Shown here: positions 1 through 64,000 of the stretch, piece after piece
Layout of the letters: each line of letters begins with the position of its first letter
Numbering within the stretch: position 1 is the stretch's first letter
Assembly (NCBI GenBank): GCA_016193335.1
Contig: JACPSK010000001.1
Location: forward strand, 585,440 to 649,439
Source of the DNA: Candidatus Magasanikiibacteriota bacterium
GTDB taxonomy: Bacteria > Patescibacteriota > Patescibacteriia > Magasanikbacterales > UBA922
Reading direction: 5' to 3'
Length of the DNA: 64,000 nt
Position numbers and translations under genes: made by a program
The notes under the pieces: generated by a model
The model's input: only the letters and a program-made list of their open reading frames with translations
Told to the model about the DNA's origin: nothing
Databases searched by the model: none

Positions 1-149
1 TTTTTCCCCACAACAAAGCCAATTTTTAAATCTTCCGGCTTGTAAGATCTACGAGGGTATTTATTTGGATCAATTTTCCAAATTTTCAAATCAAGCAACC
101 GACCTCCAAAAAATCGCCCCTCTTTAAAGAGAATTTCAAAATCTTTCAT
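1..149 (-). CDS. rnpA: Ribonuclease P protein component RnpA, N-terminal part (gene continues beyond the window start)
   Basis: Minus-strand ATG at 147-149. The translation MKDFEILFKEGRFFGGRLLDLKIWKIDPNKYPRRSYKPEDLKIGFVVGKK has the RnpA basic pattern ending in GxxVxKK, and the gene lies immediately downstream of rpmH in the conserved rpmH-rnpA operon order. Confidence 0.6.
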   Translation of the reverse strand, partial: MKDFEILFKEGRFFGGRLLDLKIWKIDPNKYPRRSYKPEDLKIGFVVGK

Positions 150-313
150 GTGTTTTAGGCGCAATTCCTTCGGAATCATACCGTTTCTTAAAAATTACCA
201 GATCCTCAAATATTTTCACCCAAATCCCTAAGAATTTGAGTATACCATAGGGCACAAAAAACCCGCGCATACGATAAGGCGGGCAGGACAAAATTAGGCT
301 AACTTCAGCAAAA

Positions 314-490
314 TTATCTCGTTTTTCTCAATCTCTTTCCTGACCTTTGGTCGCTCACGGTCAATTTTTTCCTTGCCTTGGCTCTGCGACGCTTAAGAAC
401 ATCGCGACCGGTTTTGGTCTGCATTCTCTCTCTAAATCCATGAGTTTTGGCTCTTTTTCTCTTTTTTGGCTGGTAAGTCCGTTTTGGCAT
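314..490 (-). CDS. rpmH: 50S ribosomal protein L34
   Basis: Minus-strand ORF below the 60-aa cutoff of the ORF track: [47 protein letters not shown]... This is the classical L34 sequence (MKRTFQPS..RKRTHGFRARM..GR.VL.RRRAKGRKRL), in the canonical position upstream of dnaA. Confidence 0.85.
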
Positions 491-689
491 ATGATACCCA
501 AAATTTTATGAAAAACGACGTCTGAACTTTATAATCAAAGGATGATTCACTCTTAAACGGGATTAAGTATATATAAATTACTTATATATGTCAATAGAAA
601 CCGTTCAATAAAATATACTTGATTTTTATTCCGCAATGGTATAAAACCAATTCATCCATGGCCGACCTTTTGAAGGGATAGGCCATTAC

Positions 690-719
690 TTATCCACAGA
701 ATCCACAGTCTTTCCACAC
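690..719 (+). promoter_or_regulatory. DnaA-box cluster upstream of dnaA (oriC / dnaA autoregulatory region)
   Basis: TTATCCACA (690-698, perfect consensus), AATCCACAG (700-708) and TTTCCACAC (711-719) lie back-to-back in the AT-rich rpmH-dnaA intergenic region. Confidence 0.7.
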
Positions 720-825
720 ATTACACACCACCACTCTATATCGAGTGTTTAGAAGGGTATTGTTGTATGCTACAATGTAACAACGGCCTGAAAAATTAAA
801 AAAGCATAAGGTACCCAATTGAGCT

Positions 826-2208
826 ATGACAAACTACGAAATCTGGCAAGCTGTCCTCGCTGAGTTTGAGCTCAAACTTTCAAAAGCAAACTTCACGACG
901 TGGTTTAGCAGTACAGGCATTGCCAAATTTGAAAAAGGCGAAGTAATCATTTGCGTACCAAATGCCTTCACCAAAAGTTGGCTTGAAAAAAAATACCATT
1001 CCGGTGTAATAAAATCCCTTGAAGAGATAACGGGAAAACCGGTCCGCAAAATTGATTACACAGTGGAAAGTATAAAAAACATAGATGAGCACGAATGTAC
1101 AATCGGCAAAGAAACGAACGTATCCACTTCCAAAACTCCTCTTTACTCACCCCAACTTAAAACGAATGTTCCTCAAAAATTTGGATTGAACGCCCATTAT
1201 ATTTTTGAAAACTTCATTGTGGGCAAAGGCAACGAATTGGCTCACGCCGCCGCCCAAGCTGTGGCCCAACGTCCGGGACAAGCTTACAATCCTCTGTTTA
1301 TCTACGGAGGCGTGGGACTTGGCAAAACCCATCTTTTACAGGCAATAGGCCAGGCCATGCTCAATTCCAACCCCCAGACCAAAATTCTTTATGTAAGCTC
1401 TGAAAAATTTACCAACGAGTTCGTGGCCTCTATCAAGGAGGGAAGAGCGAAAGAATTTAAAGATAAATACAGAAATGTAGATCTTCTCCTCATCGATGAT
1501 ATCCAATTTATCGGGGGAAAGGAACAAACTCAAGAAGAATTCTTTCATACTTTCAACGAACTTCACCAACAAGGAAAACAGGTCGTTATGACCAGTGACA
1601 GACCCCCCAAAGCAATACCGGCGCTTGAAGATCGCCTGCGAAGCAGATTTGAATGGGGAATGATTGCTGATATTTCCACTCCTGATCTTGAAACCCGTGT
1701 CGCCATTTTGCAATCAAAGGCACAAGAAAAAAATTTCGAATTAGATTCTGAAGTCCTTACCACAATCGCCACAAGCATACAAAGCAATATCAGAGAGTTG
1801 GAAGGCGCTCTTAACAAGGTTATAGCCTATCATCATCTCAAAAATCTCCAGCCCACAAAACAGTCAATAAAACACATTCTGGCCAGTTTTGAAGAACAAA
1901 ATATGCGCCGCTCGGTGACTCCCCGAGAACTTATTTCAGAAGTCTCCATTTTCTATGATATTGGAATCGAAGATGTGTTGGGAAAGAGCAGAGAAAAGCG
2001 TCTTGCCTTTCCAAGACAAATAATCATGTATCTGATGAGAGAGGAATTAAAACTCTCCTACCCGGCCATTGGAGACGAACTTGGCGGACGCGATCACACC
2101 ACGGCCATGCATGCCCACACCAAAATCATTTCAAACATTGAAAATGATCTAAAATTAAAACAAGACATCGACATGATCAAACAGCGGCTCTATACACAAA
2201 ATATGTAA
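826..2208 (+). CDS. dnaA: Chromosomal replication initiator protein DnaA
   Basis: 460-aa ORF with Walker A GGVGLGKTHLL, the AAA+ sensor LLIDDIQF, and a C-terminal DnaA-box-binding domain (RQIIMYLMREELKLSYPAIGDELGGRDHTTAMHAH). Confidence 0.97.
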   Translation: MTNYEIWQAVLAEFELKLSKANFTTWFSSTGIAKFEKGEVIICVPNAFTKSWLEKKYHSGVIKSLEEITGKPVRKIDYTVESIKNIDEHECTIGKETNVSTSKTPLYSPQLKTNVPQKFGLNAHYIFENFIVGKGNELAHAAAQAVAQRPGQAYNPLFIYGGVGLGKTHLLQAIGQAMLNSNPQTKILYVSSEKFTNEFVASIKEGRAKEFKDKYRNVDLLLIDDIQFIGGKEQTQEEFFHTFNELHQQGKQVVMTSDRPPKAIPALEDRLRSRFEWGMIADISTPDLETRVAILQSKAQEKNFELDSEVLTTIATSIQSNIRELEGALNKVIAYHHLKNLQPTKQSIKHILASFEEQNMRRSVTPRELISEVSIFYDIGIEDVLGKSREKRLAFPRQIIMYLMREELKLSYPAIGDELGGRDHTTAMHAHTKIISNIENDLKLKQDIDMIKQRLYTQNM

Positions 2209-2454
2209 AACCTGGGCATAAGCTGTCTAAAACCAAAAAAAAATCTGTTCATAAAAACAAAAGGTATACACACAAAATCAACAAACAATTCCAAACAAAA
2301 AAAATCACACACACATTAAACAAAAATATCCCCACAAATTGTTTAAAAAAAAAGAAGAAAAATTATCTTAACTGAGCCTTTTAAAAAATTTATCCACCGT
2401 ATTCACAGCCCTTATTATATATTACTACTATTTTAAAATTAAATAATATAATAT
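2209..2454 (+). promoter_or_regulatory. dnaA-dnaN intergenic AT-rich region with a DnaA box (candidate oriC DNA-unwinding element)
   Basis: Very AT-rich with poly-A runs. TTATCCACC at 2389-2397 is followed by a short TA-only stretch immediately 5' of dnaN. This matches the classical bipartite oriC layout. Confidence 0.55.
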
Positions 2455-3588
2455 ATGAAATTCATCTGCACCAAAGAAAATCTTATCAGGGCTTTGAATG
2501 TTGTGAGTCCTTTAGCGGGAAAACAAAGCAATCTGCCCATCTTGGATAATATTCTCATACAGGCAAAAGGTTCCCTTATAGAACTATATTCAACCAATCT
2601 TGAGTCAGCAATAAAAACAAGCTCCAGGGCGCGGGTAGAGAAAGAAGGAAGTTTTACCGTACCGGCAAAAACACTCACTGAATATGTTCACCTCCTAAAT
2701 GAGGAACAGGTTGAAGTGACCGTTGATGGAAATGAGTTGTTGATTGTTTGCGGCAGTTCAAGTACAAAAATAAAAGGAACTTCTTCCGATGAATACCCCG
2801 TGATACCGGAATTGGGAGAGCATCAAATTTTTTCTTTTGATTTGGCTTCTTTCAAAAACGCTTTGGCTCGAGTGGTTATAGCTGTGGCAAAAAATGAAAT
2901 ACGTCCCGAATTGTCCGGATTGTATTTTGGATTTGGAATGGAACATTATCCCGAGGGTTTGGTTTTGGCAGCCACGGATTCCTATCGCTTGGCTGAATCA
3001 AAAATACCTTTTAAAAAAAGAGAGAATGGAGACATCTCGAGTATTGTCCCCGCAAGGGTGGTACAGGAGATAATACGTTTACTTTCTTTGGCAGAAAGAG
3101 AGGCAAGCCCGGGAGAAGATCCTCAGTTGTTAATTAGTAAAAACCAGATCGCTTTGCATTTTTTCGGTACACAATTAATAGCCCGTTTGGTGGAAGGAAC
3201 CTATCCTGATTATGTTCAGATAATACCTAAAAATTTTAAGACAAGAGCCGTCGTGCCAGTGGATATAATGATAAACAAAATAAAAGCTGCGAGTCTTTTT
3301 AGCGCCAGTGGTATAAATGCGGTATCTTTTGATTTGAATGTCTCAAATAAAACAATGGGTATTTCCTCAATGAGCAGTCAAACCGGTGAACACAGCTCAG
3401 AAATAGAAAGTGAGTTGGAAGGTGAAGAAAATTCCATTTTACTTAACTTTCGTTATGTACTGGACGGTTTGCAGCATATGCCAGGAGAAACCATCTTTTT
3501 TGGAGTAAACAGCGGGGAGAGTCCCTGTGTGCTTAGACCCTCCAAAGAAGACGGCTACACATACGTGGTAATGCCAATAAGGAAATAG
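2455..3588 (+). CDS. dnaN: DNA polymerase III beta sliding clamp
   Basis: 377 aa with typical DnaN architecture (MKF.C.KE.L...L..V...) directly after dnaA. Confidence 0.95.
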   Translation: MKFICTKENLIRALNVVSPLAGKQSNLPILDNILIQAKGSLIELYSTNLESAIKTSSRARVEKEGSFTVPAKTLTEYVHLLNEEQVEVTVDGNELLIVCGSSSTKIKGTSSDEYPVIPELGEHQIFSFDLASFKNALARVVIAVAKNEIRPELSGLYFGFGMEHYPEGLVLAATDSYRLAESKIPFKKRENGDISSIVPARVVQEIIRLLSLAEREASPGEDPQLLISKNQIALHFFGTQLIARLVEGTYPDYVQIIPKNFKTRAVVPVDIMINKIKAASLFSASGINAVSFDLNVSNKTMGISSMSSQTGEHSSEIESELEGEENSILLNFRYVLDGLQHMPGETIFFGVNSGESPCVLRPSKEDGYTYVVMPIRK

Positions 3589-3611
3589 AAGATAAGCATC
3601 AAAATTTGAGA

Positions 3612-3640
3612 AAAAAGATCCTCTATAAGGATCTTTTTTA
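3612..3640 (+). terminator. Rho-independent terminator after dnaN
   Basis: Hairpin AAAAGATCCTCTATAAGGATCTTTT followed by a T run. Confidence 0.6.
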
Positions 3641-3779
3641 GCAATTTATAGTTTCTATCTAGCGTCTCTTTGGCCTGTGGCCGGTTAGAATAATTCTTTC
3701 TCATTTGTTAGCAAACTCTGGCTTAATCCTTACGCTGATAAATGGTGGAGGAAATATAAAAAGGAGGAGCTTAATCATA

Positions 3780-6665
3780 CTAAAGTATGGAAATTTTAAT
3801 TCGATCACTTTCTTTTGTAGTGCCGTCTTTGAGTTCTATGTAAGCCACCAAATCCCAAGTGCCGGAAAGTTCAGGAGCCTCTTTCCATGAAAAAAGGATC
3901 TGGTTGTCAAACAGCGAATCTGCGGGATTTTTTATGGTTTCTAGGTTCCATTCAAGTAGGTTGCTTTCTTCTTGTTGGATTTGGGCTTTAATGATTATAT
4001 TCGCGATTTGATCCAGTTTCACATGCCGTAAAGTGAGTGAATGCGGGAAAGTACTTTTGTTTAAAGATTGGGGCGGGTTATTCCAGAAAACACCCGGTTT
4101 ATGTTCTTCGGCCTCAAGAATAAAGATGATATCTTCGTTAATTTGGTTTCCTACGTCGTCTTCCACAAGGATACTAAGGATATGTTGCCCGGGGTTTAAG
4201 TCTGCCGCAAAATAATGTAAGTTGAAAGGATGTTCGCGAACCACGCCCACATAGACCCTGTCTATTTTATAGGTTACTTTTGTCACCCCTCTTGGTGCGC
4301 TTACGCGGATGTCGGTATCTATTTGTCGTGAATAAATACTTGAACTTGCTGAAGGATATACGACGGTGAGAGTAGGAATGAGATCAAGAGAGTGCTGATC
4401 ATCAAATTCAGTAGGCGGATCCTCCAGACTTACTTCCCACTCTGGGTTTTCTTCTTTTTTTCTTTTAATCCAGTCTTGGATTGCTTGTTCCCATATTGTG
4501 TATTGTGGGTCATCCTCAGGTTTTTCCGGAGCAGGCCCTTGTGGGTCGTCTTTTATGACATAGTGTAGAATACTATGGGGGAGCAAATACCTGCGTTCTG
4601 TGATATATTTTTCCGGTGTCGAGCTGGTAGCCAATTTCCCGGTTACTTTGTCTATTAAGAGCGTAATAGAACCGCCCGTTGTTCCTTTCAGGACAGGTTT
4701 TTCACTGTTATTTGAAGGGGGGGAAGGAAAATATTCCACGGGGCTATTCTTTAAGGCTTCGCGCATAAATTCGTTCCAGACTGGCGCTGCGACTCCGCTT
4801 CCTCCGAAGCCGCGCGACATTGGAGAATTATTGGTATTTCCGGCCCAAACTGCGGTGGCAAGACTGGGTGTATAGCCAATAGTCCAGGCGTCCACATAAC
4901 TGTTTGTGGTTCCTGTTTTGGTAGCTACCGGTCTCCCCGGCAAAGTTAGCAAACTACCAGCGCCAAAAATATAAGCACGGGCTGCGTCATCACTCAAGAC
5001 GTTGGAGATAGAAGAGGCCGCCTCTTTTGAAATGACTTGGTCTCCATGTTTTTTTTTCCATTCTTGGAGGTTTTTCCCATCTCTATCCTCTACGCGCAAT
5101 ATACTGATCGGGTCATCATACCTAACTCCATTGTTTGCGAACACGGCAAAAGCATTCGCATGTTCCAGCATGTTCACTTCGCCACCTCCTAAGACCAATG
5201 AAAGGCCCACGGTGTCTTTGTTGAAAGTGTTGTAACCAAGTTTTTGGGCAAAGGAAATAGCTTGTTCAATGCCTACCAGATAGAGCGTTTTTACGGCAAC
5301 GATATTAAGAGAACCTTGTAAAGCCTGGCGCATGGTAACAGGTCCATGTTCTGTGAGATCATAATTGCGTGGTTCATAAGATGTTCCTGAAACCGCAAAG
5401 TTAGTTATCACATCAAATAAGATTGTTTCAGGAGTGTATCCTTTATTAAAGGCCGCCGCGTAGATTATTGGTTTGATCGAAGAGCCTGGTTGTCTGCGCG
5501 CCATGGTAACCACATCGAATTTTCCTTTGATTGATTCATCAAAAAAATCTTTTGAACCGACCAGACTGAGTATTTGGTTTGTCTTGGGGTCAATCGCCAC
5601 GAGAGCGATATTGTCTGCCCCCGCCTTTTTGAGAAGTTCATCGGTTTTTTCTACAGCTTGTTCTGCTATATTTTGTTTTTCCCAATCCAAAGTGGTTATT
5701 ACTTTCAGACCGCCGGTGTCCACTAGCGCTTCTCCGTATTCTTTTACAAGAAGTTTTCTTACATATAGCACAAAATGTGGAGCTTTAATGTTTGTGAACT
5801 GTTCTTTTATATTCAATTCTTCGGTTTGAGCTTGTTCTGCTTCTTCTTTGCTTATGTACCCTTCATCTTTCATTCGGCCTAGGACAAAATTCCGTCTGTT
5901 TTTGAGAGCTTCAGAATTATTGAGATAAGTGCTTGGAGCTTTGGGCAAACCTGCCAAAGTGGCGGCTTCCGAAAGCGTCACTTCTGATACATGTTTACCA
6001 AAATAGCTTTGAGACGCCGATTCTACGCCGTAGTTGGTTGAACCGTAGGGTATCTCATTGAAATAAATTTTAAGTATCTGATCTTTCGTATATTTTTGTT
6101 CCAAGCGAATTGATAGAATGGCTTCCTTTATTTTTCTTGAAATGGTTCTCTCGTTCGTAAGTATGGCGTTTTTTACCAGTTGCTGGGTGAGGGTGGAAGA
6201 TCCGCCGACTCTTTTTTTGGTAAAAATTCCGTATACGAAACCACGAATGATGCTTAGAGGCCGTATACCTTTATGTTCGTAAAATTTGGTGTCCTCAGTA
6301 GCTATTACTCCTTGTATTAAATATTCAGGTATTTCATTGAGTTCAACCAGGGTGCGTTTTTCATCGGCGAATATCTCGTATAAGAGATGTTCTCCCGTGC
6401 GATCGTAAATTTTTGTGCTTTGAGCGACTTGTCTGTCGGTGAGTTTGTCGGGATTTGGGAGATCACGGCTGATCCAAGCCACATAGATGGTGCTGAATAA
6501 AGAAACAAAAATAAGAGACATGAGTGTCCACTTTATGAATTTTTGTTTTGACGGGATGAATCTGAAACCGGCCTGCCTCGGAGAATTTCTGTATTTTTTG
6601 TTGTTGTCCTTCCCTGTGTTTCCTAGATATCCGTAAGAGCGTTTTTTCAGCGGGTGTATGGGCAT
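3780..6665 (-). CDS. Class A penicillin-binding protein (bifunctional GT51 transglycosylase / transpeptidase, PBP1A-like) with a long C-terminal extension
   Basis: N-terminal TM segment. GT51 motifs GGSTLTQQLVKN and RKIKEA. Transpeptidase SxxK (SSIKP), SLN and KTGT motifs. 961 aa. Confidence 0.9.
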   Translation of the reverse strand: MPIHPLKKRSYGYLGNTGKDNNKKYRNSPRQAGFRFIPSKQKFIKWTLMSLIFVSLFSTIYVAWISRDLPNPDKLTDRQVAQSTKIYDRTGEHLLYEIFADEKRTLVELNEIPEYLIQGVIATEDTKFYEHKGIRPLSIIRGFVYGIFTKKRVGGSSTLTQQLVKNAILTNERTISRKIKEAILSIRLEQKYTKDQILKIYFNEIPYGSTNYGVESASQSYFGKHVSEVTLSEAATLAGLPKAPSTYLNNSEALKNRRNFVLGRMKDEGYISKEEAEQAQTEELNIKEQFTNIKAPHFVLYVRKLLVKEYGEALVDTGGLKVITTLDWEKQNIAEQAVEKTDELLKKAGADNIALVAIDPKTNQILSLVGSKDFFDESIKGKFDVVTMARRQPGSSIKPIIYAAAFNKGYTPETILFDVITNFAVSGTSYEPRNYDLTEHGPVTMRQALQGSLNIVAVKTLYLVGIEQAISFAQKLGYNTFNKDTVGLSLVLGGGEVNMLEHANAFAVFANNGVRYDDPISILRVEDRDGKNLQEWKKKHGDQVISKEAASSISNVLSDDAARAYIFGAGSLLTLPGRPVATKTGTTNSYVDAWTIGYTPSLATAVWAGNTNNSPMSRGFGGSGVAAPVWNEFMREALKNSPVEYFPSPPSNNSEKPVLKGTTGGSITLLIDKVTGKLATSSTPEKYITERRYLLPHSILHYVIKDDPQGPAPEKPEDDPQYTIWEQAIQDWIKRKKEENPEWEVSLEDPPTEFDDQHSLDLIPTLTVVYPSASSSIYSRQIDTDIRVSAPRGVTKVTYKIDRVYVGVVREHPFNLHYFAADLNPGQHILSILVEDDVGNQINEDIIFILEAEEHKPGVFWNNPPQSLNKSTFPHSLTLRHVKLDQIANIIIKAQIQQEESNLLEWNLETIKNPADSLFDNQILFSWKEAPELSGTWDLVAYIELKDGTTKESDRIKISIL

Positions 6666-6739
6666 TTTTTGGCTTTTTTTAGATAAAAAAGTGTTTGTTT
6701 AGCGTTTAGTATATACAGTATATTCAGTAGTGTACCATA

Positions 6740-7396
6740 TTGACATCGTCTGGAAAATATGCTATTATTCTTGGTTATTTTATGGCGGCCAAATTGACCA
6801 TTTGGCCTTGCGGTAGTATACTATCGCTCGCCTTATTTCTACATATGAAACAGAAAAAAAACCACAGGATTTTACAAGGCTCTATATTTAATGTAGTCAT
6901 GTCTTTGGTAGTAGGTTTTAGCCTTTTTCCCCGTAGCGTTTTTGCCACAGGTTTGGGTTCTTTTATGAGTACTTTTTCTGGCTTTTTTGTCGAAAACAGT
7001 GCAGCGGCGGTTGTTTCTAAGTCTACTTTTCCTCAGATGGCCGATGTAGAGCCTGTTTATGAAATGTGGGTTTTGGCCACTGCGTATTCAAGCGATGTGT
7101 GGCAGACCGATTCAACTCCGTGCAAACCAGCCATGCAGAATTTTGACCTTTGTGAACACTTCAAGCTGTACGGTGTGGCGGATACTATAGCCGCAAATTT
7201 TTTGCCTTTGGGCAAACGCGTTGAATTTATTGACGCCGGGAAATTTGGTCTTGCTGACTCTCAATATGTCGTTCGTGATCGCATGAATGGGAAATATAAT
7301 GGTACCGTACGCATAGACGTATGGATGCCTACTTATGAAGAGGCAAAACTGTTTGGCGCCCGATGGATAAAAATGAAGGTATACCCTTACAAATAA
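6740..7396 (+). CDS. 3D-domain (MltA-like double-psi beta-barrel) cell-wall protein with an N-terminal TM/signal segment; the true start may be the internal Met near 6845
   Basis: C-terminal ATAYSSDVWQTD...GVADTIAANFLPLGKRVEFIDAG...VVRDRMNGKYNGTVRIDVWMPTYEEAKLFG matches the 3D domain with its three conserved Asp positions. Confidence 0.65.
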   Translation: MTSSGKYAIILGYFMAAKLTIWPCGSILSLALFLHMKQKKNHRILQGSIFNVVMSLVVGFSLFPRSVFATGLGSFMSTFSGFFVENSAAAVVSKSTFPQMADVEPVYEMWVLATAYSSDVWQTDSTPCKPAMQNFDLCEHFKLYGVADTIAANFLPLGKRVEFIDAGKFGLADSQYVVRDRMNGKYNGTVRIDVWMPTYEEAKLFGARWIKMKVYPYK

Positions 7397-7424
7397 AAAA
7401 GACCCGGGAAACCGGGTTTTTTTA
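7394..7424. terminator. Bidirectional stem-loop terminator
   Basis: AAAAAAGACCCGGGAAACCCGGGTTTTTTT sits between the 3D-domain gene and the convergent tRNA-Cys. Confidence 0.6.
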
Positions 7425-7432
7425 AATTCATG

Positions 7433-7504
7433 AGGTACCGGTGGGAATCGAACCCACGAATAGAGGTTTTGCAGACCTCTGCCTTACCGCTTGGCTACGG
7501 TACC
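7433..7504 (-). tRNA. tRNA-Cys (GCA)
   Basis: The reverse complement folds as a cloverleaf: acceptor GGTACCG/CGGTACC, anticodon loop CTGCAAA, T-loop TTCGATT, U73 discriminator. CCA is not encoded. Confidence 0.85.
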
Positions 7505-7834
7505 ATTTTTGTAGATTCTTCTCGTAATAGAGTCCTATTTGCTTGTCAGGTTTTTTATTAAAGAATATGTAGGATATTTCCATCTTAAGATATCTTGTGA
7601 GCAGTGTTCTATGGCATTTATTGGTAAAGGCAGACTTGTTTGTTCTGTTGGTAGAGTTTCCTCAGCTTATCATGTATTTTAGTTGATTTCAAGCTCCAGT
7701 GCCGGTTATACCAGGGTAATCCTCCTCGGCCCGAATCTCTCTTAATTTTATTTTAAGTTTTTTGAATTAAAATACATGTCTTGCCACACATTGTTGACAG
7801 CGGTTGATGAATAGAGGATAATAAAGCTTCGAAT

Positions 7835-9226
7835 ATGCATGTTCGATATCTTTTTTACAAGATCCTCTTGTATGTACTTAAGTCCTTTGTTTATTTGAAA
7901 CGAGGCCTTTTTTTTGTTCTCACTAAAATCTGGCGGAGTTTACTGTATATTAATATAAAATACAGTAAAAGTTTGGGGTTTTATTTGTATAAGATATTTT
8001 TTTACATAAACAGATTTGTCAAAAAAAATATTTTACTTCATAAACATGCGCCAATAGAGCTTTTAAGCCAGCGCGCCTTTCTCCAATTTTTTCTTTTTTT
8101 GGTTGTTTTTATCATTATGATTCCTCATAGTAAACTGTATACCAAAGAATATGACTATGTGCCGGGGCGACGGACCTTGTTGTATCAGCTCGTCGGCCCG
8201 GGAGAATCCGACTTTGACACAGAAGAACTTGCCGGGGATATCTCTTTTATCGAGTCGTCTGGCGTTACCGGTTTGTGGAAAGAGGGCGCGGTAGTAGCAA
8301 GGCCAGGACAGTCTGGCGATGAAAAAATTGATGAATCTTTGCAGGAGATTTCAGGGGTTAGCGTGGGAGGAAGCGCGGTGACAAAACCTATCATAGCCCC
8401 CGGAGCTGGTGTTGATTTTAGTTCAGACACCGTTGAAGTGGCAAAACGTAGCTCTGTGATAATCTATGAAGTAAAATCCGGAGATTTGGTGTCTAGAATA
8501 GCCGAGTTTTATGGTATAAGTGTGGATACCATTCTCTGGGCTAATGGACTTTCGGCCAGATCTTATATCCGTCCAGGAGACGCATTAAAGATACTTCCGG
8601 CGGATGGAGTTTTGCATGTGGTTAAATCCGGTAATACGATATCTGGTATTGCCAAGACTTATGGGGCAAAGGCTGAAGATATTGTAAAATTTAATAAACT
8701 CCAATTAGACGGATCTGACATCGTGGTTGGAGAAGAACTCATAATTCCCGGAGGAAAGAAACAAGAATCAGCTAGCCGCTACGTCCAAGTTACGCCTCAA
8801 CAGTTGGCCGCCAGAAATAAAGTAGTGGCTCCGCCTCCTTCTATTTCAGCTCCCGCGGGTTCAGGCTATATCTGGCCGGCCGCCGCTCGGTATATTACTC
8901 AGTACTATGGTTTGAGACACACGGGACTCGATATCGCCGGAGACACGGGAGTGCCGGTTTACGCGTCCAAGTCTGGCACAGTGGTGAAATCCGCTTGCGG
9001 CTGGAACGGAGGCTATGGGTGTTACATCATTTTGGATCATGGCAATGGTATCCAAACCTTGTACGCCCACAATTCACAATTATTTGTATCTGAAGGTCAA
9101 GCAGTATCTCAGGGCCAAACCATTTCTCTGATTGGGTCTACCGGACGCTCCACCGGTCCTCATGTGCATTTCGAGGTGAGAGCCAGTGGCAGACGTCTTA
9201 ATCCTCTCCGTTACGTGAGGCAGTAA
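7835..9226 (+). CDS. LysM-repeat / M23 family peptidoglycan endopeptidase (start codon uncertain; the first ~90 codons of the listed ORF are probably not coding)
   Basis: Two LysM motifs (YEVKSGDLVSRIAEFYGISVDTILWANGL and HVVKSGNTISGIAKTYGAKAEDIVKFNKL). M23 catalytic motifs HTGLDIAG and GPHVHFEVR. A TM helix precedes them. Confidence 0.85.
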   Translation: MHVRYLFYKILLYVLKSFVYLKRGLFFVLTKIWRSLLYINIKYSKSLGFYLYKIFFYINRFVKKNILLHKHAPIELLSQRAFLQFFLFLVVFIIMIPHSKLYTKEYDYVPGRRTLLYQLVGPGESDFDTEELAGDISFIESSGVTGLWKEGAVVARPGQSGDEKIDESLQEISGVSVGGSAVTKPIIAPGAGVDFSSDTVEVAKRSSVIIYEVKSGDLVSRIAEFYGISVDTILWANGLSARSYIRPGDALKILPADGVLHVVKSGNTISGIAKTYGAKAEDIVKFNKLQLDGSDIVVGEELIIPGGKKQESASRYVQVTPQQLAARNKVVAPPPSISAPAGSGYIWPAAARYITQYYGLRHTGLDIAGDTGVPVYASKSGTVVKSACGWNGGYGCYIILDHGNGIQTLYAHNSQLFVSEGQAVSQGQTISLIGSTGRSTGPHVHFEVRASGRRLNPLRYVRQ

Positions 9227-9231
9227 TGTGT

Positions 9232-10755
9232 TTATTGTGTTCTTTTTCTAAACTGCAGGGCCTCTGCCACATGTTCTTTTTCGATGGGTACTTTGCCGGC
9301 GAGGTCAGCGATCGTTCTTGATAATTTTAGTATTTTGAAATAGCTTCTTGCGGATAAATTCATGTGCCTCATAGCGCTACGTAAAAGGTCTATTGAGTCC
9401 TCCCGAAGCCCGCAAAAAGTTTTGATTTCTTTTGTTCCCATTTCACTGTTCGTCTTAAAATGTAGGCCTGGGAATCTTTTGATTTGTATATTTCGCGCTT
9501 TCACGACTCTGGCGCGTATGATTTCGGATGATTCACCCAGATCTTCTGAGGCGAGTTTTTCAAATTTTATTTTGGGGACTTCCACACACATGTCGAAGCG
9601 GTCGAGAAAAGGTCCGCTTATTTTTTTTTGGTAACGAAGAATCGTATGAGGAGAACAGGTACAATTTTGTTCAGGATCTGTGGCAAATCCACAGGGGCAA
9701 GGATTCTGGCTGGCTACTAAAGTAAAACTGGCAGGGTAAGAAACACTGCTTAAAGCTCGGGAGATAGTAACGATTCTATCTTCGAGCGGTTGGCGTAGAT
9801 ACTCTAATACCGAAGAATTGAATTCCGGGAGTTCGTCCAGAAATAATATACCGCGGTGGGCGAGAGATATTTCTCCTGGTTTGGGGAATCTCCCTCCTCC
9901 CACTAAGGCCACGCCACTGCTGCTGTGGTGGGGCGCGCGGAAGGGGCGCTGGGTGATAAGAGGTTGCTTAGCCGGCAGAAGACCTGCCACTGAATATATT
10001 TTTGTGAGTTCTATTCCTTCTGATAAAGTAAGCGGTGGCATGATGGACGGCAGACTGCGTGCTAAAAGAGTTTTTCCTGAGCCTGGCGGTCCGTTGAAGA
10101 GTATATTGTGGCCGCCGCTCGCCGCTATCTCGAGTGCTCGTTTTGCGAATTCTTGTCCTTTGATGAAAGCTATATCCAATTCGTAATGTGTTTTTTGCAG
10201 AAAGGCTTCATAATTTTGGCTTGTACAGAAGGGCTTGATATATGTTTCTCCTTCTATGTGTTTAATGAGTTCGGAAAATGAATGAACCGGCAATATCTCG
10301 ATGCCTTGGGCGAGTCCGGCTTCCTTTGCGTTTATTGCGGGGATAAATAGATGTTTGTAGCCTTGTTCTGCCGCGAATAAAGCTATGGGTAAAATACTGT
10401 TTGTGTAACGGATTTCTCCGTTGAGGGCGAGCTCTCCCACGAATAAAGAATCGGAAAAATCTTTTTTGATTTTGTGATGCGATACGTACATCGCCGTGGC
10501 CATGGGTAAATCGTACAGAGCGCCTTCTTTACGCAAATCAGCGGGCGCGAGATTCGCGGTGATATGGAAGCTGTGAGGGAACTTGAGGCCTGAATTTTTC
10601 CAGGCTGCTTTGATTCGTTCTCTGGCTTCTTGTATGGCCGTGTCTGGCAGACCTACCACTTGGAAACCAGGCCAACCTCCGCCTATAAAGACTTCAACAA
10701 TGACTGTATTGCAATTTAGGCCGGTAAGAGCGGCCGAATGAATTTTTGCAAACAT
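9232..10755 (-). CDS. comM: Mg-chelatase-like AAA+ ATPase, YifB/ComM family
   Basis: 507 aa with the ChlI-type AAA+ motifs NILFNGPPGSGKTLLA and GILFLDELPEF, and a C-terminal ComM domain. Confidence 0.9.
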   Translation of the reverse strand: MFAKIHSAALTGLNCNTVIVEVFIGGGWPGFQVVGLPDTAIQEARERIKAAWKNSGLKFPHSFHITANLAPADLRKEGALYDLPMATAMYVSHHKIKKDFSDSLFVGELALNGEIRYTNSILPIALFAAEQGYKHLFIPAINAKEAGLAQGIEILPVHSFSELIKHIEGETYIKPFCTSQNYEAFLQKTHYELDIAFIKGQEFAKRALEIAASGGHNILFNGPPGSGKTLLARSLPSIMPPLTLSEGIELTKIYSVAGLLPAKQPLITQRPFRAPHHSSSGVALVGGGRFPKPGEISLAHRGILFLDELPEFNSSVLEYLRQPLEDRIVTISRALSSVSYPASFTLVASQNPCPCGFATDPEQNCTCSPHTILRYQKKISGPFLDRFDMCVEVPKIKFEKLASEDLGESSEIIRARVVKARNIQIKRFPGLHFKTNSEMGTKEIKTFCGLREDSIDLLRSAMRHMNLSARSYFKILKLSRTIADLAGKVPIEKEHVAEALQFRKRTQ

Positions 10756-11113
10756 AAAAAAATAGAATATATCAGATATGATTTTACGGTATTGGAGGTT
10801 AATTTTTTCTTAAGACAATTTTTTTGGGTTTTTGCGTACAATGTGGGAGATTGACAGAAAGATAGGATTCTGTTACATTAATTTATCACTTTTTAACTTA
10901 TTCCGGTTGAGAAGTGTTTGTTCTTTACAGGCTTTGAGCATAAGTCTATACAATTATCTATCAAGATAGATGCGTTCTTGACACAACGATAGACGAGGTT
11001 TCGGGCTTTATTTCGTTCCGAGTTATGCAAAAAAATCTGAGATTGTTTTTTCCGTTTTAAAAGGTTTTTTGGCACGACTTGGAACTGAGGCGTTCGAACT
11101 TGGGAGGGGACAA

Positions 11114-11908
11114 ATGGGAGACGCAAAGGTTGTGAGTTTGAGGGGCGAGCAGAATTCCAGCTCAGGTGGGCCGGGGGGACCGGAAAGGCCGTCTTCTTTC
11201 CTTGACAAGAGACGAGTTACCTGGCTGGTTACCGCTTTGGCGGTTTTGACGATGGCTCTTTTGTTTTTCGCCTTCGTTGCGGTCTGGACCAGGCTCAAGG
11301 CTTACGATGAGAGCCATGTCTTGGTGGGCGTTGAGAGTTTTCGCGCCTTGTCTTACCAAGCCTCATTGAGCGAGTCTTTGAGCAAAAACAACATTGTCTT
11401 TTATGAAGCGCTGAAACAGGCTCTGGACGAAAAGAAGTCCCTCGAGCTCCGGATTCAAGCCTTGCAGAAGGGACCCGGCTTTGGGGAAGGCTATGTTGAG
11501 GGCCGTCGGGAGGCCCTTGACCATGTGGCGCTACGTCTCGGCCTGGGAAGCGAGTTTTTCGACCAGCTTCTCTGGACTGCCGAGATTTGCCATGGTGACT
11601 CTAACTTGGTCTGGATGCGGGATCAACTCGCCGGCATCGCGGCCGGCTTTGGCTGCTCCTGCTACTGTTCAGAGCTGGTTAATCTGACAATTAAAGATGC
11701 CAGCCTGGAGCAGGTGCTTGCCTTTCTCGCAAGGGAATCCGGCGTTCCTGTGTTTAACGACGCCAAGATCACAGGAAACGTGACGTTGCGGTTCACAGAC
11801 ATACCCGCAAGTCTCGCGCTTCAGGCCATCGTAGGGCAGTTTGGCGCGGATCTGCGCTTCGAAGACGGCGCATACCATGTCGTGCCCTTTGTTGTAGGGG
11901 GAAAGTAA
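11114..11908 (+). CDS. GC-rich membrane-anchored protein with a C-terminal STN / secretin-N-like domain
   Basis: The ORF opens at TTG 11069. ATG 11114 is preceded by GGGAGGGG, so I prefer it. A single TM helix (LVTALAVLTMALLFFAFVAVW), a coiled-coil-like region, then VNLTIKDASLEQVLAFLARESGVPVFNDAKITGNVTLRFTDIPASLALQAIVGQFGADLRF. This resembles the STN / Secretin_N fold of TonB-dependent receptors and secretins. Codons are GC3-rich, unlike the neighbouring genes. Confidence 0.6.
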   Translation: MGDAKVVSLRGEQNSSSGGPGGPERPSSFLDKRRVTWLVTALAVLTMALLFFAFVAVWTRLKAYDESHVLVGVESFRALSYQASLSESLSKNNIVFYEALKQALDEKKSLELRIQALQKGPGFGEGYVEGRREALDHVALRLGLGSEFFDQLLWTAEICHGDSNLVWMRDQLAGIAAGFGCSCYCSELVNLTIKDASLEQVLAFLARESGVPVFNDAKITGNVTLRFTDIPASLALQAIVGQFGADLRFEDGAYHVVPFVVGGK

Positions 11909-11994
11909 GGACCCTGGACGCCTTGGAAAATATGGCGTTCGGGTTCACCTTCAACCTTTATATAATGTATGTAAGAGTTGAGCAGGGGCGCTTA

Positions 11995-12462
11995 TCATGC
12001 GGATAGGCGCTTATTTTTTTCATGCCGATCTGAGATTAATAGCAAGACTCCAAGTATAATGAGAATATCGGCCATATTGATGACTGAACCCAAAATGCGT
12101 ATATAATCAATAGTCGCCGAATACACAATACGGTCTATCAAATTTGAGATCGCTCCACTTGCGATGAAGGCGAGCGCGTAAAATGAAAGTATCGTTTTCT
12201 TTTCTGATTTTGAAAGATATAGGAAACCAATGAACAGAATAAGAAAACTAAGGGGGATGATCACATAATGGGGGATGGGTATGCCAAAAGCAACACCAGG
12301 ATTTTTTAAATATTCCCATCCGAGCCAGGGCTTGATGTAATAATAACTAAGATTTTGATGATATTCCGCAATATATTTTAAGATTTGGTCTGCTATTAAA
12401 AAAAGTCCACCGATTGCAGGAGCAATCAAGAGGTGGACTTTTTGTTTTTGCATATGCATCAC
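11995..12462 (-). CDS. lspA: Lipoprotein signal peptidase II
   Basis: 155 aa with four TM segments and the conserved blocks NPGVAFGI and INMADILIILGVLLL (FNxAD-like). Confidence 0.8.
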   Translation of the reverse strand: MMHMQKQKVHLLIAPAIGGLFLIADQILKYIAEYHQNLSYYYIKPWLGWEYLKNPGVAFGIPIPHYVIIPLSFLILFIGFLYLSKSEKKTILSFYALAFIASGAISNLIDRIVYSATIDYIRILGSVINMADILIILGVLLLISDRHEKNKRLSA

Positions 12463-12505
12463 GGTTCTCTGTGGTCTATGGTCTCGTTGCGAACAAACGA
12501 GTTGT

Positions 12506-12898
12506 CTAGACTTCGTTGGTAAGCGTTTTTTTGCAACTGACGCAGGAACTGGAGGTCGGCCGAGCCAATAATCTTTTTTCGTCTATGGGTTGATCGCAGT
12601 ATTTACAAATCCCGTAGCTATCTTCTTTTATTCGCTTTAGGGCTGTGTTGACATCACGCAAAGATTTTTCCAGAGTCATTTCCAAAGGTTTATTGCTGAG
12701 ATAGTCCGCGATTTCGCGCGCGTTTTCATCGCTTTCTTCACCATATTCAGGAAAACTTGCGTCAAAATCACCATCCACATGTGGGTTGGGGGTAGAGAAA
12801 CCCAAAAGCTCTTTTTCGAGTTTTTGTTTTGTGGCTTCGAGAGACAAGCGAATTTTTTCTAAAAAATCCGTGCTGAATGCGCTGGCTTTTTTTGCCAT
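12506..12898 (-). CDS. DksA/TraR-family C4 zinc-finger regulator (start placed at the internal MAKKASAF)
   Basis: C-terminal CKYCDQPIDEKRLLARPTSSSCVSCKK four-Cys finger preceded by a coiled-coil region. The upstream 32 codons of the listed ORF look non-coding. Confidence 0.7.
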   Translation of the reverse strand: MAKKASAFSTDFLEKIRLSLEATKQKLEKELLGFSTPNPHVDGDFDASFPEYGEESDENAREIADYLSNKPLEMTLEKSLRDVNTALKRIKEDSYGICKYCDQPIDEKRLLARPTSSSCVSCKKTLTNEV

Positions 12899-13185
12899 AT
12901 GAGTAAACGTATAAAGAAAGCAAAGGGGGAAATGAATCAAATAAAGTGAAGGGATTATACAGTGTGGAAGAACAAAAAGCAAGGTTTCGCGCAAGTCTCT
13001 GAGCTTGGCTAGTACTTGGTTTTAAATCCGGATCAAAGTTGGGGCAAGCGAGTGTCATAATTCTCCCTTGTTTGGTTTTGAAAACAACTTGTCTCAGCTA
13101 AATCGGATTTTTACCGGCCAACTCGGGTGGGAGACATGCTTAGCTATAGATAATATAGTATTTATAGAAAGAAACAATAAAAAAA

Positions 13186-13410
13186 GAGGCAGAGTACGCC
13201 CCAAGGAAGACTATGTGGCTTTCTGCCTCTAGTTATCCCAGGGTGCGGTGGTTCCGAACAATATAGACGTTTAATGAAGATAAGCGTACATATTGTTCGG
13301 AAGCAGCCAGCGTATGCTGGGATAAAGTGCTCTTACACCGCTCCTGCGTGATACGTTCCTACACCGTCCGGTTAGGGATGCAGGTGCGTAAACGGAACGC
13401 CACTGATGCT
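13186..13410 (+). ncRNA. Candidate structured non-coding RNA (identity unresolved; weak SRP-RNA-like GGAAGCAGCC motif)
   Basis: GC-rich island with no ORF inside a 1.3-kb non-coding stretch. Nested helices are GAGGCAG/CTGCCTC, CCCAGGG..CTGGG and CCGAACAATAT..ATATTGTTCGG. GTTCGGAAGCAGCCAG is similar to the SRP RNA helix-8 motif, but the expected GNRA tetraloop is replaced by an insertion. Confidence 0.3.
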
Positions 13411-13697
13411 TAGCCATTCACATATAATTTTAACCTTTGATGTTGGTTTTTGGATATCAAGCGATATCTAAGCGGCTAAGCAAAAGAAGCAGTGAAAAGA
13501 GAAGTACAACATCTGATCCATTATGGTGGAGAGTTGTACGATTTTAAGGATCACAAAAGTAGTATAGCATATTTTAAACATTTTGTCAACGGAGAGGTTT
13601 TTTTGTCTAGATTTAGCTAAAAAACGTTGTTATTTGGCTTATTTTAGCATATTTTTTTGTATACACCTTTATATACAAATATATATTGTGAAAGTAA

Positions 13698-13927
13698 TTA
13701 TCCACAAATTCCTGTATTTTTCCCCATACTTATCCACAGTGTATAGAATATTGTATACAAAAAGCATATTTTTTTGTTGATTTTCTGTGTTTTTCCTCTG
13801 ATTTCCTTGTTTATGTTTTGAATGTGACATTATTAAAGTTTCAGTATGAATGCCTTATGAATATATTTTTTAGTTATTTGGGTAGTTTTTCCACAGAAAT
13901 ATGGAGTTTTCCACCTTTTTATCCACA
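13698..13927 (+). promoter_or_regulatory. Second DnaA-box cluster (three perfect TTATCCACA plus two one-mismatch boxes), 11 kb from dnaA
   Basis: Perfect boxes at 13698-13706, 13730-13738 and 13919-13927. TTTTCCACA at 13887-13895 and TTTTCCACC at 13907-13915. All are on the same strand and flanked by AT-rich TTGTATAC repeats. Confidence 0.6.
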
Positions 13928-14383
13928 TTTGTATAGGTTTTTGTATACTTTTTATTCAATCAACTAATTTTTCGTGGGTTTGCTCCGGAGTTTCCTTTGA
14001 GCTACCTCGCGGCTCTGCTACGGAGTAGCTCATTCGGTCAGAGGCGCCGAGGTTGATAAGAGCTTTTTATTTTCAGCCCTTTTTCCCGCGTTAAGTTGTT
14101 TCCGTTCTTTGAAACAGAAAACCAAACACTGTCGAGTCATTGCGCCATGGTAAAAGGCGAAAGAGCTTGGAGCAGGTGTTTGGTTTTTGTTTTTGTAGGT
14201 GGAATTTTTGATTGATTCGCCCCTTAAAGATAAGTAAGCGGCATTGTTTGGTTCTTATGTGGAGTATTAAGGTATGTTTATCCCCAGCTTTGGATCTGAT
14301 CCTTGAATAAAAAAAATAATGTTGTTATTATTACAAATAACTTCAAACTTGCCTCGGGGCAAGAGGGAAATGGAGGTAGAGAA

Positions 14384-14641
14384 ATGTCTCGGTTCAAGTG
14401 GTTGGCGTTCGCCGCGATCCTCGCGGTGTCCGCCTTCATCATCGCGGCCAGTCCCCCGACGGACGAGGGTAGCACGGCCATCACGCAGAGCACGGGCAAC
14501 GCGCTGACCAACACGGGCCAGATCACGACCACGACGTCGCCGCCGGAGGTCGGTGACATCCCCACGGGCGTGGTCACGAGCGCCGCCGCGACGACGGGCA
14601 ACACCGGCCAGGTGAACACGGGCCCACAGATCGGCCCCTAG
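14384..14641 (+). CDS. Small secreted Thr/Gly/Asn-rich peptide encoded in a sharply GC-rich island
   Basis: SD GGAGGTAGAGAA precedes ATG 14384. Signal peptide MSRFKWLAFAAILAVSAFIIAASPP, then TGNALTNTGQITTTTSPPEVGDIPTGVVTSAAATTGNTGQVNTGPQIGP. Nearly every codon ends in G or C, whereas the flanks are AT-rich. Confidence 0.55.
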   Translation: MSRFKWLAFAAILAVSAFIIAASPPTDEGSTAITQSTGNALTNTGQITTTTSPPEVGDIPTGVVTSAAATTGNTGQVNTGPQIGP

Positions 14642-14709
14642 GCGCTCTCTCGACGTCTCGCCTTCTGGGTCTAGTGCTTCGACCCCCCTCCATTGGCACT
14701 GAAGTGAAG

Positions 14710-14791
14710 ACAACCGCACGCCAGACTACCATTTTTTATACGGCAAAATCGTGTAGAAAGCGGTGGGAGGACTGTGCGGTTGTTTTTTTGT
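14710..14791 (+). terminator. Long-stem terminator downstream of the GC-rich small ORF
   Basis: ACAACCGCAC (14710-14719) pairs with GTGCGGTTGT (14774-14783), followed by TTTTTTT. Confidence 0.45.
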
Positions 14792-14989
14792 TTTATATTT
14801 TTCGAAGCTCATTGAGCCTGGGTTAAAGAAAATTTTATTTGTTTTAAAAACCCCTTAAGAGAGCGGTTTTATTTTATTTTAATTTTGATTTTTGTATGGT
14901 TCTCATTGAACCCTGACCACACCTGTCCGGATAGGGAGCTTTTGCCAGTTTGTTGGAAGAGATTTGATTTATTAGAAATTAAAAATTTA

Positions 14990-15027
14990 AAATTGTTTAA
15001 AAATTATAAATTTTAAATTAAAAATTT
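14990..15027. repeat. Palindromic AT-rich intergenic motif, copy A
   Basis: AAATTGTTTAAAAATTATAAATTTTAAATTAAAAATTT lies immediately upstream of the 15043 gene. Near-identical copies are at 51923-51958 and 46593-46636, with a weaker one at 48733-48762. Confidence 0.5.
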
Positions 15028-15042
15028 AATCAGGGAGGGATT

Positions 15043-18000
15043 ATGGAATATATTTTGTCGCGTTTTTTGAATATGAGTTTGATGGTACTGACCAGTTTGG
15101 CATTTTCATTTCAAACACCGGAAGTATCAATGATCATAAATGAAATAGGCGCTTATGAGAAGAAAGATTATGAATGGATAGAAGTTTTTAATGCTTCAGA
15201 CCATGAGACGGATATGAAGGACTGGAGTTTTTGGGAACAAGACGTGAATCATGGTTTGACGCTGGCCCAAGGAGAAGACAGTATCGTTGGAGTTGGAGAA
15301 TACGCGCTGGTGGTTCAGAATTTTGGAAAATTTAAAGAATTGTATCCGAATGTTACGAGCACTATATTTGATAGTTCCTGGGCTTCGCTTAATGAAGGAG
15401 GAGAAGAAATAGGTTTGAGAGATCCCGAGGACAATCTGGCGGAACATTTTGTGTATATGCCGGCTGAGGAGAAATCACTCGAACGTGTGGAAATTTTTAC
15501 TGATATATACACAGAAGAAAACTGGAAGAAACATCCGGAGTCAAACTCAGCGGGATTTGCCAATTACTGGGCCGCGCAAGAAAGAGCAGAAGATTCCACT
15601 GACATTGATTTTGGTGAAGACTTTCCGGAAGAGCAAACCGGAACTCAAAGTGTTCCGGAATCTGCGGAGGAAGCTGGCACGGAATTTTTTAATAAGACCC
15701 TGGTCGCGCAGATGGAGCTCGGCGCCACGTCCACCTATGTGGGTGTAGCTGTTGTATTTGATGCCTCGGAGTCGTATGACAATGATGGACAAATACTTTC
15801 GTATTACTGGGATTTTGGCGATAAGTCTTTTTCAAGCAGTTCTCTTGCTTCGCATCATTATTCCGCTACAGGCACTTTTATGATTGAGCTCTCGGTAAAC
15901 GATGGATACGCGACAAATACAGCAAGCACGAGTTTGAAAGTGGAAGAGTTGTTTTTAGGAGGAAAAGGCGAAAATTCAAGTTTAGACAGCGGGCCTCAAC
16001 TGGGCGCGGATGCTCTCCCCAATCCTCTCGACCCGCGTGAATATATTTTTATCAATGAATTTGTTTCATATCCTAATGAAGGACAGACAGAATGGGTTGA
16101 ATTGTTTAACGCGGCCAGCTCTTCATTTCAGATTAATGGTTGGAGACTTAGAGATGGCAAGGGACAGATAGCTTTTGTGAGCTCTACCATAAACGGAGGA
16201 GCCTATATCCTTGTTGAATTGGAAAAGAATGTTTTAAATAACAGCGGCGATCTCATACGTCTTGAGGATGAAAAAGCGGTATTGGTTGACCAAGTAGCAT
16301 ACGGCGACTGGGAGAATGAAATTGGATTAACTAAGATGTTCTCAATTCCGCGCGCTTACTCATTGGGAAGGTTTGGAGATTACACAGGGAAAGTATATGG
16401 ACTCAATGTTTTTAAACTTACGTCTTTAACAAGTCCCGGGGCTCTGAACTATTGGAGTGGAAAGGGCGAAGAGCTTCAACCTACGCATCAGTCTTCACTT
16501 GATATCGGCAGTAATTCGGGCGGAGCGGTTCAGAATCCAAAGGGTTTGGAAAATATCTCAAAAGATACGTCTTACACGAAAGATACTTTTGTTTCTTCTT
16601 CAAAAATCATCTATAAAAAGGGTGAGATTGTAATAAGTGAAATTTTTCCCAATCCGAAGGGTTCGGATACGAGTGATGAATTTATAGAATTATATAATTT
16701 GGCTGATAGAAGTATCGATCTGTCGGCGTGGAAACTCGGGGATGGTTCTGCGCGAAGATATGCTATTGATGATGTCTTGCTTGGGCCGGGTGAATACCGG
16801 GCTTTTAAAAGAAGCGAAACTCATATTTCTCTGAACAACACGGGCGCTGAAGAAGTTTTGCTTTTTGGACCGGACGCAGGCCTCTTGGACCAGGTTTCTT
16901 ACGATGGATCGCACGAGGGACAGGCTTACATGCGTAATGACCGCGGAACATGGTTTTGGACGGCAGAGCCAAGCCCCGGGGCTGGCAATATCTTAAAAAA
17001 TTTAGATTCTGTTTCTTCAACGGCTTCAAGTACTATTCAACTTAAAACACAAGAGGAGAAGTCTGAAGAAGAATTTTCGTTTTTCGTTCCTGACGATTTT
17101 ATGTTTATTGAGATTTCAGAAATCTTCCCCAATCCTTCGGGACTTGATGACAAAGAATTTATTGAACTTTACAACAGGGGGAGCGCGGCCATTGATCTCG
17201 CGGGGCTCAAACTTGATGATGAAGAAGGTGGATCCAGACCTTATGAATTCTCGGACAATACGATTATACCCGCGTACTCATTCAGAGTTTTTTATAAAGA
17301 AGAGACCGGTTTGACTTTGAATAATTCGTTTGATTCGGCGCGTCTCTTGCTTCCTGGCGGAGAAATATTGCAGGAGATATTCTTTACAGACGTGATCGAA
17401 GGCGCTTCATTCAGCAGAGCCAATAATGACGCCTGGGACTGGACTATTATACTTACGCCTGGAGCCCCTAACGAGATTGTATTTGGAAATCAGACTTCTC
17501 CAAACACCAAAGCAGGTCTTCGCTCAGCCCTTCCGAAATCTTTCGCTGAAACACAGCTTGGCAGTCTGGCGAATTATGAGGCCGGGGACAGAATTAAAGT
17601 GAAAGGGACGGTTGCCGTGGCTCCCGGCGTGTTTGGATCTCAGTATTTTTATATGGTTGATATGGGACCGCTCGGCTCGGTATCGAGTTCGTTGGGCGGT
17701 GTCCAGGTGTATATGAATAAGAAAGATTTTCCACAATTAATTACAGGAGACTATGTTCAAGTGGCAGGAGAACTTTCTGATGTTCGAGGTGAGCCTCGGT
17801 TAAAAATTTCAGCGAAAGAAGATATTGTGAAACTCGATCATGTTGGCTTGGGTTCTCCAGGGCTTTTGGAGATATCGGAAATAGAAAATAGACAGCTTGG
17901 CGGGATGATTCGCGTGGAAGGCGAAATAACTTCTTTGAAAAGCACGTATATGTTCGTGGATGACGGGACTGGAGAAATAAAAGTGTATTTTAAAAAGGGG

Positions 18001-18273
18001 ACGGGCGTTCATGGTGGAAATTTTCAGGAAGGCTACAAGGTATCTGTTATTGGTTTGCTCGCCAAAGATGATAGCGCGTTACAGATTTTGCCTCGTTCTT
18101 TGGATGATATCGAAGTTATAGATTCAATGTTGAAGGTAGACAATAGCGAAAGGGATTTTTCATTTATCATTAAAGGCAATGAACGCTTGTACCTGTTTAT
18201 TATTTTTTGTTCCATCGCCCTTATTTGCGGGATTATTTATCTGCGTAGGGTGAAAAGCAAAAAAATTCAATAA
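15043..18273 (+). CDS. Large secreted/surface protein with four lamin-tail-like domains, a PKD domain, an OB-fold-like region and a C-terminal TM anchor
   Basis: Repeated LTD signatures (IINEIGAYEKKDYEWIEVFN, YIFINEFVSYPNEGQTEWVELFN, IVISEIFPNPKGSDTSDEFIELYN, IEISEIFPNPSGLDDKEFIELYN). PKD motif WDFGDKSFSSSS..HHYSATGTF. C-terminal hydrophobic LFIIFCSIALICGIIYL followed by RRVKSKK. Confidence 0.75.
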   Translation: MEYILSRFLNMSLMVLTSLAFSFQTPEVSMIINEIGAYEKKDYEWIEVFNASDHETDMKDWSFWEQDVNHGLTLAQGEDSIVGVGEYALVVQNFGKFKELYPNVTSTIFDSSWASLNEGGEEIGLRDPEDNLAEHFVYMPAEEKSLERVEIFTDIYTEENWKKHPESNSAGFANYWAAQERAEDSTDIDFGEDFPEEQTGTQSVPESAEEAGTEFFNKTLVAQMELGATSTYVGVAVVFDASESYDNDGQILSYYWDFGDKSFSSSSLASHHYSATGTFMIELSVNDGYATNTASTSLKVEELFLGGKGENSSLDSGPQLGADALPNPLDPREYIFINEFVSYPNEGQTEWVELFNAASSSFQINGWRLRDGKGQIAFVSSTINGGAYILVELEKNVLNNSGDLIRLEDEKAVLVDQVAYGDWENEIGLTKMFSIPRAYSLGRFGDYTGKVYGLNVFKLTSLTSPGALNYWSGKGEELQPTHQSSLDIGSNSGGAVQNPKGLENISKDTSYTKDTFVSSSKIIYKKGEIVISEIFPNPKGSDTSDEFIELYNLADRSIDLSAWKLGDGSARRYAIDDVLLGPGEYRAFKRSETHISLNNTGAEEVLLFGPDAGLLDQVSYDGSHEGQAYMRNDRGTWFWTAEPSPGAGNILKNLDSVSSTASSTIQLKTQEEKSEEEFSFFVPDDFMFIEISEIFPNPSGLDDKEFIELYNRGSAAIDLAGLKLDDEEGGSRPYEFSDNTIIPAYSFRVFYKEETGLTLNNSFDSARLLLPGGEILQEIFFTDVIEGASFSRANNDAWDWTIILTPGAPNEIVFGNQTSPNTKAGLRSALPKSFAETQLGSLANYEAGDRIKVKGTVAVAPGVFGSQYFYMVDMGPLGSVSSSLGGVQVYMNKKDFPQLITGDYVQVAGELSDVRGEPRLKISAKEDIVKLDHVGLGSPGLLEISEIENRQLGGMIRVEGEITSLKSTYMFVDDGTGEIKVYFKKGTGVHGGNFQEGYKVSVIGLLAKDDSALQILPRSLDDIEVIDSMLKVDNSERDFSFIIKGNERLYLFIIFCSIALICGIIYLRRVKSKKIQ

Positions 18274-18315
18274 AAACTTAGAAATAAATCATTTTTTCTG
18301 GTATACTATGCCCAC

Positions 18316-20001
18316 ATGGATAATATTTTTTTACAAATTAGCATCTTGCTCGCGCTCACCGTGAGTATAGCTTTTGTGGTGCGTCTTTTGAAACAACCGC
18401 TGATTATCGCTTACATTGTGGCGGGGGTGATAGCAGGGCCCGTCTTTTTAAATACCCAAGGAGCGGGTCTTTTTGACGCCTTTGCACAGTTTGGTTTGAT
18501 TCTTTTGTTGTTTGTAGTTGGTTTGAGTCTGAATTTTGACTATATAAAACGCGTTGGCAGAGTGGTGTTCGTAGCAGGGACCATACAATTCATAATCACT
18601 GCCGGTGTTGGTTTTTTCGTCATGAAAGTTTTGGGTTTTGGCCTTGCTTCTTCATTATTCGTGGCAGTCGCCCTTACATTTTCCAGTACTATCATTGTCG
18701 TCAAACTGCTTTCTGACAAAAAAGATCTCGAGACCGTGTATGGCCGATTCGTGATAGGGCTTCTTCTGGTGCAGGATGTGATCGCTATCATTATCATGAT
18801 TTTTTTGAATACCTCGAACACTCTTCAGGGTGTCTGGTATTATTCTCTATTCAGCACTCTTGGGAAGGTTTTTTTGCTTGTGGGTCTTGTTTTTCTTATG
18901 TCCCGTTACGTGCTGACCGTGATAATGGACAGAATAGCCGAGTCCTCTGAATTGTTGTTCATTTTTACCATTGCTTGGTGTTTTGGCGTGGCGAGTTTGG
19001 TCTATTGGTCTGGTTTCAGCATGGAAATAGGCGCTGTGGTGGCCGGCATATCCTTGGGGGCTTCTCCATATCAAAGACAGATAAGCAGTAGAATCCGTCC
19101 TCTGAGGGATTTTTTTATTGTGCTGTTTTTTATTGTTTTGGGCAGTGAGCTTCAGATTGGAAATCTCGGGCCGGCCCTTATTCCGGGTTTGGTACTTTCA
19201 ATTTTTGTTTTGATTGCTGATCCTTTGATTTTGTATGCGGTCATGCGCAAGATGAGATATACCAGACGCAATGCTTTTTTGGCGGGTATCACTGCCGCTC
19301 AAATCAGCGAATTCGGTTTTATATTGGCGTTTAAAGGTAAAGAACTTGGTTATTTGCAGGATGTAGAGTTTGCCATACTGACCATTGTGGCTCTCGTTAC
19401 TTTCGTAGTTTCTTCATATCTCATTGAATATAATGAGCGGATATACCGTTGGCTTTTGCCGTTTTTTCATATTTTTGGCAAGGATAAAGAGCAACAGAAA
19501 GATTCGCGCGGGGAAACGTATCCGGTATGGGTTTTTGGTTATCATCGCATAGGCTGGAAGATTTGCGAGGCTTTGAAAGAAAAAAATATACCGTTTGCCG
19601 TTGTTGATTTTAATCCTGAGATTATTTCGAGATTGCGAAGCAGAAATTTGCCGGCCTATTATGGCGATGCCGCGGATGTGGAGTTTTTGGACACTTTGCC
19701 TTTGACAAAAGCAGATCTGGTAATATCCACCATTCCGGAAGCAGATGATCAAATTACGCTTGTAAGTCATTTACGTTCTTTGTCCAGAAAACCTCGGATA
19801 ATAACGAATCTGTATCATGCTCGTCATTTGGAAGATTTGTACAGAGCAGGGGCTGATTATGTGATTATGCCGCATTTGCTGGGTGGAACCTGGATGTCGC
19901 AGATTTTGAAAGAAAAACCCTGGACTGCTTATACATTTAAAAAACTCAGAAAAGAACAGAAAGAGGAAATGAAATTGCGTTTTACGGTGGGCGTCCAGTA
20001 G
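18316..20001 (+). CDS. Monovalent cation:proton antiporter (CPA2, Kef-type) with a C-terminal TrkA-N/RCK domain
   Basis: 12-13 TM helices followed by a Rossmann-type domain (VWVFGYHRIGWKICEALKEKNIPFAVVDFN...YYGDAADVEFL). Confidence 0.85.
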   Translation: MDNIFLQISILLALTVSIAFVVRLLKQPLIIAYIVAGVIAGPVFLNTQGAGLFDAFAQFGLILLLFVVGLSLNFDYIKRVGRVVFVAGTIQFIITAGVGFFVMKVLGFGLASSLFVAVALTFSSTIIVVKLLSDKKDLETVYGRFVIGLLLVQDVIAIIIMIFLNTSNTLQGVWYYSLFSTLGKVFLLVGLVFLMSRYVLTVIMDRIAESSELLFIFTIAWCFGVASLVYWSGFSMEIGAVVAGISLGASPYQRQISSRIRPLRDFFIVLFFIVLGSELQIGNLGPALIPGLVLSIFVLIADPLILYAVMRKMRYTRRNAFLAGITAAQISEFGFILAFKGKELGYLQDVEFAILTIVALVTFVVSSYLIEYNERIYRWLLPFFHIFGKDKEQQKDSRGETYPVWVFGYHRIGWKICEALKEKNIPFAVVDFNPEIISRLRSRNLPAYYGDAADVEFLDTLPLTKADLVISTIPEADDQITLVSHLRSLSRKPRIITNLYHARHLEDLYRAGADYVIMPHLLGGTWMSQILKEKPWTAYTFKKLRKEQKEEMKLRFTVGVQ

Positions 20002-20149
20002 TTTTTTGTTCTGCGTTTCTTCTTTGTCGTACTTTTTAGCTCCTGTTTTTGGTTGACAGGAGATAGAGCCTTTGTTATACTTTTTCCACTTTCAGGAGTC
20101 TTTTTTCGTTTAGAGGAATGCTTTCTGAATTCTGGTTAATACACAATAC

Positions 20150-20225
20150 GGGCCAGTAGCTCAATTGGTAGAGCGCCTCGTTTGCACCGAGGAGGTAGCG
20201 GGTTCAAATCCTGTCTGGTCCACCA
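20150..20225 (+). tRNA. tRNA-Ala (TGC), CCA encoded
   Basis: Cloverleaf with anticodon loop TTTGCAC, the G3:U70 alanine identity pair, T-loop TTCAAAT and a 3' CCA. Confidence 0.85.
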
Positions 20226-20374
20226 GCCTTCGACAAGGCTTCGGCTGGCACAGCCAGCGAAAAGGTTTGGCGAAGGATCTCCTTCTTCGCTGAAGCTGCG
20301 AAGGGCAGTACAAAACAGATCATATTGTTGCGGTTCGGCAACGCCGTCTCTCGCAGCGCGCCACAATTTAACGA

Positions 20375-20446
<72 letters not shown>

Positions 20447-20521
20447 CATCTTCGTTCCGACAGTAGCCGGAACTTCAAAGTGTGGGCACGACGCTTGCGC
20501 TGTGAAGCTTTAGCGAAGCAG

Positions 20522-20598
20522 CGGGGTGTAGCTCAGTTGGCTAGAGCGCGTGGTTTGGGACCATGAGGCCGTAGGTTCAAGTCCTATCACCCCGACCA
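20522..20598 (+). tRNA. tRNA-Pro (TGG), CCA encoded
   Basis: Acceptor CGGGGTG/CACCCCG, anticodon loop TTTGGGA with G37, T-loop TTCAAGT, 3' ACCA. Confidence 0.85.
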
Positions 20599-20636
20599 AG
20601 TTAGACCATGAATTGTGTGATAAAAGTAGAAACAGA

Positions 20637-20661
20637 AAAGCGCCCAAAAGAGGCGCTTTTC
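20637..20661 (+). terminator. Terminator after the tRNA Ala-Phe-Pro operon
   Basis: AAAAGCGCCCAAAAGAGGCGCTTTT. Confidence 0.6.
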
Positions 20662-20825
20662 ATATTGCCATACAGTATAAGTAGTTAACTTAAAACTGTA
20701 CCATACAGTATAAAAGATTCCTGGGAAATGTCAAATTGTTGGGTTGTGGATTGTGGTTTCAATTAGTTTTGTCCATTAAATAAAAATCCTGTCAGATAGA
20801 CGGGATTTTTGATGATTCTCTAGAG

Positions 20826-20902
20826 TGGAGCGGTAGACCGGATTCGAACCGGCGACCTCCTCCTTGGCAAGGAGGCGTTCTAGCCAACTGAACTACTACC
20901 GC
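20826..20902 (-). tRNA. tRNA-Gly (GCC), CCA encoded
   Basis: The reverse complement GCGGTAGTAGTTCAGTTGGCTAGAACGCCTCCTTGCCAAGGAGGAGGTCGCCGGTTCGAATCCGGTCTACCGCTCCA is a canonical tRNA-Gly. Confidence 0.85.
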
Positions 20903-20981
20903 GTGTATCAACAATTTATGACTCACTTTTGACCGTTAAATTGTCTCAGTGAGCTATTATTAATTGTAAATTGCTGTCTTG

Positions 20982-21054
20982 TTGCGGGACCCGGATTCGA
21001 ACCGGGAACCTTCGGGTTATGGGCCCGACGAGCTGCCAATTGCTCTATCCCGCT
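20982..21054 (-). tRNA. Initiator tRNA-fMet (CAT)
   Basis: The reverse complement has the anticodon stem TCGGG/CCCGA with three consecutive G:C pairs, a CAT anticodon, an unpaired 1:72 position (A1/A72), and an anticodon arm nearly identical to E. coli tRNA-fMet (CTCGTCGGGC.CATAACCCGAAGGT). Confidence 0.75.
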
Positions 21055-21322
21055 ATGGGAGTACGGATAGTACGGATGATACAAGATCTACGGATAATTT
21101 AGAACATAAATTTATGCACATGGGATATGATAACATGTGCATCATTATATTTCAAGTGTCTGTATAGGGCGCAGATCCAAGCTGTTATTGACGAATGGGC
21201 TGTTTTCTGGTTAGATAAAAAATATCCATCGCGGAAGCACATCGGGGCGGAATCAAAACAACCCAATAGATGGGTTGTTTTGATTCTTATCTGTCGTCTG
21301 AGTATAGATCAATGTATGGAGT

Positions 21323-21733
21323 TCATAGCATAGTGTCCAGTTTTAGTTTGGTTTTGACCAACAACATGATGTATGCGTCCAATCCCTTTTTGGTTTTTTC
21401 CTCCAAAGACGCGAAATGCTCGTCCGTACCTGTATCGAGAATCAGTCTCATTTCATTCAGATCCTGTTCCACGGCTTGTTTTGAAAGTCTAAGTTCGTCA
21501 GGAACACGCGCCCACCAATTTCCAAGTTCCGCTTTCTGAGGATGAGTAAGTACCCGGGGCATCATTTCTCTGATAAAGTTATCTGCCGCTTCTGTCGTAA
21601 GATTTATTTGCGCTTGGATATAATCTATTTTGTATTCTTGGGTTTGCGGTTTGCTGGGAAGACCTGCAAGAGAAAATTTGCTTTTATAACTCAATTCACC
21701 CACTTTTTTATTTTTTTCCTCATTTTTTGCCAA
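21323..21733 (-). CDS. Hypothetical protein
   Basis: 136-aa ORF with Lys/Glu-rich hydrophilic composition and no recognisable domain. Confidence 0.4.
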   Translation of the reverse strand: MAKNEEKNKKVGELSYKSKFSLAGLPSKPQTQEYKIDYIQAQINLTTEAADNFIREMMPRVLTHPQKAELGNWWARVPDELRLSKQAVEQDLNEMRLILDTGTDEHFASLEEKTKKGLDAYIMLLVKTKLKLDTML

Positions 21734-22004
21734 TACTGTACCTGAGATCGGAACGGTTTTTTTTTACGAGACTGACGGCTGTCTGGCCTGGCGTTAGTGC
21801 CGGCCGCGCGTATCCGATGTCGTATGCGTATATATTCTCTGAATCGGTTTCAGGAATGATTGATTTGTCGATCTGTATGCTCGTATCGGCGGTATCTTTG
21901 CCCGAGTAAGAAATTTTATCCGCGCATCCTTGGCCCGTGAATATCAGAGCCGCGGAAAACATTAAAAGCGTATACAATGCTTTGCGTTTTGTCGTTTGGT
22001 TCAT
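21720..22004 (-). CDS. Hypothetical small lipoprotein/secreted protein
   Basis: Signal peptide with a lipobox-like LIFTGQGC. 94 aa. Confidence 0.4.
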   Translation of the reverse strand: MNQTTKRKALYTLLMFSAALIFTGQGCADKISYSGKDTADTSIQIDKSIIPETDSENIYAYDIGYARPALTPGQTAVSLVKKNRSDLRYSIGKK

Positions 22005-22355
22005 ATGTTTTAAGATTAAAAATAAAATATATAAATAAGAAATGGCCGTCTATTTCGTGTTCATTTTTTTAAAATAAGCTTTGGCTCAGTAAAAGCGCGG
22101 CCTCTATTTATAGATGACGCAGAAGAGTTTGTTTTCTTACAAGACAGAGATCCATAGGATAAACTTCGTCCTTACTACGCTTGGCGATTTTGAATAGAGA
22201 TCGGAGCGTTTGTATGTAAAATTTTTGTGCGTTTACATATTGGCTAAGCTCGAAGAAGGGAGACCTATCTGTTGTTTGTTGAACGACTTTGAGAACTGGC
22301 GCAGAAACCCTTTTACAAAAAAATCGCCCATGGAAGCGATTTTTTTAGAAAAAAT

Positions 22356-22430
22356 TGGAGCGAGCGACCGGAATCGAACCGGCGTCATCGGTTTGGAAAA
22401 CCGAGATAATAACCATTATACGACGCTCGC
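22356..22430 (-). tRNA. tRNA-Gly (TCC), CCA encoded
   Basis: The reverse complement GCGAGCG...TCGGTTTTCCAAACCGA...GCCGGTTCGATTCCGGTCGCTCGCTCCA has anticodon loop TTTCCAA and T-loop TTCGATT. The D-arm is irregular. Confidence 0.65.
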
Positions 22431-22697
22431 ATTGGTTTTATTTACTAGAGTCCCGGCTCTAGTAAAATGTTCCCGAATATGTATAGTTTTTAGCGTTTGT
22501 CTATATATTCAGCTTCTGAGTTCAGATTTAGCCAGAACCAGGAGATTTCCTCGTTTTGTGCTAGTACTTGCCTATGTATCCTCTCTCGACTTTCGGCGAA
22601 AATTGATTCTCAAAAAATTTTGGAAAATATGAAGTGAGTGTCAGTTTACTTAAATCAGCCTGCCTTGTCAATGTCGGCGGGGAATAGGTTTTTGTTT

Positions 22698-23099
22698 TTA
22701 ATGAAAAAGAGTTTTATCATTGATCGCCAAGATTGTAAAAATTACTCCACTGACTATGATAGCTTCCCAAAGCCATCCCGCTCCTATGGCTGTACCAATA
22801 GCGGCTATAACCCAGAGACCTGCCGCAGTGGTGAGGCCTTCTACGGCATTGCGTTTGTGCAGAATCATCCCGGCGCCTATAAAACCTATTCCTGTTATGA
22901 TTTGCGCGGCCATTCGGCTTGTTTCTCCCTCGCCAAAGGCTTGCATGGATAATATGGTAAACAAGGCAGAGCCAACGCAGACAAGGGCATAGGTTCTCGG
23001 CCCGGCGGCTTTGCCGATATGCTCTCGTTGCCATCCGACCGTTCCTCCCAAAATAACCGCGAGAAAAATTTGCAGAATAAAATAAAGATAATGTTCCAT
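22698..23099 (-). CDS. MgtC/SapB family membrane protein
   Basis: 133 aa with a conserved MgtC N-terminal block (GGTVGWQREHIGKAAGPRTYALVCVGSALFT). Confidence 0.8.
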   Translation of the reverse strand: MEHYLYFILQIFLAVILGGTVGWQREHIGKAAGPRTYALVCVGSALFTILSMQAFGEGETSRMAAQIITGIGFIGAGMILHKRNAVEGLTTAAGLWVIAAIGTAIGAGWLWEAIIVSGVIFTILAINDKTLFH

Positions 23100-23116
23100 A
23101 TATTGGCTATTGATTA

Positions 23117-24163
23117 TTGATGGCTTTTATTATAGCATGCAGTCGTCTGTCACGAAATATGCAACAGATACAACACATACGGGAAAATAAAGAATATTTG
23201 CTCTTACGTTCGCGTATTCTTTCAGTTATGCGGGATTTTTTTAATCAAAGAAGATATATTGAAGCTGATGTGCCCGTGGCGCTTGCCTTCCCCGGCCAGG
23301 AGCCATATCTTAACCCGATGCCGCTTGTGATTCATGATGAGAAAGGCGAAAGCCACCGGATGTATCTGCACACTTCTCCGGAGTATACATTAAAGAAAAT
23401 GTTGGCAGCCGGTTTTGAACGTGTTTTTTCCATAACGAAATGCTTTAGAGACTATGAGAGCTTCGGAGGTAATCATAACCCGGAATTTACTATGCTTGAA
23501 TGGTACTCGGTGAAGACAGATATGTTTGGACTTATGGATGAAATGGATGCTCTTTTTGGCTATCTCAAGGAAAAACTTGGGAATGAATTAAAGGGCTCTC
23601 TGTCTATTGCCAAAAGAATTCGGATGCGGGATCTTTGGTTTGAAATTATAGGTGTTGATTTGGACGATTACTTAGAATCTGGATCGCTTTTTGATCTTTG
23701 CCGTGATTTTGGCTTTAATCCTTCTCAAGAGGAAAGTTATGAAGATTTGTTTTACAGGATTTTTCTTAACAAAATTGAGCCGCTTCTTAAAAATATGGGG
23801 ACTGTTTTTGTTCATCATTATCCAGTACAAATGGCCGCTTTATCCAAAATTTCTATGAATGATCCGCGCTACGCCGAGCGGGTGGAGGTCTATCTTGAGG
23901 GCACCGAGCTTGCCAATGGATTTTCAGAGTTGACTGATTCCAAAGAACAATTGCGGCGTTTGGAAGCCGAGAAGGAAAGACGGAAAGAAATGAACAAAGA
24001 AACGTATGATATTGACCGAGAGTTTGTGGAAGCAGTGGGTTTGATGCCTGAATCTGCCGGCATTGCCCTTGGTGTAGATCGTCTCGTGCAGTATTGCGCG
24101 GCTTGTAAAGACATAGATAATGTGTTAGTCTTACCAATGTCAAAATTAACTTCTGGACTTTAA
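23117..24163 (+). CDS. epmA: Elongation factor P--(R)-beta-lysine ligase (EpmA/GenX/PoxA; LysRS class II paralog lacking the anticodon-binding domain). The start may be the internal MQQIQ.
   Basis: Class II aaRS core motifs (FTMLEWY, motif 3 GIALGVDRLV) without an N-terminal OB domain. Directly upstream of efp. Confidence 0.8.
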   Translation: MMAFIIACSRLSRNMQQIQHIRENKEYLLLRSRILSVMRDFFNQRRYIEADVPVALAFPGQEPYLNPMPLVIHDEKGESHRMYLHTSPEYTLKKMLAAGFERVFSITKCFRDYESFGGNHNPEFTMLEWYSVKTDMFGLMDEMDALFGYLKEKLGNELKGSLSIAKRIRMRDLWFEIIGVDLDDYLESGSLFDLCRDFGFNPSQEESYEDLFYRIFLNKIEPLLKNMGTVFVHHYPVQMAALSKISMNDPRYAERVEVYLEGTELANGFSELTDSKEQLRRLEAEKERRKEMNKETYDIDREFVEAVGLMPESAGIALGVDRLVQYCAACKDIDNVLVLPMSKLTSGL

Positions 24164-24172
24164 TGTTCTCAT

Positions 24173-24739
24173 ATGGGTGGTACCACGGACATAAAAAAAG
24201 GGGCCGTTATCAAACATCAAGGCGATCTGTATGTGGTGAGCAGTTTCCAATTTGTAAACCCGGGTAAAGGATCCGCTTTTACAAAGACAAAAATGAAAAG
24301 CATTTCTTCGGGGAAAACGATAGAAATAACGTATAAAAGCGGAGAGACTATTGATACGGTACAGGTTCAAAGACAGACCTTTCAGTATCTGTACAAGAGC
24401 GGCGGCACCTATTCTTTCATGGATAAAGATAGTTATGAAACTCTGGAAGTGAACGCGGAAATCTTGGGTGATGACGCTCAATTTTTGAAAGAAGGTTTGG
24501 ATGTGATTGGAATGCTCCATGATGGAAGCGTGGTATCGGTTCAGGTGCCTATAAAAATTCAATATATCGTGAAGGCGGCTCCGCCAGCGGTAAAGGGAGA
24601 TACAGCGAGCGGGAATGTAAGTAAAGAAGTGGAACTTGATAATGGTTTGAAAGTTCAGGTGCCTATTTTTATTAAAGAAGGCGAGAAGATTCTCGTGAAC
24701 ACTGAAGATGCTTCCTACGCAGGAAGAGTGACTGAATAA
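24173..24739 (+). CDS. efp: Translation elongation factor P
   Basis: 188 aa, with a conserved EF-P N-terminus and the modified-Lys loop region (VNPGKGSAFTKTKMK). Confidence 0.93.
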   Translation: MGGTTDIKKGAVIKHQGDLYVVSSFQFVNPGKGSAFTKTKMKSISSGKTIEITYKSGETIDTVQVQRQTFQYLYKSGGTYSFMDKDSYETLEVNAEILGDDAQFLKEGLDVIGMLHDGSVVSVQVPIKIQYIVKAAPPAVKGDTASGNVSKEVELDNGLKVQVPIFIKEGEKILVNTEDASYAGRVTE

Positions 24740-24749
24740 GGATTTATAA

Positions 24750-24785
24750 AGTCGTCCCGATACCCGGACGACTTTTGTTTTTTTG
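24750..24785 (+). terminator. Terminator after efp
   Basis: AGTCGTCCCGATACCCGGACGACTTTTGTTTTTTT. Confidence 0.65.
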
Positions 24786-25026
24786 GATTTCGGATGCAAG
24801 TTTGCAAATTTATCTGGAATACTTTTGCGATCAGCCCAAAGATATTAAATCTCCTTGAATTAAAGGATGTTCTTCTTCTCAACAGAACTCCCGAGGAACA
24901 CGCGTAAAATTCTGCTGGATTTTTACTCAGACTCGTCCCGTCCGTGACCTTTCGTAATTCAGGAAATATTTGGAGAATATTTCTGTATTGGCGAAGTCTG
25001 TGAAAGGTAGAATGTCTGGTCTGTAA

Positions 25027-27012
25027 TTACAGCAAGTTTTTCGTGTATTTTTCGATCCAAGGGGCTGAAATCTCCGCGGCATTGTATAATTCTTCGGCAG
25101 TTCCTGAAAGCTGGTATTGTTTGACTCCTAGTTTTTTGAAAGCCGTGATATGGATACCTTGCTCTGTCAGGTATGATCCCAGCGCGAATCCAAGCCCGGA
25201 GTTTACATTATGGTCTTCAACGCTTATCAGCCGTTTTGTTTTTTGGATCGAGTCAATAAGCGGTTTATCGAACTGTTTGATTGAACTTGTGATAAGTAAT
25301 TCTGCTTTTATGCCTTCTTTTTTCAGTGAGTCAGCGGCTTTCAGCGCTTCGTTGGCCACTCCGCCACAAGCGGCGATAGTAATATCTGTTCCTTTTCTAA
25401 GCACGTCGCAACGACCATAATAGTAGGTGTACTTTTCGTCAAAAAATGGAGAGCCGTCTTCCGCCGTCAGTACCGGTATTTTGTGTCTGCCCATCCGCAT
25501 ATAAAAATTGCCATAGTGAGCCGCAATATATCGAATCATTCGGTCGCAATGATTTGGATCGGCGGGTTCTATTTGCATGGTGTTGAACAGACCGAGCATT
25601 GAATTCATGTCATCTATGGCTTGGTGAGTGGGCCCGTCTTCACCGACTGAAAGACCACAGTGCGTGGCGACCATTTTTACGTTGGTATCATTTATGTCAT
25701 TTACGCGGACCTGGTCTTTTGCTCGGCTGGTCATAAAAGCGCCAAAAGTGGAGCAAAACGGGATCATACCGGAAAGCGAAAGACCCCCGGAGCAAGAAAG
25801 CATCTGCTGTTCGGCAATTCCCACTTCTATATGGCGTTCAGGTATTTGGTCTTTTACATAATCTGTTCTCACTGATCCGGCAAGATCGGCCGTGAGAGCG
25901 ATGATATTTTTATTGAGACGCGCGAGATCGAGCAGGGCTTTGCCATATGCGCTTCTGCAATCGGTAAGTTCTCCGGACTTGTATAAAATCGGCTTGCCGA
26001 TTTTTACCGGCATCGGAGAAAGGAGTCTGGGAAAAGAGGGTTTTTTTGGTTTCCACGTTATAGTTTTGCGAAAGGCTTGGAGTATTTTTTTTTCTTTAGA
26101 GTTTGGCTCCAGCGCAGAGAGGGTTTCTTTTGCTTCGTCGGATTTGGCGGCCTTTCCATGCCAGGTTGCTTTATGAAGCAATCCTTCTTTCTCCATGAAA
26201 TCGACACCTTTGCCCATGATCGTGTGCGCAAATAACAAAGTTGGTATTCCTTTTACATTGTGTGATTTTTTTAAAGCCTCCCATAAGGCGTGAAAATCAT
26301 GTCCATCCACGTCAATTACATTCCAGCCGCCGGCAGTAAAGATTGCTTTAGGATCAAAAGGCATTATTTGTTTCAGGCCATCGCTCAATTGGACTTTGTT
26401 GTAATCCATGAATGCGATGAGATTGTCCAGCTTGTATTTTGCGGCAAAATTCATCATTTCATATACTTGGCCTTCTTCAGATTCTCCGTCACCCAATAGA
26501 GCGTATACGTTTCGCGGTTTTCCTTTTCCGGGGACGAGCGGATTGACACTGGCGTTATATTTTTCAGCGAGCGCGAATCCTGTTGCCGCGGAAATTCCAC
26601 AGCCTAAGGGACCGGTGCCATACCATACACCGGGAACATGGCGGGTGACATGGCCTTCATAGGGCTGTCCGATTTTTCTGAATCCTTTGATAGCCGATTG
26701 TTTTGATGTGTATCCCATTTCCGCGAGCACGGAATACACTGCAGGCGAAATATGTCCATTTGAAACAATAACCGGTTCGCCGGTTTTTGTGATAATCTGC
26801 GTGTAGAGAAGCGCGAGATAATCAATGCAAGAGAGTGAGCCGCCGGGATGTCCGCTTTGCGCGTTTGTGGTCATGGCGAGGATAGAGTGGCGGCAAGATT
26901 TGCTGAAGGCGCGTAGCAGAGTAAGATCTTTGGATGAAAGTTTAGGTTTGTATTTCATATTTTTTCGCGTGCAACATATGGACTTTGATTTACTCTTGAC
27001 GGAAAGGATCAT
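25027..27012 (-). CDS. tkt: Transketolase
   Basis: 661 aa with the TPP-binding N-terminus (HPGGSLSCIDYLALLY, GHISPAVYSVLAEMGY), a Pyr domain and a C-terminal domain. Confidence 0.9.
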   Translation of the reverse strand: MILSVKSKSKSICCTRKNMKYKPKLSSKDLTLLRAFSKSCRHSILAMTTNAQSGHPGGSLSCIDYLALLYTQIITKTGEPVIVSNGHISPAVYSVLAEMGYTSKQSAIKGFRKIGQPYEGHVTRHVPGVWYGTGPLGCGISAATGFALAEKYNASVNPLVPGKGKPRNVYALLGDGESEEGQVYEMMNFAAKYKLDNLIAFMDYNKVQLSDGLKQIMPFDPKAIFTAGGWNVIDVDGHDFHALWEALKKSHNVKGIPTLLFAHTIMGKGVDFMEKEGLLHKATWHGKAAKSDEAKETLSALEPNSKEKKILQAFRKTITWKPKKPSFPRLLSPMPVKIGKPILYKSGELTDCRSAYGKALLDLARLNKNIIALTADLAGSVRTDYVKDQIPERHIEVGIAEQQMLSCSGGLSLSGMIPFCSTFGAFMTSRAKDQVRVNDINDTNVKMVATHCGLSVGEDGPTHQAIDDMNSMLGLFNTMQIEPADPNHCDRMIRYIAAHYGNFYMRMGRHKIPVLTAEDGSPFFDEKYTYYYGRCDVLRKGTDITIAACGGVANEALKAADSLKKEGIKAELLITSSIKQFDKPLIDSIQKTKRLISVEDHNVNSGLGFALGSYLTEQGIHITAFKKLGVKQYQLSGTAEELYNAAEISAPWIEKYTKNLL

Positions 27013-27050
27013 TTTATCTATCTTGTATAAAACGGACGGAGGACAAATTG

Positions 27051-27176
27051 ATGAAAAAGAGGGGAGAAGACTTTTTTGCGTGGTTGAGTTTTGTTTTGAT
27101 TTGTGCGGGATGCGTTACTTTGCTGTTCGTCTGGAAGCCTGCCCCGTCTTTCGTATCATACTATCTATATAATTAA
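27051..27176 (+). CDS. Possible 41-aa small membrane protein (below the ORF-track cutoff)
   Basis: ATG preceded by GGAGGACAAATTG. Translation MKKRGEDFFAWLSFVLICAGCVTLLFVWKPAPSFVSYYLYN has one TM helix. Confidence 0.25.
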   Translation: MKKRGEDFFAWLSFVLICAGCVTLLFVWKPAPSFVSYYLYN

Positions 27177-27353
27177 CAATCCCCGGAAGGGATTGTTTGT
27201 ATTGTAGCATATAACAGAGTGTTGGCAACTTTTTTGTTTGTCCGGTCTCAGCGGATCGTGGCAGGAGAACCTTGTGGCCGAGTTCTTCGATTTTTGGCTT
27301 TAGTATTCATGTGGTCTATGAATGAGAGAGAACCGCGGATAGTTGTGGCCATA

Positions 27354-28718
27354 TCATTTCATCCAAACGGTTTTGGTATTCACGAATTCTTTGATGCCAT
27401 AGTGTGACAGCTCTCGTCCATAGCCGGATTTTTTTATGCCGCCAAAGGGCAGACGAGGGTCAGATTTTACCATGCTGTTTATAAACACGGCTCCGGCTTC
27501 TATGTCTGCGGCAAGCTGTTCCGCAAGATTCATATCTGAAGTCCATAAAGAAGCGCCAAGCCCAAAGCGGGAATCATTGGCTACGCGAATTGCTTCGCTG
27601 GCATCTTTTACTTTTATAATAGAAGCCACTGGCCCAAAGATTTCTTGTTCATAAGCCGGCATGCCTGGGGATACGTCTCCCAAAATGGTGGGCTCAAAGA
27701 AATATCCCGGGCACTTTATGCGTCTGCCTCCGCACAGAATACGCGCTCCCTTGGCGACGCTGTCGTTTATTTGTTTTTGGATTTCATTGAGGCTTTGTTC
27801 ATTTACGAGAGGTCCGAGGTCTGTGTTTTCATTCATTGGATCACCCACTGAGAGAGATTCGAACTTTTTAATATATAAATCAACAAATTGTTCGGCAATG
27901 CTTTCAACCACAATAAATCGTTTTGCCGCGATACAACTTTGGCCATTGTTTTGCAAACGCGCGTTTACCGCGGCCGAGCAGGCTTCTTCGAGCTTTGCGT
28001 CGGCGAGCACGATAAACGGGTCAGAACCGCCGAGTTCCAACACTGAATGTTTGATTTCGTCGCCAGCGATTTCCGCCACTTTGCGTCCCGCCCATTCGCT
28101 GCCCGTAAGCGTAACGGCTTTTACGCGCGGATCGCGAAGCACGGACTCAACTTTTGGAGAGCTGATGTACAGATTTTGGAATACCCCTTCAGGGAATCCG
28201 GCTTTTGCGAATACATCTTCAATGGCGGCGGCGCATTGGGGAACGTTTGAAGCGTGCTTGAGCAAACCGACATTGCCGGCCATGCTTGCGGGCGCGATGA
28301 AACGGAATACTTGCCAGAACGGAAAATTCCATGGCATAACCGCGAGCACAATGCCGAGCGGATCGAAGCGGACATAGCTTTTTGTACCATCGGTTTTAAT
28401 ATACTCCGGTGAGAGCATGCGCTCGGCTTCATGAGCATAGTACTCACAAACCCAGGCGCATTTTTCCACTTCTGCGATTGCTTGTTTGATGGGTTTTCCC
28501 ATCTCGAGTGTCGCCAATTCGCCGTAGGTTCGTGAGTTTGTTTTTAAGACTTCAGCGGCTTTTTGTAATTTCGCGGCGCGGCTTGAGTAATCATTTCCGC
28601 GCCAATGCTCAAAAGTGGCTTGGGCGATTTCAAGCTTGGTTTTCAGCTCATCGTCAGTAAGCTCACTGAAGGTTTTTGCTATTTCACCGGTCGTAGGATT
28701 TCGCGATTGGATGGGCAT
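27354..28718 (-). CDS. NAD(P)-dependent aldehyde dehydrogenase (succinate-semialdehyde dehydrogenase-like)
   Basis: 454-aa ALDH fold with a catalytic Cys region (QNNGQSCIAAKR) and Glu (LELGGSDP). Confidence 0.88.
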   Translation of the reverse strand: MPIQSRNPTTGEIAKTFSELTDDELKTKLEIAQATFEHWRGNDYSSRAAKLQKAAEVLKTNSRTYGELATLEMGKPIKQAIAEVEKCAWVCEYYAHEAERMLSPEYIKTDGTKSYVRFDPLGIVLAVMPWNFPFWQVFRFIAPASMAGNVGLLKHASNVPQCAAAIEDVFAKAGFPEGVFQNLYISSPKVESVLRDPRVKAVTLTGSEWAGRKVAEIAGDEIKHSVLELGGSDPFIVLADAKLEEACSAAVNARLQNNGQSCIAAKRFIVVESIAEQFVDLYIKKFESLSVGDPMNENTDLGPLVNEQSLNEIQKQINDSVAKGARILCGGRRIKCPGYFFEPTILGDVSPGMPAYEQEIFGPVASIIKVKDASEAIRVANDSRFGLGASLWTSDMNLAEQLAADIEAGAVFINSMVKSDPRLPFGGIKKSGYGRELSHYGIKEFVNTKTVWMK

Positions 28719-28813
28719 ATATGTAAAAACAACCAGTTATTTAGACCGTGAGACATGAATAAACCAAATTGCTCTTGGTTTATGAATTGATGGATTTTTT
28801 GTCTCCTCTTTTG

Positions 28814-30451
28814 TCATTCCAGTTTGTTATTTTTCAATTCTTTGGTCAGAACTTTGTCATTTTCAGAATAATCAATTGGTACTTCGATGAGTTTTACGCC
28901 GGGTTCTTTTAGGCAAGATTCCAGCAGAGTTTTAAATTCTGCCGTATTTGTGACCCTGTATCCTTTGGCCCCGTAACTTTCCGCGTATTTTACGAAATCC
29001 GGATTTCCAAAATTAAGCCCAAAGTCAGGATAACCCATGGCCTGCTGTTTCCACTGTATCATGCCATAGGCATTGTCTGAGAGGATCAATACAGTGATGT
29101 TCATTTTGTAGCGGATCGCTGTTTCGAGTTCTTGAGAATTCATCATAAAACCGCCGTCCCCGCACACGGAGAGTATCGGTCTATCCGGGTATACCAGGTA
29201 GCTGGCCATGGCCGATGGAAGGCCTGCACCCATGCTTGCAAGCGCATTGTCGAGAAGCAGAGTATTTCGTTCATAGGCTGGATAATGCCGCGCGAACCAG
29301 ATTTTGTACATGCCATTATCAAGTGTTACTATGCCGTTCTCCGGCACAGCCGCGCGTACATCTGCCACTATACGCTGGGGCAAAAGAGGAAAGGATTCCG
29401 CGGATGCGTCACGAGCGATATGCGCGTTGATTTTTTGTTTCGTCTGAATAAATTCTGAAAAATCCCAATTCGCTTGCGGTCTTATATGTTCTTTTATATT
29501 CCAAATTGCGTTGCCAATGTCGCCAATCACTTCCCATTGAGGGAAATACACAGGATCAACTTCGGCCGATGTAAAGTTTATGTGTATAACATTCTGATTA
29601 TTTTGTTTCATAAAAAAGGGAGGTTTTTCGACCACATCATGTCCCACATTGATGATTAAGTCCGCTCTGTTCACTGCTTGATGGATAAAATCATTCGTAG
29701 ACAGGGCGGCTGTCCCAATATAGAGGGGATGGCGTTCATCGATTACCCCCTTTCCCATTTGTGTGTTGAAAAAAGGAATGCCGGTTTTTTCAACAAGTTC
29801 TTTGAGCATTTTTGAAATTAATTTTCTATTGGCGCCTGCTCCTATTAAAATAAGCGGTCGTTTCGCGGCTTCAATCATTCCTATAGCTATCTCTACCGCT
29901 TTTGTTTCAGCAGCCGGCCGTCTTATTTTGTGGAGAGGCAATATATCCAGGTTTGTTTCTTCGGCCGCTATATCTTCCGGGAGTTCGAGGTGAACAGCCC
30001 CGGGACGTTCTTCACTGGCGCGGCGGAAAGCCTCGCGGACTCGCGCGGGGATTGTATTTCCATTGATGATTTGCTTGCTGTACTTGGTTAGAGGGGACAT
30101 CATATTAACGATGTCTATGATTTGAAAATGTCCCTGTTTGCTTGATTTGATAGGTTTTTGTCCGGTAATCATGAGCATGGGCATAGCGCCGAGCTGGGCA
30201 AATGCCGCCGCTGTCACCAAGTTTGTGGCTCCTGGCCCCAAGGTTGATAAGCAGACTCCTACGTTTCCTGTGAGCCGTCCGTAGGTGGCAGCCATAAAAC
30301 CCGCGCCCTGTTCATGGCGCGTTATGATGAGTTTTATCTTAGATGTTCGTAGCGATTCGATGAGATCGAGATTTTCTTCTCCAGGCACGCCGAAAATATA
30401 TTCCACGCCTTCGTGTTCAAGAGCTTTTACAAAGAGGTCAGAGGCTTTCAT
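28814..30451 (-). CDS. Thiamine-pyrophosphate enzyme of the acetolactate synthase large-subunit / IlvB-AlsS family
   Basis: 545 aa with Pyr, central and PP domains and the TPP-binding GDGG...N motif (VCGDGGFMMNSQELETA). Confidence 0.85.
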   Translation of the reverse strand: MKASDLFVKALEHEGVEYIFGVPGEENLDLIESLRTSKIKLIITRHEQGAGFMAATYGRLTGNVGVCLSTLGPGATNLVTAAAFAQLGAMPMLMITGQKPIKSSKQGHFQIIDIVNMMSPLTKYSKQIINGNTIPARVREAFRRASEERPGAVHLELPEDIAAEETNLDILPLHKIRRPAAETKAVEIAIGMIEAAKRPLILIGAGANRKLISKMLKELVEKTGIPFFNTQMGKGVIDERHPLYIGTAALSTNDFIHQAVNRADLIINVGHDVVEKPPFFMKQNNQNVIHINFTSAEVDPVYFPQWEVIGDIGNAIWNIKEHIRPQANWDFSEFIQTKQKINAHIARDASAESFPLLPQRIVADVRAAVPENGIVTLDNGMYKIWFARHYPAYERNTLLLDNALASMGAGLPSAMASYLVYPDRPILSVCGDGGFMMNSQELETAIRYKMNITVLILSDNAYGMIQWKQQAMGYPDFGLNFGNPDFVKYAESYGAKGYRVTNTAEFKTLLESCLKEPGVKLIEVPIDYSENDKVLTKELKNNKLE

Positions 30452-30472
30452 AGGCAGAGGTTCATCATGAAT

Positions 30473-30775
30473 TTACGGCTTATTTTGCAGCAGAAAAATA
30501 GCAATAAGTATCTGGACCGTCAAGATACAGGCCATACCCGCCTGGAAGGAGAGTTTTTTTGTTTTATGTCTGAAGAAATACATCCCAAGCACCGCGCCAG
30601 CCGAGCCTCCGAAAAGAGATAAGAGCCATAAGGTGACTTCGCTGATTCTTCTGTTTTTAAACCGGGATTTTATTTTATCAATTCCAAAATAAAAAAAACT
30701 GAGGGCATTCATTCCCAGAAGATATAGTAAAAATATTTGATTTTCGAGTGAGAGATCGAGAAAAAACGTGAACAT
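30473..30775 (-). CDS. DUF1294-family small membrane protein
   Basis: 100 aa with a pattern typical of DUF1294 (GIDKIKSRF.NRRISEVTLWLLSLFGGSAGAVLGMYFFRHKT). Confidence 0.65.
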   Translation of the reverse strand: MFTFFLDLSLENQIFLLYLLGMNALSFFYFGIDKIKSRFKNRRISEVTLWLLSLFGGSAGAVLGMYFFRHKTKKLSFQAGMACILTVQILIAIFLLQNKP

Positions 30776-30793
30776 ATATTATGCAGTTACCGT

Positions 30794-31357
30794 CTAGCTG
30801 TTTTCCATTTTTTCCTGGTGGTAGTGGTAATGAAATTTGCGATCTTCATCCGCGAGTCGTATTAGTTCTTCTCTAATATGGTCTGGATGTCGGATACTTC
30901 TGAAAACAATGCTCGTATTGGTGGAAGCGGTGCTAATGACGATGTCTCCATAGCGGAGCAGTGTCCTCAGCACGCCGTTAATATGGGCCGTGACGTCTTG
31001 GATTCTGTATAAATCCAGCTCAGTGGTCACGCGGTTGAAAAGTCCGTGCTGTTCTATATCTATAATGCGGTCATTGGTAACAATCCACATGTCCAAGTAA
31101 TAATCGGTAAAACGAACATAGAAAAACAAATAAGCCGATAAATAATATATACTGCCGATAATTACTCCAATTGGAAAAAGCAGAGGGTCTTGCATCAAGG
31201 CCGGCGATAGGCTGTCTAGAAGAATGTAGAGTCCGAAGGGCACTACTAACATGGCCACAAATAATACAAGCACCGGCACAAAGTCCAACCAATGCCGGTG
31301 GAGGGTGTAGACGATTTTTTCGTAAGATTTTTCTTTTATCACCAGGCTCATGTTCAT
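30794..31357 (-). CDS. Membrane protein with a bacterial PH (bPH_2, YdbS/YdbT-like) domain
   Basis: Two N-terminal TM helices followed by the bPH_2 signature (DYYLDMWIVTNDRIIDIEQ...GDIVIST). Confidence 0.65.
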   Translation of the reverse strand: MNMSLVIKEKSYEKIVYTLHRHWLDFVPVLVLFVAMLVVPFGLYILLDSLSPALMQDPLLFPIGVIIGSIYYLSAYLFFYVRFTDYYLDMWIVTNDRIIDIEQHGLFNRVTTELDLYRIQDVTAHINGVLRTLLRYGDIVISTASTNTSIVFRSIRHPDHIREELIRLADEDRKFHYHYHQEKMENS

Positions 31358-31366
31358 AGAATCTGT

Positions 31367-31618
31367 TTATTGGTAAGAAAACCATACCGCGTTAAACACC
31401 GTGATACTCTGATGCCAGTCTGTTCCCTGGAGGAGATACATAGTGCCGTAAACGCTGAGCGCGGCGATGACGACAGTAAATAAAGTAACAGTGAAGGTGG
31501 CAATGGTAAATGAGGCGCTGATGAGTATATGATAGAAATCTATAGCCGCGAAGATGCAAAAAAAGGCGAGAAAAAATATATAGAAGAATAATATAGAATA
31601 AAGAGGAAAGGCGATCAT
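31367..31618 (-). CDS. Small hydrophobic membrane protein
   Basis: 83 aa with two or three TM helices. Confidence 0.4.
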   Translation of the reverse strand: MIAFPLYSILFFYIFFLAFFCIFAAIDFYHILISASFTIATFTVTLFTVVIAALSVYGTMYLLQGTDWHQSITVFNAVWFSYQ

Positions 31619-31620
31619 AT

Positions 31621-32775
31621 TTATAGCAGATTTTTTTGTTTCGCGTTTCGTGTTTTATTTAAATGTTCGTAGGCTCGTTTGGTTGCCATGCGGCCGCGAG
31701 CGCTACGTTCCAATAGACCTATTTGCAAAAGATAGGGTTCATATACTGATTCAATAGTCTCCATTTCTTCGGCAGTGGCGGCCGCGAGCGTATTCAAACC
31801 CACCGGGCCTCCGTCGAATTGCTCTATAATGATCTTTAAGATTTTGCGGTCGATTTCATCGAGTCCGTATTCGTCTATGTTTAACATGTTCAGGGCTTCG
31901 CTGGTGATGTTTAGATTTATTGATGAATCCGCATGCCGTATTTCCGCGTAGTCGCGCACTCTTTTAAGAAGTCTATTTGCAACACGGGGAGTGCGCCTGG
32001 CGCGTAGGGCAATGTTTTTTGAGGCTTCTGAGTTTATTTTTACGCTTAAAATATCGGCGTTTCTCTCTATAATTTGTTCTATCTCAGGATCTTCATAATA
32101 ATTGAGATGATACACATGGCCAAATCGATCCCTGAGAGGTGACGAAAGAAGATTCAATTTGGTGGTCGCTCCTATCAGCGTAAATTTCTGCAATGGCATC
32201 CTTAGAGTTCGGGCTGTTGGGCCTTTGCCTATAATTATATCTAAGGCAAAATCTTCCATGGCGCTATAGAGCACTTCCTCTATAGTTTTGTTCATGCGAT
32301 GGATTTCATCTATAAATAGAATATCGCCTTGGTTGAGATTGGAAAGTATGGCCGCCAAGTCTCCCACCCGCTCGAGGGCAGGTCCTGAGGTTACGCGGAT
32401 AGAGACCTCCATTTCGCGGGCTATGATATGAGCCAAAGTCGTTTTTCCAAGACCCGGATTACCATATAGGAGAATATGTTCCATGGGTTCTTCTCTTTTT
32501 CGGGCGGCTTGCATTGAGATGGAAAGTGGAATTTTTATATGTTTTTGCCCTATGAATTCTGCAAGCTGTTTTGGTCGCAGGTTTACTTCTACAATTGTTT
32601 CTTCATTATTTTCAGAAACAGCGGGATCTACCACTCTATTATTCAATATATGTTCTGGTATCAATTCTTTGGATTGCATACTTTTGCTATTATACGAGTT
32701 TACATAGCCTGGGGCAAGCAGGCTGTTTTTTTTGGGTTTTTTTATGAATCGTGTTAAGGTGTATCCTGCATACAA
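31621..32775 (-). CDS. ruvB: Holliday junction ATP-dependent DNA helicase RuvB (true start probably the internal MQSKEL, about 32679)
   Basis: Walker A LLYGNPGLGKTTLA, sensor LFIDEIHRM, and a C-terminal winged-helix domain. The palindromic terminator at 32770-32806 overlaps the N-terminal codons of the listed ORF. Confidence 0.9.
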   Translation of the reverse strand: MYAGYTLTRFIKKPKKNSLLAPGYVNSYNSKSMQSKELIPEHILNNRVVDPAVSENNEETIVEVNLRPKQLAEFIGQKHIKIPLSISMQAARKREEPMEHILLYGNPGLGKTTLAHIIAREMEVSIRVTSGPALERVGDLAAILSNLNQGDILFIDEIHRMNKTIEEVLYSAMEDFALDIIIGKGPTARTLRMPLQKFTLIGATTKLNLLSSPLRDRFGHVYHLNYYEDPEIEQIIERNADILSVKINSEASKNIALRARRTPRVANRLLKRVRDYAEIRHADSSINLNITSEALNMLNIDEYGLDEIDRKILKIIIEQFDGGPVGLNTLAAATAEEMETIESVYEPYLLQIGLLERSARGRMATKRAYEHLNKTRNAKQKNLL

Positions 32776-32806
32776 AACACGGGTTCAAATAACCCGTGTT
32801 TTGTAT
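32770..32806. terminator. Strong palindromic (bidirectional) terminator
   Basis: ATACAAAACACGGGTTCAAATAACCCGTGTTTTGTAT, downstream of the ParB-Crp fusion gene. Confidence 0.65.
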
Positions 32807-32895
32807 GCGGACGAATTTTGCAGAGCGTTCGTCCCTTCGCCTTGCCTTTATCTCTACTTGAGATAGAGATTCGGCGCTCCTTTTCGAAGTCTTGG

Positions 32896-34644
32896 CTAGC
32901 TGTCCAGTCTGCTCGGTCTCAGACGAGCCATGTCGTGGACCATGAACCCCCGTCCAGAACCCAGGTCGGAAATGACTCCGGCTTCTTTGATTCTACCCAT
33001 GACTCGGATCACGGTCTCGAGCGTCATCCCGGTGAGCTCGCCGAGCCGTTGCCGGGTAAGATCCAAGGACACGAGGCGTCCACGGCTGTCTCCTTCCACG
33101 CCGAACCTGGTGGCGAGCAAGAAGAACAAGTAGCGTAGTCTCGTCTCCGCCGAGGCGTTGGCCAGCAAGCTTGCACGCAGAGCGTCTCTCTGCGCACGTC
33201 CGCCGAGGCGGCCCCAGAACAAGCTGCGCAATCCCGGGTCTTTCTGGAATTTCTCCCAGAATGTGGCCGATGGAACCCGAATCAATACACCAGGATCCAG
33301 GGTCAGGATAGTTTCCGTGTACTTGGTGGTGCCACAGTACATATCCCCAAGGATTTCTCCACTGCCGTGCACATCGAGAATGCCGGTGTACTCACCGTTT
33401 TCATATTCTCGGACAACGCGGCCAGAGAGCAGGAGGAAAACGTCCTCAGGATCTGCACCCTGTCGGTACACGTGGGCCCTGCGCCGGTAGGCTTCGATCT
33501 CGCCGAGATCAAGCAGGTAGCTGGGCCAAGTTCCGGGGAGTCCGCCTTCCCGCTTGATCTGGCTCGCTACACGGCTGATTCTGGCGTTCGCTTTTTCTCC
33601 GTGCGATTGATAGGCTATGCTGGGCCTAAATGCCGGAGGATCAGGCCGGTCAATAACCAGGGCAGAGGCATCCGTCCGAGTGTAGACAGGGTGTCCAGTA
33701 TCTGGTCTCTTTTTTTCAGTTGCCGCCTCGTCGTCCGGAACACGGGTTTCCTCGTCTTCTCGGCTGTCTTCATGGTCATCATCTTCCCATTCCAGATCAG
33801 CCGGTTCAGGCAAGTCCTCAGGCTTATCAGTGAGAGGCTGGTCGCCCTCAGCTCTTGCTTCTGCGGCCGCTGCTCTAAGGGCGCGTTCGGCCAGTTGCTG
33901 AAAATACTGAATGGCCCCTTTGACCGAGATCTTGGCCATGCCATGGTAAACGTTGTTCAGCTCTCGGAGAGCTGCGCGCATGGCATCGTGAGTAGTACAG
34001 AAACGAATCAGCACTTCTGCCACGCCCAGCTTCAGACGATCGTCTGCTACTGCCTCCTGTAAGTCTTCAGGGAGCTTCAAGAGGTCGAGTCGCTTGCAGA
34101 TATGACCCTGGGAACGGCCCACCTTCTTCCCGAGTTGGCCTTGGGTAAAGCCGCCTTCATCGATCGCTTGCTGGAAGGCGTGGGCTTCCTCAATCGGGTT
34201 GAGGGGCGTTCTGACCAGGTTTTCCACGAGGCCGATCATGTAGGACTGCGGATCAGCAACCCTGATGACCGCGCGGATCAACTTTCTGCCGAGCCTGACG
34301 TGCGCCCGCCAGCGAGTCTCGCCAGCCACTAACATAAACAAACCCGTCTCAGCATGATCAGGCGCTGGCTTCAACACCACGGCGCTGATCAGGCCGTCGG
34401 CCTCGATTGAGTCGGCCATCTGTTGGATAGCCTCCTCCGTGAAACGCTTTCGACCCTGTTTGGGGTCAGCCACAATCCGAGCTACGGGAACCATGTATTC
34501 CCTGCTCGGGGCTTCTTCAACGTCCTCTCGGTGAACGACTTCTGCAAGTGTGCTGATAGACATGCCTAATGCCTCCCGTATCTTGGTTTTCCGCAGGACA
34601 AAAGACCCTGGAATACAATATCTAACTACCAGTTCCATTGTCAA
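32896..34644 (-). CDS. GC-rich fusion protein: ParB/Spo0J-like N-terminal and HTH domains, an acidic linker, then a Crp/Fnr-type cNMP-binding domain with a winged HTH
   Basis: N-terminal ParB motifs (GETRWRAHVRLG, LVENLVRTPLNPIEEAHAFQQAIDEGGFTQGQLGKKVGRSQGHICKRLDLLKLP). Asp/Glu-rich linker. C-terminal cNMP-binding beta-roll (VFLLLSGRVVREYENGEYTGILDVHGSGEILGDM) and Crp-type HTH (TRQRLGELTGMTLETVIRVMGRIKEAG). A likely alternative start is MSISTLAEV at 34563, preceded by GGGAGG. GC3-biased. Confidence 0.7.
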   Translation of the reverse strand: MTMELVVRYCIPGSFVLRKTKIREALGMSISTLAEVVHREDVEEAPSREYMVPVARIVADPKQGRKRFTEEAIQQMADSIEADGLISAVVLKPAPDHAETGLFMLVAGETRWRAHVRLGRKLIRAVIRVADPQSYMIGLVENLVRTPLNPIEEAHAFQQAIDEGGFTQGQLGKKVGRSQGHICKRLDLLKLPEDLQEAVADDRLKLGVAEVLIRFCTTHDAMRAALRELNNVYHGMAKISVKGAIQYFQQLAERALRAAAAEARAEGDQPLTDKPEDLPEPADLEWEDDDHEDSREDEETRVPDDEAATEKKRPDTGHPVYTRTDASALVIDRPDPPAFRPSIAYQSHGEKANARISRVASQIKREGGLPGTWPSYLLDLGEIEAYRRRAHVYRQGADPEDVFLLLSGRVVREYENGEYTGILDVHGSGEILGDMYCGTTKYTETILTLDPGVLIRVPSATFWEKFQKDPGLRSLFWGRLGGRAQRDALRASLLANASAETRLRYLFFLLATRFGVEGDSRGRLVSLDLTRQRLGELTGMTLETVIRVMGRIKEAGVISDLGSGRGFMVHDMARLRPSRLDS

Positions 34645-34755
34645 TTTATTTTTATTTTATACATTGTGTGGATAACTTTTTGATATTTGGTATTTAATGA
34701 TATTTTTTCGCTAGGTTGCGTTTTTTCTCTGGGGTTTGGAGGCCTTTTTGCTTTG

Positions 34756-34764
34756 TGTTATAAT
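34756..34764 (+). promoter_or_regulatory. Extended -10 promoter element for nrdJ
   Basis: TGTTATAAT (TGn-TATAAT). Confidence 0.5.
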
Positions 34765-34784
34765 GATTAAGCCTGTCGTTCAAT

Positions 34785-34828
34785 CCCATATATTGTGGTT
34801 AAAATATATTTGGGCCACTATATATGGG
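34785..34828 (+). promoter_or_regulatory. Pair of NrdR-box-like palindromes
   Basis: CCCATATATTGTGG (34785-34798) and CCACTATATATGGG (34815-34828) match the NrdR box consensus (acaCwAtATaTwGtgt). Their 30-bp centre spacing is close to the usual three helical turns. They sit between the promoter and the nrdJ start. Confidence 0.55.
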
Positions 34829-34835
34829 ATTGTTA

Positions 34836-34872
34836 ACGCCACAGACGAGAGGCAGAAGCGTGGCGTTTTTTT
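34836..34872 (+). promoter_or_regulatory. Terminator-like hairpin with a U-tract in the nrdJ 5' leader (possible attenuator)
   Basis: ACGCCAC-AGACGAGAGGCAGAAGC-GTGGCGT followed by TTTTTTT, 26 nt before the nrdJ ATG. No co-directional upstream gene exists for it to terminate. Confidence 0.45.
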
Positions 34873-34898
34873 AACTTTAGAGATTTACAAAAAACAAT

Positions 34899-37800
34899 AT
34901 GGGGTCAACACAAACGAAGAGTTTCCAAGGTCTTGCTCTCGGGCAAGGGGAAGATACCGAGTTTACATACAATGAGAACGGGCTTAGATTCAAGAGAAAA
35001 TTCAGTGAAGAGGGCAAAAGTCCTTTTGACTTGGTCGAATATGAGTTAAGGACCTCTACGATTCGAGAGCCGGACGGAACCGTGGTGTTTGAAATGAAAA
35101 ATCTGGAGATTCCCAAACAGTGGTCTCAAGTGGCCACGGATATTATCGCTCAGAAATATTTCAGAAAGGCCGGCGTGCCGCAGTATCAAGAAGATGGAAA
35201 CCCAAAATTGAACCCTGACGGATCTACCATGCTTGGATCCGAAACGAGCGCCAAACAGACTATGCATCGTCTGGCCGGCACTTGGCGCTATTGGGGCGAA
35301 AAGTACGGGTATTTCGCGTCTCGTGAAGACGCGCAGATTTTTTATGATGAATTGGTAGTGATGCTGCTCAAGCAAATGGCTGCCCCCAATTCTCCGCAAT
35401 GGTTTAATACAGGGCTCCAATGGGCCTATGGCATAGATGGTCCTGCTCAGGGACACTATTATGTGGATCCTGACACCGGGGCCATGACCCGTTCAAAAGA
35501 CGCTTATACGCATCCACAGCCGCATGCTTGTTTCATTCAGTCTGTGGAAGACGACCTGGTAAACGAAGGTGGAATAATGGATCTCTGGGTTAGAGAAGCT
35601 CGTTTGTTTAAATACGGTTCAGGCACAGGCACCAATTTTTCCGGTTTGCGGGGCAAAGGCGAACCTTTGTCCGGCGGTGGCAAATCAAGCGGCCTTATGA
35701 GCTGGCTCAAGATAGGAGATCGCGCGGCCGGCGCCATAAAATCCGGAGGTACCACCAGACGAGCCGCGAAGATGGTCATTTTGGACTTGGATCACCCTGA
35801 TATTGAAGAATTTGTTAATTGGAAAGTGGGAGAAGAAAAGAAAGTCGCGGCCATGATAGCCTCCGGGTATCCTTCTGATTATGAAGGCGAAGCGTACCAG
35901 ACCGTGTCAGGACAGAATTCAAATAATTCAGTGCGCGTGCCGAACAAGTTTATGGAAGCGCTGGAAAATAGTGGTAGCTGGAATTTTACCTGGCGCACAG
36001 ATGGAACCATTTGCAAAACAATTAAAGCCCGGACACTTTGGGACCAGATCGCTTACGCGGCTTGGGCTTGCGCTGATCCGGGACTTCAATTTGATGACAA
36101 TATAAACGAATGGCATACCTGTCCTGAATCCGGCAAAATTCGCGGCTCCAATCCTTGCAGTGAATACATGTTTTTGGATAATACATCTTGCAATCTCGCT
36201 TCTCTTAACCTTGAACATTTTTTTAATCAGGAAACTCAGACTTTTGACGTTGACTTGTTTAAACATGGAGTGCGTTTGTGGACCGTGGTCTTGGAAATAA
36301 GCGTCCTCATGGCTCAGTTTCCGAGCAAAGAAATAGCCGAGATGAGTTATGAGTTTAGAACGCTTGGTCTTGGCTATGCGAATATCGGTTCTGTATTGAT
36401 GACTGCGGGTATCCCATACGAATCTGAAGAAGCCTACGCGTTTACCGGCAGTGTTACTGCCATTATGACTGCGGAATCCTACAAAGCCAGCGCTGAAATG
36501 GCCAAATTTTTGGGTCCTTTTCAAAAATATGAATTGAATAAATCTGATATGCTTCGGGTGATGAGAAATCATCGGCGCGCATCCTTTAATGTCCCGGACA
36601 ATGAATACGAAAAATTGAGCGTAAAGCCTCAAGGTATCAGGCCAGAGCATGCCCCGGCTTATCTTCTCGCCGCCGCTCGTGAGCTTTGGAATGAAGCCGT
36701 GGATATGGGTGAAAAATATGGATACAGAAACGCCCAAACCACGCTTTTGGCCCCTACAGGCACTATTGGTCTTTTGATGGATTGCGCCACCACGGGGGTG
36801 GAGCCTGATTTTGCTTTGGTTAAATTCAAGAAATTGGCAGGCGGGGGATATTTTAAAATTGTGAATGAAGCAGTGCCAGTGGCGCTTAGAAATTTGGGGT
36901 ATGCCGAAGAGCAGGTAACTGATATCGTAAATTATATGAAAGGGGTGGGAAGCATCAATGAGGCTCCCCACATCAATTCCCTTTCCTTAAAAGAAAAAGG
37001 ATTCACGGATGAGGATATTAAGAGTGTGAACAAAGCTTTGGGCAGTGCGTTTGAAATACAATTCGCCTTTAATGTGTGGACTTTGGGTGAAGACTGTTTA
37101 AAGCGAGTTGGATTTGGCGCGGGAGAATATAATGACCCGAATTTCAATATGCTCAAAGCAATGGGTTTTAGCAGAGAACAGATCGAGGGGGCCAATGAAT
37201 ATGTATGCGGGACCATGACCATAGAAGGCGCTCCTTATCTCAAAGAAGAACATTACCCGATTTTTGATTGCGCGAACAAGTGCGGCAAAAAAGGAAAACG
37301 CTTTATACATTGGAGAGGGCATTTGCGACAGATGGCTTCGGCCCAGCCTTTTTTGTCAGGAGCCATTTCAAAGACGATAAATATGCCGAATGAGGTGACG
37401 GTGGAAGATGTAAAACAAGCATATTGGGAATCATGGGAATTGTGTTTGAAAGCTGTTGCTTTGTATCGTGACGGATGCAAGCTTAGCCAGCCACTTTCCA
37501 CTTCTTCGGACGCGAAAGAAGATGATGATGTTTCGCTTGAGTCTAAACCTTTGGCAAAAAAGGAAGAAGTCATATCAGAAGTCCCGAGTTCTGTCGTTGC
37601 GCCGACCACTTCTCCTCTGTCCGCCGCATCAATTCCTGAATTTGAATACGACGATGCTTCGGATATAGCCCGCGCCATACAAGAGGCCAGTAAATTACTC
37701 AAACAGCATATTCCGGATTCTCACGCTTTGGAGAGTTATAGCAAAGAAGGAGAAGTAACCGATCATCGCATCTATATTCATGGAGAAAAGCGAAGTCTAC

Positions 37801-38435
37801 CGGCCAAACGCAGTGGTATAACGGTTTCGGCTCGGATTGGAAATCAAAAGATATGGCTGAGAACCGGAGAATACCCGGATGGCAAACTCGCGGAGATTTT
37901 TATTGATATGTACAAAGAGGGGGCCGCTTTCAGAAGTTTGTTGAATTTGTTCGCTATTTCAATCTCCATAGGCCTTCAGTATGGAATTCCGCTCGAAAAA
38001 CTCGTGGATAAATTTACTTTCACCCGTTTTGATCCTGCGGGCATGACTGATCACCCGAATGTAAAAATATGCACTTCGGTTATAGATTGGGTGTTTCGTG
38101 TTTTGGGAATGGAATATCTGGGGAGAACCGATTTTGTCCAAGTTTCACCCAAGGGCGTGCAAAAAAATAAATTTGAACAAATGGCCAAGCTTGCGGAAAT
38201 CACCACCAAGCAAACATCTCTCGAGCTTGGGCGTTCCACTGCCCAGGAAGAAATGGATGCTCAAGCGGCATTACCCAGTTTAGAGAATCCCAAGACCATC
38301 GGTGGAGGTATTGACGAGGCCTTGAGTACTATGATGGGAGACGCGCCGGCTTGTCCCACCTGCGGACATATAACCGTTCGGAACGGGAGTTGTTACAAGT
38401 GTCTAAACTGCGGGGATAGTTTGGGGTGCAGTTAA
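34899..38435 (+). CDS. nrdJ: Adenosylcobalamin-dependent ribonucleoside-diphosphate/triphosphate reductase (class II RNR, NrdJ) with a C-terminal Zn ribbon
   Basis: 1178 aa. Class II RNR core with active-site NPCSE(Y) and TLLAPTG. C-terminal CPTCGHITVRNGSCYKCLNCGDSLGC. Confidence 0.92.
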   Translation: MGSTQTKSFQGLALGQGEDTEFTYNENGLRFKRKFSEEGKSPFDLVEYELRTSTIREPDGTVVFEMKNLEIPKQWSQVATDIIAQKYFRKAGVPQYQEDGNPKLNPDGSTMLGSETSAKQTMHRLAGTWRYWGEKYGYFASREDAQIFYDELVVMLLKQMAAPNSPQWFNTGLQWAYGIDGPAQGHYYVDPDTGAMTRSKDAYTHPQPHACFIQSVEDDLVNEGGIMDLWVREARLFKYGSGTGTNFSGLRGKGEPLSGGGKSSGLMSWLKIGDRAAGAIKSGGTTRRAAKMVILDLDHPDIEEFVNWKVGEEKKVAAMIASGYPSDYEGEAYQTVSGQNSNNSVRVPNKFMEALENSGSWNFTWRTDGTICKTIKARTLWDQIAYAAWACADPGLQFDDNINEWHTCPESGKIRGSNPCSEYMFLDNTSCNLASLNLEHFFNQETQTFDVDLFKHGVRLWTVVLEISVLMAQFPSKEIAEMSYEFRTLGLGYANIGSVLMTAGIPYESEEAYAFTGSVTAIMTAESYKASAEMAKFLGPFQKYELNKSDMLRVMRNHRRASFNVPDNEYEKLSVKPQGIRPEHAPAYLLAAARELWNEAVDMGEKYGYRNAQTTLLAPTGTIGLLMDCATTGVEPDFALVKFKKLAGGGYFKIVNEAVPVALRNLGYAEEQVTDIVNYMKGVGSINEAPHINSLSLKEKGFTDEDIKSVNKALGSAFEIQFAFNVWTLGEDCLKRVGFGAGEYNDPNFNMLKAMGFSREQIEGANEYVCGTMTIEGAPYLKEEHYPIFDCANKCGKKGKRFIHWRGHLRQMASAQPFLSGAISKTINMPNEVTVEDVKQAYWESWELCLKAVALYRDGCKLSQPLSTSSDAKEDDDVSLESKPLAKKEEVISEVPSSVVAPTTSPLSAASIPEFEYDDASDIARAIQEASKLLKQHIPDSHALESYSKEGEVTDHRIYIHGEKRSLPAKRSGITVSARIGNQKIWLRTGEYPDGKLAEIFIDMYKEGAAFRSLLNLFAISISIGLQYGIPLEKLVDKFTFTRFDPAGMTDHPNVKICTSVIDWVFRVLGMEYLGRTDFVQVSPKGVQKNKFEQMAKLAEITTKQTSLELGRSTAQEEMDAQAALPSLENPKTIGGGIDEALSTMMGDAPACPTCGHITVRNGSCYKCLNCGDSLGCS

Positions 38436-38498
38436 AAAATAGAACAGGTACTTTATTGCAAAGAGAAGGACATAAAAGTGTCCTTCCCTTAAACTGTT

Positions 38499-39053
38499 AT
38501 GAAGATTTATACCAAAACCGGTGATAAGGGAGACACTTCACTCTTGGGGGGCAAGCGTGTAAATAAGAATTGCGTTGAGATGCACGCTATCGGCGAAGTG
38601 GACGAATTGAACGCAGTCCTTGGTATCCTGTTGAGTTTTTTTTTAGAGAGAAACGAGATGGGACAAACAATTCGGGAGTTGACAAGAGTCCAGCATCGTT
38701 TGTTTACGGTTGGTTCTAACCTTGCCGCTCTCCAAACAGATTTGGTCCAAGTGCCCAAGCTTGTGGAAGAAGACGTGAGAACTTTGGAACAATGGATAGA
38801 TTGCATGCAAGAAGATCTTGAGCCTCTTCGGCATTTTATTCTGCCCGGTGGAGACCGGCTCGCGGCTTATTGTTTTTTTGCTCGGGCGCTGTGCAGGCGC
38901 GCGGAGCGTGAGATCGTTGGATTGTGGGATGAACAAAACAACATGGATCCTCTCTTGCTTCAATATATAAATCGTTTGAGTGATGTCTTATTTGTTCTTG
39001 GAAGGTGGGTGAATAGAAAACAGAATGTAGAGGATGTAAAATGGGAGAAATAG
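38499..39053 (+). CDS. PduO-type ATP:cob(I)alamin adenosyltransferase
   Basis: N-terminal MKIYTKTGDKGDTSL is the PduO/MMAB signature. 184 aa. Confidence 0.88.
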   Translation: MKIYTKTGDKGDTSLLGGKRVNKNCVEMHAIGEVDELNAVLGILLSFFLERNEMGQTIRELTRVQHRLFTVGSNLAALQTDLVQVPKLVEEDVRTLEQWIDCMQEDLEPLRHFILPGGDRLAAYCFFARALCRRAEREIVGLWDEQNNMDPLLLQYINRLSDVLFVLGRWVNRKQNVEDVKWEK

Positions 39054-39143
39054 AGTTGAACAGAAAGGTATCCTATGGTAATCTTGGGGCAGTTGTCATA
39101 GTTTGCAGGCAACGCATAGAGGATTAAATCAAAAAAGAAAAAA

Positions 39144-39229
39144 GGGCTAATGGCGGAATCGGTATACGCGCGACACTTAAAATGTCGTGGCCTCTGGCCT
39201 TGTGGGTTCGAGTCCCACTTAGCCCACCA
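39144..39229 (+). tRNA. tRNA-Leu (TAA), type II, CCA encoded
   Basis: Acceptor GGGCTAA/TTAGCCC, anticodon loop CTTAAAA, long variable arm TGGCCTCTGGCCTTG, T-loop TTCGAGT. Confidence 0.8.
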
Positions 39230-39232
39230 AAA

Positions 39233-40330
39233 TCAATTATTTTCCAACTCGTGTCGGTAATAGTGATGATAAATCGACACGATGGCCAGGAACAGCGCCG
39301 CGATGATAGGGCCGATGATGAAACCCGAAATTCCGAACATAAAAATACCGCCCAAGGTGGAAAACAAAACGACGAGCGGATGCATTTGAATGTCTTTTCC
39401 CACCAAGACGGGACGTATGAGATTGTCAACCGTGCTTATCACCAACACGCCAAAAATGAGTATGGTAAGGCCCTGCCATATATTTCCGAACAAAAGCATG
39501 GCAATCCCGGCCGGCAACCATACCAACCCGGGCCCCATGGCCGGAATGACGGAAAGCATGGTCATGACGAAGCCCCAGACAAAGGCCCCTTCAATGCCTG
39601 TTACCCAAAACATGATCCCTCCAAGGAGACCTTGCACCGCGCCTACCGCGAAGGTCCCTTTGATAGTGGCTCTGGTAGTGGAAGTGAAACGCTCGAAGAG
39701 CATACTTTCGTATGTGTCACCCAAAGGAGAGAGCATCATAAGTTTTTTTATGATTCGTTTTCCGTCTTTAAAAAGATAATACAAAGTATAAAACATCATA
39801 AAGAGCATAAAGAAAAAGCGCAGTGAATTTTGGGTGATGCTCTTTACAGTCTCGAATATATAAGCACTCATTTTTTGAGTCAGAGAACTCGCGTAATTTG
39901 TCCATTGGGCCTGTATATCTTGTATATACGGAGCCAAAGCCGTATTTTGCACCCACTCTGCCAAGTCTCCTACATTGCTCAGCACGCGGTTTTGGTTGAT
40001 TGCGTTATACAAGCTTATTGATTCATTTACCAAGAGCACGGTCATAAGGACGAGGGGAAGAAACAAGATCACAAAAACCAGCACCAAAGAAATAATGGCG
40101 CTTAGCCCGCTTATTTTTATATAACGATGCAAAAAATTGTACATCGGATAAAACAGCACAGCCACAATGGCGGCCCAGAATATGGGATATAGAAATGGAC
40201 GTATAATATAGAGCATGGCAAGAGCCAACATGATAATAAGCCCAAAAAAGAAAGCTGATCTCATGGTGCTGAACCGCACTTTTTCATTGTTTGGCATATA
40301 ATTTTGAGTATATTGATATAATTGTATCAA
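39233..40330 (-). CDS. AI-2E family transporter (UPF0118/PerM-like)
   Basis: 365 aa with eight TM helices and the conserved AI-2E central loop pattern. Confidence 0.75.
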   Translation of the reverse strand: MIQLYQYTQNYMPNNEKVRFSTMRSAFFFGLIIMLALAMLYIIRPFLYPIFWAAIVAVLFYPMYNFLHRYIKISGLSAIISLVLVFVILFLPLVLMTVLLVNESISLYNAINQNRVLSNVGDLAEWVQNTALAPYIQDIQAQWTNYASSLTQKMSAYIFETVKSITQNSLRFFFMLFMMFYTLYYLFKDGKRIIKKLMMLSPLGDTYESMLFERFTSTTRATIKGTFAVGAVQGLLGGIMFWVTGIEGAFVWGFVMTMLSVIPAMGPGLVWLPAGIAMLLFGNIWQGLTILIFGVLVISTVDNLIRPVLVGKDIQMHPLVVLFSTLGGIFMFGISGFIIGPIIAALFLAIVSIYHHYYRHELENN

Positions 40331-40385
40331 TTTGAGAAAGCTTTCACAATCCCGATGAAAAAACCACGGATTTATGCCTGAGTTT

Positions 40386-41420
40386 CTATTTTTTCTTTTG
40401 GGTAAATATACTCCGTATCACATCTTGCACATCAGCCTCATTTATAAGTATGTCATCCACGGGGAAAGAGCTCAGAAGCTCTATGGCAACAGATTTTGCT
40501 TTCGATTTGGGCACTTCGAGCACCACTCTTCTCGGAGTTTGTTCTTTTATGGTTCCAAGGCTTTCTAATTCTTTCTTGGTGATGTCCTTTTTAAAAGTCA
40601 CCTCGAGTATCTTGTGGTCTACATACTCATCCATAAGTTTTTTGAGAAGCCCATCATACATCACAGAACCGTGATTTATGATGATAACCCGTTCGCAGAG
40701 CTCTTCCACGTCTTCCATGTAATGCGAAGTAAGTATGATTGTGATTTTTTTTTCTTTATTATATTTTTTCAAAAATCCTCTGATATTATTTTGGGATACC
40801 ACGTCGAGGCCGATGGTTGGCTCATCGAGGAAAAGCACTTTTGGAGAATGAAGAAGCGCGGCCACGAGTTCGCATTTCATGCGCTGGCCAAGAGACAATT
40901 TTCGAACTTGCACGTCCAGAATATCCCGTATATCCAGAAGTTCGGTGAGTTCATCGATAGTTTCCTTGAATTGCGTATCCGGTACTTCGTAAATTTCTTT
41001 ATTTAAAATAAAGCTTTCCATGGCCGGCAGATCCCACCAGAGCTGGTTTTTTTGCCCCATCACCAAAGCGAATTGTTTTTGGAATTCTTTTTGGCGTTTC
41101 CATGGGGTAAAACCGAGCACTTTGGCTTCACCTGTCGTGGGGTACAGAATTCCTGAGAGCATTTTTAGAGTAGTGGTTTTGCCCGCTCCGTTCGGCCCGA
41201 GGAAACCCACTAATTCTCCTTCTTCAATGGAAAATTTCGCATTTTGCACGGCATGAGTAAAAAGTTTTTCTCTATGAAACAGACTTTTGATTGAATTCAA
41301 GAGCCCGACTTGTTTTTTGTGGTATTCGTAGGTTTTGGAAAGATTTTTTACTTCAATGACGGGCATATTATGATTTTTATGTACTGTGCAGATAGTATCA
41401 AGGAAACGGCATTTTGTCAC
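40386..41420 (-). CDS. ABC transporter ATP-binding protein (the start is probably the internal MPVIEV)
   Basis: Walker A GPNGAGKTT, signature LSLGQRMK, Walker B LFLDEPTIGLD. Confidence 0.9.
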   Translation of the reverse strand: MTKCRFLDTICTVHKNHNMPVIEVKNLSKTYEYHKKQVGLLNSIKSLFHREKLFTHAVQNAKFSIEEGELVGFLGPNGAGKTTTLKMLSGILYPTTGEAKVLGFTPWKRQKEFQKQFALVMGQKNQLWWDLPAMESFILNKEIYEVPDTQFKETIDELTELLDIRDILDVQVRKLSLGQRMKCELVAALLHSPKVLFLDEPTIGLDVVSQNNIRGFLKKYNKEKKITIILTSHYMEDVEELCERVIIINHGSVMYDGLLKKLMDEYVDHKILEVTFKKDITKKELESLGTIKEQTPRRVVLEVPKSKAKSVAIELLSSFPVDDILINEADVQDVIRSIFTQKKK

Positions 41421-41450
41421 GGTTGACGCTACTGTGGGATTGTTTCTATT

Positions 41451-42242
41451 TTAGCTCGAAGCGCTGGAGTATCGCTTGAGGGCGCTGTACCAAAAGCGCC
41501 GGGCGATAGAGAATAAAAGAATAGTAAAAAACAGCGTGTACAGTAAGATATACCAGGGCCAATGTCCGATAAGCAGCGAGGCACTCACCCAGCCATCGAA
41601 CGCGATCGGTATGAGAGTGAGCGTTATGATGCGGATGCTTTTCGGGAACACGTCAAGCGGATATTTGCCCATGGTGTTGAGCGCTTCCCACGCATCATTT
41701 ATATTATCGATGCGCAAGAACCAGAAACTGAGCGTGTTGATGATAAGCGACACTGAGTAGCGGATAATGACCGCGCAGACTATCACGAGTATGGCCGCCA
41801 CTATATATACGGGTCTGACTTCGATGTGGAAACGCGTTATGATCCATGTGAGGACAGGAATATGCAGTAGGAGGAGACGGTAGAGACTTCGCATCACAAA
41901 GGTATGGGTGGAAATGAGAAACAGCGATCCTACAGGACGAGTGAGATACATATCGAGTTTTCCGTCTGTTATAGTGTCCGGAATATTCCACATGTTGTAT
42001 TTCACGAACATGGTAAAAATTTCATCCACGATTACCCAGAGCAAGGTCAAGAGATACACTTCGTGTTTTTCCCAGCCCGCGATCGCGGGGGTGTGCGCGT
42101 AGATTACTTCGATAATAATGGCCATCATGCCGAGCCAAAGCGCGTTCGAAAACATATGGAGCCAGGTATCGGCGCGATACTCGGCTTCGTAGGAAACCGC
42201 GTTTAAAAAAAGGCGGCGGTAGATGCGCGATTGTTTTATCAT
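41451..42242 (-). CDS. ABC-2 family transporter permease, paralog 1
   Basis: 263 aa, six TM helices, conserved C-terminal ...ALKRYSSASS. Confidence 0.7.
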   Translation of the reverse strand: MIKQSRIYRRLFLNAVSYEAEYRADTWLHMFSNALWLGMMAIIIEVIYAHTPAIAGWEKHEVYLLTLLWVIVDEIFTMFVKYNMWNIPDTITDGKLDMYLTRPVGSLFLISTHTFVMRSLYRLLLLHIPVLTWIITRFHIEVRPVYIVAAILVIVCAVIIRYSVSLIINTLSFWFLRIDNINDAWEALNTMGKYPLDVFPKSIRIITLTLIPIAFDGWVSASLLIGHWPWYILLYTLFFTILLFSIARRFWYSALKRYSSASS

Positions 42243-43039
42243 ATTCCCACTCCTTCATATCTTTTTAGTCCGCGTCTCCACATGATCCAGCACAAGAAGC
42301 CAATGGCTCCGACCCAAGCGAGCCCCGACAGGAGTTGTTTTGCCGCTTCCAAAGCTTCCATTTGATTGAGGTATATCTGGGCCGGCACGTAGGCCATAAA
42401 CGCAAAGGGCAATACATCTGCCATGCGCTGAAAAATCGCCGGGAAAAAGGAGAGCGGCGCGATCATGCCGGAAAACACAATGGATACGATTTGAATGGCG
42501 TGCTCGGTGGCCCGTACTTCGCCCAGCCAAAAAGCTCCAATTCCGACGCCCCATTCGATAAGATGTGAAATAAGAAATGAAATTATGAGACTGCCGGCGA
42601 AAAAGAATATTGTCGCAATGTCAGCCGGTTTATGTATATAAGCCGGAGCAAAGAGAAAGACGCCGCTAAGAAGAACCAGAGCGATAATCACTGAAATTAT
42701 TTTGTATGAGGCCTCTGCGATGAATTGCTTAAAAAAATAATTAACCGGTTGGGTAAGCATCACACTCAGATCGCCCTGCATAATATGCAGACGTATGTGT
42801 CTGCCGGTGTGAGAAGTGAATCCCAAGCTTACGAAGGAGAGAATAATATAATAAGTGACGATGTCTTCCCGCGTATAGCCCGCGATTTCAGGTCGTGAGC
42901 CGTAAATGGCGAGCCAAAGAAAAGGAAAAATCAAAAAATGCACCATGTCCACGAGAGCCCAAATAACAAGGCGAGCGCGGTATATAAGGTAGCGTTGGGT
43001 ATAATTCGCGTAGATGTGATAATAGGCTTTGAAGGACAT
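42239..43039 (-). CDS. ABC-2 family transporter permease, paralog 2
   Basis: 266 aa, six TM helices. The 4-nt overlap with paralog 1 suggests translational coupling. Confidence 0.7.
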   Translation of the reverse strand: MSFKAYYHIYANYTQRYLIYRARLVIWALVDMVHFLIFPFLWLAIYGSRPEIAGYTREDIVTYYIILSFVSLGFTSHTGRHIRLHIMQGDLSVMLTQPVNYFFKQFIAEASYKIISVIIALVLLSGVFLFAPAYIHKPADIATIFFFAGSLIISFLISHLIEWGVGIGAFWLGEVRATEHAIQIVSIVFSGMIAPLSFFPAIFQRMADVLPFAFMAYVPAQIYLNQMEALEAAKQLLSGLAWVGAIGFLCWIMWRRGLKRYEGVGI

Positions 43040-43069
43040 GGAGATATGGTATCAAAATTCAGCAAACTA

Positions 43070-43098
43070 AAAAACCCCGCTATGTCGGGGTTTTTTTT
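43070..43098. terminator. Stem-loop terminator
   Basis: AAAAACCCCGCTATGTCGGGGTTTTTTTT. Confidence 0.55.
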
Positions 43099-43111
43099 GG
43101 AGTCTCTATCT

Positions 43112-43267
43112 TTAGGCGGCTTCTTCTAAGCTTTCAGGGTTCGGTACTTTGTCTTTTTTTTCTTCTTCACCCGGTTCCCAATCTTTTTCCCATGTGGCTC
43201 TATTGAGCTCATCTTCCACATCTCCTAATTCATTCGGATTCATGCCTTTTGGTAGACCTTCAGACAT
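43112..43267 (-). CDS. Possible 51-aa acidic small protein (below the ORF-track cutoff)
   Basis: MSEGLPKGMNPNELGDVEDELNRATWEKDWEPGEEEKKDKVPNPESLEEAA. There is no clear SD. It lies between permease paralogs 2 and 3. Confidence 0.2.
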   Translation of the reverse strand: MSEGLPKGMNPNELGDVEDELNRATWEKDWEPGEEEKKDKVPNPESLEEAA

Positions 43268-43336
43268 ATAATTTTGATTAAAAAATAACTAATGAAGTAT
43301 AGCAGAAAAAGCTTATTTTGTCAATGTTTTGACACT

Positions 43337-44128
43337 TCAGCTCGAAGCGCTCGCGTAGCTTCTAAGGGCGATTTTCCAGATTATACGACAGACAATAAAA
43401 CTGAGGACAGCCGCGAGAAGGGCTCCAACGATGAGGAGAATATCAAATTCCTTGGTCAAAAGTTTAACCGGAACCGTAGTCACGAAAACGAGAGGAAGCA
43501 CAAAGGTATAAACAACGCGGGCTATGCCACGGTATATGTCGGTTGGGTAGCGGGCCAGATCCTGGAATCTCCATGAAATGGCATTGGTCGACCAGCCTTC
43601 TATGGATTTGAAGCTGATTGTTTTGACCGAAAGCATGACAGCGTAAAGAACCATTTGTCCGCACATAAGTGTTAGAAAAAATACGGGTAGGCGCAGAATA
43701 GTCTCGAAGAGGGGTGCTTCTCTTAAGCCGGCGAACACAATGAATATTCCCACGATGGAACGCCCGGCGTCTTCCAGATCCATTCTATGAGTGCTTACTA
43801 TGAATTGCGGATCTACCGGTTTTACGAGAAGCCAATCCAAATCCCCGCGTTTTACTAAGCCATCGAGTTCACTTACTCCGCCTTTAAAAAGTATCCATGA
43901 TAAAGAACTGGTAATCATAAATACCCCTATGAGGACCAGCATATCATTATAAGTCCAGCCGGCTATGTTCGTGACATGATTAAATAAAATAACAATAGAA
44001 ACATAGATGCTCAAGGATTCAAGACCGGTTAAAAAGACAAAGAGCCAAAAACGGACGCGGCGGTAAGAAAGCGCGCGCATGGCGTTTGCTTTGAAAAAGA
44101 TGGCGTAGAGTTTGAAATAGCGCGACAT
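43337..44128 (-). CDS. ABC-2 family transporter permease, paralog 3
   Basis: 263 aa, six TM helices, C-terminal ...ALRSYASASS. Confidence 0.7.
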   Translation of the reverse strand: MSRYFKLYAIFFKANAMRALSYRRVRFWLFVFLTGLESLSIYVSIVILFNHVTNIAGWTYNDMLVLIGVFMITSSLSWILFKGGVSELDGLVKRGDLDWLLVKPVDPQFIVSTHRMDLEDAGRSIVGIFIVFAGLREAPLFETILRLPVFFLTLMCGQMVLYAVMLSVKTISFKSIEGWSTNAISWRFQDLARYPTDIYRGIARVVYTFVLPLVFVTTVPVKLLTKEFDILLIVGALLAAVLSFIVCRIIWKIALRSYASASS

Positions 44129-44139
44129 ATGCTTATGGG

Positions 44140-44931
44140 TTACCTTCCGACGGCTTCAAATTTTTTTATGCCTCGTGTCCAAGCGAGTTTGATGATCAGC
44201 ACAAAAATAAGAATCCAAACTGCGGCAGTGGCGAGAAGCCGGGCGTCCAATTCCATACGACCCAAAAATATCTGTATGGGCACATACAATAAGAATTGAA
44301 AAGGCGAATAACGGTTTACGGGCGCGAACCATTCCGGGAAGAGATCGAGAGGGAGGGAATTTCCGTTGAGGAGATTGCTGAAAATGAGAAACATATATAC
44401 TATGGGTCTGCCATTGATCATCCAAAAAGAAGACAAAGCCGCGAAATAATAAATGAGATAATAAAACAAAGCCGCTACTACGGTCATGCCGGAGAAAGCA
44501 ATCCATCCGGCCGTATTTGGGAGCTCTGTATACGCGCCAAACAGCAGAAGCAGTATCGCGATCACAGGAGACAAGAATATCGCGTTGATCGAAACCTTGG
44601 CGAATAATTTTAAGCAGTTTTCAATGGAAAAACTGAAAGGTTTGAGCAGATAATTGCTTATTTCGCCTTGATTGATTTGTTCGCAGACATCAAAACCGAG
44701 TCCTACGCCTTCTGAAACCAACATAAGGAGAAGTGTCAGCAAAACATAATACAAGACAAGATCAGGCAGCGAGTAGGTACCGAGATGCTCTCCGCTTTCA
44801 TAGACTGAAATCCACAGGTACATAATGCCACTCAGGCTCAGTATGTGGCTGATTACCAAGAGACCCAGGTTCAGCCGGTATTGCAGCGCCGCGGAGACTG
44901 CGTTTTTGTAGGAGAGAAAATATTTTTTCAT
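44140..44931 (-). CDS. ABC-2 family transporter permease, paralog 4
   Basis: 263 aa, six TM helices, the same length class and C-terminal pattern as the other three. Confidence 0.7.
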   Translation of the reverse strand: MKKYFLSYKNAVSAALQYRLNLGLLVISHILSLSGIMYLWISVYESGEHLGTYSLPDLVLYYVLLTLLLMLVSEGVGLGFDVCEQINQGEISNYLLKPFSFSIENCLKLFAKVSINAIFLSPVIAILLLLFGAYTELPNTAGWIAFSGMTVVAALFYYLIYYFAALSSFWMINGRPIVYMFLIFSNLLNGNSLPLDLFPEWFAPVNRYSPFQFLLYVPIQIFLGRMELDARLLATAAVWILIFVLIIKLAWTRGIKKFEAVGR

Positions 44932-44955
44932 GCAAAGAAAATTTATTCGGGCGTC

Positions 44956-45696
44956 TTACCTTATCTGTTCCCTTTTAATGTATCTCCATTTTCCTGTCGG
45001 CAAGGTATTAAGTTTTAATTTTCCTATTCTGATCCGTTTCAGGGACAATACATGATAACCCAGTATGCCAAACATTTTTCTGATTTGTTTGTTCTCTTTT
45101 TTTAGGATAATGGTAATAATACTGCGTTTTCCTTTATTCCATTTTTTTGCGATGTGTATGCCTTGGACAAATTCGTTTCCTAATTTCATGCCATGTCCCA
45201 GCACTTTTTCCGCGGGCCTTGAGAGCCGGTTATCTATGCTTATTTCGTACTCTTTTTCAAGCTCATGGCAAGAATGGGCCAATGTTTTGTCATTGCTTAA
45301 AAGAACCAATCCCTCGGATTCTTTGTCCAATTCCTCAACAGAGAAAATATTTTTGTTTGGGTTTTGTTTTGCGTTTCCAATGACGTTGTGAGTACGGAGT
45401 AGATCAAAAATTGAAGCCTCCCGCTCTTTGCCCGCATCGCAGATGTAATCAATGGGTTTGTTGAGTGCGATATATGTGAGTCTTGGCCTTGCTTCAATTT
45501 TATTTTTTATTTTTTGAATTTTTGTTAGGTCCGAATCGGACACTGATACTTTGTCTTTTTCCGGGTCAATCATCACTCCCATACGGGTGATAATTTGACC
45601 GTTTATTGTTATTTTGCCGGCGGCAATAAGCTCTTCTGCCTTGCGACGTGAGGCGATACCGAGATCGGCTATATGTTTTTGGAGGCGAATAAGCAT
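44956..45696 (-). CDS. Pseudouridine synthase, RsuA/RluB family, with an N-terminal S4 domain
   Basis: S4 motif (LQKHIADLGIASRRKAEELIAAGKITINGQ) and the catalytic Asp region of the RsuA family. Confidence 0.85.
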   Translation of the reverse strand: MLIRLQKHIADLGIASRRKAEELIAAGKITINGQIITRMGVMIDPEKDKVSVSDSDLTKIQKIKNKIEARPRLTYIALNKPIDYICDAGKEREASIFDLLRTHNVIGNAKQNPNKNIFSVEELDKESEGLVLLSNDKTLAHSCHELEKEYEISIDNRLSRPAEKVLGHGMKLGNEFVQGIHIAKKWNKGKRSIITIILKKENKQIRKMFGILGYHVLSLKRIRIGKLKLNTLPTGKWRYIKREQIR

Positions 45697-45765
45697 AGAG
45701 ACAGGGGTCTGATAATACGCTGATGAGCGGCTCGGTTGAGTTGAATAAATCGGATTGATAAAGGA

Positions 45766-46467
45766 TCACTTCGCGAGCAAGATTTTTCTTTTTGATTCGG
45801 GGAATTTCTCTATGGCATAGCGCAGAGCCGTGCGTGGCATTTTATTTTTGCGTTTCATCACGAATTCAAAGACTTCTGTGGGGAATACATTACTTGCTTC
45901 TTTGAGCATCCAACCATAGCCTTTTTGTACCATATTGTCTTGATCCATCAAGAGCAAGTCGGCCGCTTTGAGGACGTCATCAAGACATTTTTTCCCCCTT
46001 ACGGAAACAATCAAGCTGACAGCCGATGCCCGTCTGACCCAGCGGTTTTTTGATTTGACCCATTTTTTTATTTGGGGAATAAGTTCGGGAAATTTTGAGA
46101 TCAAATATCCGAGCGCGTGGGTGCACAGATCATCACACATACCCCAGTTTGTAACATAGGTTTTTATCCATTTTTCAAACGTTTTGAATTCAGCCTTCGT
46201 GTAATCAACTCTCAGGCGAAACGCCCAGTCAAAAGCTATGGAAGCTTCTTCATTATAGTTTGAGGCGAGAAGTTGTTCGGATATTTTATATATGTTTTTT
46301 TTAGGAAGATCTTTGAGGAGTTTGAAATAATTTTTGGCGATTTTTTTTACGATAGGAGCGCGCACGCCATAGAGTTTGACCGGTTCTTTGAAAAAACCGA
46401 GAGAACAGGTTTTGTATGCCGGTTCTATATGGGATTTGAGTTCGCGGCGGATCGTGGATAGGGGCAT
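45766..46467 (-). CDS. DNA alkylation repair enzyme, AlkD/AlkC-like HEAT-repeat glycosylase
   Basis: 233 aa. The N-terminus and periodic HEAT-like helices are typical of the AlkD family. Confidence 0.7.
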   Translation of the reverse strand: MPLSTIRRELKSHIEPAYKTCSLGFFKEPVKLYGVRAPIVKKIAKNYFKLLKDLPKKNIYKISEQLLASNYNEEASIAFDWAFRLRVDYTKAEFKTFEKWIKTYVTNWGMCDDLCTHALGYLISKFPELIPQIKKWVKSKNRWVRRASAVSLIVSVRGKKCLDDVLKAADLLLMDQDNMVQKGYGWMLKEASNVFPTEVFEFVMKRKNKMPRTALRYAIEKFPESKRKILLAK

Positions 46468-46592
46468 ATGACGAGAGTATGAATAGTATGAACGCGATGG
46501 ATAGAGGCAAATTGATGTCTGATTTTCAGATGCTCTCTGTATTTAATCGTATTTATGCTTATTTTTCAATAGAGATGAGGGGCATGTGTTAC

Positions 46593-46636
46593 AAATTTAT
46601 AATTTGAAATTTTTAATTTTTAAACAATTTTTAATG
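46593..46636. repeat. Palindromic AT-rich motif, copy C
   Basis: TTATAATTTGAAATTTTTAATTTTTAAACAATTT is the reverse-complement version of the 14990 motif, upstream of the minus-strand AlkD gene. Confidence 0.4.
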
Positions 46637-46840
46637 ATGTGATATCGCGTGAAGAGTTGTTGTTTGTGTGTGGTTTATACTTTCTGTTTAAAGGTTTATC
46701 AAGTCTGGCGCTTGATTTAAATTCATAGCATTAAATGTAAGTTTGGAAGCGTACAGTTATTTGACAAAGATTAACTTATATATTATTTTTCCATGCGTCT
46801 TCGATTTTTGTTTCCATCGACCTTAAGGAGAAAAAAGACC

Positions 46841-46954
46841 ATGCGTTCTTTGGACGACAAGATGGGCAAGGGACAGCGTCCGCCCCGCGGACTGCGTAAG
46901 CACATCCGCCTGAAGAAGGCGGAGGAGAGGAGGGGGCGTAAAGTCGCAGAGTAG
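46841..46954 (+). CDS. GC-rich 37-aa basic peptide ORF. It continues in-frame past a TAG into a Cys-rich Zn-ribbon-like extension ending at 47110.
   Basis: SD AAGGAG precedes ATG 46841. MRSLDDKMGKGQRPPRGLRKHIRLKKAEERRGRKVAE, then TAG, then in the same frame PVSVRYWVCKAEKGPHWHTVTCNHHNRWGDNPCRRCGAARPRSPESIELPA and a second TAG. GC3-rich codons. Below the ORF-track cutoff. Confidence 0.35.
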   Translation: MRSLDDKMGKGQRPPRGLRKHIRLKKAEERRGRKVAE

Positions 46955-47163
46955 CCGGTCTCGGTTCGCTACTGGGTCTGCAAGGCGGAGAAGGGACCGC
47001 ACTGGCACACGGTGACCTGTAACCACCACAACCGCTGGGGGGATAACCCTTGCCGTAGGTGCGGAGCCGCAAGGCCTCGGTCGCCCGAATCGATCGAGCT
47101 CCCGGCCTAGCCGTCTTTGCTCTGAGCCGCACTGGATTTTGACAGGGTCGGCTCGGAGAATTC

Positions 47164-47194
47164 AAAAAATACTCTTTATTAAGAGTATTTTTTG
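47164..47194. terminator. Bidirectional terminator
   Basis: AAAAAATACTCTTTATTAAGAGTATTTTTTG. Confidence 0.6.
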
Positions 47195-47238
47195 TAAGCT
47201 CAGCCCCGTTTCATAGTTCAAAGCATCTCCGTTATTGT

Positions 47239-48651
47239 TTAGTATCTGTATGATTCCGGTTTAAAAGGTCCGTTTTGATCCACGTCTATATACGCGGCTT
47301 GTTCCTGGCTGAGCTTCGTCAGTTTCACGCCGATTTTTTCCAGATGCAATCGTGCCACTTCTTCGTCCAATTTTTTGGGCAGGGTGTATACGCCGATTTT
47401 GTAATCATTTTTCCATAGTTCCAATTGCGCCAGGACCTGATTTGAAAAACTGCTGCTCATTACAAAACTGGGATGACCCGTGGCGCAGCCCAGGTTCATA
47501 AGCCGTCCTTCGGCAAGCATGTATATTTCATGTCCGTCCGGGAATATGTATTTATCAACCTGCGGTTTTATGTTTACGCGTTTTACATCAGATTGCGCAT
47601 TGAGAGGCTCCACTTGGATTTCATTATCAAAATGTCCGATATTCGCGACTACGGTCTGATCTTTCATGCGCTTCATATGTTCAAGCCGAATCACATCTTT
47701 GTTTCCAGTGGCCGTAACATAAATGTCTGCTCGGCCAAGTGTATCTTCCACGGTGGCGACTTCGTATCCTTCCATCGCGGCCTGGAGAGCGCAGATAGGG
47801 TCTATTTCCGTGACAATCACTCGCGCGCCCTGGCCCTTGAGAGCTTGAGCGCAGCCTTTGCCCACTTCGCCGTAACCGCAGACTACTGCGGTTTTGCCCG
47901 CGATCATTACATCCATCGCGCGGTTGAGACCATCCACCACCGAATGTCGGCATCCGTATATATTGTCGAATTTGCTTTTGGTTACCGAGTCATTTACGTT
48001 TATCGCGGGGAATAAAAGTTTTCCTTCTTTGGCCATTTTGTACAAGCGATGAACTCCGGTGGTGGTTTCCTCGGATACGCCTTTTACGTGTTTTGAAATT
48101 TCAGTCCACTTTTTTGGATTTTTTTCGTATTCTTTTTTGAGAAGTTTCATGAGTTCGCGCGTGTCTTCGCCTTCTGTGGAATAATTTTGATCCAGGAGGG
48201 TCGGGTTTTTTTCAGCTTCAAGGCCTTTGTGAATGAGAAGCGTGGCATCTCCCCCATCGTCTACAATAAGATTCGGCCCTTTTTCATTGCCAAAGTCCAA
48301 AGCTCGCTCAGTACACCACCAATACTCTTCCAGGCTTTCTCCTTTCCACGCGAAAACAGGAACGCCGGCTTTGGCGATGGCGGCCGCGGCGTGGTTTTGA
48401 GTGGAAAAAATGTTGCAGGAAGCCCAGCGGACAGAGGCTCCAAGAGCGCAAAGAGTTTCTATGAGGACAGCGGTTTGTATGGTCATGTGCAGAGAACCGG
48501 TGATATTCACGCCTTTGAGAGGCAGCTCTGCCGCGTATTTTTCGCGAATGGCCATAAGGCCGGGCATTTCTTTTTCTGCTATTTCAATTTCTTTGCGGCC
48601 GAGATCCGCAAGAGTGATGTCAGCGATTTTGTAGGATTCAGAACCTGTCAT
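47239..48651 (-). CDS. ahcY: Adenosylhomocysteinase
   Basis: 470 aa with an NAD-binding [10 protein letters not shown] and conserved AhcY blocks ([18 protein letters not shown]). Confidence 0.93.
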
Positions 48652-48833
48652 GTTGTTTGTGTGAATGCCTTAGTATAAATGTGGACTATAGTATATCGTT
48701 TTGAGATTCCGGTCAATCCCGTGTGTATGATTAGTAATTTTCAATTTGTAATTTTTAATTACTGCTTACCTTGTATCCCGCCCGCCTGCTTGCGAGTTTT
48801 TAATTTTTGATGAATGAATCCCTCCTCAGTTTG

Positions 48834-49409
48834 CTATGGAGAACTTGTCCCAAAGGCGTAGCCGGCGAAAACCAATACAAAAATGCCGGCTGTGTTTAAG
48901 AGATAGGTAATGAGCGACAAGTATTTTGGTTTGAAATTCACCAATCCGAAAAGCGCGATGCCTATTTCATCCGGCAGTGGAGAAGCAATAAGCAGACTGG
49001 CGAGAAATGGGACTCCAATGAGAAAAACGCGTTTTTTGGTAAAGCGTTCCATGCGCTGTCGTCTGTGTTTGGGTATGAGCATGGCGGCGATGAGCTTTAA
49101 TTCTTGCAGTATGGTGCCGTTGATGAATCTGAACATTAAAAGATCCGCGATCATGGCTCCAAAACCCCCGAGCAAAGCTGTGATTATAGGGTTTAATCTG
49201 GTTCCCAACTCCATCAAATATAAACCGCCCGCCGCCGCGGTAAAAGTAATGGGAAATAAAAAACCCGCCACTATGGCGCTCGGATAACCCGCTCCATTGA
49301 GAGAGTCTGCCAGCAAATCGAAGACTCCGGTTAGAAACAGAATAAAGGCAAGACAAACAGAGAGGATGAAGCCGATAGTATATTTGTATTGCTTCAAGGC
49401 TTTGATCAT
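48834..49409 (-). CDS. Small integral membrane protein (COG2426-like putative small exporter)
   Basis: 191 aa with four or five TM helices. Confidence 0.4.
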   Translation of the reverse strand: MIKALKQYKYTIGFILSVCLAFILFLTGVFDLLADSLNGAGYPSAIVAGFLFPITFTAAAGGLYLMELGTRLNPIITALLGGFGAMIADLLMFRFINGTILQELKLIAAMLIPKHRRQRMERFTKKRVFLIGVPFLASLLIASPLPDEIGIALFGLVNFKPKYLSLITYLLNTAGIFVLVFAGYAFGTSSP

Positions 49410-49444
49410 AGTAGCACGGATCCGTGAACAAACTGATTATGTGT

Positions 49445-50470
49445 TTATCCGCGGTATAAGACAAAACTCAAATAGCCTATGTACATAAGGATAAAAAGGA
49501 TGCCTTGCCAGCGGTTTATTCTATGTTTGTCGTGAATGAACATAAAGGCGAACAGAAACATGGTGGCCGCGACATTTGCCGCGATGTCCACATTTATACT
49601 CGGGGCGAAAGCCAAAGGCTGCATGGTGGCGGTGAGGCCGAGAATCCAGAATATGTTGAATATGTTAGAGCCAACCACATTGCCTACCGCGATGTCGTCG
49701 TGTTTGTGGATAGCGGCAAGGATCGAAGTTATGAGTTCGGGAAGAGAAGTGCCCACCGCCACTATGGTGGCTCCTATAAGAAGCTCTGAGAGTCCGGCAA
49801 GACGAGCGAGTATAATGGCATTGTCTACTAAGATTTTTCCTCCGATGAACAAGGCGATGATGCCGGCTAAAGTAAAAAGTATCGATTTTCCTTTTGAATA
49901 TAATTTTATCTCATCCCCTTCTGTCTCGTCCGTTTTTCCATGGTCTCCTTTTGCTATTCCAAAGGTGTAATAGAGAAAAATAATAAAGAACGCGAGTAAA
50001 GCGAGCCCGTCAGATCTGGAGAGTTCTGTCGTGATTTTGCCGTCGATGAACGCGTCATTGCCCATGATCAATATAAGGATCGCGGCGAGAAGGGCCATGG
50101 GGATTTCTTTCCACGTTGTCGCGCTTTTTACCTTAAGAGGGAGTATGATGGAGGCGATTCCAAGGATCAAAAGTATATTCGCGATATTGCTGCCGATTAC
50201 GTTTCCGATGGCTATTTCCGTGCTTCCTTTGATTGCTGAAAAAATATTCACGATTAACTCGGGCATTGAAGTGCCAAAAGCCACTACCGTGAGCCCGATT
50301 ACGATGTTTGGGATTTTGAAAATTTTTGCCAGAGAGGCTGAACCTCTCACCAATATCTCTCCGCCGAATAAGAGAATGGCGAGGCCGGTCGTTATAAGAA
50401 CAGCGGGTATTATCATAGTGGAATAGGATAAAATATGGGCTATTATACCAAGCGACAAGATTGGAAGCAA
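49445..50470 (-). CDS. Ca2+/cation antiporter, CaCA family (YrbG-like)
   Basis: Two alpha-repeat motifs (GTSMPELIVNIFSAIKG and GTSLPELITSILAAIHKHDDIAVGNVVGSNIFNI). Confidence 0.88.
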   Translation of the reverse strand: MLPILSLGIIAHILSYSTMIIPAVLITTGLAILLFGGEILVRGSASLAKIFKIPNIVIGLTVVAFGTSMPELIVNIFSAIKGSTEIAIGNVIGSNIANILLILGIASIILPLKVKSATTWKEIPMALLAAILILIMGNDAFIDGKITTELSRSDGLALLAFFIIFLYYTFGIAKGDHGKTDETEGDEIKLYSKGKSILFTLAGIIALFIGGKILVDNAIILARLAGLSELLIGATIVAVGTSLPELITSILAAIHKHDDIAVGNVVGSNIFNIFWILGLTATMQPLAFAPSINVDIAANVAATMFLFAFMFIHDKHRINRWQGILFILMYIGYLSFVLYRG

Positions 50471-50684
50471 TAATTATTTACAAGTTTTTTCCGAAATGTT
50501 ACCGTACTTTGCATGGAGGTGCTTTTATGAGGAGGGTCATAGGAAAGAGTATAGGAAAGAGTTTCGTGCTTGTGAGAACCGTTTTTATAGCGGTTGTCAT
50601 TGTGGGGGTTTTTACAGTCGCGGAATGGCGGCTGCCGGACAGAGCTTTCAAGTTGTTCATCTCGATTTGTCTGAGAGAAAAGTG

Positions 50685-50840
50685 ATGAGGATTCTGTTCT
50701 TTATCGGCGATTGGTTTTTGTTCATGGGCGTCATACAAGGCTATGACTACCATGTTTTTTGGCTGAAGACTTTGGATTTCTTCTTTTTCGTCTTGCTCAT
50801 CTTGGTGAGCTACGATGAACTTTGCGCGGGTGAAGTCTGA
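50685..50840 (+). CDS. Possible 51-aa two-TM small protein (below the ORF-track cutoff)
   Basis: MRILFFIGDWFLFMGVIQGYDYHVFWLKTLDFFFFVLLILVSYDELCAGEV, in the 470-bp gap between two minus-strand genes. Confidence 0.2.
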   Translation: MRILFFIGDWFLFMGVIQGYDYHVFWLKTLDFFFFVLLILVSYDELCAGEV

Positions 50841-50942
50841 ACTCTTGCATTACAAAACCGTCCCCATGCCTCGCGAGTCTCAGAGTTTATTTGAGATTTG
50901 CGAGGAGAACGGACGGTTTTGTTTGTTTTGGATCGTTCGATG

Positions 50943-51884
50943 TTAGAATTTAAAATTTTCTTTGTAGGCGTCTTTGTATCTTTGAGAGAATTCATCAATG
51001 GTGAACGAATGATTTTGAGTGCCGTATTGCTCTATGGCGTAGCTCGCGGCTACGCTGCCAGCTTGCCCGCAGGTTTTAAGATCATGGCCTTTGGCATAGG
51101 CTGCGAAAAATCCGGCGCGATAGGCATCGCCCGCGCCGGTGGGGTCGTCCACCGAATGGGGTTTGCATGCTTGGATTTCTATGGTTTCACTTCCTTTTGC
51201 CACTCTCGATCCTTTTTCTCCGAGGGTCGTTACCAACACATCCACATGTTCCAGCATCTCAGAAGCGTCCCAGCCGGTTTTCTCTTGGATGAGTTTCATT
51301 TCATAGTCATTGGCAATGAGGAAATGGGCCTGTCCCATAAGCATGGCCATTTCGCGGCCGGATAAAGCGGTAATTTGCTGGCCAGGGTCTAGCACGATCG
51401 GTATATTGCGCTCATAAGCTTCTTTGGCATGCTTTATCATGGTTTCTTTTTTTGATGGGGCGATAATGGCGAGCTCCATGTTTTCTGTTATGGTGTCTAA
51501 ACTTAATTCAGGTCCTTCTTCTCCGGCTCCGCTGTAGAAGGCGGTAATTTGGTTGTCGTCTTTGTCTGTAGTGATGTGGGCTGAAGCGCTTAGACGTTGT
51601 TCGGATTTTCGAATCCGCGCTGTTTCAATATTTTGTTTTTTAAGCGCCTCAAGATAATCCTTGGCGTCTGTACCGAGCACTCCAAGGATAAGCGGTTCGC
51701 CTCCGAGAAGTTTCATGGTATAGGCGATATTGCCAGCGGTTCCGCCAAGATTTTTTTTAAGTTCATCCACCACAAAACATACATTCAAGATGTGGATTTG
51801 GTCTGGCAAGATATGATTTTTGAAGCTATCCGGGAAATCCATGATATAGTCGTAGGCGAGAGAGCCGGAGATAAGGATGGACAT
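50943..51884 (-). CDS. PfkB-family carbohydrate/nucleoside kinase (ribokinase or adenosine kinase-like)
   Basis: 313 aa with an N-terminal GG motif and a C-terminal DPTGAGDA anion hole. Confidence 0.85.
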   Translation of the reverse strand: MSILISGSLAYDYIMDFPDSFKNHILPDQIHILNVCFVVDELKKNLGGTAGNIAYTMKLLGGEPLILGVLGTDAKDYLEALKKQNIETARIRKSEQRLSASAHITTDKDDNQITAFYSGAGEEGPELSLDTITENMELAIIAPSKKETMIKHAKEAYERNIPIVLDPGQQITALSGREMAMLMGQAHFLIANDYEMKLIQEKTGWDASEMLEHVDVLVTTLGEKGSRVAKGSETIEIQACKPHSVDDPTGAGDAYRAGFFAAYAKGHDLKTCGQAGSVAASYAIEQYGTQNHSFTIDEFSQRYKDAYKENFKF

Positions 51885-51922
51885 ACTTTGTTAATTTTTA
51901 TTTAGAAATTAAGAATGTGGGA

Positions 51923-51958
51923 TTGTTTAAAAATTATAAATTTCAAATTAAAAATTGT
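51923..51958. repeat. Palindromic AT-rich motif, copy B
   Basis: TTGTTTAAAAATTATAAATTTCAAATTAAAAATTG differs by one base from copy A. It overlaps the last six codons of the aminotransferase gene. Confidence 0.5.
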
Positions 51959-52767
51959 TTCCGTAGGTATTGATCATAGAGCCGGATCAAGTTTTGTATT
52001 TCCGGAGTAATTGATGAAAATGACTTTTGGTCTATTGTCCGTATGGGCACTATTTTCCCTGAAGTATTGGTGAGAAAGGCTCCTTCAAAATCGAATATTT
52101 TATTCAATTTTATGTTTTGTTCTTTTATTTTGTATCCGTTTTGTTTCGCGCAATCTATGACAGTCTGCCGCGTAACTCCATTGAGAACTTTATCAAGAGG
52201 AGGGGTATAGAGGATTTTATCTTTTATGAGAAAGATATTTGAACGCGTCCCTTCGAGCAGACACCCTTTTGAATCTGCTAGGAGCATGTCATAAGCTTTT
52301 TTTTCTCGCGCTTCTCTAAAAAAAAGATAGCTGGGTAGCATGTTGAGCGTTTTCGCTTGAGGAAGGAAACGTTCGTATACTCTACTTGAGACGGCCACGC
52401 CTTGTTTGTAGATTTTTTTGTCGGGGTATGAAGGAGCGAGTAGTATGATATAGAGCCGGGCCTTGTCCGGGTCTTTGTCGCCTATAAGAAGAATTTTTAT
52501 GTTGGCTGTGGGGATTTTATTTTTTTTGATTAGATCTTTGATCCATTGTTCTACATTTTTTTTTGTAAAGCCGTGTTTGAGTTTTATTATTTTTGCCGAA
52601 TCAATCAGACGTTCAGCATGTTTGTCGGGAAAATAGAGTTTGTCGTTTCTCAGACGAATATTTTCGTAGACCCCAAAGCCATAAGAAAATTCTATGTCGT
52701 CAAGATTAATAAAGGCTTTATCGGTTTTGCTGAGAATTCCATTACAAGAAAAATGAGTGCCTAGCAT
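51943..52767 (-). CDS. Class IV (fold type IV) aminotransferase, branched-chain or D-amino-acid aminotransferase-like
   Basis: 274 aa. PLP fold-type IV pattern (FGVYENIR..., catalytic Lys region, EGTRSNIF). Confidence 0.8.
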   Translation of the reverse strand: MLGTHFSCNGILSKTDKAFINLDDIEFSYGFGVYENIRLRNDKLYFPDKHAERLIDSAKIIKLKHGFTKKNVEQWIKDLIKKNKIPTANIKILLIGDKDPDKARLYIILLAPSYPDKKIYKQGVAVSSRVYERFLPQAKTLNMLPSYLFFREAREKKAYDMLLADSKGCLLEGTRSNIFLIKDKILYTPPLDKVLNGVTRQTVIDCAKQNGYKIKEQNIKLNKIFDFEGAFLTNTSGKIVPIRTIDQKSFSSITPEIQNLIRLYDQYLRKQFLI

Positions 52768-52798
52768 ATGAGAACTTTTTTCAAAGTTTTTTTATTTT

Positions 52799-53299
52799 CT
52801 AGATGTTTTTTTTGCTTGGGAGATAAAATAAAATTATCTGTCCGAATATAAAAAGCAGACTTGAACTGAGCGCTGAACCTATACAATATAAACAGATCGC
52901 TTTGATTACGAATACTTGCAAATAAGTAAACCACAGCGAGGCGAGAAGCCCGGCCCAGGTGAAATAGGCTGTGTAACGTAGAAGATTTTCTTTTTTGCGG
53001 TCAAGATAAGCTATCGTTAAAATTAAGATCAGAAAATAGTAGAGAGCCCCGAGCAGAGCTACGGGTAGTCCCAACACATGCGAATATGAGCTCGTTGCCA
53101 CCGTTTCACAGCCTTTGAGAATGGAACAGGATGGTATCTGCCCCATATAATCCTTAAAGCTCAGGTATGAGGCATCCGAGAAGCCAAAGAGGGCGCTTAT
53201 GATCATCGCGAAGGGGAGCCATTTAGGAAGCATTGATTGTGCTTTCGATGAGTTGTTTGAATTGTTCATAAGTCCCTGGATTGCTGATTCGTGTTCCAT
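52799..53299 (-). CDS. Vitamin K epoxide reductase (VKOR) family membrane protein; start uncertain, with candidates at 53299, 53233 and 53203
   Basis: CxxC active site (IPSCSILKGCETV) and a second Cys pair (CLYC) within four TM helices. Confidence 0.75.
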   Translation of the reverse strand: MEHESAIQGLMNNSNNSSKAQSMLPKWLPFAMIISALFGFSDASYLSFKDYMGQIPSCSILKGCETVATSSYSHVLGLPVALLGALYYFLILILTIAYLDRKKENLLRYTAYFTWAGLLASLWFTYLQVFVIKAICLYCIGSALSSSLLFIFGQIILFYLPSKKNI

Positions 53300-53891
53300 T
53301 TAAGAAAAAGGTTGGAGTCCCGGGAATACCCGAAGCAATACCGCTTTTATAATCTCGGTCGACTCGGTTTTGCGTTTCTTTTGATCGCAGATCTGTTTTG
53401 AATGTTTCGAGATCAAGACCAAGAGAAGAAGCGAGATTTATAAAAAATTCCTCAGGATTGTTTAGGCCGGTCCAGTCTGTTTGGGTATTGAACAGACTGT
53501 CGTGCATTTCCCAAAATTTTCCTTGTTTAGCGGCCGCTTCGGCCGCTTCGGCCGCCGGCTGGGCGTTTGGATGGATTTGCTTTAGAGGAAAATGTCGGTA
53601 CACCAGATATAATGTATCGGGCAACTCTTCGGATAATCGTTTGAGTAGCGGATATGTAGCGGCGCAGGCCGGGCATTGGAAATCACTGTATTCCACCAGC
53701 ACGGCAGGAGCTTGCTGATTCCCTTTGCCATGGTCCAACTCATTTATTTCTTCTGCCAGCTTTGCACTTTTTACGTTGGCAGTTTTTTCTCCTGAATTTG
53801 ATCCTAATTTAGCCAAAATAATAAGCAAGAGAACAGTGCCGAGTATGAAACCTCCCCAGAGGAAAATACTTTTTAGGTTATTTGTTTGCAT
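53223..53891 (-). CDS. DsbA-family thiol:disulfide oxidoreductase (secreted/membrane-anchored)
   Basis: N-terminal signal/anchor and the thioredoxin-fold active site FQCPACAATYP. Confidence 0.8.
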   Translation of the reverse strand: MQTNNLKSIFLWGGFILGTVLLLIILAKLGSNSGEKTANVKSAKLAEEINELDHGKGNQQAPAVLVEYSDFQCPACAATYPLLKRLSEELPDTLYLVYRHFPLKQIHPNAQPAAEAAEAAAKQGKFWEMHDSLFNTQTDWTGLNNPEEFFINLASSLGLDLETFKTDLRSKETQNRVDRDYKSGIASGIPGTPTFFLNGTRISNPGTYEQFKQLIESTINAS

Positions 53892-54000
53892 ACTAAATAA
53901 GTAAAATATTGATATTCGAGTTAAAAATATTTTTTTTGAAACTAATGTAGGTCAATCTCATTTTGACACAAAAAGATTCTTCGGGCAACAGAGAGTCTGG

Positions 54001-55281
54001 CTAGGTATTTTTCAATTCAAGAACAGCGAGGCTTTCTATATGAGGTGTGCGCGGGAAAAAGTTGTACAGTTTAAAGAATCGTGGAGTGTAATTTTCGCCC
54101 AGCAATTTTATGTCTCTGGCCTGAGTAGGTATATTGCAAGAAAGGTATATAACACGTTTTGGTTTCTTTGCGTGGAGTGTTTCAATAATTCGTTTATGGA
54201 GGCCTGCCCGCGGCGGGTCGAAGACAACAATGTCGTTTGGGGAAATGAGATCAAGGGCTCGTTCGGCCGGCAGACAGAAAGCCTCAATATTTTTTAAACC
54301 GAGCTTATCTATGTTTTCTTTTGCGTATTCTATGGCCTCTTCATTACTGTCCACCAAGATAGCTTTACTTAGAATATGAGAAAGAGGAATACTTATAGCT
54401 CCCACTCCTGAGTAATAATCGAGCAAAGTGGCTCCCGGATCCACAAAGCTTGAGATGTCTTTGAGCGCTTGTTCGAAAACAGGAATGTTTATTTGAAAAA
54501 AACTGAGTAACCCGAATTTGAGTTTGGTACCCAACAGTTCCGCGTTTAAATGATGGAGTCCTTCATGGTGAAGCAGTTCGGTGGGCACAGAGGCCGGACT
54601 TTTGTGCGTGGAATAATAGAGCTGGAAACCAAGAAAATATTCAGACAAGGTCGGGTATTTGTTAAAGCGGATTCTATCTTTAATAAATAAAGCGGCTATG
54701 CTTTGGCCCTGTCCGTTACTTCGTATAATTAAAGACTTGAGACTTCTGATGGGTATTTTTTCTTCGTTTATCCATTTCAAAATATGAGCTGCGGACTTAT
54801 TTATAATATCCTCAGCCAGGAGAGAACTTTGGATCGGCATTTTGTATTTTTTTCCTCTTTCAAAAAAAGCCAGAGATATTTTTTTATGTTCAAGTTCAGT
54901 AAAACTGAATTCTATTTTATTGCGGTACCCGTAGGAAGCTTCGTTAGCATAGTATTCCAGATTTTTTTCTTCCAAAGCAAGTCCTCCGTTTTTTCTATAA
55001 GCTTCCAAAGCTATGCTTTTTTTCATTTCCGCTTCATATGCCGGATCCATCATTTCCCAAGGCCCGGAAGAAAGAAAATGCGGCTCTTTGGGATTGATTC
55101 TGTGTGGAGAACTTTTGATGATACTTGTGGCGACAGTTTCTATATAATCTTTTTTATTTTTTATAATCTCAAACCCCAGTTCTTCATCCGGGAGCGCGTT
55201 CCACACAAAGGCCACTTTGCCATTGAACCTGCCTAAGCCTTGGCCGCCAAAGACAAGTTTTTCTATATATAAGGTATTCAT
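54001..55281 (-). CDS. Class I SAM-dependent RNA (uracil-5)-methyltransferase, TrmA/RlmD family, with an N-terminal TRAM domain
   Basis: 426 aa. TRAM-like N-terminus, SAM motif LDYYSGVGAISIPL, catalytic region DPPRAGL and C-terminal Cys. Confidence 0.8.
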   Translation of the reverse strand: MNTLYIEKLVFGGQGLGRFNGKVAFVWNALPDEELGFEIIKNKKDYIETVATSIIKSSPHRINPKEPHFLSSGPWEMMDPAYEAEMKKSIALEAYRKNGGLALEEKNLEYYANEASYGYRNKIEFSFTELEHKKISLAFFERGKKYKMPIQSSLLAEDIINKSAAHILKWINEEKIPIRSLKSLIIRSNGQGQSIAALFIKDRIRFNKYPTLSEYFLGFQLYYSTHKSPASVPTELLHHEGLHHLNAELLGTKLKFGLLSFFQINIPVFEQALKDISSFVDPGATLLDYYSGVGAISIPLSHILSKAILVDSNEEAIEYAKENIDKLGLKNIEAFCLPAERALDLISPNDIVVFDPPRAGLHKRIIETLHAKKPKRVIYLSCNIPTQARDIKLLGENYTPRFFKLYNFFPRTPHIESLAVLELKNT

Positions 55282-55523
55282 GTTTTCACAGGATATAGTA
55301 TGGAGGCTTATTGGTCAATGAATGATATATGAGCTTGAGATTGACATCCAAAGCTATCTATGGTATAAAATCTAGTCAAAAGTTTCTCCGACTGTTTTTT
55401 TCTCTTTATTAACACAAAATAAAGGGCAGAAGTCAGTCGGGAGAAACGCCCGACCAGTTGGCGGTCTGGGGCTCCGGCATGGCGCTGGAGTGAGAGGCTG
55501 CCATTGCGTAGGAGGAAGTCCCC

Positions 55524-56399
55524 ATGGGACGACGTAGTAGGAGTGAAATCTCCGCGATCATGAGCGGAGCAGGTGTCGTTACCGCTGTCTGGACCAAGCT
55601 CGACGCCGCCGTGAGGAAGCTCGACAGCGCGGCTGCGGATGCCTGTCTCTATCGGCTGGCGACGGAGGAGGGAGACGATGTCATCCTCGAGATGGCGAAG
55701 GCTGCCGTGGCGGCACAGAAGAAGGGCACGGCGGCTCCTGTGGCGGCGCCGCAACTGCCGCCTCCGTCCGTCATAGACATCTCGAAGTTCTTCGCGCCGG
55801 TCGCGGACAGTGAGGCCATCATCCTGCTCACGCCGCAGTTCGGTAGCGAAGAGGCGGCGCGGATCGTGTACCAGTGCCGTCAGCTCGCCATGGACGAGGG
55901 CTACACCGGCTTCATCTTCTGGCGCGCCGCGGCCGGCTTCCTGTGGCGGACGCACGGTCCGCTTTTCGGCACCTGCCGCGAGAACTGGAAGTACCTCCAG
56001 ACCTGGAGGCTGAAGAACGACCCGACCACGACCGACTCCCTGGCCTTCTTCGTCCCGCGGCTGCTCACTGGCAGCACGGGCAAGGCGGTCACGGACCAGC
56101 GCAAGCTCCTCGTCGAGACGCGAGCCAAGTACACGCTCCCCGAGCCCTTCCTCAAGGACTTTGGTTCGGCCGCGTACGTCGCCGGACTGACGCTCTCGCA
56201 CCACCGCATCACGAGCGAGCGCACGCCGCTCGACCTGCTGTGGGCGCGCTGCGAAACGTTCCGCGAGGATGGCGGTCGCCTCGGCTTCGGCTTCTTCCTC
56301 GAGTCGAGCGGCCTCGGCTGCCTCAACTGGGACGACGGCCTCCCGGTCGACTTCATCGGCATCTTCCCCCTGGGGGTGGTGCCGATCCTCGGTCACTAG
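55524..56399 (+). CDS. DGR target (variable) protein; GC-rich; the C-terminal about 38 aa are encoded by the variable repeat
   Basis: RBS AGGAGG precedes ATG 55524. Strong GC3 codon bias on the plus strand. The C-terminus ...REDGGRLGFGFFLESSGLGCLNWDDGLPVDFIGIFPL is encoded by the VR. Confidence 0.85.
   Translation: MGRRSRSEISAIMSGAGVVTAVWTKLDAAVRKLDSAAADACLYRLATEEGDDVILEMAKAAVAAQKKGTAAPVAAPQLPPPSVIDISKFFAPVADSEAIILLTPQFGSEEAARIVYQCRQLAMDEGYTGFIFWRAAAGFLWRTHGPLFGTCRENWKYLQTWRLKNDPTTTDSLAFFVPRLLTGSTGKAVTDQRKLLVETRAKYTLPEPFLKDFGSAAYVAGLTLSHHRITSERTPLDLLWARCETFREDGGRLGFGFFLESSGLGCLNWDDGLPVDFIGIFPLGVVPILGH
56259..56372 (+). repeat. DGR variable repeat (VR)
   Basis: About 114 bp aligning to 56739-56852 with about 20 mismatches. 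Every mismatch is at an A in the TR copy (e.g. GGC/GAC, TTC/AAC, CTC/AAC, GTC/AAC). The 3' end ATCGGCATCTTCCCCCTG is identical in both (IMH-like). Confidence 0.9.
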
Positions 56400-56738
56400 G
56401 ATCCTCGGTACTGACACGAAGTCGGTACCTTGGTCCATCGGTCTTTGGGCCCCACCCGCAACGCATTTCGGTGCAACGCGCGTGAGGCTTCTTCTTTTAT
56501 ATACAAAATGTGATATACTTTTTTTGCATTATACCGACAGCACCGGCGTCCACGGATGCCGGCCGATAATGTCTGGCAACAGAATTGTAGAATTACAAAA
56601 CGTACGCGTTTTGTAAGAACATCCCTGTTGTTTGTGGGTTCACACACCCCGTGTTGGACGTTAAGAGACAGCGGTTTCACATTCGATACAGCTCGGAGAG
56701 TTTTCAACGAGCAGTGGCACGGACAGCGCTCAACACTT

Positions 56739-56852
56739 TTCCACGAGGATGGCGGACGCCTCGACTTCGGCAACTTCAACGAGTCGAACGGCCTCAACTG
56801 CAACAACTGGAACGACGACAACCCGAACGACAACATCGGCATCTTCCCCCTG
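56739..56852 (+). repeat. DGR template repeat (TR)
   Basis: Carries AAC (Asn) codons wherever the VR has diversified codons. It lies between the target gene and the avd/RT genes. The listed ORF 56556-56885 merely reads through it. Confidence 0.9.
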
Positions 56853-56898
56853 ATGATGTGTGCACCCAAAAGACGATTCCTCTGAATCGTCTTTGACG

Positions 56899-57282
56899 TT
56901 ATTTCAAACTGTGTAGCCACCCGCCGATCATTTTACCGATTACTGCCAGGCGTTCTGACAATTGCGCGTATTTGTTATTGTCCAGTGCTTTGATTTCCCA
57001 AAGAATTTGCAGAAAGAATTTTAACGCGTCAAATTGAGCACTTAATTTTTTAACAATGGCTAGCTTGTTTGTCCGTTCCGCATAACCGGCCGCGAGCGCC
57101 AGTGATAAAATATCGGTAAAAATTGCATCAATTTTTATACCCAATGAATACCGTGTGAGTCGTGGCAAATGAATTAAAAAACTATGCCAGAGTTTATAGG
57201 CGTTACTCAAACCATCAACGATCGGAATGTAGCTCTGGGGGGGGGGATTCCTAGTTTCGGATTGCGTAAGCAATTGCTTCAT
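56899..57282 (-). CDS. avd: Accessory variability determinant (Avd)-like four-helix-bundle protein (start placed at MKQLL; the ORF opens at 57330)
   Basis: About 127 aa. ...LPRLTRYSLGIKIDAIFTDILSLALAAGYAERTNKLAIVKKLSAQFDALKFFLQILWEIKAL...ERLAVIGKMIGGWLHSLK resembles Bordetella-phage bAvd and the 23S-rRNA-intervening-sequence four-helix-bundle family. It is on the strand opposite to the TR and RT. Confidence 0.7.
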   Translation of the reverse strand: MKQLLTQSETRNPPPQSYIPIVDGLSNAYKLWHSFLIHLPRLTRYSLGIKIDAIFTDILSLALAAGYAERTNKLAIVKKLSAQFDALKFFLQILWEIKALDNNKYAQLSERLAVIGKMIGGWLHSLK

Positions 57283-58281
57283 AGCTATGGTGATATTATT
57301 TCTATATCCAATCTTCTTGCCGCTTGGCAAGAGTTTGAAGTTGGAAAGAGTAAGAAATATGACGTTGTTCTGTTTGCGGATAGGTTAATGGACAACATCC
57401 TAGCACTCTATACGGATTTAGTAAACCGGACATATATCCACGGTGGTTATCGTGAATTTCGCATCAACGATCCCAAACCGCGTCTGATTCACAAAGCGAG
57501 TGTGCGCGACCGTTTGCTACATCATGCGGTACATAGAATGCTCTATCCTTTTTTTGATCGAATTTTTATTTTTGATTCCTTTTCTTGTCGGACCAATAAG
57601 GGCGTGCGTGCGGCGATTAACCGATTCAGAAAATGCGCGCACAAGGTCGGGCGCAACCATACACGCACAGTATGGGTCTTGAAATGTGATATTCGAAAGT
57701 TTTTTGCGAATATTGATCATGAAATTTTGTTGCGTATTCTTGATTATTATATTCCGGATAAAAGAATTGTGGATTTGCTGGAGAATATTATTGTAAGTTT
57801 TTCTATGACATCTGGTACTTCAGTTGGTTTGCCGTTGGGAAATTTGACCTCGCAGTTATTTTCCAACATTTATTTAGACCGACTCGATAGATGGGTGAAG
57901 CATCAGTTAAAAGAAAAGCATTATATTCGTTACGCGGATGATTTTGTGTTTTTATCCGCGGACAGAAATTATTTGCTGTCCTTGATTCCACAGGTGCAAC
58001 ATCTTTTATCCTGCACCTTAAAATTAGATCTGCATCCGAATAAATTTTTTTTAAAAACTATTGCGTCAGGTGTGGATTTTTTGGGCTGGATACACTTTTC
58101 AGATCACCGTGTACTTCGAAAAGTGACAAAACGGCGAATGACGAGAAAATTGGCGGAAAATTTCAAACCGGAAGTCCTGCAGTCGTATTTGGGATTACTC
58201 TCGCATGGGAATACGTTTAAGCTGCAAGAGACGATTAAGAATCAATTTTGGTTGGGCGGCACGCATATGTTAATGGGGTAG
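57184..58281 (+). CDS. DGR reverse transcriptase
   Basis: DGR-RT N-terminal block (NLLAAWQEFEVGKSKKYDVVLFADRLMDNILALYTDLVNRTYIHGGYREFRINDPKPRLIHKASVRDRLLHHAV), motif GLPLGNLTSQLFSNIYL and the catalytic IRYADDFVF. An alternative TTG start near 57262 is possible. Confidence 0.9.
   Translation: MPEFIGVTQTINDRNVALGGGIPSFGLRKQLLHSYGDIISISNLLAAWQEFEVGKSKKYDVVLFADRLMDNILALYTDLVNRTYIHGGYREFRINDPKPRLIHKASVRDRLLHHAVHRMLYPFFDRIFIFDSFSCRTNKGVRAAINRFRKCAHKVGRNHTRTVWVLKCDIRKFFANIDHEILLRILDYYIPDKRIVDLLENIIVSFSMTSGTSVGLPLGNLTSQLFSNIYLDRLDRWVKHQLKEKHYIRYADDFVFLSADRNYLLSLIPQVQHLLSCTLKLDLHPNKFFLKTIASGVDFLGWIHFSDHRVLRKVTKRRMTRKLAENFKPEVLQSYLGLLSHGNTFKLQETIKNQFWLGGTHMLMG
57237..57246. repeat. G10/C10 homopolymer tract inside the avd coding sequence and the RT 5' region
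   Basis: CTGGGGGGGGGGATTCC. It encodes GGG in the RT frame (if the ATG at 57184 is used) and NPPPQ in avd on the opposite strand. Confidence 0.85.
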
Positions 58282-58486
58282 TAGAGCTACTATAAGTAAG
58301 TAAGCTTGATAAAGCCGTTTTTTTATTTTATAGTCAAAAGTCAATTTGCGTGAGACGCAAAGACATCGCAATGGATTGCGGCTTTTTTGCGTCTTGCGAC
58401 CGGAATATCGGTTTCGAGACAGACTCGGGCTTTGCTCGGGTTTCAGGACGACAATTGGGTTTGAGAATGAAAAGAGGAGACAGCAA

Positions 58487-59944
58487 GTGAACAGGTTGGC
58501 CAAAATTTTTGTTGTTTTGTTCTATGTGTCTTGTTCCTGTCCTGAAGAGGACGGGGCGGTCATTGCGGATGTTTCGAGTTTTGGCAAGGACGCCGCCGCT
58601 TCCGTTGACACGACCGTGGCCGATATGAACGGCCAACTCGGGTTGTGCTACGTGGCTGAAGATGGCACGCCTTGCGACGATGAGAACGCCTGCACCACGG
58701 GCGATGAGTGCGAGGATGGACATTGCATCGGCGCCACGAGCGTGGTCTGCAAGAGCGACAGCGCTTGCGTGCCGACGAGCTGTGACCCACAGACCGGCTG
58801 TCTTATTGGCGAGACCTTGCCTGATGGCTCGGCCTGCAGCTTGGCTTGCCATGTGGAGGCTTACTGCGAAGCAGGCGACTGCTTGCCTGCCCAAGGCTCC
58901 AAGGTCCAATGTCCGAAGAGCGAGAACCCTTGCGTGGATCACCTGGAGTGCGACTCGGCCAACGGCCAGTGCACGATCCAGATCTTCAAGCCCGAGGGAG
59001 CTTCTTGCGACACGGACGTGAACACTTGCACGTTGGAGACCTGTGACGGTAACGGCCTATGCGCGGCTCAAGGCAAGAACGATTGCGCCGGCCTCAAGGC
59101 CATTGATCCGTGCTGGGCTTACCAGTGTTTGCCGGGCAAGGGTTGCGTGAAGCAACCGGGCGTGTTCTTCTTCAGCCTCTCTTGCGACGACGGGAGTCCT
59201 TGCACGATCAACGACGAATGTCAGCTCTCCGAGGGCGGCCTCGGTGGTTGCAAGGGAACTCCGCTGAAGACGAACGACGGCAACCCCTGCACCAGCGACT
59301 CCTGTGTCGCGGGTGAGGTCTTGCACGAGCCCATCAACGGCGCGCCCTGCGACGACGGCAACCCCTGCAGCGTCTCGGTCTGTGAGGGCAAGATCTGCGT
59401 CTACTACTCGCCGAGCGACTGCACAGACGGCAACCCCTGCACGGACGACGCCTGCAGTGACACCAGCGGCTGCGTCTACTTCGTCAACGACGGCAACCCT
59501 TGCGACGACGGCAACCCCTGCACCAGTGACTTTTGCAAGCAAGGGGTTGGCTGTGAGGCCGAAGTGCTGGTCGCGACGCCCTGTGAGGATGGGAGTCTCT
59601 GTAGCCTCGAGGACTTCTGCTTCGCGGGTGTCTGTCAGCCTGGCGCGAAGAGTCTCGGCTGCACAGACGGCAACCCCTGCACAGACGACGCCTGCCAACC
59701 GGCCAAGGGCTGCGTGTTCACGAACAACGCCAAGCCCTGCGACGACGGCAGCGCCTGCACCGAGGGGAGCTTCTGCAAGAACGGCTCTTGCAGTGGCTAC
59801 GCGGTGCTGAAGACCTGCCTGGACAACAACTCTTGCACCGAGGACATCTGCACCCCGCTGATTCCGGACTGCGTCTTCCCCACGAAGACCGATGGCGTCC
59901 CTTGCGGCGGAGACAAGATCTGTCTCTCGGGCGTCTGCCTGTAG
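58487..59944 (+). CDS. GC-rich secreted cysteine-repeat protein (CDDGNPC / DGNPCTDDAC repeats, Myxococcales-type Cys-rich repeat-like)
   Basis: GTG 58487 is preceded by AAGAGGAG. Lipoprotein-like signal MNRLAKIFVVLFYVSCSC, then at least 12 tandem Cys-rich units (...DGNPCTSDSC..., APCDDGNPCSVSVC, TDGNPCTDDACSDTSGC, NPCDDGNPCTSDFC, TDGNPCTDDACQPAKGC, KPCDDGSACTEGSFC). The ORF opens at TTG 58346. Confidence 0.75.
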   Translation: MNRLAKIFVVLFYVSCSCPEEDGAVIADVSSFGKDAAASVDTTVADMNGQLGLCYVAEDGTPCDDENACTTGDECEDGHCIGATSVVCKSDSACVPTSCDPQTGCLIGETLPDGSACSLACHVEAYCEAGDCLPAQGSKVQCPKSENPCVDHLECDSANGQCTIQIFKPEGASCDTDVNTCTLETCDGNGLCAAQGKNDCAGLKAIDPCWAYQCLPGKGCVKQPGVFFFSLSCDDGSPCTINDECQLSEGGLGGCKGTPLKTNDGNPCTSDSCVAGEVLHEPINGAPCDDGNPCSVSVCEGKICVYYSPSDCTDGNPCTDDACSDTSGCVYFVNDGNPCDDGNPCTSDFCKQGVGCEAEVLVATPCEDGSLCSLEDFCFAGVCQPGAKSLGCTDGNPCTDDACQPAKGCVFTNNAKPCDDGSACTEGSFCKNGSCSGYAVLKTCLDNNSCTEDICTPLIPDCVFPTKTDGVPCGGDKICLSGVCL

Positions 59945-60285
59945 AGAGGCCTTTGTTCTTTTGATGATCCGGACCTGATATTCGTGAACTCAGGTCCTCG
60001 CTTCCCGTCTAGATGAAATATTCCTCTGAACAGGAAGAAAAAAGAAGTTATTTTGGCTTCTTTTTTATTTGAGATGAAAATTAAGTTTCCTTTAAGGAGC
60101 ATCTAAATTTGCTTATGATCTTTGTCGTTAAAGTCTCCTGGATATTTGCTTTTAAACAGGCTAATTTTTTTGTTGGTATGTTAATTGAAGCTTTTTGTAC
60201 TACTATGTTATACTTATTTGGTAGTAATTTCATTATTAGAATATAGGTCGGTTCTAATAATAAATCATTCTTAAAATAATATAGT

Positions 60286-60699
60286 ATGGCTAAAAAAGTC
60301 GTCATGACCTTGGGGGTAGTATTTGTGCTCGTGGGTCTCCTGGGTTTTGTAAACGATCCGGTTCTCGGGCTGTTTGAAGTTGATCTTTGGCATAATCTCG
60401 TTCACTTGGTGAGTGGCGTGCTGGCTCTTCTTTTTGCCATGAAAGGAGAAGAAGGAGCAAAGATGTTCGCGAAAGTATTCGGCGTAGTGTATGCTTTGGT
60501 CGCCGTTCTTGGACTTTTGCTCCCGGGTGACATGCTCCTTGGTCTTATCGAAGTAAATTTGGCAGATGATTTGCTTCATGTGCTTTTGGCTCTTGTATTT
60601 TTGTATGCTGGTTTTGCCAAGGCGTCAGGAGCTCCTTCGATGCCCGCACAGAATCCTCCAATGTCTTCTTCCGGAATGGATTCACACATGCATTCGTAA
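60286..60699 (+). CDS. DUF4383-like small membrane protein
   Basis: 137 aa with four TM helices and the DUF4383-like pattern (GLLGFVNDPVLGLFEVDLWHNLVHLVSG). Confidence 0.5.
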   Translation: MAKKVVMTLGVVFVLVGLLGFVNDPVLGLFEVDLWHNLVHLVSGVLALLFAMKGEEGAKMFAKVFGVVYALVAVLGLLLPGDMLLGLIEVNLADDLLHVLLALVFLYAGFAKASGAPSMPAQNPPMSSSGMDSHMHS

Positions 60700-60726
60700 A
60701 GCCGGGGTTTTGTCCTACGATATTTT

Positions 60727-60760
60727 GAAACCACACTCTATAAATCAGAGCGTGGTTTTT
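60727..60760 (+). terminator. Terminator
   Basis: GAAACCACACTCTATAAATCAGAGCGTGGTTTTT. Confidence 0.6.
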
Positions 60761-61083
60761 GGTCCCAATAAATCAGGTTGGGCCTGCCTGGCCCGAGTTT
60801 CGCATAAATGGTCCATTCGTATTCCACCGGGGCTGTTTGTTTGTCACGGATGGAACGGCGGATAGGTTGATTCTGGCGCGGTAAAATGGGACTTTAACAT
60901 TTAAAGCCCCCACCGGGGAATATATCAAATTCTATGTTAGAATAATCTAAACTGCATATATCCAGGCTTGTATCGGAGATAAAATCGGTTTGAGCGGGCT
61001 TGATTTTCCGCAGCCTGTCGCGGGGATGACTTATTTGTTTTCCCTTAATCTGTCGTCGCTGGGTTGTTTTAGAGTTTCACGCT

Positions 61084-61959
61084 ATGTCACAAAATTTCAT
61101 TAAAAAAATACAGGCACTTGAGAATAAAATAAAAAAAGAAGGCTCCAGTCCCGCTGTCTTGCGTTCATTCAAGAGAATAATATGGGAGTATTATAAGAAA
61201 AATAAACGGGATTTTGATTGGAGAAATACAGATAATCCATATCACATTGCGGTATCTGAAATAATGCTTCAACAAACTCAAACCAAACGCGTGGAGCAAA
61301 AATATCTTGAGTGGATCAATAGTTTTCCGGATTGGCAAAGCTTGTCCTCGGCTCCTCTGAAAAAAATTTTACTGGTCTGGCAGGGCATGGGGTATAATCG
61401 TCGCGCAATAGCGCTCAAAGCCTGCGCTCTTAAAATTATAAAAGAATACAAAGGCTCTTTGCCTTCTGATTCTGAGACTCTCAAGACATTTCCACATATT
61501 GGGCCTAATACAGCCGGTTCCATTCTTGCTTTTGCGTTTAACAAGCCGTCCGTGTTTTTGGAAACGAATATACGCAGTGTTTTTATTTTTTTCTTTTTTT
61601 CAAAAAATAAAAAGGTGCGCGATCAAGACATTTTGACATTGGTGGAAAAAACTTTGGATAAAAAGAATCCCAAAGAATGGTACTGGGCGCTTATGGATTT
61701 TGGAGCTTTTTTAAAGAAAGAATTTCCGAATCCAAGCAGAAAAAGCAAACATTATTCCAGGCAGCCCAAATTTGAAGGTTCAAACAGGCAGCTGAGAGGC
61801 AGACTCCTGAAGCTCTTGTCAGAAGCCGAGGGTCTGAGAGCGGGACAGATCGCGGATGAGTTGAAATTAGATTCAAGACAGATAAGAATGAATTTGGAAA
61901 ATCTGGAAAGAGAGGGATTCATCATTAAAAAACATGGCAGATTTATAATTGTCCCATAA
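61084..61959 (+). CDS. HhH-GPD DNA glycosylase, MutY/A-G-specific adenine glycosylase-like (no obvious 4Fe-4S Cys cluster)
   Basis: Helix-hairpin-helix plus Gly/Pro-rich loop and catalytic Asp region (PHIGPNTAGSILAFAF...). C-terminal extension. Confidence 0.65.
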   Translation: MSQNFIKKIQALENKIKKEGSSPAVLRSFKRIIWEYYKKNKRDFDWRNTDNPYHIAVSEIMLQQTQTKRVEQKYLEWINSFPDWQSLSSAPLKKILLVWQGMGYNRRAIALKACALKIIKEYKGSLPSDSETLKTFPHIGPNTAGSILAFAFNKPSVFLETNIRSVFIFFFFSKNKKVRDQDILTLVEKTLDKKNPKEWYWALMDFGAFLKKEFPNPSRKSKHYSRQPKFEGSNRQLRGRLLKLLSEAEGLRAGQIADELKLDSRQIRMNLENLEREGFIIKKHGRFIIVP

Positions 61960-61961
61960 GT

Positions 61962-62624
61962 ATGCACCGTCATATGCAGTCTCAATTATCCAAAAAACAG
62001 CGGGCGAACATAGTTCTCCGCGAACTCAAAAAGTATGTTCCTAGTTCGAAGACTATTTTGGAATTTTCGAATCATTGGGAATTGCTCGTGGCAGTTATGC
62101 TATCGGCTCAGACCACGGACAAACAGGTTAATGTAGTAACCAGAACTTTATTTAAAAAATATCCGGACTTAAGACATTACCTCAATGCCAAAGCGTCTGA
62201 ATTTGAAAAAGATATTTCATCAGTGAATTATTTTCGCAGTAAAGCAAAACATTTACTTGTCACCGCAGAACTCTTGCATAACAGATTCAATGGCTTGATA
62301 CCCAAAACGGCAAAAGAACTCATGACCCTGCCCGGCGTGGGAAGGAAAACGGCGTTGGTGGTTCTCGGCAATGCCCATGGAATCGTTGAAGGCATAGCGG
62401 TGGACACTCATGTTGAGCGTTTGTCGAGATTGTTTGGTTTGAGCGCTGAAAAAAGCGTTGAAAAAATGGAAAAGGAACTGAGGGAGTGTATACCAAAAAG
62501 AGAATGGTTCCATTTTACAAATAGAATGATTGCATATGGCAGAGCCTACTGTCCTGCGCGTTGTCTTCACGATTCTTGTCCAATATACAACATTATCAAG
62601 AAGACAGGCGCTGTATTCACATGA
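61962..62624 (+). CDS. nth: Endonuclease III (Nth)
   Basis: LVAVMLSAQTTDKQVN, HhH LPGVGRKTALVVL, catalytic VDTHVERL, and a C-terminal Cys cluster (YCPARCLHDSCPI). Confidence 0.85.
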   Translation: MHRHMQSQLSKKQRANIVLRELKKYVPSSKTILEFSNHWELLVAVMLSAQTTDKQVNVVTRTLFKKYPDLRHYLNAKASEFEKDISSVNYFRSKAKHLLVTAELLHNRFNGLIPKTAKELMTLPGVGRKTALVVLGNAHGIVEGIAVDTHVERLSRLFGLSAEKSVEKMEKELRECIPKREWFHFTNRMIAYGRAYCPARCLHDSCPIYNIIKKTGAVFT

Positions 62625-62711
62625 TCGGGATTATAAATAAAAATCCTTTTTTCTCAGTTGTATTATTACATGTAAGAAAAAAGGATTTTGGACGTCTGAT
62701 AGACATCCTGT

Positions 62712-64000
62712 CTAGCTCTCCTTGGACTCGGAGATTGCTCCTTGCAAGATTCTTTGCCCTATGGCCGAAAGCGTGGAAACACGTTCACGGTTGGGCCCGT
62801 CCACATAGAGACGGAGCTTGCCTTCTGTACCGCTGGCTCTGAACATGACGTAGGTGTGGTCGGCCAAGTTGATTCTTGTGCCGTCCATGGTGTTTACGTC
62901 AAGAACGCTTGTGAATGATTTGCGAGCCACTTCTACGGCTCGCGCAAGGACATCCACCTTCGCGGAGTCTGAGACCTCGAAGCCATGCTCTTCGTGGTAG
63001 AAGCGCGGCAGTTCGGCGGCAAGTTCGCTGAGGAGCTTGCCGGTTCTCGCCATGATCTCGAGCATCTTCGCCACGGCAAAGACCCCATCATACCAGATGA
63101 AGCCGCCTTTCACAAAGGCGTACTTTGCCGAGTTCTCATAGGCAAAGGCTGCTCTTTCGCGCTTGATTGCCGTGCCGGTATCCGGCTGGCCAATCTTGCA
63201 GTAGCAGACTCGAGCGCCGAGCTCTTCGCAAACAGCTTCGATGAGCTTGCTGGAGTTTACCGGTGTTACCACGGTCTCGCCGCGTCTTACCAGGTACTTG
63301 GCAAAGATCGCGCCGATCACGTCTTCGCCGACAGCTTCGCCCTTCTCGTTGATGAAGAGGACACGGTCGGCATCGCCATCGAAGCAGACTCCCATGTGGC
63401 AGGAGTCGCCGACAACTCGACGCAGAGCTTCGCCGCAGCTCGAGGCACGGCATTCGCTCTTGCGATCTGGCACTTCCTTCGGCTCAGTAAAGATCTGGAC
63501 CACATCACAGCCCAGGGCTCTGAACAAAGGTCCGGCAACTCCGCCTGCGGTGCCGTTGCCAGCATCCACGAGGAGCTTGGGGGCCTCTTCGCCAAACTTC
63601 AGAGAGCTGATGCCCTCGATGTCCAGTCGTTCAAGCAAGGCCCTCGTATAGATTGTTTCAGAGCGTTCAGTCGACACCCTTTGGCTGTGACCGAGGGACA
63701 AGGGTTTGGCGCTGTGAAGCCTTCCGGATTCGAACCAGCGCTCTATCACACTAGTGACCTCTATGTCACAGTAGGTGCCATCGCCATTCACCAAGATGAT
63801 CCCAATCCGGTTCGGCTCCATGTGAGAACCGGTGATCTCGATGCCCCCATCTACAGCGTCCTCTCCCAGGAAGCTCAGCACGGAGAACATCCCGGTGGAC
63901 ATCTGGCCCAAATCCAGTACATCCGCGCCTGCGGACATGGCGCCAGCCATCGCGGCCGCCGCCAAAGCCTGAGCGCCGTTGCGCTGGTCATGCCCTATGG
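62712..64000 (-). CDS. GC-rich phosphohexomutase (phosphoglucosamine mutase / phosphomannomutase family); the N-terminus lies beyond the window end
   Basis: Active-site-like loop GIEITGSHMEPNRIGIILVNGDG (TASHNP-type) and the four-domain alpha-D-phosphohexomutase layout. The reading frame is open to the window edge. GC3-rich. Confidence 0.7.
   Translation of the reverse strand, partial: IGHDQRNGAQALAAAAMAGAMSAGADVLDLGQMSTGMFSVLSFLGEDAVDGGIEITGSHMEPNRIGIILVNGDGTYCDIEVTSVIERWFESGRLHSAKPLSLGHSQRVSTERSETIYTRALLERLDIEGISSLKFGEEAPKLLVDAGNGTAGGVAGPLFRALGCDVVQIFTEPKEVPDRKSECRASSCGEALRRVVGDSCHMGVCFDGDADRVLFINEKGEAVGEDVIGAIFAKYLVRRGETVVTPVNSSKLIEAVCEELGARVCYCKIGQPDTGTAIKRERAAFAYENSAKYAFVKGGFIWYDGVFAVAKMLEIMARTGKLLSELAAELPRFYHEEHGFEVSDSAKVDVLARAVEVARKSFTSVLDVNTMDGTRINLADHTYVMFRASGTEGKLRLYVDGPNRERVSTLSAIGQRILQGAISESKES

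Follow-up and report, generated by a model that had tools for sequence, protein, structure and literature searches.

The locus at 55524-58281 of the 64 kb stretch of DNA analyzed here (hereinafter, the window) is, with a probability of about 0.95, a chromosomal diversity-generating retroelement (DGR) of the Patescibacteria (CPR) clade, residing in a Candidatus Magasanikbacteria-like genome and arranged as target gene with variable repeat (VR), template repeat (TR), the accessory variability determinant gene (avd) on the reverse strand, and reverse transcriptase (RT) gene. The element is complete and apparently active. The DGR interpretation proposed in a first-pass annotation of the window holds, every part named there (the VR/TR pair, Avd and RT) having been found; the qualifier "textbook" is an overstatement, the layout being the CPR-specific B3 architecture rather than that of BPP-1.

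The first survey of CPR/Patescibacteria DGRs is reportedly that of Paul et al. 2017. According to Wu et al. (2018, PMC5758913), 90% of the DGRs of the ultra-small CPR bacteria have the B3 layout, 'TR-(avd)-RT'; CPR DGRs correspond to DGR clade 2 of a later classification (Roux et al., 2021, PMC8144416). The same order (target upstream, TR, reverse avd, RT) is found in the window and is shared by about 75 of its 80 nearest genomic relatives as judged by the RT, all of which are CPR MAGs with 55-63% RT identity; in 62 of these 80, an adenine-biased TR/VR pair is present in the same layout. More broadly, the element resembles other CPR DGRs in gene order, orientation and host lineage (RT identity 55-74%), in spacing (with about 330-380 bp separating VR and TR and about 45-60 bp between TR and the avd stop) and in having a short target without known domains. 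As such, the element is unexceptional within its Patescibacteria DGR clade, which is very large. Contigs L084 and L087 each cover the host tRNA methyltransferase gene, the target, TR, avd and RT.

The VR/TR pair

Ungapped comparison at an offset of 480 aligns the VR (56259..56372, plus strand; target residues 246-283 of 291) with the TR (56739..56852, plus strand; a non-coding sequence containing 31 adenines, with 10 AAC codons in frame) over 114 bp with 20 mismatches, all 20 of which fall at TR adenines (hypergeometric P = 8.8e-15 under random placement). The approximate figures of the first-pass annotation, about 114 bp with about 20 differences, each at a TR A, thus turn out to be exact, and the number of mismatches at non-adenine TR positions, which had been proposed as grounds for refutation, is zero. 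Altogether, 20 of the 31 adenines are changed, with 19 of the 20 changes at codon positions 1 or 2, and the reported diversification of the TR AAC codons is borne out by 9 of the 10 in-frame AAC codons, which read TTC, CTC, AGC, GGC, CTC, GAC, CTC, GTC and TTC in the VR. No substitution of any TR adenine can produce a stop codon, and some 6e17 protein variants are possible. A search of both strands of the 64 kb window, with any base allowed at TR adenines, detected no second VR for this TR.

As claimed previously, the two copies have identical ends: both terminate in the GC-rich 15-mer GGCATCTTCCCCCTG and diverge immediately beyond it. The VR had also been described as the last 114 bp or so of the gene; it does lie near the 3' end, but not literally at it, the stop codon being 27 nt beyond the VR. 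The VR 3' flank (56373..56429, plus strand) begins with a G-rich, IMH-like stretch, GGGGTGGTGCC, at the point of VR/TR divergence, and 35 nt downstream there is a 9-bp hairpin, GGTACTGAC/acgaa/GTCGGTACC (56407-56429, plus strand), which folds as DNA only mildly better than shuffled sequence (z = -2.2). By analogy with the IMH and hairpin of BPP-1, the G-rich stretch and the hairpin may act in homing (PMC5758913, PMC3240598).

The arrangement parallels that of the Bordetella phage BPP-1 DGR (mtd-avd-TR-brt), where the TR-to-VR changes are likewise restricted to adenines and concentrated in AAC codons, and where the VR likewise forms the C-terminal end of a protein with a C-type-lectin fold; the G/C-rich boundary and the hairpin that come after the BPP-1 VR have candidate counterparts here.

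Predicted structure of the template RNA

The TR is predicted to be part of a longer structured RNA. A putative extended -10 promoter, TGaTATACT (56511..56519, plus strand), aligns with a conserved TTTTTTG(T/A)GATAAAAT block at the same place in the relatives, which would put the start of the transcript at about 56526. Two leader hairpins (56543-56562 and 56593-56616, plus strand), predicted from the minimum free energy (MFE) fold and the alignment of the relatives, occupy the positions at which the latter have two conserved hairpins with CGGTTACGG loops. The predicted 3' end of the RNA is at an 11-bp hairpin, AAAGACGATTC/ctct/GAATCGTCTTT (56869..56894), which was detected by a terminator scan and is preceded by an A-run and followed by a T-rich tail. 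This hairpin is likely to be a bidirectional terminator serving the TR RNA on the plus strand and avd on the minus strand; a hairpin with a T-run is found 30-60 nt past the TR in nearly all relatives.

Next to the TR, on its 5' side, lies a conserved three-helix domain (56651..56736, plus strand) that was delineated with RNAalifold and by covariation: P1 (56651-56662 with 56725-56736), P2 (56666-56669 with 56674-56677) and P3 (56691-56699 with 56704-56712). Across 48 loci, 21 of the 23 base pairs show compensatory changes and 96.7% of the cells are paired; the covariation score of 0.741 compares with 0.319 for shuffled data (0 of 500 reach the observed value) and with at most 0.225 for slid data. 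The P1-P3 domain also emerges from the MFE fold of the single sequence; the P1 5' flank in the window departs from the clade consensus. A covariance model of the domain (R1) yields one match per locus in 73 of the 80 relatives, always on the RT strand, and a single match in the window (56629-56742, 72.8 bits). Neither the window nor any of 10 relatives yielded a match at gathering score to an Rfam family, the RT-1 to RT-19 motifs included, and there was no match at E<=10 in 56400-56950; at permissive thresholds, Rfam returned only a chance match to ArcZ (E = 5.4).

A further helix, P0, joins a 5' strand, GGGTTCACACA (56636..56646, plus strand), to a 3' strand, TGTGTGCACCC (56857..56867, plus strand), located 4 nt beyond the TR, and so encloses the P1-P3 domain and the TR in a single closed loop. 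In the window, 10 of the 11 pairs form and the MFE fold recovers the helix; in the closest relative (L010), the two strands are wholly different, yet complementary. In a register-based count of pairs over 61 loci, cognate flanks score 8.26 of 10 versus 6.91 for non-cognate ones, and in the 22 divergent loci the cognate flank outdoes the consensus partner (p = 0.005). Because the consensus is common to most loci, RNA duplex energies fail to tell cognate partners from non-cognate ones. P0 is less well supported than P1-P3.

BPP-1 has a 140-nt spacer (Sp) 3' of the TR. Here this spacer is absent, the structured RNA is on the 5' side, and the TR is bracketed by a helix. The 5' domain together with P0 would then replace the BPP-1 spacer as the platform for Avd/RT binding and priming. 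In retrons, the msr-msd RNA combines a structured recognition domain 5' of the template with a long-range helix, a1/a2, that pairs the flanks of the template. The topology with P0 in place of a1/a2 is alike, a resemblance that serves as a lead. The differences are that there is neither sequence nor model similarity to msr-msd and no sign of a branched 2'-5' product, and that the RT, judged by similarity, groups with DGR RTs.

Reverse transcriptase and Avd

The RT gene (57259..58281, plus strand) encodes 340 aa from TTG 57259 and matches RVT_1 (8.7e-23). This TTG is the positional homologue of the ATG used in the relatives, whose tblastn matches start at residues 1-10 of this version of the protein; an alternative start, ATG 57184, would give 365 aa and read through the G-run discussed below. 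The YADD-box DGR RT reported in the first-pass annotation is confirmed: the protein contains YADD and LGNLTSQ, in agreement with the DGR RT signature, [I/V/L]GxxxSQ in place of QGxxxSP (PMC7826257), combined with YxDD, and it has a conserved equivalent of R74. Its top PDB relative is the BPP-1 bRT (8ub7_A, brt; E = 2e-42), with which it shares the LTSQLF motif and the R74 equivalent. A closer relationship with group II intron or retron RTs had been put forward as an outcome that would speak against a DGR; similarity favors bRT, with E-values of 4e-16 for group II intron RTs and 5e-5 or worse for retron RTs. Furthermore, the RT matches PHROG 1423 (5e-97), and by a wide margin it misses the cut-off of every NCBIfam group II, retron and Drt model.

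The avd gene (56899..57282, minus strand; 127 aa from ATG 57282) encodes a counterpart of the four-helix-bundle Avd partner of the BPP-1 RT. The initial identification of an Avd-like gene is upheld by Pfam bAvd (43.4 bits, threshold 40) and by PHROG 3206, 'Avd protein of DGR' (4.7e-14); the NCBIfam equivalog DivGenRetAVD scores 58 bits, under its cut-off of 80. Avd and RT had been said to follow directly. Both are indeed there, but avd is encoded on the minus strand, head-to-head with the RT gene and overlapping its start, an orientation that recurs in about 75 of the 80 relatives.

A simple repeat at the avd/RT junction

The overlap of the two genes contains a G10 run (57237..57246), which reads as C10 (Pro-Pro-Pro) in the 5' end of avd, between its ATG and Avd helix 1, and lies 13 nt upstream of the RT start. 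It is the sole G/C run of at least 8 in the 64 kb window; one contig with no other difference carries G9 instead. The corresponding repeat in the relatives is G7-G14 in 51 of 77 loci and (GA)n, (GT)n or (CT)n in about 15, so that some repeat occupies the junction in 66-70 of the 77 (about 90%). Of the 72 long repeats found over 813 kb of related loci, 70 are at the avd/RT junction. We propose that the G10 run, whose length keeps avd in frame in this genome, probably gates or throttles Avd output through slippage, and consider two possibilities for its role.

The first is that the repeat is a contingency switch, in which replication slippage alters the repeat length and shifts avd into or out of frame, possibly with an effect on RT expression too, so that diversification would be ON in part of the cells and OFF in the rest; this would add to the main explanation of the locus without replacing it. 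We regard this possibility as a serious one, albeit somewhat short of even odds. It is suggested by the prevalence of the repeat, its variety in kind and its status as nearly the only long simple repeat in the related loci, along with its position behind a conserved avd ATG that is in frame in all four repeat-less relatives. Moreover, most loci offer no alternative start codon in the interval from the repeat to the conserved LPxLxK..YxLW helix, and only 15-18 of about 72 repeat-bearing loci have avd in frame with the repeat. Two near-identical pairs differ by exactly one unit, G10 versus G9 (L086) and (AG)7 versus (AG)6 (L077/L080). Finally, no link between DGRs and such simple repeats was found in the literature searched, to which Paul et al. 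2017 did not belong. Against the switch, six other groups of 3-7 near-identical contigs, one of them with 7-15 SNPs, are invariant in repeat length, G9 may stem from a misassembled homopolymer, and a non-coding repeat, too, would be expected to be in frame in around one third of the loci or fewer. An 81-aa 'Avd' cluster (P0155), considered as a frameshift variant, was rejected as such, being a different gene call on identical DNA.

Precedents for a switch of this kind exist among contingency loci. In Haemophilus influenzae, simple repeats are located between divergent fimbrial genes. The similarity to contingency loci, among which are also the poly-G tracts of Campylobacter jejuni (PMC4965091), consists in a G9-G11 run or dinucleotide repeat located early in a reading frame, in an AT-rich genome and between divergently transcribed genes. 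The difference is that contingency loci control surface structures whereas here the repeat would control a mutagenesis machine, the switching being hypothetical.

The second, rather doubtful, possibility is that the repeat is an expression element rather than a DNA switch, with RNA-polymerase or ribosome slippage on C9-C11 restoring the avd frame at a fixed low rate, or with the G-run serving as a promoter spacer or ribosome-binding element for RT. Transcriptional slippage is a known consequence of long homopolymers, and +1 frameshifting occurs readily on CCC-C runs. The stability of out-of-frame lengths from strain to strain is more in keeping with constitutive slippage than with switching, and on the plus strand of many loci the run is followed by a -10-like TTAAAAG or TATAAG and, 10-25 nt on, by the RT ATG. 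What this possibility fails to accommodate are the (GT)n and (CT)n repeats at the same site, which are neither Shine-Dalgarno-like nor classical sites of transcriptional slippage.

Natural variation of the VR

Eight near-identical contigs from seven samples were compared at the assembly level. Among these contigs, which are 99.8-100% identical elsewhere, there are three natural VR haplotypes, and all seven distinct variable positions of the VR (56266, 56284, 56292, 56293, 56347, 56352 and 56353) are TR-A sites; outside the VR, the contigs differ by just 2 SNPs and 1 homopolymer indel. Since the variation is almost entirely confined to the VR, and there to sites of TR adenines, we conclude that the element diversifies in nature. 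VR hypervariability restricted to positions that are A in the TR, which the first-pass annotation suggested seeking in read pile-ups, is thus seen between assemblies.

These haplotypes also bear on the very unlikely alternative that the element is a decaying or inactive remnant whose VR/TR differences are old. Although avd is out of frame in many relatives, as would fit such decay, the RT, avd and target reading frames are all intact here, with avd in frame, and haplotypes that differ only at TR adenines on contigs that are otherwise 99.9-100% identical require recent mutagenic homing.

The target protein and its gene

The target gene (55524..56399, plus strand) encodes a protein of 291 aa with a helical N-terminal part and a C-terminal domain of about 170 aa, and is preceded by a putative extended -10 promoter, TGgTATAAA (55361..55369, plus strand), read directly from the sequence, which overlaps a consensus-scan match, TTGAGA-18-TATGGT. 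The C-terminal domain, which bears the VR, has a C-type-lectin/FGE-like fold, for which the annotation had suggested modeling. Searches of Pfam, NCBIfam, PADLOC, PHROGs and PDB sequences gave no match to the target; a profile search against PDB gave a lone marginal match, to 7uek (E = 0.0011), in the N-terminal part, and Foldseek found nothing significant in PDB or BFVD. The target differs from the C-type-lectin/FGE-fold variable proteins of other DGRs in that neither it nor any of 108 family members matches Pfam FGE-sulfatase (PF03781) or DUF1566, and in that no signal peptide or lipobox is evident. Its sequence identity to Treponema denticola TvpA (2y3c), Mtd (1yu0) and TaqVP (5vf4) is about 12%, a relationship that Foldseek does not detect. 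Unlike the phage-borne BPP-1 with its Mtd target, the element is chromosomal and its target is small and without recognizable tail-fibre domains. The VR is of the …LGxFPLGV class, shared by just 1 of 62 related loci (L010), as opposed to the …CRFAAVRK type common in CPR DGRs. The target family, an unannotated set of about 240 clusters, can be filed as divergent C-type-lectin-fold DGR variable proteins.

The target had been noted as far more GC-rich than the RT and the surrounding chromosome, and the values bear this out: 0.66 (GC3 0.87) for the target, 0.40 (GC3 0.42) for the RT and 0.446 for the whole window. Across the clade, target genes are systematically GC-richer than the RT and the host; in 42 related loci, the target is 0.089 above and the RT 0.051 below the local background (Wilcoxon 2e-12), and the gap in this window is the largest observed. 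DGR mutagenesis as the source of this composition was rejected, A and T being about equally depleted (fractions of 0.163 and 0.174 here versus 0.26 and 0.23 on average). It is improbable in the extreme that the GC-rich target came to lie beside an AT-rich RT through chimeric assembly or through a recent insertion of foreign DNA having nothing to do with the DGR: GC does climb from about 0.40 to 0.66 across about 1.07 kb, and the window has further GC-rich islands, but both borders are crossed by independent contigs from several samples, the homologues in L002 and L010 are likewise GC-rich amid AT-rich surroundings, and the recurrence of the contrast over 42 loci makes it a property of the clade.

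Predicted mechanism and implications

For this DGR, we propose cDNA synthesis, priming and homing modeled on BPP-1. A non-coding RNA of about 370 nt would be transcribed from the extended -10 promoter near 56511 and end at the hairpin 56869-56894; it would contain the two leader hairpins, the P1-P3 domain and the 114-nt TR, with P0 joining the sequence before P1 to that after the TR. The RT-Avd complex would bind this RNA and reverse-transcribe the TR, placing random bases opposite its 31 adenines, and the resulting cDNA would take the place of the VR near the end of the target gene. In this manner, at least 12 surface codons of the C-type-lectin-fold binding domain could be recoded, never to a stop, for up to about 6e17 variants. 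We infer the homing step in this scheme, as well as the ligand of the target and its location in the cell.

Three features seem to be both clade-wide and previously undescribed, namely the 5' RNA domain with P0, the repeat in avd and the GC-rich targets; the functions ascribed to them here are those that we infer. The structured RNA and the G-run at avd are absent from the descriptions given in the DGR surveys consulted, which did not include Paul et al. 2017. We tentatively suggest, at odds clearly below even, that CPR-clade DGRs combine a hypermutable avd repeat that switches or throttles diversification with a retron-like template RNA topology in which a 5' P1-P3 platform, linked by P0 to the 3' end of the TR, replaces the BPP-1 spacer.

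Taken by itself, the element is one additional active DGR in a clade numbering thousands. The present analysis raises the questions of why targets stay far GC-richer than the remaining cassette and the host, and of how spacer-less CPR DGRs recognize and prime their template RNA, for which a covariance model and helix coordinates now exist. If the combined proposal is true, the avd repeat and the retron-like RNA topology are features undescribed for any DGR, and the rate of targeted hypermutation would be under stochastic control via the avd repeat. Such repeat-gated diversification would explain how a cell retains a useful variant once it has been found.

An intact and naturally diversifying retroelement

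The VR (56259-56372), which lies within the target gene (55524-56399, + strand), and the TR (56739-56852) form a 114-bp repeat pair which, when aligned without gaps (offset 480 nt), differs at 20 positions. All 20 mismatches fall on TR adenines and none on any other TR base (P = 8.8e-15 for every mismatch hitting adenine by chance), as the first-pass annotation of this diversity-generating retroelement (DGR) had claimed, and 20 of the 31 TR adenines are changed. Codon positions 1 or 2 of ORF 55524-56399 take 19 of the 20 changes, and nine of the ten in-frame TR AAC codons are altered in the VR, to TTC, CTC, AGC, GGC, GAC or GTC. No stop codon can be reached by substitution of a TR adenine, and the number of possible protein variants is about 6e17. 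The two repeats share the 3' terminus GGCATCTTCCCCCTG, with divergence starting immediately beyond it. The VR is not the literal end of the gene, as had been described, given that it terminates 27 nt ahead of the stop codon. No further VR/TR copy was detected in the 64 kb window.

Exact-protein look-ups identified near-identical counterparts of the window in seven samples (eight contigs, one of them the NCBI MAG contig CAYOIR010000001.1), and identical Avd fragments carry the name Candidatus Magasanikbacteria. In pairwise comparisons spanning about 25 kb, the VR differs from that of the window at four positions in two of these contigs (L001 and L084) and at six in a third (L087), and the differences outside the VR amount to two SNPs in a neighbouring methyltransferase gene and one base in a G-run. 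The seven distinct variable VR positions (56266, 56284, 56292, 56293, 56347, 56352 and 56353) are all TR-adenine sites. The occurrence of three VR haplotypes in contigs that are otherwise clonal is the hallmark of recent mutagenic homing.

The reverse transcriptase (RT), for which the preferred reading runs from TTG 57259 to 58281 (+ strand), this TTG being the positional homologue of the ATG in relatives, matches Pfam RVT_1. It matches 8ub7_A, confirmed to be brt of Bordetella phage BPP-1, far better than any other solved structure (E 2e-42, compared with 4e-16 for a group II intron RT), and its scores against the NCBIfam models of group II, retron and Drt RTs all fall far below the cut-offs. 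The RT carries LGNLTSQ, an instance of the DGR signature [I/V/L]GxxxSQ in place of the QGxxxSP of other RTs, and retains the arginine equivalent to R74 of bRT; R74 and one further residue have been shown to promote mutagenesis at adenines (PMC7826257). The ORF at 56899-57282 (- strand) encodes Avd, with a match to Pfam bAvd above threshold and to the PHROG 'Avd protein of DGR' at 4.7e-14; its score against the NCBIfam Avd equivalog is below the cut-off. Both the Avd-like gene and the RT reported to follow the TR are accordingly present, but the orientation of avd had been misdescribed. The original interpretation of the locus is nonetheless correct and the finding real: the element is a DGR of the CPR B3 type that is intact and diversifies in nature.

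Relatives and genomic distribution

A genome-collection scan with the RT recovered at least 454 relatives, the best 80 of which are 55-63% identical and derive nearly all from Patescibacteria MAGs, and the protein database contains at least 7849 homologues at E<=1e-80. Among the best 80 loci, avd faces the RT head-to-head from the opposite strand in about 75, and 62 contain an adenine-biased TR/VR pair in the same layout and with the same spacing. The architecture B3, 'TR-(avd)-RT', accounts for 90% of CPR DGRs (PMC5758913), and DGR clade 2 of Roux et al. is restricted to Patescibacteria (PMC8144416). The window DGR is of architecture B3 and appears to correspond to clade 2. As a DGR, it is ordinary.

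Variations on this layout were also encountered. In three related loci (L056, L064 and L065) the VR belongs to a target of about 620-650 aa encoded on the opposite strand downstream of the RT, with no change in the TR RNA domain. Several MAGs with a CPR-type cassette (L005, L010, L041 and others) are labelled Gammaproteobacteria, Bdellovibrionales or Saccharibacteria, which are probably automatic mislabels; L010 carries a 16S gene at 7862-9180.

A conserved RNA domain upstream of the template repeat

In BPP-1, a 140-nt spacer after the TR provides the Avd-binding and priming site (PMC7826257), whereas the B3 layout leaves no room for such a spacer 3' of the TR. Alignment of the TR surroundings of the relatives reveals other elements instead. 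A putative promoter with the extended -10 element TGaTATACT (56511-56519, + strand) belongs to a conserved box about 230 nt upstream of the TR and is followed on its 3' side by two leader hairpins and then by a three-helix domain that ends 2 nt 5' of the TR and consists of P1 (56651-56662/56725-56736), P2 (56666-56669/56674-56677) and P3 (56691-56699/56704-56712). Across 48 loci, 96.7% of the alignment cells in these helices are paired and compensatory changes occur at 21 of 23 pairs; the covariation score is 0.741, compared with 0.319 for shuffles (0/500 reach the observed value) and at most 0.225 for slid partners. A covariance model of P1-P3 has one match per locus in 73 of the 80 relatives, including 13 outside the training set, always on the RT strand and at the same distance, and a single match in the 64 kb window (56629-56742, 72.8 bits). 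Folding the window sequence alone recovers the same helices.

On the other side of the TR, a hairpin at 56869-56894, a likely terminator, abuts the avd stop codon, and a hairpin followed by a T-run is found 30-60 nt 3' of the TR in nearly every related locus. The RNA is predicted to extend from about 56526 to about 56900. The two flanks of the TR are predicted to be joined by a further helix, P0, in which 56636-56646 (GGGUUCACACA), just before P1, pairs with 56857-56867 (UGUGUGCACCC), just after the TR. The consensus strands in the relatives are AAAUGAAGA and UCUUCAUUU, and those in L010 are AUCUCAUACA and UGUGUGAGAU. Cognate flanks pair at 8.26/10 as opposed to 6.91/10 for non-cognate flanks, and in 22 divergent loci the cognate flank outdoes the consensus partner (p 0.005). 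The support for P0 is weaker than that for P1-P3. The TR RNA matches no Rfam family, the RT-associated motifs described by Weinberg et al. (PMC5737381) among them. We infer that P1-P3 together with P0 acts as the functional counterpart of the BPP-1 spacer, located on the opposite side of the template, as in retron RNAs.

A simple repeat at the avd/RT junction

The window contains a single G/C run of 8 or more, the G10 at 57237-57246, which is located 13 nt upstream of the RT start and, on the other strand, within avd, between its ATG at 57282 and helix 1, where the encoded stretch is …RNPPPQS…. In the relatives, the junction repeat is G7-G14 in 51 of 77 loci and (GA)n, (GT)n or (CT)n in about 15 more, and a count over 813 kb of related loci gave 72 long simple repeats, 70 of them at the avd/RT junction. 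This repeat is certainly a specific, conserved feature. Long G-runs away from the junction in related loci number only two, a G10 and a G8 (L016:3288 and L005:8609). No mention of such repeats was found in the searchable DGR literature, which did not cover Paul et al. 2017.

The ATG of avd is complementary to a conserved RT histidine codon, and most loci have no alternative start codon between the repeat and the conserved Avd helix. The ATG is in frame with Avd in all four repeat-less relatives and in just 15-18 of the approximately 72 repeat-bearing loci. One hypothesis is that the repeat acts as a DNA-level ON/OFF switch. A contig that is the same as the window in all other respects has G9 and is out of frame, and two related loci that are 99.8% identical (L077 and L080) are one AG unit apart; in six other groups of near-identical contigs (3-7 contigs each) the repeat length is constant, four of these groups being stably out of frame. 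Alternatively, slippage during transcription or translation could occur at the repeat, or the repeat could serve the RT as a promoter or ribosome-binding element. The avd of this genome is in frame, in agreement with the observed VR turnover.

Gene calls at the overlapping avd/RT junction are unreliable: the RT is called as 297 aa (57388-58281) in the public annotation of a near-identical MAG and as 365 aa by another caller, and Avd calls on identical DNA are 81 or 127 aa. The reading-frame overlap also contains a perfect palindrome, AAGCAATTGCTT (57265-57276), with a core, CAATTG, that is kept in most relatives and codes for Q-L on both strands.

The target protein and its compositional context

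The target protein has no match in Pfam, NCBIfam, PHROGs or PDB sequences. A full HMMER scan showed that its C-terminal domain of about 170 residues is common to 240 cluster representatives, and none of the 108 family members tested matches Pfam. An AlphaFold model built with the family alignment has a pLDDT of 88.6 (>94 across residues 90-290) and, because a Foldseek search with it found nothing significant, the target is regarded as a divergent and unannotated member of the C-type-lectin fold. This family is rare in the clade, its profile matching 1 of 62 targets, that of L010; the target ends in …LGxFPLGV, and the common targets of the clade in …CRFAAVRK. An N-terminal motif, M-x-(K/R)-(K/R)-x-V/S…(S/E)-S/A-G-x-G-(W/F/V)-I/V followed by helices, is common to unrelated CPR DGR target families, being present in the targets of four related loci (L003, L013, L042 and L066) and in residues 1-45 of the window target (MGRRSRSEISAIMSGAGVV), and may be a shared module for docking or localisation. 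The target gene has a long 5' leader that includes a 13/14-nt inverted repeat, GTTTCTCCGACTG … CAGTCGGGAGAAAC (55382-55447, + strand), with a loop of about 40 nt that is T-rich and then A-rich, which may form a regulatory hairpin.

With a GC content of 0.66 (GC3 0.87), the target is, as originally remarked, far richer in GC than the RT (0.40, GC3 0.42) and the window (0.446). The contrast is not peculiar to this locus: across 42 related loci whose targets are short, targets minus the VR exceed the flanking genome by a mean of 0.089 GC, and GC falls short of that background by 0.05 in the RT and 0.04 in avd (Wilcoxon 2e-12), the window being the extreme case. Adenine mutagenesis does not explain the contrast, since A and T are depleted about equally, and an assembly chimera is ruled out because near-identical contigs span both borders of the target.

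The gene directly 3' of the RT (58487-59944, + strand) is also GC-rich (0.61, GC3 0.76). It encodes a 485-aa cysteine-rich protein of Dicty_CTDC repeats with a hydrophobic, lipoprotein-like N-terminal signal (…LFYVSCSC…), contains no VR, and is kept beside the DGR in near-identical contigs. Other GC-rich islands (0.55-0.58, against about 0.43 for the genome) contain an unknown ORF (11069-11908), a ParB-N/HTH protein fused to a cNMP-binding/Crp domain (32896-34644) and a phosphoglucomutase/phosphomannomutase (62712-63965), and the genome looks compositionally mosaic. The dnaA-like and dnaN-like ORFs at the window start (826-3588), together with a cumulative GC skew that climbs across the whole window, put about 55 kb between the DGR and the probable replication origin.

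The observations on the RNA domain, the avd repeat and the GC contrast extend across the clade and merit follow-up, with the functional readings offered here as hypotheses.

What the first reader, a model, noticed from the sequence alone, without database searches (positions are those of the whole stretch)
57237..57246. G10 homopolymer tract within the avd coding sequence and the RT 5' end: possible phase-variable switch of DGR activity
A run of ten G (CTGGGGGGGGGGATTCC) lies in the avd coding sequence, where it encodes N-P-P-P-Q on the minus strand. If the RT uses the ATG at 57184 it also lies in the RT N-terminus, encoding L-G-G-G; if the RT starts at the TTG near 57262 it lies just upstream of the RT instead. 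Tracts of this length are classic slipped-strand mispairing sites. A +1 or -1 slip would frameshift Avd, and the RT too under the first start model. That would toggle mutagenic homing on or off. I am not aware of this regulatory layout being described for DGRs.
Basis: partly seen in the sequence, partly recalled or inferred. Interest (0 to 1): 0.75.

Follow-up and report, generated by a model that had tools for sequence, protein, structure and literature searches.

The report
Slippery G-run switch inside a DGR
A run of ten G sits where the two enzyme genes of a targeted-mutation system (a DGR) overlap head to head; the same unstable repeat recurs at this spot in over a hundred related elements of tiny groundwater bacteria, and one base more or less breaks the reading frame, so it looks like a built-in, previously undescribed on/off switch for the mutation machine.

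Summary
The G10 at 57237-57246 is real and is the only G/C run of 8 or more in 64 kb (about 0.03 expected). It lies in a complete DGR: VR 56259-56372, TR 56739-56852 (20 mismatches, all at TR adenines), avd on the minus strand and RT on the plus strand.

It is not a one-off. A simple-sequence repeat occupies this position in 74 of 77 related Patescibacteria loci from genomes, and in most loci from metagenomes. It is usually G6-G14, but also (GA)n, (CT)n, (GT)n, (CTGG)n or C8. More distant DGRs lack it.

On the avd strand, the ATG antisense to a conserved RT His codon opens a stop-free frame into the tract in 89 of 89 loci. That ATG is in frame with the Avd domain in only about 37%.

Tract length differs between otherwise identical elements. 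In the closest relatives, G10 gives full-length Avd and G11 truncates it, with no other difference in 4.4 kb. Another strain shows G7, G8 and G9.

In the window, G10 keeps both Avd and the RT from ATG 57184 in frame; G8, G9, G11 or G12 truncate Avd. Five assemblies of this strain all show G10.

The effect on mutagenic homing is inferred. I found no prior description.

The parts
57237..57246 (.). G10 on the plus strand (C10 on the avd strand): the simple-sequence repeat
   Evidence: It is the only G/C run of 8 or more in the window. An SSR sits at the homologous position in 74/77 genome loci and in most metagenome loci.
56899..57282 (-). avd gene, 127 aa plus stop, from the ATG at 57282-57280. 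Product: MKQLLTQSETRNPPPQSYIPIVDGLSNAYKLWH...
   Evidence: Pfam bAvd, E=5e-11, 43.4 bits against a cut-off of 40. NCBIfam DivGenRetAVD model positions 3-103 align from residue I37 of the 143-aa ORF, just after PPP. Public gene calls give the same 127 aa.
57247..57282 (-). avd leader: 12 codons from the ATG to the tract, antisense to the RT N-terminal codons (LRKQLLH)
   Evidence: The homologous ATG frame is stop-free to the tract in 89/89 loci. RT Leu codons in the overlap avoid TTA/CTA.
57184..58281 (+). RT ORF, 365 aa from ATG 57184, reading through the tract as ALGGGI. The conserved RT core begins at about 57262.
   Evidence: Pfam RVT_1, E=9e-23. Homologs at 55-72% identity. NCBI protein MBI2990108.1 is this 365-aa form. 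noATG-class analysis.
57184..57236 (+). RT N-terminal extension (MPEFIGVTQTINDRNVAL), codon-aligned antisense to Avd residues QSYIPIVDGLSNAYKLWH
   Evidence: MP[EQ].. extensions that are stop-free occur in 18/19 noATG-class loci. The same extensions appear in called homologs P0008, P0009, P0011, P0014 and P0017.
57262..57276 (+). Alternative RT start codons TTG 57262-57264 and TTG 57274-57276, both downstream of the tract
   Evidence: These are the only canonical starts between the tract and the RT core. Their use cannot be excluded.
56739..56852 (+). Template repeat (TR)
   Evidence: 114 nt, 31 adenines. All 20 mismatches to the VR are at TR adenines.
56259..56372 (+). Variable repeat (VR) at the 3' end of the target gene
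   Evidence: the only VR copy in the window. Logan contigs of this strain end inside it.
55524..56399 (+). DGR target gene, 291 aa, about 67% GC, no Pfam hit
56869..56894 (+). Hairpin (11-bp stem) followed by a T-rich tail, between the TR end and the avd stop codon. Candidate bidirectional terminator.

Best explanation
The G10 is a hypermutable simple-sequence repeat. It sits in the roughly 100-bp stretch where the divergently oriented avd (minus strand) and RT (plus strand) genes of this DGR overlap at their 5' ends.

Avd translation starts at ATG 57282, which is antisense to the RT His codon. It reads 12 codons, crosses the tract as Pro-Pro-Pro, and only then enters the Avd four-helix domain. 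In this RT subclass the RT likewise starts upstream, at ATG 57184, and crosses the tract as Gly-Gly-Gly. The two start codons are codon-aligned antisense to each other's frames, so both genes are in frame together or out of frame together.

At G10, the state in the window, both are in frame. Gain or loss of one or two G by slipped-strand mispairing truncates Avd after 21-25 residues and disconnects the RT from its ATG. That should shut down mutagenic homing until a compensating slip occurs.

Shown: conservation of the repeat; the protected reading frames on both strands; length polymorphism with in-frame and out-of-frame alleles in close relatives; and the in-silico outcome for this locus.

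Inferred: that slippage happens at a useful rate in this strain, that it is reversible, and that Avd/RT loss actually silences the DGR.
For: (1) Conservation. Among the genome loci there are 68 poly-G (G6-G14), 5 (GA)n and 1 (CT)n at the same place in the 77 loci with upstream sequence. The metagenome loci show the same, plus (GT)n, (CTGG)n and C8. DGR RTs at 28-46% identity have no repeat. Interchangeable repeat types and lengths that do not differ by multiples of 3 argue for selection on instability rather than on a peptide or RNA motif.

(2) The tract lies in translated sequence. The anti-His ATG frame is stop-free to the tract in 89/89 loci, against 11 and 16 of 89 for the other frames and 49% in shuffles. 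TTA/CTA Leu codons are absent from the overlapped RT codons (0/72 against 27%, p=2e-10). At least 14 loci have no other usable Avd start. Three relatives without a repeat that I read by hand (L209, L211, L212) have an ATG 4-6 codons before the Avd helix.

(3) The RT extends through the tract in the window's subclass: 18/19 against 15/46, p=4e-6.

(4) Polymorphism. In the P0002 cluster, G10 (Avd full length) versus G11 (Avd stops after 19 aa) is the sole difference in up to 4392 nt across 8 contigs. The P0110 strain has G7 x4, G8 x11 and G9 x5 with identical flanks. At the protein level, the P0110 cluster has variants that differ by one more or one fewer Gly codon at the tract (P0131, P0128). 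One P0002-cluster variant (P0138) has an interrupted tract, GWG. The P0107 strain has a G8 variant (P0157).

(5) In the window, G10 gives Avd of 127 aa and a continuous RT frame, while G8/9/11/12 truncate Avd.
Against: The window strain shows G10 in all five assemblies examined (window/L001, L002, L003, L235). Two other strains were also uniform: G10 x6, and G9 x9 with one G8 variant.

Across species the avd ATG is in frame in only about 37% of loci (22/65 and 20/43). That is indistinguishable from the 1/3 expected with no frame constraint.

The G9 strain is out of frame in 9 assemblies, yet its VR differs between assemblies, visibly at positions where the invariant TR has A. Another strain carries a fixed second frameshift in avd and still has 7 distinct VRs among 13 contigs. 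Both cases suggest that Avd is made, or is dispensable, without an in-frame DNA allele.

The RT could use TTG 57262 or 57274 and escape the switch. No read-level data, RNA data or activity data were available.
Confidence: 0.6

Rival explanations
1. The tract works mainly at the RNA or ribosome level. RNA polymerase stutters on a homopolymer as long as the RNA-DNA hybrid, or ribosomes shift on CCC-C codons. Every DNA allele then yields a minority of in-frame avd product. On this reading the repeat is a constitutive attenuator that sets a low Avd (and RT) dose, not a heritable on/off switch.
For: The in-frame fraction across species is near 1/3. A G9 strain that is out of frame in 9 assemblies, with a stop one codon upstream of the tract in the Avd frame and no canonical downstream start, still shows adenine-type VR turnover. 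Modal tract lengths of 9-10 are close to the length of the transcription hybrid, about 9 bp from my own knowledge.
Against: DNA-level length alleles clearly exist and segregate between samples. As far as I recall, transcriptional slippage is documented mostly for A/T runs; G/C runs are less well studied. (GA)n, (GT)n and (CTGG)n replacements fit DNA slippage as well or better. The two mechanisms are not mutually exclusive.
Confidence: 0.22
2. The tract is non-coding. Avd starts downstream of it (for example at TTG 57210) and the RT starts at TTG 57262. The repeat is then a spacer in the shared divergent control region, and its length tunes promoter geometry or does nothing.
For: The NCBIfam Avd model begins only after the tract. 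Most related RTs have their own ATG 13-34 nt downstream of the tract, often with a stop in between. The in-frame fraction near 1/3 is also what a non-coding element predicts.
Against: The ATG frame is stop-free to the tract in 89/89 loci and the overlapped RT codons avoid antisense stops. At least 14 loci have no canonical Avd start near the domain. The three repeat-free relatives I read (L209, L211, L212) carry an ATG exactly where the repeat sits in this clade. No sigma-70-like promoter was found in 56380-57480, although that scan is crude and may not suit these organisms.
Confidence: 0.12
3. The tract is a neutral mutational by-product or a sequencing or assembly artefact, with no function.
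For: Poly-G is a known problem sequence for Illumina chemistry (my own knowledge). Four contigs end at or next to the tract position (L008, L012, L014, L017). Two scaffolds have N-gaps directly beside the tract (L020, L066), and L030 has a garbled junction with a G17, an N-gap and a C51 just upstream of the RT.
Against: The repeat is present at one homologous position in more than 100 loci from many studies and assemblers. It is flanked by protected reading frames and is replaced by other repeat types. The G10 and G11 alleles are each reproduced in several independent assemblies, and MEGAHIT assemblies within one ENA accession series (ERZ27254752 and ERZ27254763) give different alleles.
Confidence: 0.03

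Closest known systems
Translational phase variation at simple-sequence repeats in contingency loci (poly-G tracts in Campylobacter jejuni and Neisseria genes such as hmbR; tetranucleotide repeats in Haemophilus influenzae)
   Same: A G8-G13-type homopolymer, or a di- or tetranucleotide repeat, lies in the 5' part of an ORF. Indels of one unit shift the frame and truncate the product. In-frame and out-of-frame alleles coexist among otherwise identical genomes.
   Different: The gene switched here is not a surface structure or a methyltransferase but the accessory protein (and probably the RT) of a targeted hypermutation system. One repeat is read on both strands by two overlapping divergent genes. 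The hosts are uncultured Patescibacteria. Switching rate and reversibility are unmeasured.
Bordetella phage BPP-1 DGR (mtd-avd-TR-brt), the reference DGR
   Same: RT, Avd and a TR/VR pair with adenine-specific mismatches. From the literature, Avd is required there for cDNA synthesis and homing (PMC6182149).
   Different: In BPP-1 the order is mtd, avd, TR, brt on one strand and no repeat is involved. Here the order is target-VR, TR, avd (inverted), RT. avd and RT overlap head to head across an unstable repeat.
Promoter-located repeats that phase-vary divergent or single genes (H. influenzae hifA/hifB (TA)n; Bordetella fim poly-C; Neisseria nspA poly-A, PMC6389960)
   Same: A repeat sits between two divergently oriented genes and could affect both at once.
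   Different: Those repeats sit between or next to the -35 and -10 elements and change transcription. Here the repeat lies inside protected reading frames and no such promoter was detected.
Genes that depend on transcriptional slippage at homopolymers (Thermus dnaX A9, Shigella mxiE T9, poly-A frameshifts maintained in insect endosymbionts); recalled from my own knowledge
   Same: A homopolymer of about the hybrid length lies inside a coding region. Out-of-frame DNA alleles persist while the gene product still seems to be made.
   Different: The known cases I recall are A/T runs with a fixed DNA length. Here the run is G/C, varies at the DNA level and can be replaced by multi-base repeats.
Contingency loci in phage genomes (bioRxiv 10.1101/2025.10.21.683753)
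   Same: Hypermutable repeats used for bet-hedging outside the classical pathogen surface genes.
   Different: The genes and hosts differ. No link to DGRs is made in its title or abstract, and the text of that preprint was not read. No paper in the library with a DGR focus also discusses homopolymers or repeat-mediated switching; the co-occurring hits were judged unrelated from their titles and abstracts.

Membership tests
Diversity-generating retroelement (DGR) | TR/VR pair whose differences fall at template adenines | tested here: met
   VR 56259-56372 against TR 56739-56852: 20 mismatches in 114 nt, all at TR adenines (20 of 31 A).
Diversity-generating retroelement (DGR) | Reverse transcriptase of the DGR clade next to the TR | tested here: met
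   RVT_1, E=9e-23. Its homologs are encoded next to Avd genes. In two relatives where I checked, the VR differs from an invariant TR at adenine positions.
Diversity-generating retroelement (DGR) | Accessory variability determinant (Avd) | tested here: met
   Pfam bAvd 43.4 bits against a cut-off of 40. NCBIfam DivGenRetAVD scores 58 bits, below its equivalog cut-off of 80, so this is a divergent member.
SSR contingency locus (translational phase variation) | Repeat of slippage-prone length inside the 5' part of a translated ORF | tested here: met
   The G10 lies 12 codons after the avd ATG. The frame is protected in 89/89 relatives, and the overlapped RT codons show a matching bias.
SSR contingency locus (translational phase variation) | A change of one unit shifts the frame and truncates the product | tested here: met
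   In silico, G8/9/11/12 give Avd of 21-25 aa. A natural G11 allele in the closest relatives stops after 19 aa.
SSR contingency locus (translational phase variation) | Repeat length differs among otherwise identical genomes of the same strain | tested here: inconclusive
   This strain shows G10 in all 5 assemblies, consensus only with no reads. Relatives: G10/G11 with 0 other differences in 4.4 kb; G7/G8/G9; G9/G8.
SSR contingency locus (translational phase variation) | High-frequency, reversible switching within a clonal lineage, with a phenotype | not testable with these tools
   This needs read-level or culture and reporter data.
Promoter-spacer repeat (hif/fim type) | Repeat located between or beside -35 and -10 hexamers of the regulated gene | tested here: not met
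   No sigma-70-like site in 56380-57480 on either strand. The repeat lies in protected ORFs. The scan is simple and may not fit Patescibacteria promoters.
Programmed transcriptional slippage site | mRNA length heterogeneity at the run that restores the frame | not testable with these tools
   Only indirect hints: VR turnover in lineages whose consensus is out of frame.

The most novel reading that the evidence does not exclude
An unstable repeat planted between the start codon and the body of avd (and, in one subclass, of the RT) is an ancestral, selected control element of a whole clade of Patescibacteria DGRs. It has been rebuilt repeatedly with different repeat units. It makes the activity of a targeted hypermutator itself stochastic and heritable: one diversity generator gated by another, so that only a subpopulation pays the cost of mutagenic homing at any time.
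Probability: 0.5. Interest if true: 0.85.

Novelty: new variant of a known kind. Interest (0 to 1): 0.8.

Why it matters
How DGRs are regulated is largely unknown. The elements are very common in the candidate phyla radiation, yet nothing explains when they fire.

A repeat-based frame switch shared by more than 100 elements would give a concrete and testable answer. It predicts on and off subpopulations that can be read directly from metagenomic reads. It also supplies locked-on and locked-off designs for reconstitution, which matters for the DGR-based directed-evolution tools now being built.

It would also extend contingency loci to uncultured ultra-small bacteria. It is a rare example of one repeat read in two overlapping antisense reading frames.

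For annotation, it explains why avd and RT starts in these genomes are called inconsistently (RT as 297 or 365 aa; avd as 81, 84 or 127 aa) and why avd often looks like a pseudogene.

Tried and rejected
1. PPP/GGG as a conserved peptide motif. Rejected: tract lengths of 6 to 14 do not differ by multiples of three, and the tract is replaced by (GA)n, (CT)n, (GT)n, (CTGG)n or C8.

2. A strand-specific RNA element, such as a polypurine tract, a G-rich DGR-RNA motif or a Shine-Dalgarno mimic for the RT. Rejected: pyrimidine and mixed repeats occur at the same place. The distance to the RT ATG varies from 13 to 34 nt in most loci and reaches 52 nt in outliers. Rfam finds nothing in 56300-57500.

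3. A promoter spacer. No sigma-70-like site was found, and the reading-frame evidence argues against it.

4. Search for other alleles of this exact strain. Exact flanks with N{6,16} in metagenome contigs gave 0 hits. Protein-cluster look-ups of its Avd and RT gave only the G10-compatible forms.

5. Correlation of tract state with VR variants in the P0110 strain. No pattern was visible in 13 contigs.

6. Literature. Eight full-text searches were run, six of them pairing DGR terms with poly-G, homopolymer or phase-variation terms. No DGR-focused paper among the hits links DGRs with poly-G, homopolymers, slipped-strand mispairing or repeat-mediated phase variation. The papers that hold both kinds of term looked unrelated from their titles and abstracts; one was opened and confirmed unrelated. 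Two DGR papers were also term-searched. The main CPR DGR survey (Paul et al. 2017, PMC5436926) is not held, so I could not check whether it mentions the tract.

7. Second VR in the window. None.

Full report
**Observation**

The G10 is at 57237-57246, exactly as described. It is the only G or C run of 8 or more in the 64-kb window. The next longest is a G7, and about 0.03-0.04 runs of this length are expected by chance.

The surroundings are a complete DGR:
- a GC-rich target gene at 55524-56399 (plus strand);
- its VR at 56259-56372;
- the TR at 56739-56852;
- an Avd gene on the minus strand;
- an RT ORF on the plus strand that is open from ATG 57184.

VR and TR differ at 20 positions, and all 20 are TR adenines. 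The Avd gene has a Pfam bAvd hit at E=5e-11. The NCBIfam Avd model starts to align just after the PPP encoded by the tract. The RT ORF hits RVT_1 at E=9e-23. A hairpin at 56869-56894 separates the TR from the avd stop codon.

**The tract is a clade-wide feature**

Many RT homologs (55-72% identity) from Magasanikbacteria, Uhrbacteria and other Patescibacteria have called ORFs that run upstream. These carry GGG at the same place.

I fetched 80 related loci from species-representative genomes. Of the 77 with upstream sequence:
- 68 have poly-G (G6-G14, mostly 9-10) on the RT strand, 16-56 nt before the RT core;
- 5 have (GA)n;
- 1 has (CT)n;
- 3 have interrupted G-rich remnants.

Eighty further loci from metagenomes show the same pattern. 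They add (GT)n, (CTGG)n and a C8 at this position.

Viral-contig DGR RTs at 28-46% identity have no repeat. Three relatives without a repeat that I read by hand (L209, L211, L212) have avd with its own ATG 4-6 codons before the first Avd helix, for example MSMIQDDLPIIK and MNDNDVPILRK. That is exactly where the repeat sits in this clade.

Lengths that do not differ by multiples of three, together with interchangeable repeat units, rule out a conserved peptide or a sequence-specific RNA or DNA motif. They point instead to selection for an unstable repeat.

**Which reading frames cross the tract**

On the avd strand, the ATG antisense to the conserved His codon of the RT N-terminus (MKIQLxH) opens a frame. 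In the window this is CAT at 57280-57282.
- That frame has no stop up to the tract in 89 of 89 non-redundant loci.
- The other two frames are open in only 11 and 16 of 89.
- Shuffled sequences are open 49% of the time.

The RT codons overlapped by this frame never use TTA or CTA for Leu, which would be antisense stops. The count is 0/72, against 27% in the RT body (p=2e-10).

At least 14 loci have neither an in-frame upstream start nor a canonical start near the Avd domain. So avd is translated from this ATG, across the repeat.

On the RT strand, most relatives have their own ATG 13-34 nt downstream of the tract, often with a stop in between. A subclass that includes the window has no ATG or GTG there. 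In that subclass the frame antisense-aligned to the Avd N-terminus is stop-free in 18/19 loci, against 15/46 in the other class (p=4e-6). It begins with an MP.. ATG in 11/19. NCBI annotates the window's RT as the 365-aa form.

The geometry follows from this. Each start codon is codon-aligned antisense to the other gene's frame, so both ORFs are in frame or out of frame together.

**Is the tract unstable?**

In the 90%-identity cluster of the closest relatives (P0002, 72% to the window RT), the called RT N-termini fall into two upstream frames that meet at the GGG. One variant has an interrupted tract, GWG.

At the DNA level, eight contigs from different samples align over up to 4392 nt with zero mismatches. 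The only difference is G10 versus G11.
- G10 gives a full-length Avd: MSQMNFIPTTKNPPPIGSTDIPIIHKLSESYKLW...
- G11 gives MSQMNFIPTTKNPPPHWKH followed by a stop.

A second strain has G7 (4 contigs), G8 (11) and G9 (5) with identical flanks. Protein-level variants in the same cluster differ by one more or one fewer Gly codon at the tract. A third strain is G9 in at least 9 assemblies, with one G8 variant.

Two strains were uniform. One is G10 in 6 assemblies. The other is the window's own strain, with G10 in L001-L003 and L235, the last identical to the window over 3420 nt.

A flank-anchored search of JGI metagenomes for other alleles of this strain found nothing.

**What slippage would do here**

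With G10, Avd is 127 aa and the RT frame is continuous from ATG 57184. With G8, G9, G11 or G12, Avd stops after 21-25 residues and the ATG-57184 ORF leaves the RT frame. The RT is then left with only TTG 57262 or 57274.

**Complications**

Across species the avd ATG is in frame in 22/65 and 20/43 loci. That is close to the 1/3 expected with no constraint on the consensus allele.

The G9 strain is out of frame in all nine assemblies. It has a stop one codon before the tract in the Avd frame and no canonical downstream start. Yet its VR differs between assemblies, visibly at positions where the invariant TR has A.

The G7-G9 strain carries an additional fixed frameshift at a T7 run inside avd. 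It still shows 7 distinct VRs among 13 contigs.

These facts fit a switch in which rare in-frame cells do the diversifying. They fit equally well slippage during transcription or translation that makes some Avd from any allele. I cannot separate these two readings without reads, RNA or experiments.

**Comparison with known systems**

The behaviour is that of a classical contingency locus: a repeat in the 5' coding region, with frame-shifting indels that segregate among clonal genomes. What is new is the target and the layout. The accessory protein, and probably the RT, of a DGR are the genes affected. A single repeat is read on both strands by two head-to-head overlapping genes.

Six of the eight full-text searches I ran paired DGR terms with poly-G, homopolymer or phase-variation terms. 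None returned a DGR-focused paper that links DGRs with homopolymers, slipped-strand mispairing or repeat-mediated phase variation. The hits that contain both kinds of term looked unrelated from their titles and abstracts, and the one I opened was unrelated. Term searches inside two DGR papers also found nothing. The key CPR DGR survey (Paul et al. 2017) is not in the library, so prior mention there cannot be excluded.

**Verdict**

I rate it as a new variant of a known kind, with high interest.

Noticed in passing
L157, L206, L137, L007, L046/L050/L058/L076/L078, L215 (position homologous to window 57237-57246): The same spot between avd and RT holds different repeat units in different lineages: (GT)n, (CTGG)n, C8, (CT)n and (GA)n. 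This looks like repeated replacement of one unstable repeat by another.
   Followed up: partly
L099-L118 (P0110 strain), avd about 250 nt upstream of the RT start: avd has a second, fixed frameshift at a T7 run (A7 on the plus strand) in all 19 contigs checked. The VRs of this strain nevertheless differ between samples (7 distinct among 13). Either avd is a recent pseudogene or this run is also bypassed by slippage.
   Followed up: partly
L090-L098 (P0107 strain): The consensus tract G9 leaves avd out of frame in nine assemblies. Even so, the VR (L090 530-674) carries five different adenine-type variants among six assemblies with an identical TR.
   Followed up: yes
L008, L012, L014, L017 (contig ends); L020, L066, L030 (N-gaps): Four contigs end at or next to the tract position. 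Two scaffolds have N-gaps directly beside the tract, and L030 has a garbled G17/N-gap/C51 junction just upstream of the RT. This could reflect poly-G sequencing trouble, length heterogeneity in the population, or both.
   Followed up: no
window 55308-56438 (-) and 56396-56920 (-); L001 gene calls: Public gene calls put 376-aa and 174-aa ORFs on the minus strand across the GC-rich target gene and the TR. The DGR target, VR and TR are therefore effectively unannotated. The RT is called as 297 aa in one record and 365 aa in another, and avd as 127 or 81 aa.
   Followed up: partly
window 55400-56600 and 58400-59950: Two islands of 60-68% GC lie in a genome of roughly 35-48% GC. One is the DGR target gene. 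The other is a 532-aa Cys-rich repeat protein (Dicty_CTDC repeats) just downstream of the RT. The origin of this composition contrast is unexplained, and no second VR was found there.
   Followed up: partly
L002, L003, L235; L119-L126: In the window strain, two Logan contigs (L002, L235) stop inside the VR and one (L003) stops inside the TR. In the Rifle relatives, most contigs stop about 1.3 kb upstream of the RT start. The window-strain breaks are what within-sample VR heterogeneity or TR/VR repeat collapse would produce.
   Followed up: no
P0138 (P0002 cluster): One variant has the tract interrupted (GGG TGG GGG, read as GWG). This would stabilise the in-frame state, a natural locked-on allele.
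   Followed up: no
L119-L126, RT strand just upstream of the tract: In the Rifle relatives the RT has an in-frame ATG upstream of the tract in two of the three frames (MNNRNVSASN-GGG and MSVLPM-GGG). The RT therefore stays translatable in both the G10 and G11 alleles, while Avd toggles.
   Followed up: partly

What the first reader, a model, noticed from the sequence alone, without database searches (positions are those of the whole stretch)
56899..57330. Avd encoded antisense to the TR and RT, with its 5' end overlapping the RT 5' end
In described DGRs avd usually sits between the target and the TR, co-oriented with TR and RT. Here the Avd-like ORF is on the minus strand. Its start (57282 or 57330) overlaps the RT start region (57184 or about 57262), so the two genes are divergent and overlapping with a shared promoter region. 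The Avd assignment itself rests on helix-bundle similarity I judged by eye.
Basis: partly seen in the sequence, partly recalled or inferred. Interest (0 to 1): 0.5.

Follow-up and report, generated by a model that had tools for sequence, protein, structure and literature searches.

The report
CPR-type DGR avd with poly-C tract
The minus-strand ORF is a genuine Avd accessory gene of a diversity-generating retroelement, and its head-to-head layout with the reverse transcriptase is the published standard for CPR bacteria; it also carries a conserved run of ten C near its start that puts the gene out of frame in most relatives, which may act as an on/off switch for the mutagenesis system.

Summary
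ORF 56899-57282 (-) is an Avd: it passes Pfam bAvd, models as a four-helix bundle and superposes on Bordetella phage Avd. It sits in a real DGR, with VR 56259-56372 and TR 56739-56852 differing at 20 positions, all TR adenines.

Family alignment places the avd start at ATG 57282 and the RT start at TTG 57262, not ATG 57184. The two genes therefore overlap head-to-head by exactly 21 nt, and this overlap is conserved.

The layout is not unusual. In 74 of 75 related loci avd diverges from RT. Wu et al. 2018 already named TR-(avd)-RT "architecture B3" and found it in 90% of CPR DGRs. No shared promoter could be shown.

One feature appears undescribed. The G10/C10 run at 57237-57246 lies inside the disordered Avd leader and is the only G/C run of 8 or more in the window. 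It is conserved as C8-C14 across the clade. In about 70% of tract-bearing relatives it separates the start codon from the Avd core by a frameshift, whereas relatives without a tract are in frame. A sister assembly differs from the window only by C9 versus C10. I read this as a candidate phase-variable avd; this is inferred, not shown.

The parts
55524..56399 (+). DGR target gene (291 aa) with the VR at its 3' end. No Pfam or NCBIfam match. It lies in a 66% G+C island.
   Evidence: ORF list. VR position. No family hit. Composition.
56259..56372 (+). Variable repeat (VR), 114 nt.
   Evidence: Ungapped alignment to the TR at an offset of 480 nt shows 20 mismatches, all at TR adenines.
56739..56852 (+). 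Template repeat (TR), 114 nt, rich in AAC.
   Evidence: The template strand is +, the same strand as the RT.
56869..56894 (+). Perfect 11-bp hairpin with a CUCU loop, 16 nt after the TR and 4 nt before the avd stop codon. It is terminator-like for the converging TR and avd transcripts, and may be the counterpart of the Avd-binding stem-loop of BPP-1.
   Evidence: Terminator scan. DNA fold z = -4.9, 0 of 200 shuffles fold as well. A hairpin of -8 kcal/mol or better starts a median of 11 nt after the TR end in 53 of 61 related loci; all 53 sequences are distinct and most have T-rich tails.
56899..57282 (-). avd, 127 aa, pI 9.77. Residues 1-19 form a disordered leader and residues 20-126 a four-helix bundle.
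   Evidence: Pfam and NCBIfam. Homologue alignment. AF2 model plus Foldseek hits to 4dwl and 8ub7. pI.
57237..57246 (-). C10 tract on the avd strand (G10 on +), encoding Pro13-15 of the Avd leader. It is the candidate frame-setting, hypermutable element and is in frame (ON) in this window.
   Evidence: It is the only G/C run of 8 or more in 64 kb. 58 of the 67 such runs in 653 kb of related loci sit at this junction. Frame statistics. A C9 variant has otherwise identical sequence. C9 or C11 truncates Avd to 24 or 22 aa.
57262..57282 (.). 21-nt head-to-head coding overlap: avd codons 1-7 (MKQLLTQ) on the - strand and RT codons 1-7 (LRKQLLH) on the + strand. The avd ATG is the complement of the RT His7 codon CAT.
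   Evidence: Sequence. 21 genome loci have an in-frame avd ATG placed exactly 21 nt across the RT start. The motif CAATTGAATTTTCAT followed by a C-run gave at least 120 hits in metagenomes.
57262..58281 (+). DGR reverse transcriptase, 339 aa from TTG 57262, with LGNLTSQ and YADD motifs. The upstream in-frame ATG 57184 (365 aa) is probably not the start.
   Evidence: RVT_1, E 9e-23. Start position from the family alignment. Motifs.

Best explanation
Shown: this is the avd gene of a CPR/Patescibacteria-type diversity-generating retroelement in the published TR-(avd)-RT ('B3') layout. The cassette order is target gene with VR, then TR, then a hairpin, then avd on the opposite strand, then RT. Avd and RT start back-to-back, with their first seven codons sharing the same 21 bp.

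From established DGR biology: Avd is a basic four-helix-bundle protein that in the Bordetella phage system forms a pentamer. There it acts with the RT and the TR RNA to make adenine-mutagenised cDNA that replaces the VR.

Inferred, transcription: the TR is followed by a terminator-like hairpin that faces the end of avd. The TR RNA, avd and RT are therefore probably three separate transcription units, and the promoters of avd and RT would each lie inside the other gene.

Inferred, the tract (my probability about 0.5): the 19-residue disordered leader of Avd contains a C10 run whose length sets the reading frame between the start codon and the helical core. Slipped-strand changes in this run would switch Avd, and with it DGR mutagenesis, on and off. 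It is in frame (on) here.
For: DGR and Avd identity:
- TR/VR pair with 20 of 20 mismatches at TR adenines.
- RT with RVT_1, LGNLTSQ and YADD.
- Avd by Pfam (above the gathering cut-off), NCBIfam E 8e-16, and an AF2 model with Foldseek hits to 4dwl and 8ub7. pI is 9.77, against 9.5 +/- 0.7 reported for Avd (PMC5758913).

Layout:
- avd diverges from RT in 74 of 75 related loci.
- B3 is 90% of the CPR set in Wu et al..
- The 21-nt overlap and the RT start position are conserved.

Hairpin: present after the TR in 53 of 61 loci against 21 of 59 controls, with 53 distinct sequences and T-rich tails.

Tract:
- It is unique in the window, and 58 of 67 G/C runs of 8 or more in related loci lie at this junction.
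- The ATG frame has no stop before the tract in 63 of 63 unique segments, against stops in 16 and 53 segments in the other two frames.
- Loci without a tract are in frame 10 of 11. Loci with a tract are in frame 11 and out of frame 25 (Fisher p = 0.001).
- In de-duplicated metagenome loci the frame offset is 0/1/2 in 16/40/8.
- The Avd core and RT stay intact in out-of-frame loci.
- The window (C10) and L084 (C9) are identical over 1,268 nt apart from the tract. L088/L080 and L130/L163 behave likewise.
Against: Weaknesses on identity and transcription:
- The NCBIfam score is below the equivalog cut-off (58 against 80).
- A family profile finds no PDB chain by sequence.
- No promoter was found, so the transcription-unit model is inferred.
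- The U-tail of the window's hairpin is weak.

Weaknesses on the switch:
- No read-level data are available, and only about three independent tract-length changes were seen among near-identical sequences.
- Offset 1 is over-represented (57 of 101; chi-square p = 3e-6). A simple unbiased switch does not predict this.
- Seven assemblies of one population and three of another all show the same out-of-frame length. Those look-ups were biased toward that state.

Literature gap: Paul et al. 2017, the main paper on CPR DGRs, is not held, so I cannot exclude that the tract has been described.
Confidence: 0.55

Rival explanations
1. Recoding rather than a genetic switch. The poly-C run is decoded by RNA-polymerase slippage or by +1 slippage of tRNA-Pro on CCC_C, helped by polyproline stalling. 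Out-of-frame alleles then still give a fixed low amount of full-length Avd, and offset 1 is the designed state.
For: Offset 1, which needs a +1 ribosomal shift or one C fewer in the mRNA, is the commonest state: 40 of 64 metagenome loci and 17 of 36 genome loci. It is stable across 7 and 3 assemblies of two populations. The run encodes PPP.
Against: All three offsets occur, and tract-less relatives are simply in frame. The tract starts at any codon position, and no stop or conserved codon follows it, so the classical +1 site signature is absent. The tRNA-Pro in the window is ordinary. From general knowledge, RNA-polymerase slippage is best documented on A/T runs, not G/C runs.
Confidence: 0.2
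2. The run is mainly a transcription or translation element of the RT. As poly-G it lies 15-30 nt upstream of the RT start, for example as a length-sensitive promoter spacer like the poly-C and poly-G promoter tracts of Bordetella fim or Neisseria porA/opc. Its effect on the avd frame is secondary.
For: The hairpin after the TR suggests the RT needs its own promoter, which must lie in this stretch. The run sits just upstream of the RT start in all loci.
Against: No promoter consensus was found. The distance from the run to the RT start varies from 3 to about 50 nt. The stop-free ATG frame up to the run and the in-frame rule for tract-less loci show that it lies within the avd ORF. The two roles are not exclusive.
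Confidence: 0.1
3. There is no regulatory role. The run is only a Pro-Pro-Pro linker, and out-of-frame relatives use an unrecognised start downstream or are inactive copies.
For: The leader is disordered and poorly conserved apart from PPP. Some loci have a TTG one codon before the core.
Against: Most out-of-frame loci have no ATG, GTG or TTG between the last upstream stop and helix 1. Exclusive CCC usage giving C8-C14 runs is unexpected: in the window's own genes CCC is only about 25% of Pro codons. Core and RT are intact in the out-of-frame loci.
Confidence: 0.1
4. The tract-length differences are sequencing or assembly errors, and avd is always in frame.
For: Long G/C homopolymers are error-prone. 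Some loci come from Nanopore-based bins (L042, L061).
Against: About 70% of tract-bearing loci are out of frame, with a non-random bias. The same length was recovered in 7, 3 and 7 independent assemblies.
Confidence: 0.05

Closest known systems
Architecture B3, TR-(avd)-RT, of CPR DGRs (Wu et al. 2018, NAR 46:11; PMC5758913)
   Same: Same order and orientation of TR, avd and RT. The target gene with its VR lies upstream on the TR/RT strand. The host is a CPR bacterium (Candidatus Magasanikbacteria by the record names). The paper reports B3 for 90% of its CPR set.
   Different: Nothing in the layout differs. The paper's main text does not mention the 21-nt start overlap, the poly-C run or the TR-proximal hairpin that overlaps the avd 3' end.
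Bordetella phage BPP-1 DGR (mtd-avd-TR-brt; Avd structures 4dwl and 8ub7)
   Same: Adenine-specific TR/VR differences. The RT has the [ILV]GxxxSQ motif. Avd is a basic four-helix bundle that superposes at 1.5 A. A stem-loop of about 11 bp with a tetraloop follows the TR, as for Sp 3-33, which binds Avd (bioRxiv 10.1101/2023.10.23.563531).
   Different: In BPP-1, avd lies upstream of the TR on the same strand, and its 3' end is part of the DGR RNA. A 140-nt spacer between TR and brt carries the priming adenosine and the RT-binding elements. Here avd is inverted between TR and RT, and the sequence after the hairpin is antisense avd. The hairpin looks like a terminator, so the spacer elements, if any, are not in the same place. 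Avd sequence identity is only 17%.
Homopolymeric-tract contingency genes (Campylobacter, Neisseria, Helicobacter and Bordetella poly-G/C tracts)
   Same: A G/C run of 8-14 (mode 9-10) near the 5' end of an ORF. The run length decides the frame. Run length differs between otherwise identical sequences. (General knowledge; reviews listed.)
   Different: The host is a free-living or episymbiotic CPR bacterium, not a pathogen. The gene is an accessory factor of a targeted hypermutation system rather than a surface or restriction-modification gene. Switching has not been observed directly. The run also lies just upstream of a divergent gene.

Membership tests
Diversity-generating retroelement (DGR) | TR/VR repeat pair whose differences fall at TR adenines | tested here: met
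   114-nt repeat with 20 of 20 mismatches at TR adenines.
Diversity-generating retroelement (DGR) | VR at the 3' end of a target ORF, on the same strand as the TR | tested here: met
   VR 56259-56372 lies within ORF 55524-56399 and ends 27 nt before the stop.
Diversity-generating retroelement (DGR) | RT of the DGR type, with the [ILV]GxxxSQ motif and catalytic YxDD | tested here: met
   RVT_1 at E 9e-23. LGNLTSQ at residue 192 and YADD at 224. That this motif is a DGR signature comes from my knowledge of the DGR literature.
Diversity-generating retroelement (DGR) | Mutagenic retrohoming activity (ongoing VR diversification) | not testable with these tools
   This needs read-level VR heterogeneity or an experiment.
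Avd (Pfam PF22296 bAvd; NCBIfam NF033474 DivGenRetAVD) | Profile match above the curated cut-off | tested here: inconclusive
   Pfam 43.4 bits against a cut-off of 40, which is met. NCBIfam equivalog 58.2 bits against a cut-off of 80, which is not met although E = 8e-16. A family profile finds no PDB chain by sequence.
Avd (Pfam PF22296 bAvd; NCBIfam NF033474 DivGenRetAVD) | Four-helix-bundle fold like BPP-1 Avd | tested here: met
   AF2 pLDDT 87 with helices 20-36, 41-67, 70-96 and 102-126. Foldseek hits 4dwl (TM 0.76/0.89, rmsd 1.5 A) and 8ub7.
Avd (Pfam PF22296 bAvd; NCBIfam NF033474 DivGenRetAVD) | Small basic protein encoded next to a DGR RT | tested here: met
   127 aa with pI 9.77. It is adjacent to the RT here and in 75 of 80 related loci.
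Avd (Pfam PF22296 bAvd; NCBIfam NF033474 DivGenRetAVD) | Pentamer that binds the RT and the TR-proximal RNA stem-loop | not testable with these tools
   No multimer modelling or binding assay is available.
Cassette architecture B3 (Wu et al. 2018) | Order TR, then avd on the reverse strand, then RT, with no other accessory gene | tested here: met
   Coordinates. No other family hit in the cassette. Definition taken.
Homopolymer-mediated phase-variable (contingency) gene | G/C run of 8 or more inside the ORF, positioned so that +/-1 nt abolishes the product | tested here: met
   C10 at codons 12-16. C9 or C11 gives products of 24 or 22 aa.
Homopolymer-mediated phase-variable (contingency) gene | Run length differs between otherwise identical or near-identical sequences | tested here: met
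   Window C10 against L084 C9 with 0 mismatches in 1,268 nt. L088 C9 against L080 C10 with identical 300-nt flanks. L130 C8 against L163 C9 at 99.5% identity. This amounts to about three independent events.
Homopolymer-mediated phase-variable (contingency) gene | Reversible within-population switching with a change in expression | not testable with these tools
   No reads, transcripts or cultures are available.
Programmed +1 frameshift or transcriptional-slippage gene | The same out-of-frame arrangement in all members, with a fixed slippery site and stimulator | tested here: not met
   Offsets 0, 1 and 2 all occur. The run starts at any codon position and no conserved stop or codon follows it.

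The most novel reading that the evidence does not exclude
Across CPR/Patescibacteria DGRs, a conserved C8-C14 run in the avd leader is a contingency switch. Slipped-strand length changes turn Avd on and off stochastically, and with it targeted hypermutation of the DGR target. Because the run also lies just upstream of the divergent RT start, it could tune both genes. That would be a hypermutable switch controlling a hypermutation machine, and a first handle on how DGR activity is regulated in nature.
Probability: 0.45. Interest if true: 0.75.

Novelty: new member of a known kind. Interest (0 to 1): 0.5.

Why it matters
As flagged, the finding is ordinary. An antisense avd abutting the RT is the normal cassette of CPR DGRs and has been published. 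Its practical value is for annotation. Gene callers give this avd as 81 or 127 aa and this RT as 297 or 365 aa. The family alignment gives 127 aa for avd (start 57282) and 339 aa for RT (start 57262).

The poly-C run could matter more. How DGR mutagenesis is switched on or kept in check is largely unknown. A conserved, frame-setting hypermutable run in the essential accessory gene gives a concrete hypothesis. It can be tested with existing metagenomes by comparing run length per read with VR diversification.

The conserved terminator-like hairpin directly after the TR also suggests that the template RNA of this clade lacks the long 3' spacer that the Bordetella phage enzyme needs. If so, cDNA priming may work differently here.

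Tried and rejected
- Sigma-70 promoter scan of 56380-57700: no site, against 1.9 expected from shuffles, so there is no evidence for a shared bidirectional promoter.
- Search for a better Avd on the + strand or elsewhere in the cassette: eight other ORFs have no relevant Pfam hit.
- Profile search of the Avd family against PDB sequences: no hit. Fold comparison was needed to link it to 4dwl.
- Rfam on the whole window: only tRNAs, with no known RNA family in the cassette.
- Classical +1 frameshift signature (fixed codon register, following stop or rare codon): absent.
- Unusual tRNA-Pro: not found.
- ATG 57184 as the RT start: rejected, because relatives start at the position of TTG 57262, and the upstream extension would read through the variable G run.
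- TTG 57330 as the avd start: rejected, because homologues start at the ATG.
- An early scan anchored on the avd stop codon found a hairpin in only about 30% of loci. Re-anchoring on the TR end showed it in 53 of 61.
- Literature: no paper links DGR or avd with homopolymers, frameshifts or phase variation. Paul et al. 2017 could not be read.

Full report
**What is at the coordinates.** The ORF list shows a minus-strand ORF at 56899-57330, which is 143 aa from a TTG and 127 aa from ATG 57282. It faces a plus-strand RT ORF at 57184-58281. The minus-strand protein matches Pfam bAvd at 43.4 bits, above the gathering cut-off of 40. It matches NCBIfam DivGenRetAVD at E 8e-16, although the 58 bits fall below that model's strict cut-off of 80.

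An AlphaFold2 model built on 29 homologues has a mean pLDDT of 87. It shows four helices (20-36, 41-67, 70-96, 102-126) after a disordered leader of 19 residues. Foldseek against the PDB returns Xcc0516 (2gsc), Bordetella phage Avd (4dwl: TM 0.76/0.89, rmsd 1.5 A) and the Avd chains of the bRT-Avd ribonucleoprotein (8ub7) as top hits. The protein is basic, with pI 9.77, as reported for Avd proteins (PMC5758913). No other ORF of the cassette resembles Avd.

**The surrounding element is a genuine DGR.** A 114-nt repeat links 56259-56372, at the 3' end of ORF 55524-56399, with 56739-56852. All 20 differences fall at adenines of the second copy, which makes it the TR. The RT carries RVT_1, LGNLTSQ and YADD. 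The cassette order is target/VR (+), TR (+), avd (-), RT (+).

**Start codons and the overlap.** Twenty-four homologues share an N-terminus MxQLxFH followed by a variable linker with PPP, which supports ATG 57282. I fetched 80 related loci from species-representative genomes, nearly all Patescibacteria by their record titles. In 55 of 72 with a readable junction, the RT starts with an ATG that aligns with the window's TTG 57262, two codons before the conserved KQL/IQL.

The avd ATG is the complement of RT codon 7 (CAT, His). In most relatives the RT ATG is the complement of avd codon 7 (CAT). In the window avd codon 7 is CAA, hence the RT TTG start. The two genes therefore share exactly 21 bp (57262-57282). 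In 21 genome loci an in-frame avd ATG sits in precisely this register. The upstream ATG 57184 and the TTG 57330 are not supported as starts.

**Is the arrangement unusual?** It is not. In 74 of the 75 related loci that contain an RT, avd is on the opposite strand, head-to-head and abutting the RT. Wu et al. 2018 classified DGR cassettes and defined architecture B3 as TR-(avd)-RT, the parentheses meaning reverse strand. For a CPR genome (Candidatus Magasanikbacteria by the NCBI name of the near-identical protein P0004) this is the expected layout.

A 'shared promoter region' is not demonstrated. There is no non-coding DNA between the genes, and a sigma-70 consensus scan found nothing.

**The poly-C run.** Inside the finding's interval, at 57237-57246, lies G10 on the plus strand, which is C10 on the avd strand and encodes Pro13-15 of the disordered leader.

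- It is the only G/C homopolymer of 8 or more in the 64-kb window.
- In 653 kb of related loci, 58 of 67 such runs lie at this same junction.
- Most relatives carry C8-C14 between the overlapped ATG segment and the Avd core.

In these loci the frame of the ATG relative to the Avd core varies.

| Data set | Offset 0 | Offset 1 | Offset 2 |
|---|---|---|---|
| 64 de-duplicated metagenome loci | 16 | 40 | 8 |
| 36 tract-bearing genome loci | 11 | 17 | 8 |

Several observations show that the ATG segment is nevertheless part of avd.

- Loci lacking a long run are in frame in 10 of 11 cases (Fisher p = 0.001 against tract-bearing loci).
- The ATG frame contains no stop before the run in 63 of 63 distinct segments. 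The other two frames have stops in 16 and 53 of them.
- Most out-of-frame loci have no alternative start codon between the last upstream stop and helix 1.
- Their Avd core and RT remain intact.

Run length also differs between otherwise identical sequences. A Logan assembly from SRR4343435 (L084) matches the window over 1,268 nt with no mismatch and a single gap, C9 against C10. L088 (C9) and L080 (C10) have identical 300-nt flanks. L130 (C8) and L163 (C9) are 99.5% identical. In the window the run is in frame. C9 or C11 would truncate Avd to 24 or 22 residues.

**How the run may work.** The pattern matches homopolymer-mediated phase variation: a G/C run of 9-10, located 5' in the ORF, with length polymorphism between near-clones. 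I consider a DNA-level on/off switch of Avd, and hence of DGR mutagenesis, the most likely reading, at about 0.45-0.5.

The excess of offset 1, and its stability in two populations (though those look-ups were biased), leave room for recoding. That could be transcriptional slippage or tRNA-Pro +1 slippage on CCC_C. However, the run has no fixed codon register and no following stop, and all three offsets occur. The run could also act on the RT, since it lies 15-30 nt upstream of the RT start. Sequencing error cannot explain a 70% out-of-frame rate with reproducible lengths. None of this is shown experimentally.

**The hairpin after the TR.** Sixteen nucleotides after the TR, and 4 nt before the avd stop, is a perfect 11-bp hairpin at 56869-56894 (z = -4.9). 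I located the TR ends in related loci through A-biased TR/VR pairs, which 61 of 72 loci have. In 53 of those 61, a hairpin of -8 kcal/mol or better starts a median of 11 nt after the TR. In a control stretch inside the RT the figure is 21 of 59. All 53 sequences are distinct, and most have T-rich tails on the TR strand.

In most relatives the hairpin overlaps the avd 3' end. The common Avd C-terminal tail KKETPPN is the complement of the T-run plus the 3' arm. This looks like an intrinsic terminator for the TR transcript. It may double as the Avd-binding stem-loop that directly follows the TR in BPP-1 (bioRxiv 10.1101/2023.10.23.563531).

If it terminates, then the TR RNA, avd and RT are separate transcription units. 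The RT promoter would lie in the avd 5' part, and the long 3' spacer used for priming in BPP-1 would have no obvious counterpart. This is inference.

**Comparison and novelty.** The cassette is a member of the DGR family and of architecture B3. The tested defining features are met, except that the NCBIfam equivalog cut-off is missed. It works like the BPP-1 system in its parts, but avd is inverted between TR and RT.

I could not find the 21-nt start overlap, the TR-proximal hairpin overlapping avd, or the poly-C run in the searchable literature. The key CPR paper (Paul et al. 2017) is not held.

I therefore rate the flagged finding as a new member of a known kind. A candidate new feature, phase-variable avd, is scored separately.

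**Limits.** I had no read-level, RNA or protein data, and promoters were not identified. The related loci are not phylogenetically independent, so the p-values are indicative only. About three independent strain-level run-length changes were seen.

Noticed in passing
window 55400-56450 and 58400-59950: Two G+C-rich islands (about 66% and 62%) flank the DGR in a context of about 40-45% G+C. The first is the DGR target gene. The second is a 532-aa Cys-rich repeat protein (58346-59944) with Dictyostelium-repeat (PF00526) matches. avd and RT themselves have ordinary composition. In the first island the high G+C produces long spurious ORFs on several frames (for example 55308-56438 on the minus strand).
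   Followed up: partly
window 56869-56894; related loci L001-L080: A terminator-like hairpin directly after the TR is conserved in 53 of 61 related DGRs. It usually overlaps the avd 3' end, so the Avd C-terminal tail 'KKETPPN' is the complement of the T-run and stem arm. The window belongs to a subclass (with L007, L011, L013 and L062) in which the hairpin is intergenic and flanked by A and T runs.
   Followed up: yes
window 56511-56519: TGaTATACT, an extended -10-like sequence, lies in the AT-rich gap between the target gene and the TR, on the + strand. It could be the promoter of the TR RNA. This was seen by eye; the consensus scan did not report it because there is no -35.
   Followed up: no
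window 56407-56429: A 9-bp inverted repeat (GGTACTGAC / GTCGGTACC) lies about 35 nt after the VR and just past the target stop codon. It may correspond to the GC-rich inverted repeat found downstream of IMH in other DGRs. The fold z-score is only -2.2.
   Followed up: partly
window 57184-57330; L081-L087: Public gene calls for this same locus disagree. avd is called as 81 aa (NCBI 'four helix bundle protein', starting at an internal TTG) or 127 aa. RT is called as 297 or 365 aa. The causes are the start overlap and the in-frame G run.
   Followed up: partly
window 57283-57300 (- strand, upstream of the avd ATG): The complement of the conserved RT codons for D-I-I gives AATAATATC. Within it, a -10-like TAATAT ends 10 nt before the avd ATG, which would imply a nearly leaderless avd mRNA. 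This is speculative and untested.
   Followed up: no
L167 (about 30 nt after the ATG) and L132/L155: Some relatives have compound homopolymers at the same place: C8 followed by T15 (L167), or C9 followed by A9 (L132, L155).
   Followed up: no
L069; L007 and L075: There are exceptions to the layout. In L069 the RT lies about 1.5 kb downstream of avd on the same strand. In L007 and L075 the distance between the conserved cores of avd and RT is 171 and 149 nt, instead of about 30-70 nt.
   Followed up: no
related loci L001-L080, outside the avd/RT junction: Nine further C/G runs of 8 or more lie elsewhere in the 653 kb of related loci. I did not examine which genes they fall in.
   Followed up: no
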